34,999 nucleotides of DNA from Actinomycetota bacterium (lineage in GTDB: Bacteria; Actinomycetota; Acidimicrobiia; IMCC26256; VFJJ01), in the NCBI GenBank assembly GCA_009886115.1, contig VFJJ01000220.1:1-34999 (forward strand). The letters run 5' to 3'. Numbering within the stretch: position 1 is the stretch's first letter; every line of letters starts with the position of its first letter. The notes beneath the pieces were generated by a model that worked only from the letters and a program-made list of their open reading frames with translations, searched no databases and had not been told where the DNA came from. Shown here in pieces: positions 1 to 34,999 of this stretch. Both the position numbers and the translations under genes were made by a program.

Positions 1-26
1 CGGGGTGCCGGTTGCCCGACACCCCG
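1..26 (-). terminator. GC-rich hairpin downstream of the att copy
   Basis: CGGGGTG-N12-CACCCCG inverted repeat; near-identical to 1682-1708; no U-tract. Confidence 0.5.
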
Positions 27-46
27 TGTGACCTGCGCTGCTACCT

Positions 47-89
47 GAGGCGGCGAGCGGAATTGAACCGCTGTAGAGGGTTTTGCAGA
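47..89 (-). repeat. att-site direct repeat (3' part of tRNA-Cys), distal end of integrated element
   Basis: GAGGCGGCGAGCGGAATTGAACCGCTGTAGAGGGTTTTGCAGA at 47-89 is identical to 1729-1771 (anticodon loop to 3' end of tRNA-Cys). Confidence 0.92.
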
Positions 90-206
90 TCTGGTTTCGC
101 CGTCCGGCCCGTGTTGTTCCGTGCCAGCTTGTACCTTCTGAGCTGCGGAAACATTCCGTCCGGTGTTGTCGCGTGGTGTCCGATGCCGGCGCGTGTGGAG
201 GAGTTT

Positions 207-225
207 CGTGACCAATCCGTGACCA
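207..225. promoter_or_regulatory. Putative integrase arm-type binding sites (tandem CGTGACCA)
   Basis: CGTGACCAATCCGTGACCA, identical to 1649-1667 at the other end of the element. Confidence 0.7.
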
Positions 226-267
226 CCAGCCGATCGTCCGGGCGAGCCGTGTGGAGCGGACGAGGTC

Positions 268-675
268 TCAGGGAACGAGGTCGAACGCGTCGACGTGAGA
301 GGGGCGTACGACGGCGAAGTCCCGTCGGTTGAGCGTGGCGATGGTCGTGAGACCGAGGCGTTCGGCGACGGCCACGACCGAGGCGTCAACCAGACCGAGC
401 CGCATGTCGTGATAGATCCTGAGCAGCTCCGCACAGCGGGCCCAATCCCCGCTGGTGAGGTCGACGACCACCAGCTCGCCGTCGGCGATCGAGGAGACGA
501 AGGCGGCTTCGGCGCGGGGTCCGAGGCGAGACTCGATCATCCAGGCGGTCTCGATCGCTACAGGTGCACTCAACGCGAGGTCGGTCCGTTCATCGAGCAA
601 CGCTGCGCATCGGTCATGCTCCGGCGTCGAGATGTCGGCCCCGGCGAGCAACACGTTCGTGTCGACCAGCAGCAC
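268..675 (-). CDS. vapC: PIN-domain ribonuclease toxin (VapC family)
   Basis: GTG start, LLVDTNVLLA N-terminal motif, E of AIETAW, LGLVDASVVAVAERL, TLNRRDF; 135 aa. Confidence 0.88.
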   Translation of the reverse strand: MLLVDTNVLLAGADISTPEHDRCAALLDERTDLALSAPVAIETAWMIESRLGPRAEAAFVSSIADGELVVVDLTSGDWARCAELLRIYHDMRLGLVDASVVAVAERLGLTTIATLNRRDFAVVRPSHVDAFDLVP

Positions 676-680
676 GCGGT

Positions 681-926
681 TCAGGCACCTTCGGCAAGCT
701 TCTTGGCGGCAAGCTCGGCTCGTTCGCGATCGATGTCCAACGGTTCGGTGCGTCCCGATGCGCCGATCCCGACGAAGCCCAATCGGTGTCGGCGTGCCTG
801 GCCTGCTGGCGCCGGGAGCGCGGCCGCGAGCTCGGCGATGAGCTCGTCCAGCGTGATCCCGCGCCGCCCAGCTTCGCTTTCGAGGCGGGCAAGAGCATCG
901 TCCGAGAGTTCGATCGTGACCGGCAT
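681..926 (-). CDS. Putative ribbon-helix-helix antitoxin (VapB-like)
   Basis: MPVTIELSDDALARLESEAGRRGITLDELIAE... LGFVGIGASG; 81 aa, directly upstream of the PIN gene. Confidence 0.8.
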   Translation of the reverse strand: MPVTIELSDDALARLESEAGRRGITLDELIAELAAALPAPAGQARRHRLGFVGIGASGRTEPLDIDRERAELAAKKLAEGA

Positions 927-1410
927 GCTCCAAGTGTAGGAATCTCCAGAGAACCCCGGCGTGGGTGCGCTGCAGTGAAGTGCTCGATCACCAAGTTCCC
1001 GCACTCTTCGGGGCCTCCACAGCCGACGGCGTCCTGATGGCCGTTCGAGCCGCGGGCGGCAACGTGAACCCGGCAACCATCGCCGCCTCGATGATCGCCC
1101 TCGCACAGGAACTCCTGACCACGCTCCAATGAGCGCAGTCGCGCCGTGACCACGAGGCGGGTCGACAAGCCGGGGTCGAGCGGACCCTTGTCCCCTGCCC
1201 GCTCGGCGTCGCGATGCTCGCTCCACACGGATCGGGCGTGCCCTCGCGTGTCGCCCAGTGCCCGTGCGTGTCTGCTCGACCCCTGCAACAGATTCTGCTC
1301 CTCAGAAGTGCTGAATGCGTTCCTTCGGCGGGGAATGGGCTCAGCGAAATCGTTTTTCTGGATCTGGTTCTGTCCGCCAGCGTTCAGCACAGTCCGTTGA
1401 GTACCGCCAC

Positions 1411-1605
1411 CTACAAATGTACGGACGGTTGCATCCAGTCGCCTCGCTGGGCGGCCTTGAGGAGCGACGCCAACGCCGCGTCGGCTTCCTTGCGCGTTCG
1501 GAAACCCCGCCGTCGCACTTGTCGCCGCTTGCCCGTCGCCGGGTCGATGCCGTTGTCAACGACGAACGACCACCCCGGGCCATCCCGCCGCACCGATCCC
1601 CGCAT
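1411..1605 (-). pseudogene. Tyrosine integrase remnant: N-terminal arm-DNA-binding domain only
   Basis: GGGAGG RBS, then MRGSVRRDGPGWSFVVDNGIDPATGKRRQVRRRGFRTRKEADAAL..., typical of ICE/prophage integrase N-termini; stops after 64 aa, no catalytic domain. Confidence 0.82.
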
Positions 1606-1648
1606 CGCAGCCCTCCCGATCGGTGGTACGTGACCGGCCACGGCCACC

Positions 1649-1667
1649 CGTGACCAATCCGTGACCA
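1649..1667. promoter_or_regulatory. Putative integrase arm-type binding sites
   Basis: CGTGACCAATCCGTGACCA plus a further CGTGACC at 1629-1635, between the tRNA and the integrase start. Confidence 0.7.
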
Positions 1668-1681
1668 GCGGGCTCGCGAGA

Positions 1682-1708
1682 CGGGGTGCCGGTTTGCCCG
1701 ACACCCCG
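1682..1708 (-). terminator. Hairpin downstream of tRNA-Cys
   Basis: CGGGGTG-N13-CACCCCG inverted repeat ~20 nt 3' of the tRNA. Confidence 0.5.
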
Positions 1709-1729
1709 TCTGAACTGCTGAAACACCAG

Positions 1730-1801
1730 AGGCGGCGAGCGGAATTGAACCGCTGTAGAGGGTTTTGCAGACCCTTGCCTGAACCACTCGGCCACGCCGC
1801 C
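1730..1801 (-). tRNA. tRNA-Cys(GCA)
   Basis: Reverse complement GGCGGCG-TGGCCGAGTGGTTCAGGC-AAGGGT-CTGCAAA-ACCCT-CTAC-AGCGGTTCAATTCCGCT-CGCCGCC-T; acceptor, D, anticodon (GCA) and T arms present; CCA not encoded. Confidence 0.96.
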
Positions 1802-1907
1802 GTGCTGTGACTGCGGGATCAGATTAGCCGGGTGGCTTCAGGAACTCCGCGGTCAAGCCGACAAGGTCTCGACCACGTTCCGTGACGAAGGATCGGCACC
1901 CTGCGTC

Positions 1908-2942
1908 GTGACCTCACTCGAGTCGATCCAACGAGACACCGCGGCCGCTGTCACCCTCGCCACGCCCCACGCCCCGGGGACGACCGCGGTGCGTCTCACC
2001 CAGGTGGGTCGCCGCTTCGGTGACGTCGTAGCCGTCCACGACATGACCATGGACGTTCCGGCGGGGACGGTCACGGTGTTGCTCGGGCCCAACGGCGCCG
2101 GGAAGTCGACGACGGTCCGCCTCATGACCGGCTCGATCGCCGCCGACACCGGTCGGGTCGAGGTCTTCGGGCTCGATCCGATCGCCGACGGGACGGCCGT
2201 CCGCCAGCGGTGCGGCGTGGTGCCCCCCAAGCCCAGCCTGTACCTGCGCATGTCGGGCCGCGACAACCTCCGCTACGCCGCCGAGATCTACGGCCTCGGA
2301 CGCAGGGCCGCGGCCGACTTCCTCATCGACGAGGCCGCCGACCGCTTCGGCATCGGCCACGCGCTCGCCCAGAAGGTCGACGGCTACTCGACGGGCATGC
2401 GCACGAGGCTGGCCCTGGCCCGCGCCGTACTCCACGATCCCGACCTGCTGCTGCTCGACGAGCCGACGGCGGGGCTCGACCCCGAGTCGGCCCGGGCCGT
2501 GCTCGGGCTCATTCGCGAGATGGCCGTCCGGGGCAAGACCGTCGTGGTGTGCACCCACCTGCTGCACGAGGCCGAGGGCCTCGCCGACCAGGTCGTGCTC
2601 GTGAGCCGGGGGACGGCCGTGGCCGCCGGGCCGCCCCACGAGCTGGCGCGCCGTCTCTGGCCCGACTGCCGGCTCGTGCTCGAGGCCGAGCAGCCGGCAC
2701 GTCTCGATGCCGTCGCCGCCATGGACGGGGTGCTCGCCTACCACCGCAACGGGGTCGCGACGGCCGATCTCGATGATCCGGCCCGCATCCCCGAGCTGGT
2801 TCGACGCCTCGTCGACGACGGGGTGCGCCTGACCCGGGTGCAGCCGCTGCAGCCGACGCTCGAGGAGCTGTACTTCGCGCTCCAACGCGACGGCAACGAC
2901 CAGCCACACCCGCACGACGGGCCCCTGGTGGCCGCGCCGTGA
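1908..2942 (+). CDS. ABC transporter ATP-binding protein (ABC-2/drug-export type)
   Basis: Walker A GPNGAGKST, signature YSTGM, Walker B LLLLDEP, H-loop CTH. Confidence 0.93.
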   Translation: MTSLESIQRDTAAAVTLATPHAPGTTAVRLTQVGRRFGDVVAVHDMTMDVPAGTVTVLLGPNGAGKSTTVRLMTGSIAADTGRVEVFGLDPIADGTAVRQRCGVVPPKPSLYLRMSGRDNLRYAAEIYGLGRRAAADFLIDEAADRFGIGHALAQKVDGYSTGMRTRLALARAVLHDPDLLLLDEPTAGLDPESARAVLGLIREMAVRGKTVVVCTHLLHEAEGLADQVVLVSRGTAVAAGPPHELARRLWPDCRLVLEAEQPARLDAVAAMDGVLAYHRNGVATADLDDPARIPELVRRLVDDGVRLTRVQPLQPTLEELYFALQRDGNDQPHPHDGPLVAAP

Positions 2943-3760
2943 TGACCAGGGCGATGGCCGTGGCCCGGGCCGACCTGCGCCAGGTGGTGCGCAGCCGCGA
3001 CTTCTGGATCCCCATCGGGATCATGGCCGCGATGTTCTTCGTCGTGATCCCGGGATTCCTGCTGTGGATCGTGACGAGCGCCGACGAGAGCGGCGCGATC
3101 GAGCAGGTCACCCGGGCGCTGGGAGCGCTCCCCAAGGACATCACCGACAGCCTCGAAGGCTCGTCGGCGTCGGCCCGGGCCGGATACGCGTTCGCCGTCT
3201 ACCTGTTCGGGCCGGTGGCGGTGATCGTCCCGCTCACGGTGGCCGCCGCGGTGGGCGCCAACACGATCGTGGGGGAACGCGAGCGGGGCACCGGCGAGTT
3301 CCTCGCCCACTCCCCCGCGACCGAGCGCGAGATCTACCTGGGCAAGCTCGTCGCCAGCCTCCTGCCCGGCTACATCGTGCTGCTGACGGGCTTCGCGGCC
3401 TACTCACTCGTCGTGAACCTCACCGTCGGCGGTGAGCTCGGGCGCTGGTTCTTCCCCACGGGGCGCTGGTGGCTGCTCATCTTCTGGGTCATGCCGCCCT
3501 GCATCGCCGTGGCGCTGTCGATGATCCTGCGGGTTTCGGGTGTCGTGAAGTCGGCCGCGGCGGCGCAGCAGGCGTCGTCGCTCGTGACCCTGCCCGTGAT
3601 CGTCGTCGCCTACGGGGCGGCCAGCGGTTCGATGTTCTCGTCGACGGCGTCGGTGTGGATGGTCGGCGCCGCAGCCTGGGCGGTGGCCGGCTTCGGCCTG
3701 GTCAGGGGCAGCCACGCCGTGCGCCGCGAGCGTCTGCTCGGCATCGACGCCCGCGGCTGA
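2939..3760 (+). CDS. ABC-2 type permease
   Basis: About six hydrophobic segments, GERERGTGEFLAHSP...IYLGK motif; overlaps the ATPase stop (GTGA). Confidence 0.9.
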   Translation: MMTRAMAVARADLRQVVRSRDFWIPIGIMAAMFFVVIPGFLLWIVTSADESGAIEQVTRALGALPKDITDSLEGSSASARAGYAFAVYLFGPVAVIVPLTVAAAVGANTIVGERERGTGEFLAHSPATEREIYLGKLVASLLPGYIVLLTGFAAYSLVVNLTVGGELGRWFFPTGRWWLLIFWVMPPCIAVALSMILRVSGVVKSAAAAQQASSLVTLPVIVVAYGAASGSMFSSTASVWMVGAAAWAVAGFGLVRGSHAVRRERLLGIDARG

Positions 3761-3817
3761 CGAGACACCCGCCGGCCCACTGCCGTCACCGACGGCACCA
3801 GGTGGCATGCTCGGCCG

Positions 3818-4591
3818 GTGCATCCTCTCGCCGCCGCCGTCGCTCAGAGCCCCGACACCGACGGAGTTGTGCTCCTGGCGCCGGCCGATGTGTTCGAGAC
3901 CCTGGCGGTGGTCGCCGAGTCGGGTCTCGACGTGCGCTGCGTGATGCTCGACCCTTGGTACAACAAGGGAGTCGGCGGTGTCACTGACGACGAGGAGTAC
4001 GACCGCTTCGTGCTCGACCTCCTCGCCGCGGCAGGCGCCATCGCCGATCACGTGTACCTGTGGGGCTTCCCCGAGATCATGGCCCGTTTCATGACCCGGT
4101 TCCCGGCTCCGCTGGAGCTCGTCGCCTGGCTCACCTGGTACTACAAGAACAACCCGTCGGTGATCAGGGGTTGGCGCTCGGCCCAGATGACCTGCCTGCA
4201 TCTGGGCCGCCCCGGGGCGCGCCTGTACCCCGAGCACTTCCTCAACGAGGCCCAACTGGCGCTCAAGGCCCAGGGCAAGCTCCGCTACATGCCCGGTCCG
4301 CCCAGCGTCATCGAGGCCGCCTTGCTCGTGGGCTTCATCGGCCGGGCCGAGCAGACGGGCCACCCGGCGCAAAAGCCCGTCAACGCGATCGAGCCGCTGC
4401 TGAAGATGGTGCTGGCGCCCGGCGAGCTCGTCGTCGACCCCATGTGCGGCTCGGGGACGACCGGCGCGGCGGCTCGGGCCCTGGGCGCCACGGCGATCCT
4501 GGCCGACGGCTCGGCCGAGTACACCGCGCTCGTCGAGAACCGTCTCGGCGTGCAGGCCATCACGCTCGACCCGCCGCGACTCCTGGGCTGA
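3818..4591 (+). CDS. Orphan N6A/N4C DNA methyltransferase, beta class
   Basis: Catalytic motif IV DPWY near the N-terminus, HPAQKP, SAM-binding VVDPMCGSGTT near the C-terminus. Confidence 0.85.
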   Translation: MHPLAAAVAQSPDTDGVVLLAPADVFETLAVVAESGLDVRCVMLDPWYNKGVGGVTDDEEYDRFVLDLLAAAGAIADHVYLWGFPEIMARFMTRFPAPLELVAWLTWYYKNNPSVIRGWRSAQMTCLHLGRPGARLYPEHFLNEAQLALKAQGKLRYMPGPPSVIEAALLVGFIGRAEQTGHPAQKPVNAIEPLLKMVLAPGELVVDPMCGSGTTGAAARALGATAILADGSAEYTALVENRLGVQAITLDPPRLLG

Positions 4592-4600
4592 GCGCCACGT

Positions 4601-5496
4601 TCATCTCGTCGGGCTCAACGCCGGAGCCGCAGCCGGAGCCCGAGCTCGGCCCACCCGGCCCCGCACCAGGCCTGTCGTCCGCAGACGGCTGGAAGCGATC
4701 GCGCCGCGAATCCCTTGGGTCGCGACGGCAGCGACGAGGCACAAGGTGCCAGCCAGGAGGAAGCTCAGCCGGTAGCTGCCGGTCCAGCCGTGGCTCACAC
4801 CGGCAAACCAGGCGATGGCGGCAGCCCCGATCTGATGGCTGGCGAAGACCCATCCGAACACCACAGAACCGCGATCGGGGCCGAAGCACTCGTTGCACAA
4901 CGCGACCGTGGGTGGGACCGACACCCACCGCCATCCCACCGTATCGGCGAGATGGCCGGCAGCGGGAGGAACACGATCTGCCCGGTGGCCGTCGCCGCCG
5001 TCAACACGCCGATGACGAGGCCCCGACGGGCCACGAACCAGCGGGTGGCGACCGTGGCCGCGAGCACCGTGGCCAGACAGCCCGAGCCCGTCCCCACGAC
5101 GACACCCCAGAGCACGATGAGCTGCCAGACCGAGGTCATGGTCGTCGTGAGCGCGGCACCGGCCGAGATGACGACCAGCGCGCTCAGCACGACCGGCCGC
5201 AGACCGAACCGGTTCATGAGGGCGGCTGCGAACGGCCCGACGAGGCCGAAGAGGACGAGGTTCACCGAGATGGCCGCCGAGATCCACCCGCGGCTCCAGC
5301 CGAAGTCGTCTTCGAGGGGCTCGATCAGGACGCCCGGCGTGGCTCGGAAGCCGGCCGCTCCCAGGAGCGTCACGAACGTGACGGCGGCGACGATCCAGGC
5401 GTCGTGGAGGCGGGGCCGAGACGCTGGGCTCGTCGAGGTGGAGCTGGCGGGGACCGGCCCCGTTTCGACACGTCGAGCGGCGGCATCACCGTCCAC
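4601..5496 (-). pseudogene. MFS transporter pseudogene (frameshift plus large internal deletion)
   Basis: N-half TM1-5 in ORF 4795-5496; frame change near 4960; GWRWVS is joined directly to VPPTVALC...GWVFASHQIGAA (last TMs), so the middle TMs are missing. Confidence 0.82.
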
Positions 5497-5591
5497 CGTA
5501 TTCGCACGACCACCGGTGACCCGGTCGGAAATCCGGTCGGGCGACGACCACGGATCGACTCCGACCGCGCCGATCGGCTAGCAACGGGCCC

Positions 5592-6560
5592 ATGACCTCC
5601 TCCCCCGACGGCACCGGTACGGCGCTCGACCCCTCCGGGGTGGCCGCCAACGGCGCCGGGTCGAACCGGTTCCGCCACGATCTGGCCGAGATCCGCCGGA
5701 GGGTCGCGGCCCGGGTCGTGGGGCGCGACCACGAGCTCAAGGTGCTGCTCGCAGCCATCGCCGCGGGACGTGACCTGCTGCTGGAAGGCCCGCCGGGGAC
5801 GAGCAAGAGCACGCTGCTCAGAGAGGTCACCCGCGAGTTCGGGGTCCCGCTGGTGTTCGTCGAGGGCAACGCCGAGCTCACCACGGCCAAGCTGGTGGGC
5901 CACCACAACCCGGCCCGGGTGCTGCGCGACGACTTCTCGGCCGACACGTTCGTCCCCGGTCCCCTCGTCGAGGCGATGCGCCGGGGCGGCTTCCTCTACG
6001 TGGAGGAGATCAACCGGGCCCCCGAGGACACGCTCAACGCCCTGCTCACTGCCATCGCCGAGCGCGAGATCACCGTCCCGCGCGTCGGTCACGTGAAGGC
6101 GGCCGACGGGTTCCGGGTCGTGGCCTCGATGAACCCGTTCGACAACGTGGGCACGTCGCGGATCTCCTCGTCGGTCCACGATCGGCTGTGCCGCATCCCG
6201 GTCGGCTACCAGAGCGCCGACGAGGAGATCGACATCGTTGCGCTCCGCACGGCCGTCGACCACGACCGCTTGGCCGCCGACGCCGTGGCCCTCACCCGGG
6301 CGACGAGGTTCCATCCCGAGATCCGCCAGGGCTCGTCGGTACGCGGCGCGATCGACCTGGTGCTCGTCGCCGAGCAGCTCCTGGCTCTTGAGGGCACCGA
6401 CGGCGCCCCGTACGAGGACGTGGTGCGCGACGCCGTGATGGTGTCGCTCTCGGGGCGCATCCACCTCGACGAGACCAGCGAATCATCGCCCGAACGGGTG
6501 CTCACGGAGATCTGGGAGAACCACTTCGTGCTCGGCCCCCGGCGAGCCAAGCCCGGCTGA
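5592..6560 (+). CDS. MoxR-family AAA+ ATPase
   Basis: VVGRDHELK, Walker A variant LEGPPGTSKST, Walker B variant LYVEEINRA, ASMNP, sensor-2 GSSVRGAIDL; ends ...RRAKPG-UGA. Confidence 0.92.
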   Translation: MTSSPDGTGTALDPSGVAANGAGSNRFRHDLAEIRRRVAARVVGRDHELKVLLAAIAAGRDLLLEGPPGTSKSTLLREVTREFGVPLVFVEGNAELTTAKLVGHHNPARVLRDDFSADTFVPGPLVEAMRRGGFLYVEEINRAPEDTLNALLTAIAEREITVPRVGHVKAADGFRVVASMNPFDNVGTSRISSSVHDRLCRIPVGYQSADEEIDIVALRTAVDHDRLAADAVALTRATRFHPEIRQGSSVRGAIDLVLVAEQLLALEGTDGAPYEDVVRDAVMVSLSGRIHLDETSESSPERVLTEIWENHFVLGPRRAKPG

Positions 6561-7559
6561 AGAGCTCTCGATCTCACGCCGGCGATCGAGCTCCCCAGCG
6601 AGGATGCCCGGATCGACGGCCGGGGCCCGCTCAAGCGCAAGCCCAAGCAGCTCGACACCGCTCCCGCCTTGTACGCCAAGGGCGGGAGCCTGGCCCAGGT
6701 CGTCGTGCCGCCCGAGGGCGAGGAGCCGGGTGGGCCCGCCGGTGGCGCACCGCCGCCCACCACGTCCAAGACCATGACGACCGCCGAGATCGGCGAGAGC
6801 CGCCGGCTGGACGAGGTGCTCGAGGACACCCCGCCCGACCCCGAGGTGCGCAAGGCCGTCCAGCAGATCGCGTCGCGGCTTGCGGTGCGTCGCTCGGCCG
6901 CGGCGCGCGACGCCGAGCGGGGCCCTGGGCGCCCCCGAAGCCTCCCGTACCAGGGCGATGCCGACGAGATCGACATCGACGCCACGCTGGAGGTTCTCAC
7001 CGAGCGCCCGGTGCCCGAGGACTCCGACATCATCGTGCGCACCCGGGTACGGCCCCGTCGGGCCGTGGCCTTGATCGTCGACGTGTCGGGCTCGATGAAG
7101 GGCGAGAAGGCCCGGGTGGCCGCGGCCACCGTGGGCGCCTTGGCGGGCGAGTTGGTCGACGAGGAGCTCACCGTGGTCGCCTTTTGGAAGGACTGCGCGA
7201 TGCTCACGGTTCCCGGGCTGCGGGTCCGGGCGTCGCAGGTGCTCGACGACCTGCTGCACCTGCCCACCAAGGGGCTCACGAACGTGAACGTGGGCCTGGC
7301 GGTGGCAGCCCGCGAGCTGGCCCGATCACGGTGTCGTGAACGGGTTGCCGTGCTCTTGTCGGACTGTGTGCACAACGCCGGCCCTGATCCCCGTGACGCT
7401 GCCGCTCGGCTGCCCCGCCTGCACGTGATGCTCCAGATCGACGGTGAGCACGACGCCTGGCTCGGCGCCGAGCTGGCCCGCATCGGCGGCGGTCGCCTGG
7501 CCCCCGTCCGCAGCGCCCGTCAGGTCGCCCCGGCACTCAACCGACTCCTGGCGCCCTAG
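6561..7559 (+). CDS. VWA (MIDAS) domain protein, CoxE/ChlD-like; open in frame from the MoxR UGA
   Basis: Pro/Glu-rich linker, DEIDIDATLE, MIDAS DVSGS, GLTN, LSDC; no stop from 6561 to 7557; first possible own start is TTG 6669 without a recognisable RBS. Confidence 0.85.
   Translation, partial: RALDLTPAIELPSEDARIDGRGPLKRKPKQLDTAPALYAKGGSLAQVVVPPEGEEPGGPAGGAPPPTTSKTMTTAEIGESRRLDEVLEDTPPDPEVRKAVQQIASRLAVRRSAAARDAERGPGRPRSLPYQGDADEIDIDATLEVLTERPVPEDSDIIVRTRVRPRRAVALIVDVSGSMKGEKARVAAATVGALAGELVDEELTVVAFWKDCAMLTVPGLRVRASQVLDDLLHLPTKGLTNVNVGLAVAARELARSRCRERVAVLLSDCVHNAGPDPRDAAARLPRLHVMLQIDGEHDAWLGAELARIGGGRLAPVRSARQVAPALNRLLAP
6562..6593 (+). promoter_or_regulatory. Stem-loop immediately 3' of the in-frame UGA (candidate readthrough or SECIS-like element)
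   Basis: GAGC(TC)TCGATC-TCACGCCGGC-GATCGAGCTC: 10 Watson-Crick pairs with a 2-nt bulge, starting at the second base after UGA. Confidence 0.55.
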
Positions 7560-7570
7560 CACCAAACGGC

Positions 7571-7620
7571 CCAACTGTCAGCGTGGCGGGCCGTATCCGG
7601 ACCCTCACGCTGACAGTTGG
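7571..7620. repeat. REP-like palindrome
   Basis: Perfect 15-bp inverted repeat CCAACTGTCAGCGTG / CACGCTGACAGTTGG with a 20-nt spacer. Confidence 0.7.
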
Positions 7621-7679
7621 AGGATGGGGAGGCCCGGGGTAGGGTGCGCCGCCGCTGCGTCTCCGCGAAAGGTCCCGCC

Positions 7680-8801
7680 ATGCCGCTCAGCCCGTTCGAC
7701 GAGTTCCTCGCCCACCAGACGTCGGAGACGTTCGACCATGTGGGCACGTCAGACCGCAACTTCTACGACCGCTACTACTTCAACATGCACTCGTCGAGCG
7801 ACGAGATCTTCGTCATCACCGGCCTGGGCCAGTACCCGAACCTGGGGGTGACCGACGCCTTCATCACGGTGTCGTTGGGCCACGAGCAGTTCACGGTGCG
7901 GTCGTCGCGCGAGCTGGGCTCCGACCGGCTCGACACCTCGGTGGGGCCGCTGTCGGTCGAGGTGATCACGGGTCTCGAACGTCTGCGGGTGCGGTGCGCG
8001 CCCAACGAGTGGGGCCTCGAGGCCGATCTCACGTTCACCGGGAGCGTCCCCGCCCTGGAGGAACCCAAGACCTTCGTCCGCCAGTACGGCCGCATCATCC
8101 AGGACGTGAGCCGCTACGCCCAGGTCGGCGTGTGGGAAGGCCGCATCAGCGTGGCCGGACGTACCTTCGAGGTGACTCCCGACCTGTGGAAGGGCGCCCG
8201 CGACCGGTCGTGGGGTGTGCGCCCCGTCGGCGAACGGGAGGCCCCGGGCATCCGGGCCCGTCAGCAGGTCGACGGCTACGGATTCCGGCACGACTGGATC
8301 CCGATGCAGTTCGACGACCACATGATCAAGGTCCAGATCGACCAGGACGGCGACGGGCACCGCCATCTCGAAGAGGCCGCCCGGGTCTGGAACCTGGGCT
8401 CGAACCGGGCGCCGGAGCACCTCGGCCGGCCCGAGGTCGACGTCGAGTACCTCTCGGGCACGCGCGAGATGCGGAACGCGACCGTGCGTACGTCGGCCCC
8501 CGACGGCACGCCCATCGTCGTGAAGAACACCCCGCTGCGCACCCTGTACCTGGCGGCCGGGTCGGGCTACGTGAACGACGGCACCTGGGGTCACGGCGTG
8601 TACCAGGGCGCCCTCAAGGTCGAGGGCCTCACCCACGACCTGAGCGACCCCGAGGTCCGTCGGAGTTACGCCATCCTCAACGAGACCTTGTGTCGCTTCG
8701 AGATGGCCACCGGCGAGGTCGGCTACGGAATGCACGAGAACATGCTCATGGGCGTCTACAAGCCGACAGGCTTCCTGACCCCCGAAACCGTCGCTCCCTA
8801 A
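7680..8801 (+). CDS. Conserved actinobacterial protein with RDRSWG motif (tocopherol-cyclase/AttH-like fold inferred)
   Basis: GAAAGG RBS; DEFLAHQ..DRNFYDRYYFN, GLGQYPNLGV, RDRSWGVRPVGE, GYGMHE. Confidence 0.75.
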   Translation: MPLSPFDEFLAHQTSETFDHVGTSDRNFYDRYYFNMHSSSDEIFVITGLGQYPNLGVTDAFITVSLGHEQFTVRSSRELGSDRLDTSVGPLSVEVITGLERLRVRCAPNEWGLEADLTFTGSVPALEEPKTFVRQYGRIIQDVSRYAQVGVWEGRISVAGRTFEVTPDLWKGARDRSWGVRPVGEREAPGIRARQQVDGYGFRHDWIPMQFDDHMIKVQIDQDGDGHRHLEEAARVWNLGSNRAPEHLGRPEVDVEYLSGTREMRNATVRTSAPDGTPIVVKNTPLRTLYLAAGSGYVNDGTWGHGVYQGALKVEGLTHDLSDPEVRRSYAILNETLCRFEMATGEVGYGMHENMLMGVYKPTGFLTPETVAP

Positions 8802-8838
8802 GCCTCTGAGCTGGGAAGACGCGTCACTTCCGTCTGCA

Positions 8839-9084
8839 TCAAACGCTGTTGTGTGACGTTGTTGTCTTTGGCTCATCACCCGGCATGAGCGAGATGGCCC
8901 GCTCGGGACAGCGCAACACGGCGGTGCGCACCGCTACCTCGAGCGCGGCGGGCACGTCCTCGATCTGGAGGACGGCGAAGCCCTGCTCGTCGAAGGCGAA
9001 CACGTCGGGCGCGGCCATGGCGCACTGGCCGTGGCCCTGGCAGCGCCCGGTGTCGAGCTGGACGCGCGTCAAGGGACCCGTCAC
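8839..9084 (-). CDS. [3Fe-4S]-type ferredoxin
   Basis: CQGHGQCAMAAPDVF...CPERAI; GTG start overlaps the P450 stop (GTGA). Confidence 0.9.
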   Translation of the reverse strand: MTGPLTRVQLDTGRCQGHGQCAMAAPDVFAFDEQGFAVLQIEDVPAALEVAVRTAVLRCPERAISLMPGDEPKTTTSHNSV

Positions 9085-10370
9085 CCCTTGACCAGAGGCA
9101 GCGCGGAGAGGCCCTTCATCCCACCGAACGCCTCGGCCCGACGCTCGGGATCTGGGTGGTAGTCGGGAAGCTTGCGGTGGAAGACCTGCAATGCGATTCG
9201 CACCTCTCGTCGGGCCAGGTGGATCCCGATGCACCGGTGCGGTCCGAGCCCGAAACCCAGATGGCGGTTGGGCGTGCGGTCGAACACGAGCTCGTTGGGT
9301 TCGGCGAACTCGCTGGCGTCGCGGTTGGCAGCCATCGTGGGGCACAGCACCTGTGAGCCGTGCGCGAACTCGGTGCCGTGGAAGGTGACGTCCTGGGTCA
9401 CCCGCCGGGGTAGCAGCACGATGGCGTGATAGCGGATGAGCTCTTCGACGGCCGGCCCGACCCGCTCGGGGTCGTCCATCAGCTCGATGAACTCCCGACG
9501 CTTCCCGGGGTTCGCGGCGAACGTCTGCACGATCAGGCCCAGCGCCGAGGCCACCGTGTCGAGACCGGCCATGTAGAAGAGGAAGAGCGTGTCCTCGAGC
9601 TCCTCCTGGGTGAGCGGTCGCTCGCCTTCGTAGGAAGCGGCGAGGAGCTTGGTGATCATGTCGTCGGTCGGCTCGGCGCGGCGGCGGTCGATGAGACCGC
9701 CCAGGTAGGCGTAGATGCGCTGGCCGACCGTGGACCGGACGGCGAGCTCCTCCTCGGGCGTGAGGTGCGAACCCGACACCTCGTGGCCGAGCTCACGGGC
9801 CATCTCCGCGGCGAGCTCGAAGCCCCGCACGTGCCCGTCGGCGCAGTGCATCAACGTGTTCTTCCAGTTCATGATCTGCTGGTAGTCGTCGAGCGGGAAT
9901 CCGGCGAGCTGGCAGAAGATGACCGTCGGGAACGGGTCGGCGAACGCGGCCACGAAGTCGAAGTCGTCGCCCTGGTCGAGCATCGTGTCGACGAGCTCCT
10001 CGGCGAACTTCTCGAGGTGCGGCTCGAGATGGCGCATCTCGTCGACGGTGAACCACGGGTTCATGATCCGCCGGTACGCGCTGTGCGCCGGCGGGTCGAT
10101 GGCCTGCGGTATCCACGGCCGCACCGGGTACACGTTCGACTGGTTCGAGAAGCTGGCGTGGTCTTGGAGGAAGTCGCACGACTGGTCGTAACGGGTGAGC
10201 ACCCACGATCCGGGCGCACCCATCGCCGTGATGGCCTCGGTCCGAGCGATCGGGAGCTCGGCCCGGAGGAGGTCGTAGACCTCGAATTCGCGCTCGAGGA
10301 ACGCGACGTCGTAGGGGTTGTACGCCGCGGCTGCAGCCTCGGCCAAGCTGCGTGCGTCCATGGTCGTCAT
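9081..10370 (-). CDS. Cytochrome P450 (CYP143-like by motif)
   Basis: AGLDTV I-helix, EELIR, heme motif FGLGPHRCIG; start MTTMDARS. Confidence 0.93.
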   Translation of the reverse strand: MTTMDARSLAEAAAAAYNPYDVAFLEREFEVYDLLRAELPIARTEAITAMGAPGSWVLTRYDQSCDFLQDHASFSNQSNVYPVRPWIPQAIDPPAHSAYRRIMNPWFTVDEMRHLEPHLEKFAEELVDTMLDQGDDFDFVAAFADPFPTVIFCQLAGFPLDDYQQIMNWKNTLMHCADGHVRGFELAAEMARELGHEVSGSHLTPEEELAVRSTVGQRIYAYLGGLIDRRRAEPTDDMITKLLAASYEGERPLTQEELEDTLFLFYMAGLDTVASALGLIVQTFAANPGKRREFIELMDDPERVGPAVEELIRYHAIVLLPRRVTQDVTFHGTEFAHGSQVLCPTMAANRDASEFAEPNELVFDRTPNRHLGFGLGPHRCIGIHLARREVRIALQVFHRKLPDYHPDPERRAEAFGGMKGLSALPLVKG

Positions 10371-10465
10371 CGAGCCCCCTTGTCGCCGATCTCGTCGACC
10401 GGCAAAGTACCCGACACCATCTCGACGGGGAAAGGCCGCCTCGTTCGCGTTGTTCCCCGTGAGGC

Positions 10466-11527
10466 TCAGCGGGTGGAGCGCAAGGCGGTGAGCATCTTGA
10501 CGAAGTGCTCGGCCCGCCAGCCATCCTGATCTTCGCCCCAGCCGATCTGGCCGTCGTACTCCCAACGCATCAAGGCGTTGGCGCCCGACGCGTGCTCGCA
10601 CATGTGACTGAGCGCAAACCCTTCGGCCTCCATCGTCCGCCCGGTCACGTCGACGAGCGCGACCTCCATGTGGGCGCTCCAGCCCGTGTTCGGGTCGCGG
10701 AAGTTCCGCATCCGGCTCCTCGACGGGTCGAGCCGCTCGAACACCCCGTCCTTGAGCAACCAGCCCACGTTCAACGGCGACCATCCGGCAGCGTCGCCGT
10801 CCTGCGGACGCACGAAGCTCAAGAAGCCCGTCCGGGCGCCGGTGTGGCCGAAGATGTACTGGATGCGGCCACGGCCCCGCTCGCGTTCGATCTCGCGCCA
10901 GCGAGGACCCCCCGGATGGGCCACCCGGTGCTCGCCCCGCAGGTGCTCGGGCTTGCGACTCTGGGCGTGATGCCCACCGCGTGGCCCCCAGGTGCGATCA
11001 CGCACCGAATGACAGTCGATCGCGATGCGCTCGCCGTGCAACACCAACTCGCCGGTGACGTGCCCGAGCTGGTCGAGATGCGGGTTGTGCATGATCGGCG
11101 CCTGTCCGGGCGTGAACCGGTGGGGCGGATGGACGCTCCGGTGCTCAAGCTCGATCGCGAAGTCGGCCTCCGCGTCGCGGTACGCCACGCGGTAGTGCAT
11201 CAGCGGCTCGAGCATCTTCACGCTGAAGCCACCCGCCGGGAACGTGATGTCGCGCAGATCGGGGTCGGGCGGCATCGGCACGTCGGGCACGATCTTGTAG
11301 TACGCCAAGCGGCCCGGATCGGCACCTCGGGGGTCCCACACGAACACCCGCCACGTGACCTCGTGACGGTTGCTGTGGTAGCCGGCATGGAGCCACGCGC
11401 CGATGCGGCGCTCGGGGATGTTCAACGACCACCACGTGGTCTCGAGCTCGAACGGATCGTCCGACACGGCATGGTAGGTGTCGTCGTCGGGGACGAACGG
11501 CGTGTCCTCGGTCACCGGCTTCGGCAT
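10466..11527 (-). CDS. Conserved protein with RDRTWG motif (same broad superfamily as 7680-8801)
   Basis: GAAGGGGA RBS; ETTWWSLNIPER, HLDQLGHVTGEL, RDRTWGPR, GWGEDQD. Confidence 0.72.
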   Translation of the reverse strand: MPKPVTEDTPFVPDDDTYHAVSDDPFELETTWWSLNIPERRIGAWLHAGYHSNRHEVTWRVFVWDPRGADPGRLAYYKIVPDVPMPPDPDLRDITFPAGGFSVKMLEPLMHYRVAYRDAEADFAIELEHRSVHPPHRFTPGQAPIMHNPHLDQLGHVTGELVLHGERIAIDCHSVRDRTWGPRGGHHAQSRKPEHLRGEHRVAHPGGPRWREIERERGRGRIQYIFGHTGARTGFLSFVRPQDGDAAGWSPLNVGWLLKDGVFERLDPSRSRMRNFRDPNTGWSAHMEVALVDVTGRTMEAEGFALSHMCEHASGANALMRWEYDGQIGWGEDQDGWRAEHFVKMLTALRSTR

Positions 11528-11584
11528 CGGGCTCCCCTTCGTCGCGCGCAGACGGGCGCTCAAGGCGTGGTCAGGCGCGCGTGG

Positions 11585-13219
11585 TCAGACCGTGAAGGTG
11601 TGGACGTCGACGAACTCGCCGAGGCCACCGGCAGCAACCTGGACGGTCCCCCGGAACGGCCCCAGCTCACGGCCGTCGACCTTGATCTCGACCGTGTAGT
11701 CCTGGGGGCCGACGCCACCCTCGCACTCCGAGAAGTAGTTGAGCTGGACAGCGTAGGTGCCCGTCGGAGCGCCGCCGGTGGGCCAGAACACGTTCTCGAC
11801 AGGCGGCGACACCGTCTCGATGGGGTCGCAGCCGGCGTTGGCGTCGACGTCGAGCGTCCCCCCGTCCGTGCTCGTCGGCTGCGCGAACGAGATGATCGAG
11901 CCGTCCGGGGTGGTCACGTACAAGTCGAGATCGGCTGTCGAGTTCCAGCGCAACGTGATCTGGATGTCGCCGGTGCCGAGCGCGACCGTCGTCGTGGTTT
12001 CTGGGCTCGTGGTGGTGGTCGGGACGGTGGTGGTGGTGGTGGTGGCAGGGGGCTCGGTGGTCGTGGTCGTGGGCTCGGGCACGTCCTCGTCGGACGAGCC
12101 GTCGGTGCCGACCGGGCGCACGAACTTGTCGCCCACCTCGGGATCGCCGAGGTCGACGAGCACGAACTCTGTCACCACCTCGATCGCGACGACCACCAGC
12201 ACCAGGCCAGGGTCGAACCCGTCCCAGGCATCACCGGTCAGCGGTACGCCGAGGGGCTGTGGGATCGGCGCCAGCAGTGGGTTGCCACACGCACAGCGGG
12301 CCCGGGGAACCCCCGACGGGTCGACGAGGACCGCGGTCCCCCGCTCGAGCACCGACTGGCGCGGAGTCGCCCGTCCGTCGCTGAAGCCGTGGTTGGTGAC
12401 GCGGGTGTCGTCGAGCAGCACGACCGGCGTGAGCGAACGGAGATAGTCGGGCACGGCCTCGGGGTCGATGCCCTGGACCCCGGCCCACGCGGCGCGCTTG
12501 TCGGGGTTGTCCTCGAGGAACGAGATCATCTGGCCGACGTCGCACTCGGCGTTGTCGCGGGTACCTCCGTAGAGCCCGGGTGTGGTGCCGGGCACGGGAA
12601 CCACCGTGACGACGGGGTCGGCCGTGTCGTCGGCTCCAGGTGTCGCCAAGCCCACGGCCTTCGACGGCGGGTTCGCGTCGCGAACCTCCTGCGCGAAGCT
12701 CGCTCCCGACGTCTTGGTGAAGGCATCGGGGCCCTCGACCGACGCCGGTTCCAGGAAGATCTCGCCGACCCCGTCAGCGGGCTCGGCTGCGTCGTCGCCA
12801 CCGACCACCGAGCCGACCACGAGGCCACCGGCGAAGAGCGCCACGCACAACAGGGCCACGAGCCACACCACGACCGGTCGGCGCCGACGGGCGTTGGGCT
12901 CGGGAACAGGGGCCCCGGCGAACGCGGGGTCGAAGCCGGGAGCCGGGTATCCGGCGCCTGCGCCGGGAGCCGGGTATCCGGCGCCTGCGCCGGGCCCGCT
13001 GACGGGGCTCGGCCAGGGCTGCGGCTGTGGGACCGGCTGCGGGATGGGCCCCTGCACGGTGGGCGGCGATGGCGCAACAGGCGGCGGCGGGGGTTGGGCT
13101 TCGAACGGGTCGTTCGACTGCACGCCAGCGTCGGCGACGACGTCGGTCCAGCGCTGGCCGTCCCAGTACCGGTACTCGTGCCGGCCCGTCGGGTCGGGAC
13201 TCCAGTTCGCCGGTTGCAC
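11585..13219 (-). CDS. Membrane-anchored protein: DUF2510, Pro-rich linker, TM, DUF6777-like domain, Thr-rich linker, YfaP-like domain
   Basis: WSPDPTGRHEYRYWDGQRWT; PGLYGGT, DTRVTNHGF, RCACGNPL; ITLRWNSTADLDLYV..LDVDAN..ENVFW. Confidence 0.8.
   Translation of the reverse strand: MQPANWSPDPTGRHEYRYWDGQRWTDVVADAGVQSNDPFEAQPPPPPVAPSPPTVQGPIPQPVPQPQPWPSPVSGPGAGAGYPAPGAGAGYPAPGFDPAFAGAPVPEPNARRRRPVVVWLVALLCVALFAGGLVVGSVVGGDDAAEPADGVGEIFLEPASVEGPDAFTKTSGASFAQEVRDANPPSKAVGLATPGADDTADPVVTVVPVPGTTPGLYGGTRDNAECDVGQMISFLEDNPDKRAAWAGVQGIDPEAVPDYLRSLTPVVLLDDTRVTNHGFSDGRATPRQSVLERGTAVLVDPSGVPRARCACGNPLLAPIPQPLGVPLTGDAWDGFDPGLVLVVVAIEVVTEFVLVDLGDPEVGDKFVRPVGTDGSSDEDVPEPTTTTTEPPATTTTTTVPTTTTSPETTTTVALGTGDIQITLRWNSTADLDLYVTTPDGSIISFAQPTSTDGGTLDVDANAGCDPIETVSPPVENVFWPTGGAPTGTYAVQLNYFSECEGGVGPQDYTVEIKVDGRELGPFRGTVQVAAGGLGEFVDVHTFTV
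12935..12994. repeat. 27-bp tandem duplication in the Pro-rich linker
   Basis: GCCGGGAGCCGGGTATCCGGCGCCTGC x2 plus partial; encodes (GAGAGYPAP)2. Confidence 0.85.
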
Positions 13220-13396
13220 CCTGACTCCACGCTGGCTCGAGGCCGCCCACCCGGCGGATCACGGGACGCTACCACCGCCGCGCAGTCGCCCGACGCCGAC
13301 GATCTGCTGTGTGACACCCGCCGAGAGGGCGACTCATCGGCGTCGGTATCTGGAGCTGACGCGGCCGTGCGCCGAGCCCGATCGCCCACGTGGTCA

Positions 13397-14077
13397 TCAC
13401 TGCTCCTTCTCTTGAGCCTTCCTCTCGACCGGGAGACCTGCGCGTCGCCACTCGGGGAATCCGTCCTTCAGCCGGAGGGCGGCTCGGCCGCGGCGGTGCA
13501 GCAGACGCACGGCCTCGTCGGCGAAGACGCAGTAGGGGCCCCTGCAGTAGGCGACGACCTCGACGTCGTCGGGGAGTGTGCGGAGCTGGCGCTTCAGCTC
13601 GCCGATCGGGATCGACCGGGCGCCGGCGATGTGACCGGCTGCGTACTCCGGTGTGGGACGGACATCGACGACCACGACATCGCCATCACGCAGGCGCCGT
13701 GCGAGCTCGTCGCGGCCGATCTCGTCGAGTGCATCGCGGTTGCCGAGATAGGCGGTGGCGAGGTCGTCGATCTCGGCGATGTGTGTGGCCGCGACATCGC
13801 GCAGCGAGCTCCACAGCTCGCCGACCGTGGCTGATGAGAGCCGGTAGTAGATCCGGGTGCCCTCGCGCCGGGTAGCGACAAGACCGACTGCGGCGAGCGC
13901 GCGGAGATGGAACGAGGTGTTGGCGATGCTCTGGTGGATCTCGGACGCGATGTCCTCGACGTGGCGTTCCCCCTGGGCGAGGACGTCGATGATCTCCGCC
14001 CGACGACCGTTGCTGAGCGCCTTGGCAACCCGGGCAAAGCAGTCGAACAGCTCGTCCTTCGCCACACGATCACTCAT
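13397..14077 (-). CDS. ArsR/SmtB-family regulator fused to a rhodanese domain
   Basis: KALSNGRRAEIIDVLAQGE..ANTSFHLRAL; DVRPTPEYAAGHIAGA, YCRGPYC; GAGGAGG RBS. Confidence 0.92.
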   Translation of the reverse strand: MSDRVAKDELFDCFARVAKALSNGRRAEIIDVLAQGERHVEDIASEIHQSIANTSFHLRALAAVGLVATRREGTRIYYRLSSATVGELWSSLRDVAATHIAEIDDLATAYLGNRDALDEIGRDELARRLRDGDVVVVDVRPTPEYAAGHIAGARSIPIGELKRQLRTLPDDVEVVAYCRGPYCVFADEAVRLLHRRGRAALRLKDGFPEWRRAGLPVERKAQEKEQ

Positions 14078-14086
14078 CGAACCTCC

Positions 14087-14150
14087 TCAAAGAAGTGCTT
14101 GACAATCTAGCGCCGCACCTGTGACACTCATTATTCAAGTCATCGCTTGA
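14087..14150. promoter_or_regulatory. Divergent promoter with two TCAA-N8-TTGA palindromes (putative ArsR operators) and TTGACA
   Basis: TCAAagaagtgcTTGA 14087-14102 and TCAAgtcatcgcTTGA 14135-14150; TTGACA at 14099-14104. Confidence 0.65.
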
Positions 14151-14164
14151 GGGGCTGGTTGCGG

Positions 14165-15556
14165 ATGCGAGTGCATCAGTTCGTCGACGAGGGTCTCGGC
14201 CACTCGAGCTACCTGATCGACGTGGGCGACGGCACGGCGGCGCTGGTCGATCCACCGAGATTCCCGACTGCACACGAGAACCTGGCCACGGCCCACGGGC
14301 TGCGCATCGGCTGGACGTTCGACACCCACTCGCACGCCGATTACGTGACCGGAAGTCCCGGCGTCGCCCTCCGGCACGGCGCGACGTTCGTCGCGCCACG
14401 GGCGTCGCAGCTGGAGACACCCCATCGGCCTGTCGACGACGGGGACTCGATCGACATCGGCAACGGCAACGGCAATGGCGACGGCAACGGCAATGGCGAC
14501 GGCATCAGCAACGGCTTGCGGATGGTCGCGATCGCATCTCCCGGCCACACTTCCGACCACCACGCATTTCTCCTCGTCGACCACGACGAGCCGACGGTGC
14601 TGTTCTCCGGCGGGTCGCTGATGGTAGGCACCGTCGGCCGCACCGATCTGGGTGGCGATGACCTGGCGGGGCCGCTCGCTCGGCAGATGTACCACTCCGT
14701 GCGGCGGTTGCTGGAGCTGCCCGACGATGTTGCCGTTGCACCAACTCACGGCGCAGGGTCGTTCTGCTCCGCTTCGGGCGCCTCGGCGCGAACGACCACC
14801 ATCGGCGACGAGCGGTGTACCGACCTCCTGGCGATCGACGACGAGGACCGTTTCGTCGATGAGCTGCTCGCGACGTACGGGTCGTTCCCCGCCTACTTCC
14901 GGCGCCTGCCGGAATTCAACCGTCGAGGCCCACAGCCCTTTGACGCACTCCCTTCACTCGCCCGGCTCTCGCTCGTGGAGTTCGAGGCTGCGGTCGCGGG
15001 CGGTGCGGTCGTCGTCGATGCCCGCCCGATCGGTCGGTTCTCGAAGGCGCATGTGCCAGGTTCGCTGTCGAACGCGCTGCGACCGACGTTCGCGAGCTGG
15101 ATCGGGTGGCTCTTCGATCCCGCCCGAGCCTTGCTGTTCGTCCTCGACCCGGGCCAGGACCGCGCCGACCTGGTCCGCCAGTGTCTCGACGTCGGCCACG
15201 ATGATCTCATCGGCGAGCTCGATGGCGGTCTCGACACGTGGGCGGCGGCGGGCCGACCGACGGCGAGCATCCCGCTTGTCAACGCCGCAGAAATCGCGCC
15301 GATCCTGGTTGACGTCCGCCAGGCGAACGAGTACGCCGCTGGCCACGTCTCCGGCGCGATCAACGTCGAGCTCGCCCGCGTTCGCGCCAACTCCGCCGGG
15401 CGCACGGGGGTCACGTTCATGTGCGGACACGGTGAGCGGGCGATGACCGCAGCGAGCATTGCCAACGGTTTCGGGGCTCGCGGTGTCAGTGCCTTCGATG
15501 GGGGCCCCGAAGCATTCCCCGCAGCGACCGCGGCGTCGACCGTGACAGGGCGATGA
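14165..15556 (+). CDS. MBL-fold hydrolase with two rhodanese domains (persulfide dioxygenase-sulfurtransferase, CstB-like)
   Basis: GLGHSSYL, THSHADYVTG, PGHTSDH, GRTDL, PTHGAGSFC; rhodanese DARP..HVPGS and DVRQ..GHVSGA, active CGHGER. Confidence 0.88.
   Translation: MRVHQFVDEGLGHSSYLIDVGDGTAALVDPPRFPTAHENLATAHGLRIGWTFDTHSHADYVTGSPGVALRHGATFVAPRASQLETPHRPVDDGDSIDIGNGNGNGDGNGNGDGISNGLRMVAIASPGHTSDHHAFLLVDHDEPTVLFSGGSLMVGTVGRTDLGGDDLAGPLARQMYHSVRRLLELPDDVAVAPTHGAGSFCSASGASARTTTIGDERCTDLLAIDDEDRFVDELLATYGSFPAYFRRLPEFNRRGPQPFDALPSLARLSLVEFEAAVAGGAVVVDARPIGRFSKAHVPGSLSNALRPTFASWIGWLFDPARALLFVLDPGQDRADLVRQCLDVGHDDLIGELDGGLDTWAAAGRPTASIPLVNAAEIAPILVDVRQANEYAAGHVSGAINVELARVRANSAGRTGVTFMCGHGERAMTAASIANGFGARGVSAFDGGPEAFPAATAASTVTGR
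14459..14515 (+). repeat. Hexanucleotide GGC(A/G)A(C/T) microsatellite encoding GNGNGNGDGNGNGDG
   Basis: Seven GGCAAC/GGCAAT/GGCGAC units plus degenerate tail, in frame. Confidence 0.85.
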
Positions 15557-16806
15557 CAGCGAGCGCCGACGTCCGGTCTCCGCGCCTCGGGTTGCGCGCC
15601 AACCTCGGCCAGTTCTCGTTGCTCGTCGGCGTCAACGCCCTCGTCGGTGGAATGATCGGCCAGGAGCGAACCGTCCTACCGTTGCTGGCGAAGGAAGAGT
15701 TCGGCCTCACCGCGTTCACGGCGACGATGACCTTCATCGTCGCTTTCGGGTCGGTCAAGGCCGCGACGAACTTCTTCGCCGGGACGCTGTGCGACCGCTA
15801 CGGCCGCAAGCCGGTACTGGTGGCCGGGTGGGCGATCGGGATACCGGTCCCGCTGATGCTGATCTGGGCACCGTCGTGGACGTGGGTCGTCGTCGCCAAC
15901 GTCCTGCTCGGCGTCAACCAGGGGCTCACGTGGTCGACGACGGTGATCATGAAGATCGACCTCGTCGGTCCCGAGCGGCGCGGGTTCGCCATGGGCCTCA
16001 ACGAGGCCGCCGGATACGGCGCGGTTGCCCTCACCGCTCTCGTCACCGGCTACATCGCGCAGGAGGCCGGGCTGCGCCCCGAGCCCTTCCTGCTCGGGCT
16101 GGCGTATGCCGGGCTCGGCATCGGGCTGTCGGCGTTGTTCGTTCACGAGACTGCCGGCCACGCCGCACACGAGGCTCGCAACCACACAACCTCATCAGCC
16201 GGTGGCAACGCCGACATGACGACCGGGGACGTCTTCCGCCTGACCAGCTTCCGAGACCGGGCACTGTCGTCATGCTCCCAAGCCGGTCTCGTGAACAACC
16301 TCAACGACGGCCTCGCCTGGGGCCTGTTCCCGATCCTCTTCGCCGCCCATGGCCTCTCGCTGGGCCGGATCGGGATCCTGGCGGCCCTGTACCCCGCCGT
16401 GTGGGGGCTCGCCCAGCTCTACACCGGCGGGCTCTCCGACCGCATCGGGCGCAAGCCGCTGATCGTCGGCGGGATGCTGGTCCAAGGCGCCGCGCTGGCA
16501 TGGATCGCAGCAACCGAAGGCTTTTCCCCGTGGGCGATCGGGTGCGTGGTTCTCGGCGTCGGCACGGCGATGGTCTACCCGACGCTGCTCGCCGCCATCG
16601 GCGATGTCGCCCACCCTCGTTGGCGTGCCCGCTCGGTCGGGGTGTACCGCCTGTGGCGCGACGGAGGATTCGCCGTCGGGGCGATCCTCGCGGGTCTCGT
16701 CGCCGACCGCTTCTCGCCCGTGGCCGCGATCTGGGTCGTCGCCGCGCTGACGGGACTGTCGGGCGTCGTCGTTGCGCAACGGATGTACGAAACGAAAGGA
16801 GCATGA
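15553..16806 (+). CDS. MFS transporter (type associated with ArsR/rhodanese loci)
   Basis: LGLRANLGQFSLLV, GQERTVLPL, DRYGRK, SDRIGRK; ATGA overlap with the upstream gene. Confidence 0.9.
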   Translation: MTASADVRSPRLGLRANLGQFSLLVGVNALVGGMIGQERTVLPLLAKEEFGLTAFTATMTFIVAFGSVKAATNFFAGTLCDRYGRKPVLVAGWAIGIPVPLMLIWAPSWTWVVVANVLLGVNQGLTWSTTVIMKIDLVGPERRGFAMGLNEAAGYGAVALTALVTGYIAQEAGLRPEPFLLGLAYAGLGIGLSALFVHETAGHAAHEARNHTTSSAGGNADMTTGDVFRLTSFRDRALSSCSQAGLVNNLNDGLAWGLFPILFAAHGLSLGRIGILAALYPAVWGLAQLYTGGLSDRIGRKPLIVGGMLVQGAALAWIAATEGFSPWAIGCVVLGVGTAMVYPTLLAAIGDVAHPRWRARSVGVYRLWRDGGFAVGAILAGLVADRFSPVAAIWVVAALTGLSGVVVAQRMYETKGA

Positions 16807-16869
16807 CCATGGGCCACGATCTGCTGGTCGATCCCGACACTCCGAGCGAGCATCTCCGTGAGCATCTCG

Positions 16870-17187
16870 GCCAGACCTCGCCCAGCGGCGTGGTCGGGCG
16901 GAAGGTCTGTGCGTTGGCGACGAGCCCGTCGACTCGCCCGAACGTCGCCACGGTGCGCTCCACCAAGGCGAACATGCCGTCGCGATCGGCGACGTTCAGG
17001 CACTGCACGAAATGGTCGGCGTCGAGCGCGACGAGCTCGCTCGAGAGCACGGCGAGTGGCTCTTCCCGACGGGCGACGGCCACGAGACGAGCCCCGCCCG
17101 TGCCAGGTGAAGCGCCACGCCGCGGCCGATGCCCTTCGACGCGCCGGTGACGATCACGACGCGGTCGCGTACACCAATTTCGGTCAT
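16870..17187 (-). pseudogene. Short-chain dehydrogenase remnant (5' part, frameshifted)
   Basis: VIVTGASKGIGRGVA, frameshift near 17095, then FGRVDGLVANAQTFRP; no YxxxK region. Confidence 0.8.
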
Positions 17188-17320
17188 CGTCGGACTCTTC
17201 CCGAAGCCGCCGCCGATCTCAAGTTGGCGTGGTCGGCGCTTCGGGCCTTCGACCTCCGTAGGCTGGGTCCCCGACGGCACGAGTGCACGATGGCACGAGA
17301 TCGGATCGTAAGGGGACCTG

Positions 17321-17728
17321 ATGACGCAGGACCGGGAGGTTCGTGAGGCCATCGATCGGCTCTTGGCCGCCTACCCGCTCCTGCTCGATTCCGGCGACAT
17401 CACAGGCTGTGCCGAGCTCTTCGTCGACGAGGCGCAGTTCATCGTCAATGGAGAGGCCCGGGCGACAGGGCGCGACGGGGTGACCGCCATGTTTCAGCAT
17501 GTGGTGGACAGTGGTTCCTCGGGTATCCACCTGCCGGGTCCGCCCCTGGTTGAGATCGCAGGCGACGGCCTGACGGCCACGGTGTGGCAGAGCTTCCTCT
17601 TCGTCAGGAGCGGGTCGAACACGGTGGTGCGAGGCATGTACCGCGACGTGGCCGAACGTGACGGCGACCGGTGGCGGTTCCGCAGCCGCGACGTCGAGAT
17701 CTACCCGGGGCCCACACCCCGTGCCTGA
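17321..17728 (+). CDS. SnoaL-like / NTF2-fold protein
   Basis: IDRLLAAYPLLLDSGD..ELFVDEA..GRDGV..GMYRDVAERDGDRWRFRSRDV; AAGGGG RBS. Confidence 0.82.
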   Translation: MTQDREVREAIDRLLAAYPLLLDSGDITGCAELFVDEAQFIVNGEARATGRDGVTAMFQHVVDSGSSGIHLPGPPLVEIAGDGLTATVWQSFLFVRSGSNTVVRGMYRDVAERDGDRWRFRSRDVEIYPGPTPRA

Positions 17729-17729
17729 C

Positions 17730-17808
17730 CCGCCGGTCCAGCCGGCCGCCGGTCCAGCCGGCCGCCGGTCCAGCCGGCCGCCGGTCCAGCCGGCCGCCGG
17801 ATCAGCCG
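17730..17808. repeat. 16-bp tandem repeat (about 5 units)
   Basis: CCGCCGGTCCAGCCGG x4 plus CCGCCGGATCAGCCG. Confidence 0.9.
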
Positions 17809-17879
17809 AAGGCGCTGAGCCGCCCCTGCTGGTATCGATCGGCGAGCTCGATCGCCCATCACTGATCGTCTCGCGCATT

Positions 17880-18055
17880 CAACGCCTCGACGTTCGCCGT
17901 CGGGCCGGTACGGACCTTCGGCGGGCGCGCCGTCGAGAGGGAGCTCGTAGCCCGAGTGGCAGATGACGAAATCGATGTCGGGGAAGGCCTTGGCCGAGGG
18001 GCCGACATCACGGGGCGAGCCGTTGTCGACGAGCCGGCTGATCCCCTTGTGAGCG
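17880..18055 (-). pseudogene. Amidohydrolase internal fragment
   Basis: AHKGIS..SPRDVGPSAKAFPDIDFVICHSGYE resembles the amidohydrolase_2 core; no start or end. Confidence 0.6.
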
Positions 18056-18059
18056 CGTC

Positions 18060-18229
18060 GCGCACGATCTCGGGCGTCAGCTCCTCGATCGCCGCCTTCG
18101 AGAACACCCCGAGTAGGCGAGCGCTTCGTAGGTCCCGAACTTGGGCTGGAACACGATGTCGCCCGACGCCCGTCGGGCTGCGATGTCGTCCCAGGTGTCG
18201 TACAGGTCTGCGGGAAGGTCGTCGGGCAT
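18060..18229 (-). pseudogene. Probable cytochrome P450 5' remnant
   Basis: ATG just after the upstream gene's stop; MPDDLPADLYDTWDDIAARR, then out of frame VFSKAAIEELTPEIVR (C-helix-like). Confidence 0.45.
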
Positions 18230-18236
18230 CGTCGTC

Positions 18237-19427
18237 TCAGCCGTACGAGACCTGGTGGTCGGACTCCGCGGTGAGACCGAGCTCGGGCCACACGCCACCG
18301 ATGATGCTCTCCATGATCCCGTAGCCCACGGCGTCGCCTTCTCGTACCCGGACCGGGGTATCGCGGAACTGCCCGAGGCTGCGGAGGTGCTCGTCGTCGG
18401 AGCAGTCGGCGATGTACTCGCTGTCGAGGTGCAGCGCCCCCTTCCAGGCGCCGTGGATGTGGCCCGCCCAGCGGCCGTAGCCGGCGGTCTTCAAGAGGAA
18501 GCCCGAGTCGCCGACCGTCTCGACCTCGATGACGCGCTCGGTACCGTCGGCCATCGTGAGGCCCAGCTCGCCGCCGATCACGTAGCGGGTCCGTGGGTCG
18601 TAGTGGATGCGCGGCTCGACGTGACGGACGAGCGCCTGCGAGCCGTCGGCGTCGTTGACGTACGCGGACGTGTAGCCCCACACACCTTCCGAGAGGAAGA
18701 TGGCCGTCTCGTAACAGGTGCCGTCGGGACGCTGGAAGAACATCGGCGCCCACTTCATCGCACCCCGGGGCGGCTGCTTGGGGGTCGAGGCCGCCTCCGG
18801 GGCCGAGACCGGCGACGGGCGGCTGCCGATGAGATCGGGTACCGGAGCGCCGACGTTCTGGCGTACCCCCCAGGAGTGGTCGCGATAGCCGAACCACTCG
18901 TCGGGGCAGATCTCAAAGGTTTCGCCGGCCACGGTGATCGTCCCTTCGGCCCACCCACCCTGGTGGTAGCGGATGACGTCGACGTCGACCCGTCCGGTCC
19001 TGCGGTTGCGCACGAGGTTGCGCTCCTCGAAGAACGGCGGGGTCACACCCGTGAGCACCACGTCGAACGAGATCGGCTGCTCGTCGTTGGGCTCGAGACG
19101 GCACCGCGCCGACCGCAACGGATCGACGATCTCATAGTGGACTGGCCCCACCGCGACCTGCTCGGGCGCCGAGTCGAGCTCCCGGCTGGCCCGCACCGTC
19201 CATTGCTCGCGGCCGCGCGACACGCCACCGAAGCCGTCGATGATGCCCCGGTTGTGGTACTTGCCGATCCCGCAGTCGAGCTGGAGCGAGCCGTCGGAGC
19301 GGGCGATCGACAGCCAGATCTTCTCGGTCCAGGAATGGTCGGACTGCGAGACGGTGGCGAAGGTGTCGACGATCTGGTGGTTCAGGCTCTCGTCGGCCCC
19401 CCGCAAGGGCCCGATGTCACGGATCAT
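18237..19427 (-). CDS. Conserved protein with RDHSWG motif (paralogue of 7680-8801)
   Basis: AGGAGGAG RBS; DESLNHQIVDTF, GIGKYHNRGIIDG, TVRASREL, RDHSWGVR, GYGIME. Confidence 0.78.
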   Translation of the reverse strand: MIRDIGPLRGADESLNHQIVDTFATVSQSDHSWTEKIWLSIARSDGSLQLDCGIGKYHNRGIIDGFGGVSRGREQWTVRASRELDSAPEQVAVGPVHYEIVDPLRSARCRLEPNDEQPISFDVVLTGVTPPFFEERNLVRNRRTGRVDVDVIRYHQGGWAEGTITVAGETFEICPDEWFGYRDHSWGVRQNVGAPVPDLIGSRPSPVSAPEAASTPKQPPRGAMKWAPMFFQRPDGTCYETAIFLSEGVWGYTSAYVNDADGSQALVRHVEPRIHYDPRTRYVIGGELGLTMADGTERVIEVETVGDSGFLLKTAGYGRWAGHIHGAWKGALHLDSEYIADCSDDEHLRSLGQFRDTPVRVREGDAVGYGIMESIIGGVWPELGLTAESDHQVSYG

Positions 19428-20572
19428 GGTGTCTCCTCCTGGCGGGCGCGTATAGCGGCCATGCGTTCCTCGTTGGCCATGACCGGTCCGGATTCGAGCT
19501 CGTCGGCGATCCCGAGGTTGGCGAGCGCTCCGGCAGTGAGGAAGTGCACGCCGTAGCCCATCTGGGCCAACCGGAGGTCGTCGGTGATCCCGGCGTCGAA
19601 ATGCATGGCGCCCACGAGCAGGATGGCAGCCATCTTGAACATCTGCATGGCGCGATACCACTCGCGGTGCACGACCGTGATCCCGCTGAGCTCTTCGTAT
19701 CGGGCGACGAACGCATCGACGTCGAGCGAGGCCGGCAGGGAGGTGAACGTGCCCGGCATCGTCCAGGTCACCTCGGCCCAGCCGATGTCGGCCAACGGGT
19801 CGCCGACGGTCGACATCTCCCAGTCGAACACGGCCGAGACCTCGCCACCCTCGAACGCGAAGTTGCCGGGCTTGGGGTCGCCGTGCACCAGCGTGACGAT
19901 GGCGGAGGCCTCGGGCCGGCGCTCGCGCAGCGCCGCTTCCAGTCGCTCGAGCGCGGGGAGCGGCCCCCGCTGCACCCGCCGGATCTCGCCGACCCAGTGG
20001 TCGAGCTCGCGGTCGAGGTAACCGTGCCCGTTGCCGAGCGCGTCGAGCCCGGTGGCGCTCAGGTCGACCAGGTGGATCGCCGCGAGCTGCTCCACCAGGC
20101 TCTCCGACATGCGCCGCACCCGGTCGGGCGCGGCGACGAGCTCGTCGGGGATGGTCCGCTCGTACACGGTCCCGCCGAGGCGCTCCATCACGTAGAACTC
20201 GCGCCCGAGCACCTCGCCGGTGCCCTCGTACCACAGCGCCCGCGGCGCCCGGACCGGCGTCGCCTCGAGGCCCCCGAGGATGGCGAACTGGCGGGCCAGG
20301 TCGTAGGGCTCGAGGAGGCCAGGGGCGGGTGGGCGCTGTCGCAGCACGACGTCCTGACGGTGCCCGACGCCGTCGCCACGCCAGCACACGGTGAGCGTCA
20401 GCGTCTCGGCCGAATGGCCGAACTCCACACGATCGAGCGCCTCGACGCGGACGTCGTCACAGCCCGGCAACTGCGTGGCGAGCCAGGCGGCGAGCCGATC
20501 GAGACGGTCGACGTCGCGATCGTCGCGATCGTCGCGATCGGAGTCGGGATCGGAGTCGGGATCGGCGGTCAT
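19424..20572 (-). CDS. APH/ACAD10-11-like phosphotransferase
   Basis: VLRQRPP, FYVMERLGG, LVHGDPKPGN, VFDWEM, GDPLADIGW. Confidence 0.9.
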   Translation of the reverse strand: MTADPDSDPDSDRDDRDDRDVDRLDRLAAWLATQLPGCDDVRVEALDRVEFGHSAETLTLTVCWRGDGVGHRQDVVLRQRPPAPGLLEPYDLARQFAILGGLEATPVRAPRALWYEGTGEVLGREFYVMERLGGTVYERTIPDELVAAPDRVRRMSESLVEQLAAIHLVDLSATGLDALGNGHGYLDRELDHWVGEIRRVQRGPLPALERLEAALRERRPEASAIVTLVHGDPKPGNFAFEGGEVSAVFDWEMSTVGDPLADIGWAEVTWTMPGTFTSLPASLDVDAFVARYEELSGITVVHREWYRAMQMFKMAAILLVGAMHFDAGITDDLRLAQMGYGVHFLTAGALANLGIADELESGPVMANEERMAAIRARQEETP

Positions 20573-21768
20573 CGGGTCGGAGTGAAGCGGATGCGGATGC
20601 GGTCGTAGGCCCGAGCGAACGTGGCCGGCATGATCTGCGGCTCGTCGGGCTCGACGAGCTGCCAGTCGGGTATGCGCCGGAGGAGCTCCTCGAACATCAC
20701 CCGAATCTCGAGGCGGGCGAGGTGCGAACCCAGACAGAAATGCGTCCCGAACCCGAACGCCACGTGCCGGTTGTGGGCCCGGATCACGTCGAGCGCGTCG
20801 GGATCGTCGAAAACCCGCGGATCACGATTCGCCGACGCGTACAACAGCAACAGCTCGTCGCCCTCCTTGATTCGGCGCCCGTGGAGCTCGTGGTCGACCG
20901 TCGCCGTGCGCCGCATGTTCAATACCGGCGATACCCAGCGGATGAACTCCTCGACGGCCGTCGTCGACAGCAGCTCGGGCTGTTCCCGAAGGAGCTGGCG
21001 CTGCCGGGGCTGCACAGCCAACTCGCGAATCATGGAGCCGACGACGGTCCGCGTCGTCTCGGCGCCGCCGTTCAGGACGAGGATCGTCTCCGCGATGACA
21101 TGACCGACATCCCAGCCGTCCTGGTGGACCCAGATCGAGATGAGGTCGTCGGCTGGAGCGGATCGACGGGCTTCGATGATCGCCAGCGTGGCCTCGACGA
21201 ACTCGGCGAAGACGGGGGCGATGCCAGGATGGGTCTCGTGCGGCGGGCCGGTCGGCGATGTCTGGCCGGCGAGCAACATGACCTGCTCGGACCAGTGACG
21301 CACCCGCTCCCACATCTCGCGCGGGTACCCGAGGACGTCGCCGATCATGATCGCCGGCAGGCGCGACGCGATCGCCTCGATCGCCTCGCACTCGCCGAGC
21401 GGCGCGACCTCGTCGAGGATCCCGGTCACGATCTCACGGACGTGGTCCTCGTGGCTGCGCACCGCATGCGGGGTGAAGCGGCGGGCCACGAGGTTGCGCT
21501 GCACCTGGTGGACAGGATCGTCCAGGTTGATCATCGACCGGTCGGCGCGCTGGTCGAGGTGCGGACGCGACCCGGCGAACGACGAGTACCGCTGACCGTC
21601 CTTCTCGACGGCGACGACATCGGCGTACCGCGAGATCGCCCACAGCCGCTGCACGGGATCCCAGAACACCGGCTGCTCGTCACGGAGCCACCGGTAGGCG
21701 TCCCACGGATCGACGTAGAACGCGGGATCGAGGACGTTCACTGCGGGCGTCGTGGTCGGAGTGCTCAT
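20569..21768 (-). CDS. Cytochrome P450 (CYP142-related)
   Basis: SMINLDDP, GGAETTR, EEFIRWVSP, FGFGTHFCLG; ATGA-coupled to the phosphotransferase. Confidence 0.93.
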   Translation of the reverse strand: MSTPTTTPAVNVLDPAFYVDPWDAYRWLRDEQPVFWDPVQRLWAISRYADVVAVEKDGQRYSSFAGSRPHLDQRADRSMINLDDPVHQVQRNLVARRFTPHAVRSHEDHVREIVTGILDEVAPLGECEAIEAIASRLPAIMIGDVLGYPREMWERVRHWSEQVMLLAGQTSPTGPPHETHPGIAPVFAEFVEATLAIIEARRSAPADDLISIWVHQDGWDVGHVIAETILVLNGGAETTRTVVGSMIRELAVQPRQRQLLREQPELLSTTAVEEFIRWVSPVLNMRRTATVDHELHGRRIKEGDELLLLYASANRDPRVFDDPDALDVIRAHNRHVAFGFGTHFCLGSHLARLEIRVMFEELLRRIPDWQLVEPDEPQIMPATFARAYDRIRIRFTPTR

Positions 21769-21968
21769 CGGCCGACCCCACCATGCTGCGGGCGTTCCCA
21801 CGGCGTGCCGCACGTCCCCATGCGATCCCCTCCAGCGGTGGTCGGGCTGCACGTCGGACACTACCTACGCCGGGCGGGCAGCTGTCGCCGTCGCAGCAAA
21901 CGCGTGCCTGAAACTCCAACGAACCCGGCGAGCGGGCCTCCACGATCACCATCGTGGTTGACTCAGTC

Positions 21969-23723
21969 ATGACCGCCATGAGCCGTGCCGATGCGGTGGC
22001 CGCGCTCACCAAGCCCGGCGCACCGTTCGAGATCGTCGAGACCGAGGTACGAGGGGTCACCGTTCGTGCCTTCGCCGGGGCGCCGGCGTCGCTGCGGGGC
22101 GTGCTCGAGAGCAGCCGGGCGCACGGAACGCGGGACTTCCTCGTGTACCAGGACGACCGCTACACCTTCGCCGACCACCTGTCGATCGTCGCCGGCCTGG
22201 CGCGCTGGCTCACGACCGAGCACGGCATCGGCAAGGGCGACCGCGTCGCGATCGGGATGCGCAACTACCCCGAGTGGATCTTCACGTTCTGGGCGACCCA
22301 GGTGCTCGGAGCCGTGGCCGTGCCGCTCAACGCCTGGTGGACGGGCGCCGAGCTGCGCTACGCCCTCGACGACAGCGGCGCCCGGTTCGCGGTCCTCGAC
22401 GGCGAGCGCTCTTCCCGGCTGGCGGGCGCCCTGGCGGAGCTCTCATTGCCGTCGATCGTCGTGCGTCCCGATGGCGAACCGGGCGCGGGCGACCCCGGCG
22501 CCGGCGCTATCCCCTGGGCCGATGTGTACGCAGGGCTCGACCGCTCGGCCGACCTACCAGCCGCGGTCGAGATCGATCCGGACGACGACGCCACGATCCT
22601 CTACACCTCAGGCACGACCGGCCGTTCCAAGGGCGCCATCGGCACGCAGCGCAACCACGTCACCAACTATCTGAACACCGCGTTCTCCGCGGCCGTCGAG
22701 CGGATGCTCGCAGCCAGCGCGACCGCGACGGTCGCGACGGGCGCGGTCACTCCGGGATCGGCGCCAGTACCGGCCGTCGTCGCACCGCTTCCGTGCTCGC
22801 TACAGACGTACCCGTTCTTCCACATCGGCGGGCTCACCGCGGTCTACATCTCGACGGGCTTCGGCACGAAGATGGTGCTGCAGTACAAGTGGGATCTGGA
22901 GGAGGCGCTCGAGCTGATCCAGCGTGAGCGGGTGACGTCGCTCGCTGCGGTGCCGACCATCCTGCGGCGCGTTCTCGAATCCCCGCTCCTCGACCGCTAC
23001 GACCTCTCGACGCTCGGCAACGTCGGCTCCGGCGGAGCGCCGGTGCCCCCCGACCTCATCCACCGGGTCGACGATCTGTTCGCCTCGAAGGTGACTCCCG
23101 CGAACGGCTATGGCCTCACCGAGACGACCTCCGCGGTCACCTCCAACCGGGGCCGCGACTACCTCGATCGGCCGACCAGCGTCGGGCGGACCTTTCCCGT
23201 CGTCGACGTGCGCGTCGTCGATCCGGCGACCGGGGCCGACCAGCCGACAGGCGCCACGGGCGAGCTGTGGTTCCGCGGGCCCAACGTGGTGCGGGGCTAC
23301 TGGAACCAGCCGGAGGCGACCGCAGCGGCGTTCACCGACGGATGGTTCCACTCCGGCGACCTCGGCCATGTCGACGACGAGTCGTTCGTGTACGTCGTCG
23401 ACCGGCTCAAGGACGTCGTGATCAGGGGCGGCGAGAACGTGTACTGCGGCGAGGTGGAGGCCGCGCTCTTCGAGCATCCGGCGGTGGCCGACGTCGCCGT
23501 CGTCGGCGTGGCGCATCGCGAGCTCGGCGAGCAGGTGGCCGCGGTCGTGCAGCTCGCCGACGGTGCGGTCGTGTCGGCTGCCGAGCTGCAAGCGCACGTC
23601 GCCACCCGGCTGGCGCATTTCAAGGTCCCCGAGCTCATCGTGTTCCGCGACGAGCCGCTGCCGCGCACCGCGACCGGCAAGGTGCTCAAGCGGGAACTGC
23701 GTGACGACCTCACCCGGTCATGA
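21969..23723 (+). CDS. Long-chain acyl-CoA synthetase / AMP-dependent ligase
   Basis: YTSGTTGRSKG, GYGLTET, SGDLG, DRLKDVVIRGGENVY, TGKVLK. Confidence 0.93.
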   Translation: MTAMSRADAVAALTKPGAPFEIVETEVRGVTVRAFAGAPASLRGVLESSRAHGTRDFLVYQDDRYTFADHLSIVAGLARWLTTEHGIGKGDRVAIGMRNYPEWIFTFWATQVLGAVAVPLNAWWTGAELRYALDDSGARFAVLDGERSSRLAGALAELSLPSIVVRPDGEPGAGDPGAGAIPWADVYAGLDRSADLPAAVEIDPDDDATILYTSGTTGRSKGAIGTQRNHVTNYLNTAFSAAVERMLAASATATVATGAVTPGSAPVPAVVAPLPCSLQTYPFFHIGGLTAVYISTGFGTKMVLQYKWDLEEALELIQRERVTSLAAVPTILRRVLESPLLDRYDLSTLGNVGSGGAPVPPDLIHRVDDLFASKVTPANGYGLTETTSAVTSNRGRDYLDRPTSVGRTFPVVDVRVVDPATGADQPTGATGELWFRGPNVVRGYWNQPEATAAAFTDGWFHSGDLGHVDDESFVYVVDRLKDVVIRGGENVYCGEVEAALFEHPAVADVAVVGVAHRELGEQVAAVVQLADGAVVSAAELQAHVATRLAHFKVPELIVFRDEPLPRTATGKVLKRELRDDLTRS

Positions 23724-23776
23724 GCCCGGCCATGAGCCGTCGTCGGCGAACCTCGATTCCCCTCTGAAGGAGACTG

Positions 23777-26311
23777 ATGGACATCGACGGCGTGCTCGCA
23801 CAGTTGACCGTGGACGAGAAGGCCAGCCTGACCGCAGGCTTGGACCTCTGGAACATCGCCGGGGTCGAGCGGTTCGGGATCCCTCAGATCCGGGTGACCG
23901 ACGGCCCGAACGGGGCCCGGGGATCGGGCCTCTTCGGCGCGGGCTCGGTGACGGCCGCCTGCCTCCCGTGCGGGTCGGCGCTGGGAGCGACGTGGGACCC
24001 CGGGCTCGTCCAAGACGTGGGGGCGGTGATCGGCCACGAGGCGCGCACCAAGTCGTGCCGGTTCCTGCTCGCCCCGACGATCAACCTGCATCGGTCGCCC
24101 GTCGCCGGCCGGAACTTCGAGTGCTACTCGGAGGATCCGCTGCTGTCGGGCAAGACCGCAGCTGGATTCGTGCGGGGCGTGCAATCACAGGGTGTGGCGG
24201 CCACAGCCAAGCACTTCGTCGGCAACGAGGCGGAGTTCGAACGCACGACGATGAGCTCCGACATCGACGAGCAGCCCTTGCGGGAGCTGTACCTGCGCCC
24301 GTTCGAGCTGGCCGTCACCGAAGGCGGGCTCCTCGCCGTGATGACGGGTTACAACCGCCTCAACGGAACGTTCTGCACCGAGGACGCCGGCCTGCTCGGC
24401 ACCATCCTTCGCGACGAGTGGGGCTTCGGGGGCATCGTGATGACCGACTGGTTCGGCGCCGCCGGCACGGTCGCGTCGCCCGCGGCCGGTCTTGATCTGG
24501 AGATGCCCGGCCCGAGTCGGGCGTACGGCCAGGCGCTGGCCGACGCGGTGCGGGACGGGCGGGTGCCCGAGGAGCAGCTCGACGCGACGGTGCGACGCTG
24601 GCTGACGGTCATCGATCAGCTGGGTGCATGGGACGACGACGAACCGACCGAGGAGACGGTCGACCGCGCGGAAGACCGGGCGGTGGCACGCCGTGCCGCG
24701 GCCGACTCCTGCGTGCTGCTCACCAACGACGGCGTCCTCCCGCTCGATCCCGGCGGGAACGGGCGCGTCGCGCTGATCGGCCCCCGGGCTGGCGCGGTGC
24801 ACATGATGGGTGGCGGATCCGCGCAGCTCCGCCCGCACTACACGGTGTCGCTGCGCGACGTCCTCGCCGACCGTCTGGGCGACCGGCTCACGTTCGAACC
24901 GGGATGCCGGATCGACAAGACGACCCGCCAGATCGACGGTCGGATGTTGGCGACACCGGATGGCCGCCGAGGGGTGCTCGTCGAGATCTTCGCCGGCCAT
25001 GACCTCGAGGGCGATCCCGTGGCGACGATCGTCCGACCCGACACCCGGCTCGTGTTCGTCGGCGAGCCGGTTCCAGGAGTGGGCGGCGTGTTCTCGTTCA
25101 GAGCCACCACGATCCTCACGCCCGAACGCAGCGGCCCGCACGTCATCACGCTGGTCGATGCCGGCCGGGCCAGGCTGCTCGCCGACGGTGCCGTGCTGCT
25201 CGACGGCTTCGAGGCGCTCGCGCCGCGGGGCGCCGAGGCGTTCGGCATGGCGAGCATCGAGCGGGAGGCAGCGATCGAGCTCACGCAGGGCGCACCCGTC
25301 GAGATCGTCATCGAGTACTCCTCGCGGGACGCAGCGTTCCTCTACCTCGTCAAGGTCGGCCTCCGCTTGGCCGACACGGGGCGCGAGATCGACGACGCCG
25401 TCTCCGCTGCGGCGTCGAGCGACGTCGCGATCGTGCTCGTGGGGACGAGCGACGAGTGGGAGAGCGAGGGTCACGACCGCGAGAGCATGGACCTCCCCGG
25501 CGACCAGGACGAGCTCGTCCGGCGGGTCGCGGCGGCCAACACCCGCACCATCGTCCTGGTCAACTCCGGAGCGCCGGTCACGATGCCCTGGGCCGACGAC
25601 GTCGCGTCCATCGTGCAGGTGTGGCTGGGTGGCCAGGAAATGGCGGCCGCGATCGACGAGGTCATCTTCGGCGAGGCCGAGCCGGCCGGTCGGCTCCCGA
25701 CGACCTTCCCGCTACGCCTCGAGCACAACCCGACCTACAACACCTTTCCCGGAGCGAACGATCACCACCGCTATGGCGAGGGGATGCTCGTCGGTTACCG
25801 GTGGTACGACACCCGCCAGCTCCCGGTGCGATTCCCCTTCGGACACGGTGGCAGCTACACCACCTTCGCGTGGGGAAGCGCATCCGTCTCAGCCGACGTT
25901 CTCTCACCCGGCGCGACGCTCACCGTCACGGTGCCCGTCACCAACACCGGCACGAGGCGCGGCGCTGAGGTCGTGCAGTGCTACCTGGCCCCGCCCCGCG
26001 GGCGCAGCGCCCGGCCCGACCGGGAGCTCGTCGGGTTCGCCAAGCTGTGGCTCGAACCGGGCACCACGGCTACGGCCAGCATCGAGCTCACCGAGCGCGC
26101 GTTCGCTCACTGGGATCCCACCAGTCCCGACATCGATGATCTCGCTGCCCGCGCTGCTGCGATGCCGATGCTCACTCGTCCGGCCGACCTGCGCACCGAC
26201 GCCGGCTGGTGGATCGACGCCGGCACGTATCAGATCGAGCTGGGCGCCTCCGTGGCCGACATCCGCCAACGCCTTCCCGTCACGAGCGATCAGCGTCGGA
26301 TCGGTCCGTGA
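23777..26311 (+). CDS. Glycoside hydrolase family 3 beta-glucosidase with PA14 insert and Fn3-like C-terminus
   Basis: VTDGPNGARG, GRNFECYSEDP, KHFVGNE, MTDW nucleophile, ESEGHDR, YGEGMLVGYRWYD; AAGGAG RBS. Confidence 0.93.
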   Translation: MDIDGVLAQLTVDEKASLTAGLDLWNIAGVERFGIPQIRVTDGPNGARGSGLFGAGSVTAACLPCGSALGATWDPGLVQDVGAVIGHEARTKSCRFLLAPTINLHRSPVAGRNFECYSEDPLLSGKTAAGFVRGVQSQGVAATAKHFVGNEAEFERTTMSSDIDEQPLRELYLRPFELAVTEGGLLAVMTGYNRLNGTFCTEDAGLLGTILRDEWGFGGIVMTDWFGAAGTVASPAAGLDLEMPGPSRAYGQALADAVRDGRVPEEQLDATVRRWLTVIDQLGAWDDDEPTEETVDRAEDRAVARRAAADSCVLLTNDGVLPLDPGGNGRVALIGPRAGAVHMMGGGSAQLRPHYTVSLRDVLADRLGDRLTFEPGCRIDKTTRQIDGRMLATPDGRRGVLVEIFAGHDLEGDPVATIVRPDTRLVFVGEPVPGVGGVFSFRATTILTPERSGPHVITLVDAGRARLLADGAVLLDGFEALAPRGAEAFGMASIEREAAIELTQGAPVEIVIEYSSRDAAFLYLVKVGLRLADTGREIDDAVSAAASSDVAIVLVGTSDEWESEGHDRESMDLPGDQDELVRRVAAANTRTIVLVNSGAPVTMPWADDVASIVQVWLGGQEMAAAIDEVIFGEAEPAGRLPTTFPLRLEHNPTYNTFPGANDHHRYGEGMLVGYRWYDTRQLPVRFPFGHGGSYTTFAWGSASVSADVLSPGATLTVTVPVTNTGTRRGAEVVQCYLAPPRGRSARPDRELVGFAKLWLEPGTTATASIELTERAFAHWDPTSPDIDDLAARAAAMPMLTRPADLRTDAGWWIDAGTYQIELGASVADIRQRLPVTSDQRRIGP

Positions 26312-26401
26312 CGTGAGTCCTGGGGGTCAGCGCCCGTCTCTTCAGATGTGCTCGGGGGCGTGGGCCATCCCGGCGCTCTGATACTCCAGCTGCGTGGGCG
26401 T

Positions 26402-27580
26402 TCAGCCGTGTGACGGGGTGAACGCGACGGGCATGGCTTCGGGGCCTGAGATGAAGTTCGATGCCCGACGGGGAAGGGGATCGCCGGCGAGGTGGATGTC
26501 GGGGAGCCGCCGCACGAGCTCGTCGAACATGACCTTGAGCTCGATCCGGGCCAGCGATGCTCCCATGCAGAAGTGCGGCCCGAACCCGAACGCCAAGTGG
26601 GGGTTGGGGTTGCGCTGCACGTCGAAGCGATCGGGGTCGTCGAACACGGCAGGGTCTCGATTGGCCGACGGGTACATGATGATCACCTGCTCGCCGGCCC
26701 GCAACGTCTGGCCGTGGAGCTCGACATCGCGGGTGACCGTGCGGGACATGTTCTTGATCGGCGACACCCAGCGCAGCAGCTCCTCGACACCCGTATCGAT
26801 CGTGGCGGGATCGTCGCGGAGGATGGCCATCTGGTCGGGGTGGCCGAGCAGGGCGAGCATCCCGTCGGTCATGACGTGGCGGCTGGTCTCGTCGCCCCCG
26901 ATGAGGATCAGCAGGCTCTCCTGGATGATCGACTCGTCGTCGAGGCGCTCCCCGTCGATCTCGGCGTAGCACAGGATGCTCACGAGGTCGTCTTGCGGCG
27001 GCTTCGACCGGCGGTCGGCGATCACCCCGAGCTGGAACTCCCGGAATGCGAGCCCGGCCAGTGCGGCGGTGTGCATCGCATCGGGATCGTTGATGGTCGT
27101 TCCGCGGATCATGTCGTCGGACCAGTGGAGCAGGTCGTCGTACGACTCGGGCGGAAAGCCGAGCATGTCGGCGATGAGCAGGAGCGGCAGGGGCGCGGCG
27201 ATGTCCCAGACGAAATCGCACTCGCCGCGACCGGCCACCCGGTCGACGATCTCGGTGCACAGTCGGCGGATCGTCGCCTCGTGGTCGCGGACCCGGCGCG
27301 GCGTGAACCCGCGGGCGACGAGCTTGCGTCGACGGGAGTGCTCGGGATCGTCCATCGAGATCATCATCGGCAGGTGAAAGCCGTGTGGCCGTGGCGCCCG
27401 CTCGCTGGAGAACAGCTCCGGGTCCTTCTCGACGGCGAGCACGTCGCTGTAGCGGGTCAGGGCCCACACCTCGTTGGTGGCGTCCCAGTAGGCGGGTGCG
27501 TGCTCGCGCATCCATGCCCAGTCTTCGTAGGGCTGGCTGGCGTACCAGTGGCCGTCGAGGAGGTCGAACGTCTTGGTCAT
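26402..27580 (-). CDS. cyp142: Cytochrome P450, CYP142-like sterol side-chain oxidase
   Basis: LPMMISMDDP, GECDFVWDIAAPLP, LILIGGDETSRH, EELLRWVSPIKNM, FGFGPHFCMG; closely follows the mycobacterial CYP142 pattern. Confidence 0.85.
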   Translation of the reverse strand: MTKTFDLLDGHWYASQPYEDWAWMREHAPAYWDATNEVWALTRYSDVLAVEKDPELFSSERAPRPHGFHLPMMISMDDPEHSRRRKLVARGFTPRRVRDHEATIRRLCTEIVDRVAGRGECDFVWDIAAPLPLLLIADMLGFPPESYDDLLHWSDDMIRGTTINDPDAMHTAALAGLAFREFQLGVIADRRSKPPQDDLVSILCYAEIDGERLDDESIIQESLLILIGGDETSRHVMTDGMLALLGHPDQMAILRDDPATIDTGVEELLRWVSPIKNMSRTVTRDVELHGQTLRAGEQVIIMYPSANRDPAVFDDPDRFDVQRNPNPHLAFGFGPHFCMGASLARIELKVMFDELVRRLPDIHLAGDPLPRRASNFISGPEAMPVAFTPSHG

Positions 27581-27738
27581 GGCGTCCTGAATTCTCGAGA
27601 GACGAGCGCACGGTGCGCTCTCGGTGGGAACCGCGTGCCGTCGGAACGTAGCGGATGTCCCACGGGACCGACAGGACGGTCGCCAGGCAGGAGCGAGCGT
27701 CGCGCTCAGCTGTGGCGCGCGGCACGTAGTCTGCGACG

Positions 27739-28713
27739 ATGTCAACCTCGGTACCAGCGACGCCTCAGGAATTCCTGGCCAGTCCCCTGAACCAGACGCC
27801 GTGGTACTACAGCGTCGAGGTGTTTCCCGGAGTCGTCGCAGGCGGGTCGTTCCCGGACGACCTGGTCATGTTGCCCCGGCTGCTGACGCGTCACGCCGAT
27901 GTCGCCGGCCACTCCTGCCTGGACATCGGGAGCATGGAGGGGTTGCTCCCTGTGCTCTTGGCTCGCCGCGGTGCCTCGCGAGTCGTTGCCACCGATGCCA
28001 TCCCCCACTGTGCGCCTCGCATGGAGGCCATCAAGAAGTACTACGACGTGGAGTTCGAGTTCTCTGCGGTCGGGCTGCTCTATGACCTGCACAGGAAGCT
28101 CGCGCCACAATGCTTCGACTTCATCAACTTCTCCGGCGTCCTCTACCACGTTTACTCGCCGCTGATGGCGCTCGCGAGCATGCGCTCGCTCTTGCGGCCA
28201 GGCGGCCTGATGGTCGTGTCGACGAACATCGTCCATGACGATGGATACCGAGCGGAGTTCAACGCCGGTGGACGCCTGCAACCAGAGGCCAACACGTTCT
28301 GGTACCTCAGCGTGCCGCTGCTCGACTACATGCTGCGCATGCTGCGCCTGGCACCCATCGACTGCCTGCATTTCGAGCACGCCGGCCTGGGCCTGACCCC
28401 GGACGTGCCTGGCCTGCGGACGGGGTACATGTCGGTCCTGTGCCAAGCGCGCGACGAGCGACTTCCGACCGGCGGCGATGAGTACCTCGATTCGCTGCAG
28501 GTGCACTCCTGGGAGTTCAACTCCATGACCGACTGGCAGGCAGCCGACAGCCATCCGCGGTCGACGATCCGCGCCACCGGCCCGTACGACGGCGTCGTCC
28601 AGCGTGACGATCTCGACGCGATCGACCTGTGGGCCACGGTCCAGAACCAGCCCGGGCACGGCCCAGCCGTCGCTCGCGACGCCCACCAGTTGCACCTCGA
28701 CGACTGGGAGTGA
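27739..28713 (+). CDS. Class I SAM-dependent methyltransferase
   Basis: CLDIGSMEG, RVVATD, FDFINFSGVLYH, LRPGG. Confidence 0.85.
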   Translation: MSTSVPATPQEFLASPLNQTPWYYSVEVFPGVVAGGSFPDDLVMLPRLLTRHADVAGHSCLDIGSMEGLLPVLLARRGASRVVATDAIPHCAPRMEAIKKYYDVEFEFSAVGLLYDLHRKLAPQCFDFINFSGVLYHVYSPLMALASMRSLLRPGGLMVVSTNIVHDDGYRAEFNAGGRLQPEANTFWYLSVPLLDYMLRMLRLAPIDCLHFEHAGLGLTPDVPGLRTGYMSVLCQARDERLPTGGDEYLDSLQVHSWEFNSMTDWQAADSHPRSTIRATGPYDGVVQRDDLDAIDLWATVQNQPGHGPAVARDAHQLHLDDWE

Positions 28714-28739
28714 CGCCGAGGCAGACGTGATCGGCGCCC

Positions 28740-28994
28740 CTATGATTCGAGTTCGCCGGTGTCGGCGACGCACGCCGAGTCGACGTTGCGCCCGATGTGG
28801 ATCACCACGAGCTCGGCCAGGGTCGCGACGATCTCATCACGCTCGCGAGGTAGATCGCTGACCCGCCAGAAATACCACACGCCTTCGATCAACGAGCGAA
28901 GAGCGAGCCCTTGCACGGTGGTATCGCCGATGGCATGTCCTCGCAACCGTTGGAGTTGCAGTCCGAGTCGGCGACAATAGCGCTGCACGTTCAA
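28740..28994 (-). pseudogene. Possible C-terminal remnant of a TetR-like regulator
   Basis: Helical ALRSLIEGVWYFW..RDEIVATLAEL pattern without an HTH; abuts the att remnant. Confidence 0.35.
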
Positions 28995-29028
28995 GTGGCC
29001 GTCTACGAATACGCGGCCGCGTAGGCGT

Positions 29029-29048
29029 GACCTTCGGGTTATGAGCCC
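29029..29048 (-). repeat. tRNA-Met(CAT) anticodon-arm fragment, att remnant
   Basis: Reverse complement GGGCTCATAACCCGAAGGTC matches the initiator tRNA anticodon arm and variable loop; T-arm and acceptor absent. Confidence 0.75.
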
Positions 29049-29247
29049 TCCCGATCGTCAGAGCGTTGTCGCAGGTCACCGGCAACTATCCAGGTCAGCC
29101 ACCGTTTCGTGTTGCCCGCTGGTGCCCGCTGCGCCCCTAGTTTGCCGGTGTGCTGTGCCATTTTTGTGCGATGGGACCCCGGCTTCCCCGACGCCACTTT
29201 GGCCCGGACGCGATCTCGCGGCCGCCGACACGCCCGTTGCTGCGCAG

Positions 29248-29877
29248 TTACGGAAACGGTGCGCCGGCGTCCCAGAACCCGTGGATTCGCATCTCGGCGT
29301 GGATGCCGTTCGCTTCGGCCTGGGAGACCGCACGTTCGTTGGCGGCGCGGGTAAGCAGCTTGCGGATGCGTTCGTAGCGGAACGCTCCGGTCTTGTTCAG
29401 ATTCTTCATGACGGTGAGGGCGTCGGTGTCATCGGTCGCGATGGTCCATCTGCGAGTGTGCGCGATGGCAACGCACGCCGCTTCGCCTGGGCCTAGCGGG
29501 TACCGGATGCCGTGCCGTTTGAGGTTCTCTCTGCTCTGCAGGGATGCGGCGAGGTTTCGCTCGTCTTCTGTCATGGGAACGGAACGGATGCGGCCGGCGT
29601 CGCTGAGCGCGTCGACGCGGGCGACTCGTTCGAGGGAGGAGTGGTCGCCTGTGGACCGCGCGCTCGCCTCGTAGTGACGGATCGCCTGGCGCATCTCGGA
29701 GAGTAGGTCGGACCGTGCCGAGGCAGCGTTCCCGTCACGTGGTTCCTCGGGGTCGTACACCGAGAACGGCACCTGAAGGGGATCGCCGATGAGTTCTACG
29801 AGCAGGTCGAACCGTTCGACCAACAAGAAGTAGAGCAAGACGACGGTGTCGACGATGTGAAGGTCATCCGATGACAC
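29248..29877 (-). CDS. PIN-like domain protein
   Basis: IVDTVVLLYF, LGPGEAACVAIA, IATDD; overlaps the upstream gene. Confidence 0.78.
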   Translation of the reverse strand: MSSDDLHIVDTVVLLYFLLVERFDLLVELIGDPLQVPFSVYDPEEPRDGNAASARSDLLSEMRQAIRHYEASARSTGDHSSLERVARVDALSDAGRIRSVPMTEDERNLAASLQSRENLKRHGIRYPLGPGEAACVAIAHTRRWTIATDDTDALTVMKNLNKTGAFRYERIRKLLTRAANERAVSQAEANGIHAEMRIHGFWDAGAPFP

Positions 29878-31075
29878 CGGTCTCCTCGAACTCCAGGAAC
29901 TCCGTTGCCACCTCGTCCGACAGGGGCTCCGCTCCGGTCTCCGGTTGTCCGAGGATCTGCACGATGTCGGGGATCGCGAGGCCGGCGAACGATGCCGCGG
30001 TCGGTGGCGACATCACGCCGGTGACGACTGCTTCCCTGAGCATTCGCAAGAATGGGCGAGGGAATCGCCGTATGCGCCACACCTCGGCGTCTTGGGCGTA
30101 CTCCTCAGGGTGAATTGAGTAGCCGAGCGAACGGGCAAGCGCGACAGGCCTGACCGCCGTCTTCATGGCCGCGTAGCTCTTCTGCGTGATGGTGTTCATC
30201 TGCCGTAGGCGGACCAGAGCGGTGGGCCAAGAAACCTGGAAGAAGCGCTGGACGTGGACCACGTCGACGGGATCGGTCAGTCGGGGAGGGAGGCCGGCCT
30301 CCTCCTGGAAGCGCCGAACGCCCTCGCTCGGCATCAAGAACTCGCCTGCGAACTCATCGGCGAACGTCTCACGTGGCGAGGTGCCGTAGGAGACCACCCA
30401 GTTTCTCTCGTCGCTGTGGAACAGCGCGTGCGCGATCTCGTGGCCGACCGTGAACCGGCGCCGCCCGGGGGTCATGTCGAGGTTGACGAGGATGGAGAAG
30501 CGGACCTCGGGATGGTTGAGGAACGCGCCCGATGGCGACTGGCGCAGATCGCTACCGAGCGGAGCTCGGTAGACGGTGATGCCAAGCATCTCGCACACAG
30601 CGTCCAGGTCCGAGAGCGGCCCCGTGCCCATGCCCAGGTAAGCGCGTACCTCCTCGGCCTTCCGGCGGGCATCATCCTTCTGCGAGAACTTCGGGCGGAA
30701 CACGAACGGGCTGTGCTCGAGCCCCCGAATCGGAGCACCGACGAGTCGGGAGAGCTCGGCGTAGCGCTCCAAGAACTGGACGAACTCTTGCAGACCTGGC
30801 GCCGACACCGGATCTTCAAGGCCCTCGGCACCACGCAGCAGCATCCCCGTCACATCCGCGCCGGCCGGCTCAACATTGCGTCCCTCGATGATGTCCAGTG
30901 GCTGCACGCCGTAGAGACGCGCCAGCGCGCTCAACTGCCGGTCGTTCGGTGACCGTGACCCGGCCTCCCAGTAAGACACCATCGCCCGACTCACACCGAG
31001 CGCTGCTCCCACATCGTCCTGGGAGTACCGCGCCCTCTCACGGGCGCGCGCCAACGCCGGGTGAAGGTCAGACAT
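29864..31075 (-). CDS. XRE-family HTH fused to ImmA/IrrE (COG2856) zinc metallopeptidase
   Basis: SQDDVGAALGVSRAMVSYWEAG; RRRFTVGHEIAH; ETFADEFAGEFLMP; AGGAGG RBS. Confidence 0.92.
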   Translation of the reverse strand: MSDLHPALARARERARYSQDDVGAALGVSRAMVSYWEAGSRSPNDRQLSALARLYGVQPLDIIEGRNVEPAGADVTGMLLRGAEGLEDPVSAPGLQEFVQFLERYAELSRLVGAPIRGLEHSPFVFRPKFSQKDDARRKAEEVRAYLGMGTGPLSDLDAVCEMLGITVYRAPLGSDLRQSPSGAFLNHPEVRFSILVNLDMTPGRRRFTVGHEIAHALFHSDERNWVVSYGTSPRETFADEFAGEFLMPSEGVRRFQEEAGLPPRLTDPVDVVHVQRFFQVSWPTALVRLRQMNTITQKSYAAMKTAVRPVALARSLGYSIHPEEYAQDAEVWRIRRFPRPFLRMLREAVVTGVMSPPTAASFAGLAIPDIVQILGQPETGAEPLSDEVATEFLEFEETGVIG

Positions 31076-31709
31076 GAGGGTGGCCTCCTGGAGGGATCCT
31101 GTTGCGCACTCTGACGTATCGCGCCGTGAAACGCAACAACCATCTGTTACGCTCTAGCGGGTACTACCCGAAACGACGCAACAGGAGGTCCTCCCTAGCC
31201 GTTGCCACCATGGGGCGCGTCTTCGCTTGGGCGACCGGACCCCAGGGGTTCGCGCTGAGCGCCGCACAGCGTTCCAAGCATGCGCTCGCCGTGCCCGGGG
31301 CCGACCACTTCCTCGACCCGGACGTCCACGTCGGATCGCTTGCCGGGCCAACCTGCGCCGAGATCCAGCTCGACCTGCTCCGCTTGGCGTCTTTGTCCTT
31401 CACGACCAGCTGATCTGCGTTCGGTGATCGCTACCACGGTCGAACGTTCGCCGCCACCTGGTCGTCGTCCGGTGGAACGAAGAGGGTCCACGGGCGTCGT
31501 TGGAGCGCGGCGTGCACTTCTGCACCACTTCGGTCGACGACTTCGAACGAGGACGTGGCTCAGATCGGCTGGCCCAGTTGACCTACCCGCCGCTGGCCAG
31601 GTGAACGGTGAAACGTGCCGGCAGGAATCGGCGCGGTCGCTGCAGATCGCGTCTTCGTAGTCTCGTCGGCGTGGTCGCCGTGCCGAATGCTGGCGTTGGG
31701 CGCTGGCGG

Positions 31710-33677
31710 TTACGCCGAAATCGGAAGTTCTGCTGCGGCGGGCGGGTGAGCTGGTCGGGAGTTTGTCGCTGGTGGCGTGGTGCGGTGGTGAGGTTTGTCT
31801 CGATACATGGCCTGGTCGGCGCGGTGGAGGAGAGTTTCGCTGTTGTCACCGGGTTCGGCGAGCGCGCCGCCGACGGCTGCTTCGGCAACGATGGCTTGGT
31901 TGGCGATGATGCACGGGTGGGCGATTGCCGCGAGAAGTCTGGCTTCGGTGACGTGCAGTTGTGTTTCGTCGTCGCAGTCGATCAGCATGGCGAACTCGTC
32001 GCCGCCGAGTCTCGCCACGAGGGCGCCGGGGTGGACTGCTCGGGTGAGGGCGTCGGCGACATGTCGCAGCAGGGCGTCGCCGGCTGCGTGGCCGATCGTG
32101 TCGTTGAGTTGTTTGAAGTGGTTCAGGTCCAGGTAGACGACGCCGACGGCGCGGTTTCCGGCCGCGAGCCGGAGATCGAGTTCGGCGAAGAACATCCGTC
32201 GATTCGCGAGCCCGGTGAGTTGGTCGTGGTTGGCTTCACTTTCGAGTTGCAGTTCGATCGCGGCCCGTTCGATCAGTGACGCCTGCAGCCGCGAGGTGAG
32301 CGATCGGAGCTCGAGATGGGCGACGACCTGCTCGGCGAGCGAGGCGAGGATCCGCCGGTCGGGTTCGTCGAACCGGCGGGCGCTCCGGTCGATCACGCAG
32401 AGCGTTCCCAGCGCGTTGCCGGCGCTGTCGATCAGCGGGGCGCCGGCATAGAACCGGATGTTGGGATCGGCGTTGACGAGCGGGTTTCCAGCGAAGCGGG
32501 GGTCCTCGAGTGCGTTCTCGACGACGAACACGTTGCTCTGCAGGATGGCGTGGGAACAGAACGCGACATCGCGCGGTGTCTCCGTGGCATCGAGACCCAC
32601 GCTCGACTTGAACCACTGTCGCGACGAGTCGACCAAACTGACGAGAGCGATGGGTGTCGCGAAGACTTCCGCCGCGATTTTGGTGAGCGTGTCAAACGCG
32701 GTCTCTGGCGACGTGTCCAGAATGCCAAGATTGTGGAGTGCCTGGATGCGGGCGTCCTCGTTCGGTGACAGCGCAGCAGGGACCGGTCCAACGGTGTCAG
32801 CAGGACGCTGGCGCGGCATTCGAAGCACCCGGTTCGCCGGTTGCGGCCGCCCGAATCGGTAGCCCTGCAACAACGACACACCCAGCCGACGCATCAGACG
32901 TTCATGTTCCACGGTCTCGACCCCTTCGGCGATCACCGCGAGACCCAACTCGTGACCGAGGCCGACAACAGAACGGACAATCGCTGTCGCTGCCCCGTCG
33001 CCGGCGGCATTGACGACGATCGACCTGTCGATCTTGACTGCGTCGACTGGCAGATTCATCAGATGGGTCAGAGTCGAGTATCCGGTGCCGAAGTCGTCCA
33101 GTGCGATCCGCACCCCCGCCTGTGACAACGCTTCAAGCGTCCGCCTCGCCTGGTCGCCGACCATCGCAGTCTCTGTCGCTTCGATCCACACCGACGTCAC
33201 CGGAAGCCCATGCGCCGCGATGGTCTCCAAGATCGCCACGCACGTATCCGGGTCCGCCAACGTCAACGGTGACATGTTCACCGTGACCGCCAGTTCAGGA
33301 TGCAGCCCTGACCGCCAAAGGGCCAACGCCGCACACGCCTGCCCAAGGATCTCGTGGTCCAACCGTGCGATCAACCCGCACTGCTCGGCCCCGGGGATGA
33401 ACCAGTCCGGTGTGACGACACCGAGATCCGGGTCGCACCAACGCGCCAAGGCCTCCAGCTTGGCCGTCCGCCCGGTTGGCATCTCCACGATCCGCTGGAA
33501 CACGGCCGTCACCAACCCAGCGTCGAGCGCACCAGCAAACCGTTCCGCCGCAAACCAGTCAACCTCCCCAGTTTCGGTTGACACTCCTGGTTGGGGGCGA
33601 GGACGCTCGCTCCTGGAGGGGAGTGGTGGTGTTGGGCCTGCGAACATGCGCTGGTAGTCGGTCGTCACGGCAGCCAC
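31710..33677 (-). CDS. c-di-GMP enzyme with EAL-GAF-GGDEF architecture (start uncertain)
   Basis: EALARW, DDFGTGYS, KID, EGVET, QGY; GAF with WFKS, FCSHAI, IRFYAGAPL; DLNHFKQLND, GGDEF. Confidence 0.9.
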   Translation of the reverse strand: MAAVTTDYQRMFAGPTPPLPSRSERPRPQPGVSTETGEVDWFAAERFAGALDAGLVTAVFQRIVEMPTGRTAKLEALARWCDPDLGVVTPDWFIPGAEQCGLIARLDHEILGQACAALALWRSGLHPELAVTVNMSPLTLADPDTCVAILETIAAHGLPVTSVWIEATETAMVGDQARRTLEALSQAGVRIALDDFGTGYSTLTHLMNLPVDAVKIDRSIVVNAAGDGAATAIVRSVVGLGHELGLAVIAEGVETVEHERLMRRLGVSLLQGYRFGRPQPANRVLRMPRQRPADTVGPVPAALSPNEDARIQALHNLGILDTSPETAFDTLTKIAAEVFATPIALVSLVDSSRQWFKSSVGLDATETPRDVAFCSHAILQSNVFVVENALEDPRFAGNPLVNADPNIRFYAGAPLIDSAGNALGTLCVIDRSARRFDEPDRRILASLAEQVVAHLELRSLTSRLQASLIERAAIELQLESEANHDQLTGLANRRMFFAELDLRLAAGNRAVGVVYLDLNHFKQLNDTIGHAAGDALLRHVADALTRAVHPGALVARLGGDEFAMLIDCDDETQLHVTEARLLAAIAHPCIIANQAIVAEAAVGGALAEPGDNSETLLHRADQAMYRDKPHHRTTPPATNSRPAHPPAAAELPISA

Positions 33678-33844
33678 TTGGGAAGCGGGGAAGCGAGAGT
33701 CGGGTTCATGGTGGTCCTGTCGCTGCGAAGTCTAGGCCGCGTTGTGCATTGTCTCGGCACGCCGAGCGGGGAACTGAATCCATTGAGGAGATGTTGATCA
33801 GCAGATCGCTCGGCTCTCGTCGCGCGCAGCGACGGGGAGGCTGA

Positions 33845-34660
33845 TCACGAACGTGGCGCCCTGGCCACTGCGGCTGCTGACGCTGGTTCGATTCCAACAG
33901 CGGTGTCGACGACCGAGAGCTCGACGATGTCGGCGGAGCCCTCGATGTTCCCGAGGTCCATCGTCTCCCCGACGTGCATCGCCAGCCGCACGGAGCCACC
34001 AGCGGGTGTGAACTTGAGCGCGTTGCTGACCACGTTGGCGATCGCCTGCTCGGTCCGGCCACTGTCGGCGAGCACGAGCAGGTCGTCGATCAGCTCGGTC
34101 ATCCGACGCGCATTGCGATGCGCGACGCTGAGGAGCTCTCTGTCTTGGTTCGTCAGATCGTTGGAGTCGAGCACCTCGTCCAGGTACCCGATGATCGCCG
34201 ACGTCGGGAGGCGCGGCTCGTGAGCGGCCGATGCGGCGATGTGTCGCTGTGCGCTCGCCGACTCCAGTGCAGCATCTCGGGCACGCTCGGCGGCCCGAAC
34301 GAACTCACGGCGCTCGGTGACGTCGAGCGAGACTCCGCATGTCGCGTAGACCCTGCCGTTGTCATCGGTCAGCGGAAACTTCATCGACTCGAACAGCTGC
34401 TCACCGCCGGCTGCTGCCGACGTTTCTTCCACTTCGAACAGACCGTCGCGGGCGCGTCGGTCGTTGGCCCGCCACGTCGGCGCCCGCTGAGCGTCCAAGA
34501 ATTCGTCGGTCTGGCCGAGCAGGTCGTGTACCGACGCCACGTCGTGGGCCGCCGCAAGCATCATCCCTGCCAAGACCCTGCGGCGAATCGTGTCGTTGCT
34601 GACGCCGAGGCGTTCAGCTACTTCACCGATGGTGAGCCGGGCCCGCCGATTCCGTTGCAT
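33845..34660 (-). pseudogene. Degenerate chimera: excisionase/MerR-like HTH plus PAS-HisKA-HATPase fragments
   Basis: LTIGEVAERLGVSNDTIRRR; SMKFPL..GVSLDVTER; degenerate H-box AHEPRLPTS; NVVSNALKFT; DTAVGI then a stop before the G2 box; deletion between LLVLA and DSGRTEQ. Confidence 0.75.
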
Positions 34661-34999
34661 GTCTGACAAGTTGTGCGGGGCGGTCGGCGCACGCTTCGTA
34701 AACCGGCGCTCCAACCGATTCACGGTCCGGCGATGGTTCGCGAGCGCAATCAGCTTCGTCGGCGATGATGCGCCAGTGCGCCGCTTGTGCACGGCGTGCG
34801 TACGCAGCAAACGCGAAGGCTGGCGTGCGTATGAGAAATCGCGATTTACCGACCTTTGCGAGGTCAGCACGGTCACGGCTGCGGAGGCATCGTCGCGCTT
34901 CAAAGCTCGGCTCCGGCGCAGCGGGACCGAGTTGCGTATGCAGCGGACCGGTCAGGGGTTGGTCAACCCGCCGGAAAACCGCAGGTCGGCGACCGTCCA

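What the first reader, a model, noticed from the sequence alone, without database searches (positions are those of the whole stretch)
5592..7559. MoxR AAA+ and VWA domains form one reading frame split by a single UGA plus hairpin: candidate programmed readthrough/recoding
Seen: the ATPase (5592) and VWA ORF (6669) share a frame, and translation reads ...FVLGPRRAKPG-UGA-RALDLTPAIELPSEDARIDGRGPLKRKPKQLDTAPALYAKGG... with no other stop until 7557. The 36 codons after UGA have coding-like GC3 usage. The downstream TTG/GTG/ATG codons lack a recognisable RBS. A 10-bp stem-loop (6562-6593) starts at the second base after the UGA. Known: MoxR ATPases work with VWA partners; AAA-linker-VWA is the ChlD architecture; some chlD genes yield both a short AAA and a long AAA-VWA subunit by programmed frameshifting; bacterial SECIS elements are hairpins just 3' of UGA. 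Inference: this locus could make abundant AAA subunits plus a minority 655-aa AAA-VWA fusion by stop readthrough (or Sec insertion in a non-catalytic linker), fixing complex stoichiometry from one gene.
Basis: partly seen in the sequence, partly recalled or inferred. Interest (0 to 1): 0.85.

Follow-up and report, generated by a model that had tools for sequence, protein, structure and literature searches.

The report
Leaky stop codon links two proteins
A stop codon lying in frame between an ATPase gene and its partner-domain gene is kept, together with its neighbouring bases, in dozens of actinobacterial genomes, so ribosomes probably read through it now and then and make a fused protein beside the short one.

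Summary
ORF 5592-6560 (NorQ/CbbQ-class MoxR AAA+ ATPase) and the VWA/MIDAS ORF share a frame, split only by TGA 6558-6560. In one genome this is near chance level. Comparison makes it significant. Over 100 homologues are single-ORF AAA-VWA fusions. Among 59 related loci (window included), 45 have TGA at the same linker position, in frame, inside an invariant TGAAG. The next codon is the rare AGA/AGG in 45 of 45; the previous base is T in 30 of 45. The post-stop peptide is under purifying selection in that frame (pN/pS 0.50). In 19 of 44 loci no canonical start precedes its conserved RKPKxL motif. Nine Pseudonocardia-type loci instead carry an in-phase T_TTT_TTC slippery site plus hairpin giving the same fusion by -1 frameshifting. 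Selenocysteine is unlikely (Cys in 1 of 117 fused homologues). Best reading: programmed, context-driven UGA readthrough yields mostly AAA subunits plus some AAA-VWA, matching CbbQ6O1 and midasin (six AAA modules, one VWA domain). No product was observed, and reinitiation next to the stop is not excluded. I found no prior description.

The parts
5592..6557 (+). AAA+ ATPase ORF (322 aa), MoxR class, NorQ/CbbQ-like. Walker A GPPGTSKS lies at residues 66-73, Walker B-like LYVEEI at 135-140, and the lid helix ends near residue 314.
   Evidence: Pfam AAA_5 E 1.6e-25 and AAA_lid_2. PDB sequence hits NorQ 1.3e-14 and CbbQ 5.9e-12. Foldseek hits NorQ with TM (target) 0.80-0.83 and CbbQ2 with 0.78. Invariant G66 P67 P68 G69 K72 E138 E139 in alignment A4.
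6558..6560 (+). In-frame UGA, the candidate recoded stop. It lies in a low-confidence (flexible) linker directly after the AAA lid.
   Evidence: The same position and frame occur in 45 of 59 related loci. Model pLDDT is 49 and 42 for residues 321-340.
6555..6564 (+). Extended stop context GGC-UGA-AGA-G. TGAAG is invariant in the family; the +1 codon is always AGA or AGG.
   Evidence: TGAAG in 45 of 45 sequences. +1 codon is AGA in 31 and AGG in 14 of 45; base -1 is T in 30, C in 7 (as in the window), A in 6 and G in 2. Background elsewhere in these genes: AGR is 4.7% of Arg codons, AGA 22 of 2827, GGT 12.9% of Gly codons.
6561..6668 (+). 36 post-stop codons with no canonical start codon. They encode the conserved linker peptide RALDLTPAIELP... 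and the PLKRKPKQLD motif (RKPKQL = 6636-6653).
   Evidence: Conserved in the protein alignment A1. Codon positions 1 and 2 are conserved and position 3 varies. pN/pS is 0.50 in frame vs 0.78 and 1.79 out of frame; the RKPK region gives 0.45. GC3 is 0.86.
6669..7556 (+). Remainder of the VWA ORF. The VWA domain lies at about 7065-7433. MIDAS DxSxS (DVSGS) is at 7080-7094, with T and D of the motif further on.
   Evidence: Pfam VWA_2 30.7 bits (cut-off 27) and VWA_CoxE. Invariant D174 S176 S178 T240 D268 in A1. Foldseek matches the NorD VWA chains 9qh6_G and 9qhe_G.
7557..7559 (+). TAG, end of the long reading frame.
6562..6593 (+). It is present but neither significant nor conserved, so I do not count it as part of the signal.
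   Evidence: z 0.01; 0 consensus pairs in 45 sequences; mean z -0.26 in 42 loci.
7571..7620 (+). Strong hairpin after the VWA stop, terminator-like but without a T run. It is the probable 3' end of the AAA-VWA transcription unit.
   Evidence: MFE -45.4 kcal/mol, z -5.42, 0 of 200 shuffles fold as well.
5497..5591 (.). Intergenic stretch between a divergent MFS-transporter fragment (4795..5496, minus strand) and the AAA start. A promoter here is presumed (inference).
   Evidence: NCBIfam MFS hits for 4795-5496 on the minus strand. ORF 4060..5595 has non-coding composition, GC3 0.61.

Best explanation
Window 5592-7559 is one expression unit for a NorQ/CbbQ-class MoxR AAA+ ATPase and its VWA/MIDAS adaptor. 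Most ribosomes stop at UGA 6558-6560 and release the 322-aa ATPase. A minority decode the UGA with a near-cognate tRNA and continue in frame through a flexible linker into the VWA domain, giving a 655-aa AAA-linker-VWA protein. Which tRNA does this is an inference; tRNA-Trp is the usual one in bacteria, from recall.

The signal is the local context (U/C)-UGA-AGR, not a downstream hairpin. Short and long products share the AAA module, so they can co-assemble into one hexameric ring. The readthrough rate would then set how many VWA arms each ring carries. This would be a genetic way to reach the arrangement seen in CbbQ6O1 and in midasin (six AAA modules, one VWA domain).

Shown here: conservation of the in-frame UGA and its context, coding selection downstream of it, the existence of fused homologues, and a frameshift-type sister clade. 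Inferred: that readthrough occurs, its efficiency, the tRNA involved, and co-assembly.
For: (1): more than 100 listed homologues of 613-690 aa are uninterrupted AAA-VWA fusions covering 87-96% of the conceptual fusion at 40-58% identity. The long protein is therefore a real, widespread architecture.

(2): of 59 loci with both halves (window plus 58), 45 have TGA at the same ...PG| position in the same frame as the VWA part. One more (L027) has an in-frame TGA 10 codons further on.

(3): TGAAG is invariant in 45 of 45. The +1 codon is AGA or AGG in 45 of 45, against 4.7% AGR among 2827 other Arg codons of the same genes. The -1 Gly codon is GGT in 26 of 39, against a 12.9% background. This constraint sits on synonymous sites.

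(4): the post-stop peptide (R-A/E-V-x-A-D-S-P ... P-L-R-R-K-P-K-x-L) is conserved. pN/pS for codons +1..+9 is 0.50 in frame, against 0.78 and 1.79 in the other frames. It equals the pre-stop linker (0.52); the RKPK region gives 0.45.

(5): the first canonical in-frame start lies after the RKPK motif in 19 of 44 loci. Start positions scatter from codon 3 to codon 103, and only 7 of 45 have ATG/GTG/TTG at codon +3.

(6): 9 of 9 Pseudonocardia-type loci carry CAT_TTT_TT(C/T) in phase, followed 6 nt later by a 7-bp G+C hairpin. A -1 shift there yields ...HFFLLPRRAAPGPHRLNVDNAVALP, the junction peptide of the fused homologues. This second recoding route leads to the same product.

(7): 102 of 120 best AAA homologue clusters end exactly at ...PG.

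(8): TGA is the ordinary stop of 8 of 9 other Pfam-supported ORFs in the window, so the code is not reassigned.

(9): the model has confident AAA and VWA domains, and the stop falls in a low-confidence linker. NorQ, CbbQ and the NorD VWA domain are the nearest solved folds.

(10) PMC4660213 (passages read) reports CbbQ6O1 stoichiometry and compares it with Rea1/midasin.
Against: No protein, ribosome-profiling or reporter data exist here; readthrough is inferred from conservation only.

The 45 loci are not independent. 41 of the 44 UGA rows in the tree fall in one subclade. A gene split by a nonsense mutation starts out in frame by descent.

TGA is the commonest stop in these genomes, so 'always TGA' adds little.

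In 25 of 44 loci some canonical in-frame start precedes the RKPK motif, and 7 of 45 have one at codon +3. Separate initiation is therefore possible in part of the family. Reinitiation at a non-canonical codon next to the stop cannot be excluded for the rest.

The stop overlaps an NTG (TTG in 30, ATG in 6, GTG in 2, CTG in 7 of 45), the look of a coupled start. That frame, however, shows no coding signal (pN/pS 1.79).

Fused-only relatives show that a separate short ATPase is not needed everywhere.

L038 and L044 have an additional frame break in the linker. They may be assembly errors or decaying copies.

Why AGR should favour readthrough is unexplained. From recall, +4 A is not the leakiest context measured in E. 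coli.
Confidence: 0.68

Rival explanations
1. Two separate genes coupled by termination-reinitiation. Ribosomes stop at UGA and restart within a few codons at a non-canonical or canonical codon, so the VWA protein is made on its own. The shared frame would be a relic of an ancient nonsense split of a fused gene.
For: The stop overlaps NTG in all 45 loci, a canonical start triplet in 38. The purine-rich AGR-G after the stop resembles a weak Shine-Dalgarno sequence in some loci, for example TGAAGGGAGG in L010, L018 and L025. 7 of 45 loci have ATG/GTG/TTG at codon +3. MoxR and VWA partners are separate genes in NorQD and CbbQO.
Against: The NTG frame is not the VWA frame and shows no coding constraint (pN/pS 1.79). 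Codon +3 is GTC in 29 of 45, which differs from AUG at two positions. The SD-like bases are 0-3 nt from codon +3, too close for initiation (established spacing rules, recalled). The conserved peptide begins at the first codon after the stop. The sister clade uses a frameshift signal that can only give a fusion.
Confidence: 0.17
2. Independent initiation of the VWA protein at a downstream start (TTG 6669 in the window), with the 36 codons between being untranslated spacer.
For: TTG 6669 opens a 296-aa ORF that holds the whole VWA domain. Gene callers annotate homologues with assorted downstream starts.
Against: No SD-like motif lies upstream of TTG 6669. The spacer is conserved as protein, including the RKPKxL motif that precedes the first canonical start in 19 of 44 loci. 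Start positions are not conserved. No indel has broken the frame between the stop and the RKPK motif in the 44 of 45 class-1 loci where the motif is recognisable; two of them (L038, L044) break frame further downstream in the linker.
Confidence: 0.08
3. The UGA encodes selenocysteine, directed by a SECIS hairpin just downstream.
For: An in-frame UGA with a stem-loop starting 2 nt after it in the window.
Against: The hairpin is not above shuffles and not conserved, with 0 consensus pairs in 45 sequences. The stop column in 117 fused homologues reads E 40, P 17, D 13, G 11, S 7, R 7 and others, with Cys only once. The site is in a flexible linker. The window has no tRNA-Sec; its only tRNA is tRNA-Cys.
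Confidence: 0.03
4. Nonsense mutation, pseudogene or sequencing error peculiar to this assembly.
For: A single-base change could create the TGA. Fused homologues exist.
Against: The same TGA with the same flanks occurs in 44 other loci from many genera, including isolate genomes. 102 of 120 AAA homologue clusters end at ...PG. Both halves keep their catalytic and MIDAS residues.
Confidence: 0.01

Closest known systems
fs-chlD: Mg/Co-chelatase medium-subunit genes with programmed frameshifting. Sources: Antonov and co-workers, as summarised in PMC9227772 (passages read) and PMC5009743 (passages read).
   Same: One gene gives a short AAA+ subunit and a long AAA-linker-VWA subunit by recoding at the end of the AAA module. 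The recoding type differs between taxa. The Pseudonocardia-type relatives of this locus use a -1 slippery site plus downstream hairpin, as described for chlD.
   Different: The family differs. The window's halves score 18.5-35 bits against BchD-ChlD and cobaltochelatase models whose cut-offs are 499-779 bits, and the nearest folds are NorQ/CbbQ. The window has no frameshift: both parts are in one frame, separated by UGA. The passages I read describe the chlD shift site as A_AAA_AAR, whereas here it is T_TTT_TTC. No chelatase large subunit was found among the neighbours scanned.
NorQ-NorD and CbbQ-CbbO: MoxR AAA+ hexamer with a VWA adaptor. Sources: PMC13036017 and PMC4660213 (passages read).
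   Same: These are the nearest solved structures for both halves. The VWA domain has a complete MIDAS motif. CbbQO is one VWA protein per AAA hexamer, the ratio a low readthrough rate would give.
   Different: There the two proteins are separate genes and polypeptides, and NorD and CbbO have large extra N-terminal regions. Here the VWA part has no conserved start of its own and is joined to the ATPase through a roughly 100-residue linker. The substrate is unknown and no neighbours are conserved.
Midasin/Rea1 (eukaryotic ribosome-assembly AAA+).
   Same: AAA_5-type modules: midasin is the best PDB sequence hit, E 2e-41 over 4 stretches. Its layout of six AAA modules, a linker and one MIDAS domain is what a ring of five short and one long product would copy. 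The comparison with CbbQO is made in PMC4660213.
   Different: Midasin is one giant polypeptide of six fused AAA modules. Here the ring would be built from separate subunits of two lengths. No relation to ribosome assembly is implied.
Programmed stop-codon readthrough of the phage Q-beta coat gene (UGA, giving protein A1); low-level UGA decoding by tRNA-Trp in bacteria. Recalled, not read here.
   Same: A UGA read by a near-cognate tRNA at low frequency gives a C-terminally extended minor product needed alongside the major one. The signal is local context, not a structure.
   Different: That case is a phage gene. This would be a chromosomal gene family conserved across actinobacterial orders, with its own context (U-UGA-AGR).

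Membership tests
MoxR-class AAA+ ATPase, CbbQ/NorQ (AAA_5) type | AAA_5 domain with a Walker A lysine and Walker B acidic pair, followed by an AAA lid | tested here: met
   Pfam AAA_5 90.1 bits (cut-off 22); AAA_lid_2 at 17.2 bits is below its 22.7 cut-off. Invariant G66 P67 P68 G69 K72 and E138 E139 in 45 sequences.
MoxR-class AAA+ ATPase, CbbQ/NorQ (AAA_5) type | Fold similarity to solved NorQ/CbbQ | tested here: met
   Foldseek 9qh9_C E 6.4e-19; TM (target) 0.80-0.83 for NorQ chains; 6l1q_A 0.78. The model's AAA part mostly has pLDDT above 90.
MoxR-class AAA+ ATPase, CbbQ/NorQ (AAA_5) type | Hexameric ring assembly and ATPase activity | not testable with these tools
   Needs biochemistry.
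GvpN (best NCBIfam hit) | Score above the equivalog cut-off | tested here: not met
   74.6 bits against a cut-off of 266.8.
VWA/MIDAS adaptor of MoxR systems | VWA domain above the Pfam gathering score | tested here: met
   VWA_2 30.7 bits against 27.
VWA/MIDAS adaptor of MoxR systems | Complete MIDAS motif DxSxS...T...D | tested here: met
   D174 V175 S176 G177 S178, T240 and D268 are invariant in 25 sequences. The same columns are invariant in A4.
ChlD/BchD or CobT-type chelatase medium subunit (including fs-chlD) | Sequence membership (NCBIfam TIGR02031 / TIGR02442) | tested here: not met
   18.5 bits against 499.55; 28.8 and 35 bits against 779.45.
ChlD/BchD or CobT-type chelatase medium subunit (including fs-chlD) | AAA-linker-VWA architecture of the long product | tested here: met
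   The conceptual fusion aligns over 87-96% of its length with real single-ORF homologues. The model shows AAA, a disordered linker and VWA.
ChlD/BchD or CobT-type chelatase medium subunit (including fs-chlD) | Slippery-site frameshift between overlapping ORFs | tested here: not met
   In the window both parts are in one frame. The feature is met only in 9 Pseudonocardia-type relatives.
ChlD/BchD or CobT-type chelatase medium subunit (including fs-chlD) | Genomic association with a large chelatase subunit (CobN/ChlH) | tested here: not met
   None among the 20 flanking ORFs scanned. No window neighbour recurs in the other loci. Only about 3 kb of flank was held per locus.
Programmed (non-Sec) stop-codon readthrough | The stop is conserved in position and frame among orthologues | tested here: met
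   45 of 59 loci, plus 1 with the stop shifted by 10 codons.
Programmed (non-Sec) stop-codon readthrough | Coding-type selection continues downstream in the same frame, with no conserved start | tested here: met
   pN/pS 0.50 in frame against 0.78 and 1.79 out of frame. First starts scatter from codon 3 to 103, and lie after the RKPK motif in 19 of 44 loci.
Programmed (non-Sec) stop-codon readthrough | Conserved nucleotide context of the stop beyond what the protein requires | tested here: met
   TGAAG in 45 of 45; AGR in 45 of 45 against a 4.7% background; GGT in 26 of 39 against 12.9%.
Programmed (non-Sec) stop-codon readthrough | The extended product is detected | not testable with these tools
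   Needs proteomics, a tagged construct or ribosome profiling.
Bacterial selenoprotein gene | Conserved SECIS hairpin immediately 3' of the UGA | tested here: not met
   z 0.01; 0 consensus pairs; mean z -0.26, with 2 of 42 below -2.
Bacterial selenoprotein gene | Cys in homologues at the UGA position | tested here: not met
   Cys in 1 of 117.
Bacterial selenoprotein gene | selA/selB/selC/selD present in the host genome | not testable with these tools
   Only 35 kb of the host is held. It contains no tRNA-Sec.

The most novel reading that the evidence does not exclude
U-UGA-AGR would be a dedicated, structure-independent readthrough signal of Actinomycetota, kept for a very long time in a chromosomal gene. 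The same protein family would have evolved recoding at least three times: UGA after ...PG, UGA ten codons later after ...NPI/EPP, and -1 frameshifting at T_TTT_TTC. Each would dose a VWA/MIDAS arm onto a NorQ-like AAA+ ring, giving a bacterial, subunit-built counterpart of midasin's six AAA modules plus one MIDAS domain. To my knowledge this would be the first conserved non-selenocysteine programmed readthrough in a bacterial cellular gene family. It would also be a natural system where readthrough and frameshifting are interchangeable solutions to one stoichiometry problem.
Probability: 0.5. Interest if true: 0.88.

Novelty: new variant of a known kind. Interest (0 to 1): 0.8.

Why it matters
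Programmed stop-codon readthrough is well documented in viruses and eukaryotes. In bacterial chromosomal genes it is almost undocumented apart from selenocysteine.

Here a simple, testable signal (U-UGA-AGR) is conserved in dozens of genera, several of them cultured: Microbacterium, Arthrobacter, Modestobacter, Blastococcus, Leucobacter, Agromyces, Cryobacterium and Granulicoccus. A sister clade uses a textbook -1 frameshift site for the same junction, and many relatives are plain fusions.

That gives three natural 'alleles' of one design. They allow direct tests of how recoding efficiency sets subunit ratios in an AAA+/VWA machine.

The result also bears on annotation. Hundreds of 'VWA domain-containing protein' entries in this family probably have wrong N-termini, and the long product is missing from databases.

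The cellular substrate of this MoxR-VWA family is unknown.

Tried and rejected
(1) Hairpin or SECIS as the stimulator: rejected.

(2) Selenocysteine: rejected on the residue spectrum and the lack of a conserved structure.

(3) Overlapping NTG-A as the VWA start: that frame is not the VWA frame and has pN/pS 1.79.

(4) The purine-rich AGR-G as a Shine-Dalgarno for codon +3: the spacing is 0-3 nt, and codon +3 is GTC in 29 of 45 loci.

(5) Translational coupling of the AAA start to an upstream ORF 4060..5595 (ATGA overlap): that ORF has non-coding composition (GC3 0.61) and no family hit. The real upstream neighbour is a divergent MFS fragment.

(6) Conserved gene neighbourhood as a clue to function: none of 10 window flank ORFs recurs in the other loci. 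Clustering of flank ORFs was swamped by spurious high-GC ORFs, and the largest real-looking cluster covered 16 loci. I did not pursue this.

(7) VWA homologues of 378-409 aa (P0007, P0009, P0010, P0012, P0014, P0016, P0022, P0025, P0030) start at a common point inside the AAA lid and run through the junction with a sense codon. They might mark yet another break or recoding site.

(8) L053 looked like a frame change at that same lid position. It has three frame breaks in all, so I set it aside as an assembly error or pseudogene.

(9) Rfam found nothing in the region; its only hit in the window is a tRNA.

(10) I did not run a complex prediction. A ring of six subunits exceeds the size limit, and a MoxR-VWA pair would tend to pass simply by likeness to the solved NorQD structure.
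Full report
**Observation.**
- An ATG at 5592 opens a 322-codon ORF that ends at TGA 6558-6560.
- The same frame stays open to TAG 7557-7559.
- The first canonical start after the TGA is TTG 6669, at codon 37.
- The 36 intervening codons have coding-like composition (GC1/2/3 0.75/0.53/0.86), and the GC3 phase runs unbroken from 5592 to 7559.
- None of the six canonical (ATG/GTG/TTG) in-frame starts between 6561 and 6900 has an SD-like motif at -18..-4; among the two CTG codons listed, CTG 6690 has an AAGG.
- A stem-loop forms just after the stop, but the local fold is no better than shuffles (z 0.01).

On its own this is weak evidence. A shared frame has odds of one in three, and 473 of 936 stop-to-stop intervals in this 70% G+C window are at least 36 codons long.

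**What the two halves are.**
- The first ORF is an AAA_5 (MoxR-class) ATPase with an intact Walker A lysine and an acidic Walker B pair.
- By sequence, its nearest solved single-domain relatives are NorQ (E 1.3e-14) and CbbQ (5.9e-12). Midasin scores highest overall because four of its AAA modules match.
- The second part is a VWA domain (VWA_2 30.7 bits against a cut-off of 27) with a complete MIDAS motif: DVSGS at 7080-7094, plus invariant T and D.
- I modelled the read-through protein with TGA read as W, using 44 fused homologues as the alignment. Mean pLDDT is 82. The AAA module (about residues 30-315) and the VWA domain (about 400-655) are confident.
- The stop falls in a low-confidence linker (blocks 321-340 have pLDDT 49 and 42). 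A locally confident element lies around the RKPKQL motif.
- Foldseek places the AAA part on NorQ (TM by target 0.80-0.83) and CbbQ2 (0.78). The C-terminal part matches NorD VWA chains.
- The protein is not a ChlD or a cobaltochelatase subunit: 18.5-35 bits against cut-offs of 499-779. It is not GvpN either (74.6 against 266.8).

**Fused homologues.** I searched with the conceptual fusion, using X at the stop. More than 100 of the 120 listed proteins are 613-690 aa and cover 87-96% of the query at 40-58% identity. They carry both AAA and VWA Pfam domains. Named sources include Rubrobacter, Chloroflexota, Thermorudis and Microbacterium kribbense. In an alignment of 117 of them that span the junction, the column of the window's stop is variable: E 40, P 17, D 13, G 11, S 7, R 7, T 5, A 4, K 4, gap 3, H 2, V 2, C 1, Q 1.

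**Related loci.** L001-L059 are true relatives. With the window, 59 loci carry both halves; L046 lacks the AAA part at a contig end. Their junctions fall into these groups:
- **45 loci, including the window,** end the AAA ORF at ...PG (a few at ...PT) with TGA and continue in the same frame. They come from Microbacteriaceae, Micrococcaceae, Geodermatophilaceae, Nocardiaceae, Kribbellaceae, Propionibacteriaceae, Solirubrobacteraceae, Acidimicrobiia and unnamed MAGs.
- **One locus (L027)** has the in-frame TGA ten codons further on.
- **Nine loci** are of a frameshift type (described below).
- **Two loci (L051, L059)** are continuous ORFs.
- **L053** is continuous across the junction but has three frame breaks elsewhere.
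- **L058,** a distant Binataceae locus, has separate genes in different frames with a TAG stop.

Two of the 45 (L038, L044) have a further frame break later in the linker.

In the large protein collection, 102 of the 120 best AAA homologue clusters end exactly at ...PG. Of the remaining 18 clusters, 17 end ten residues later (...LPNPI...VPDPT...VTEPP), as in L027.

**The stop context is constrained at the nucleotide level.**
- TGAAG is invariant in 45 of 45 aligned sequences.
- The codon after the stop is AGA (31) or AGG (14) in all 45. In the rest of these same genes AGR makes up 4.7% of 2827 Arg codons, and AGA only 22 of 2827.
- The Gly codon before the stop is GGT in 26 of 39, against a 12.9% background. 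The base before the stop is T in 30, C in 7, A in 6 and G in 2.
- Raw synonymous difference between pairs in this region is about 0.5, so these synonymous sites would not be expected to stay fixed without selection.
- The loci are related, however, so the nominal probabilities printed overstate the case.

**The post-stop stretch is translated in the stop's frame.**
- Codon positions 1 and 2 are conserved and position 3 varies. For example, codon +7 is TCG, TCC, TCA or TCT.
- pN/pS for codons +1..+9 is 0.50 in frame, against 0.78 and 1.79 in the other two frames. The last 12 codons before the stop give 0.52, and 12 codons around the RKPKxL motif give 0.45 (41 loci, L027 left out).
- The first canonical in-frame start lies after the RKPKxL motif in 19 of 44 loci; one locus has no recognisable motif.
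- First starts scatter over codons 3 to 103, and a canonical start occupies codon +3 in only 7 of 45.

An independently initiated VWA protein therefore cannot account for the conserved peptide in much of the family.

**No RNA structure.** RNAalifold finds no consensus pair in the 105 nt around and after the stop in 45 sequences. The 70 nt from +10 fold no better than shuffles in 42 loci (mean z -0.26; 2 of 42 below -2). The window's own stem is not kept even in the closest locus, L001. The window holds no tRNA-Sec and no Rfam match other than a tRNA-Cys. Together with the residue spectrum, this makes selenocysteine very unlikely.

**A sister clade uses frameshifting.** In nine loci the AAA frame reads ...WENHFFSS... 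and stops 12 to 19 codons later. These are Pseudonocardia, Actinomycetospora, a Rhodococcus-labelled MAG and unnamed MAGs. The -1 frame reads ...FFLLPRRAAPGPHRLNVDNAVALP..., which is the junction peptide of the fused homologues. All nine carry CAT_TTT_TT(C/T), the heptamer T_TTT_TTC in the correct phase, in genomes of about 70% G+C. Six nucleotides downstream lies a 7-bp G+C hairpin, CCCGGCG...CGCCGGG. It is kept in all nine, though without compensatory changes. This is a textbook -1 programmed frameshift signal, and its only possible product is the fusion.

**Tree.** I built a FastTree tree of the AAA part with 141 rows: 55 loci including the window, and 86 fused proteins of 600-700 aa. I left out L015, L032, L034, L046 and L053 because their AAA match was short, broken or absent.
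- A long-branched fused group of 17 rows, which also holds the two distant loci L058 and L059, falls on one side of the midpoint root.
- The frameshift loci form a clade with 100% local support that also holds 3 fused rows.
- 41 of 44 UGA rows fall in one subclade, together with 8 fused rows.
- The window pairs with L001 (Acidimicrobiia MAG; 76% identity in the AAA part) in an unresolved position, and L027 stands apart.

I read this as a fused ancestor with derived recoding, plus occasional reversion of UGA to a sense codon. This is an inference, because the root is not determined. It also means that the 45 UGA loci represent few independent origins.

**Mechanism proposed.** TGA is the ordinary stop in this organism: it ends 8 of 9 other Pfam-supported ORFs in the window. 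Most ribosomes should therefore terminate and release the ATPase, and a fraction would read through.

The short and long products have identical AAA modules and could mix in one hexamer. In the nearest characterised system, one VWA protein serves one AAA hexamer. CbbQ6O1 was measured in PMC4660213, and its authors compare it with Rea1/midasin, which has six AAA modules and one VWA domain (passages read). In NorQD, a finger of the VWA domain enters the pore of the NorQ hexamer (PMC13036017, passages read). A readthrough rate of the order of 10-20% would give about one arm per ring. That figure is my inference and was not measured.

The unit appears to be transcribed alone. The upstream neighbour is a divergent MFS fragment. 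A strong hairpin at 7571-7620 (z -5.4) follows the TAG and precedes an Rv3169-family gene. No neighbour is shared with the other loci, so the substrate is unknown.

**Known comparators and literature.** The concept of one gene giving an AAA subunit and an AAA-VWA subunit through recoding is described for chelatase chlD genes with programmed frameshifting (PMC9227772 and PMC5009743, passages read). Those passages mention A_AAA_AAR and AT-rich slippery sites with downstream structures. PMC9227772 does not contain 'readthrough', 'stop codon' or 'MoxR', and PMC5009743 does not contain 'MoxR' or 'von Willebrand'.

Full-text searches found no description of this family's stop or slippery site:
- MoxR together with stop codon readthrough: of the 15 listed of 70 papers holding at least two of the three terms, none holds both.
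- MoxR together with frameshifting: 5 unrelated papers.
- Readthrough, in-frame UGA and Actinobacteria.
- AAA+, VWA, frameshift and recoding.
- Programmed readthrough in bacteria.

I did not see Antonov et al. 2013 or Antonov 2020, nor any supplementary list. They may bear on priority, above all for the frameshift clade. The abstract start of PMC5289835 (search listing) states that a U after the stop reduces readthrough in E. coli. This fits a non-U base here, but it does not explain the AGR requirement.

**Caveats.**
- Everything rests on sequence conservation; no product has been seen.
- Reinitiation at or next to the stop remains possible. About half the loci do have some canonical start before the RKPK motif.
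- Many loci are MAGs. Two carry labels at odds with their position in the tree: Burkholderia for L014 and Melainabacteria for L031.

Noticed in passing
window 7571-7620: A long, near-perfect hairpin (16-bp outer stem plus an inner stem; -45.4 kcal/mol, z -5.42) lies between the VWA stop and the next gene. It has no T run. It may be a terminator or a processing site.
   Followed up: partly
window 7617-8801 (+): The downstream gene is an Rv3169-family protein (NCBIfam NF053593, E 1.5e-124), a family of unknown function. Its start overlaps the 3' arm of the hairpin.
   Followed up: partly
window 4795-5496 (-): A 233-aa ORF matches only the N-terminal ~145 positions of MFS transporter models (378-aa profile). 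It is possibly a truncated gene. The long ORF 4060..5595 on the plus strand, which overlaps the AAA start by ATGA, has non-coding composition (GC3 0.61).
   Followed up: partly
L027:2977 and protein clusters P0251, P0253, P0262, P0266, P0270, P0335, P0336 and others: A second class of AAA homologues (17 of 120 clusters) ends ten residues later, at ...LPNPI, ...VPDPT or ...VTEPP. In the one locus with DNA (L027) this stop is again an in-frame TGA preceded by T and followed by A (TGA ACG). The stop seems to have moved without the frame being lost.
   Followed up: partly
proteins P0007, P0009, P0010, P0012, P0014, P0016, P0022, P0025, P0030: VWA homologues of 378-409 aa begin at a common point inside the AAA lid (…ERGY…/VLDAA…). 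They run through the junction with a sense codon (S, P or A). This suggests a break or recoding site at a third position. No DNA was available.
   Followed up: no
protein P0123: A 635-aa 'fused' protein nested among the frameshift loci reads ...EILGEPFFLL.... That is the -1 frame already five codons before the slippery site, as if a one-base insertion had fixed the fusion (or an annotation/assembly artefact).
   Followed up: no
L014, L031: The contigs are labelled Burkholderia sp. MAG and Candidatus Melainabacteria MAG, yet they sit among actinobacterial rows with 70% G+C-type sequence. They are probably mis-binned contigs.
   Followed up: no
L053, L038, L044: L053 has three frame breaks across the AAA and VWA parts. 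L038 and L044 have one extra break in the linker. All three are MAG contigs of one series (isolate names beginning MFD). The breaks are assembly indels or decaying copies.
   Followed up: partly
window 268-933 (-), 1729-1801 (-), 3818-4591 (+), 8839-10784 (-): Other content of the window: a PIN-domain ORF, a tRNA-Cys, an ORF matching only the C-terminal third of a DNA methylase model, and a ferredoxin plus cytochrome P450 pair.
   Followed up: no
window 6636-6653 and the equivalent in all loci: The basic motif P-L-R-R-K-P-K-x-L in the otherwise variable linker is nearly invariant. It is locally confident in the model (pLDDT 86, short strand at 360-362). It might be the part that contacts the AAA ring, as the NorD finger does. 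This was not tested.
   Followed up: no
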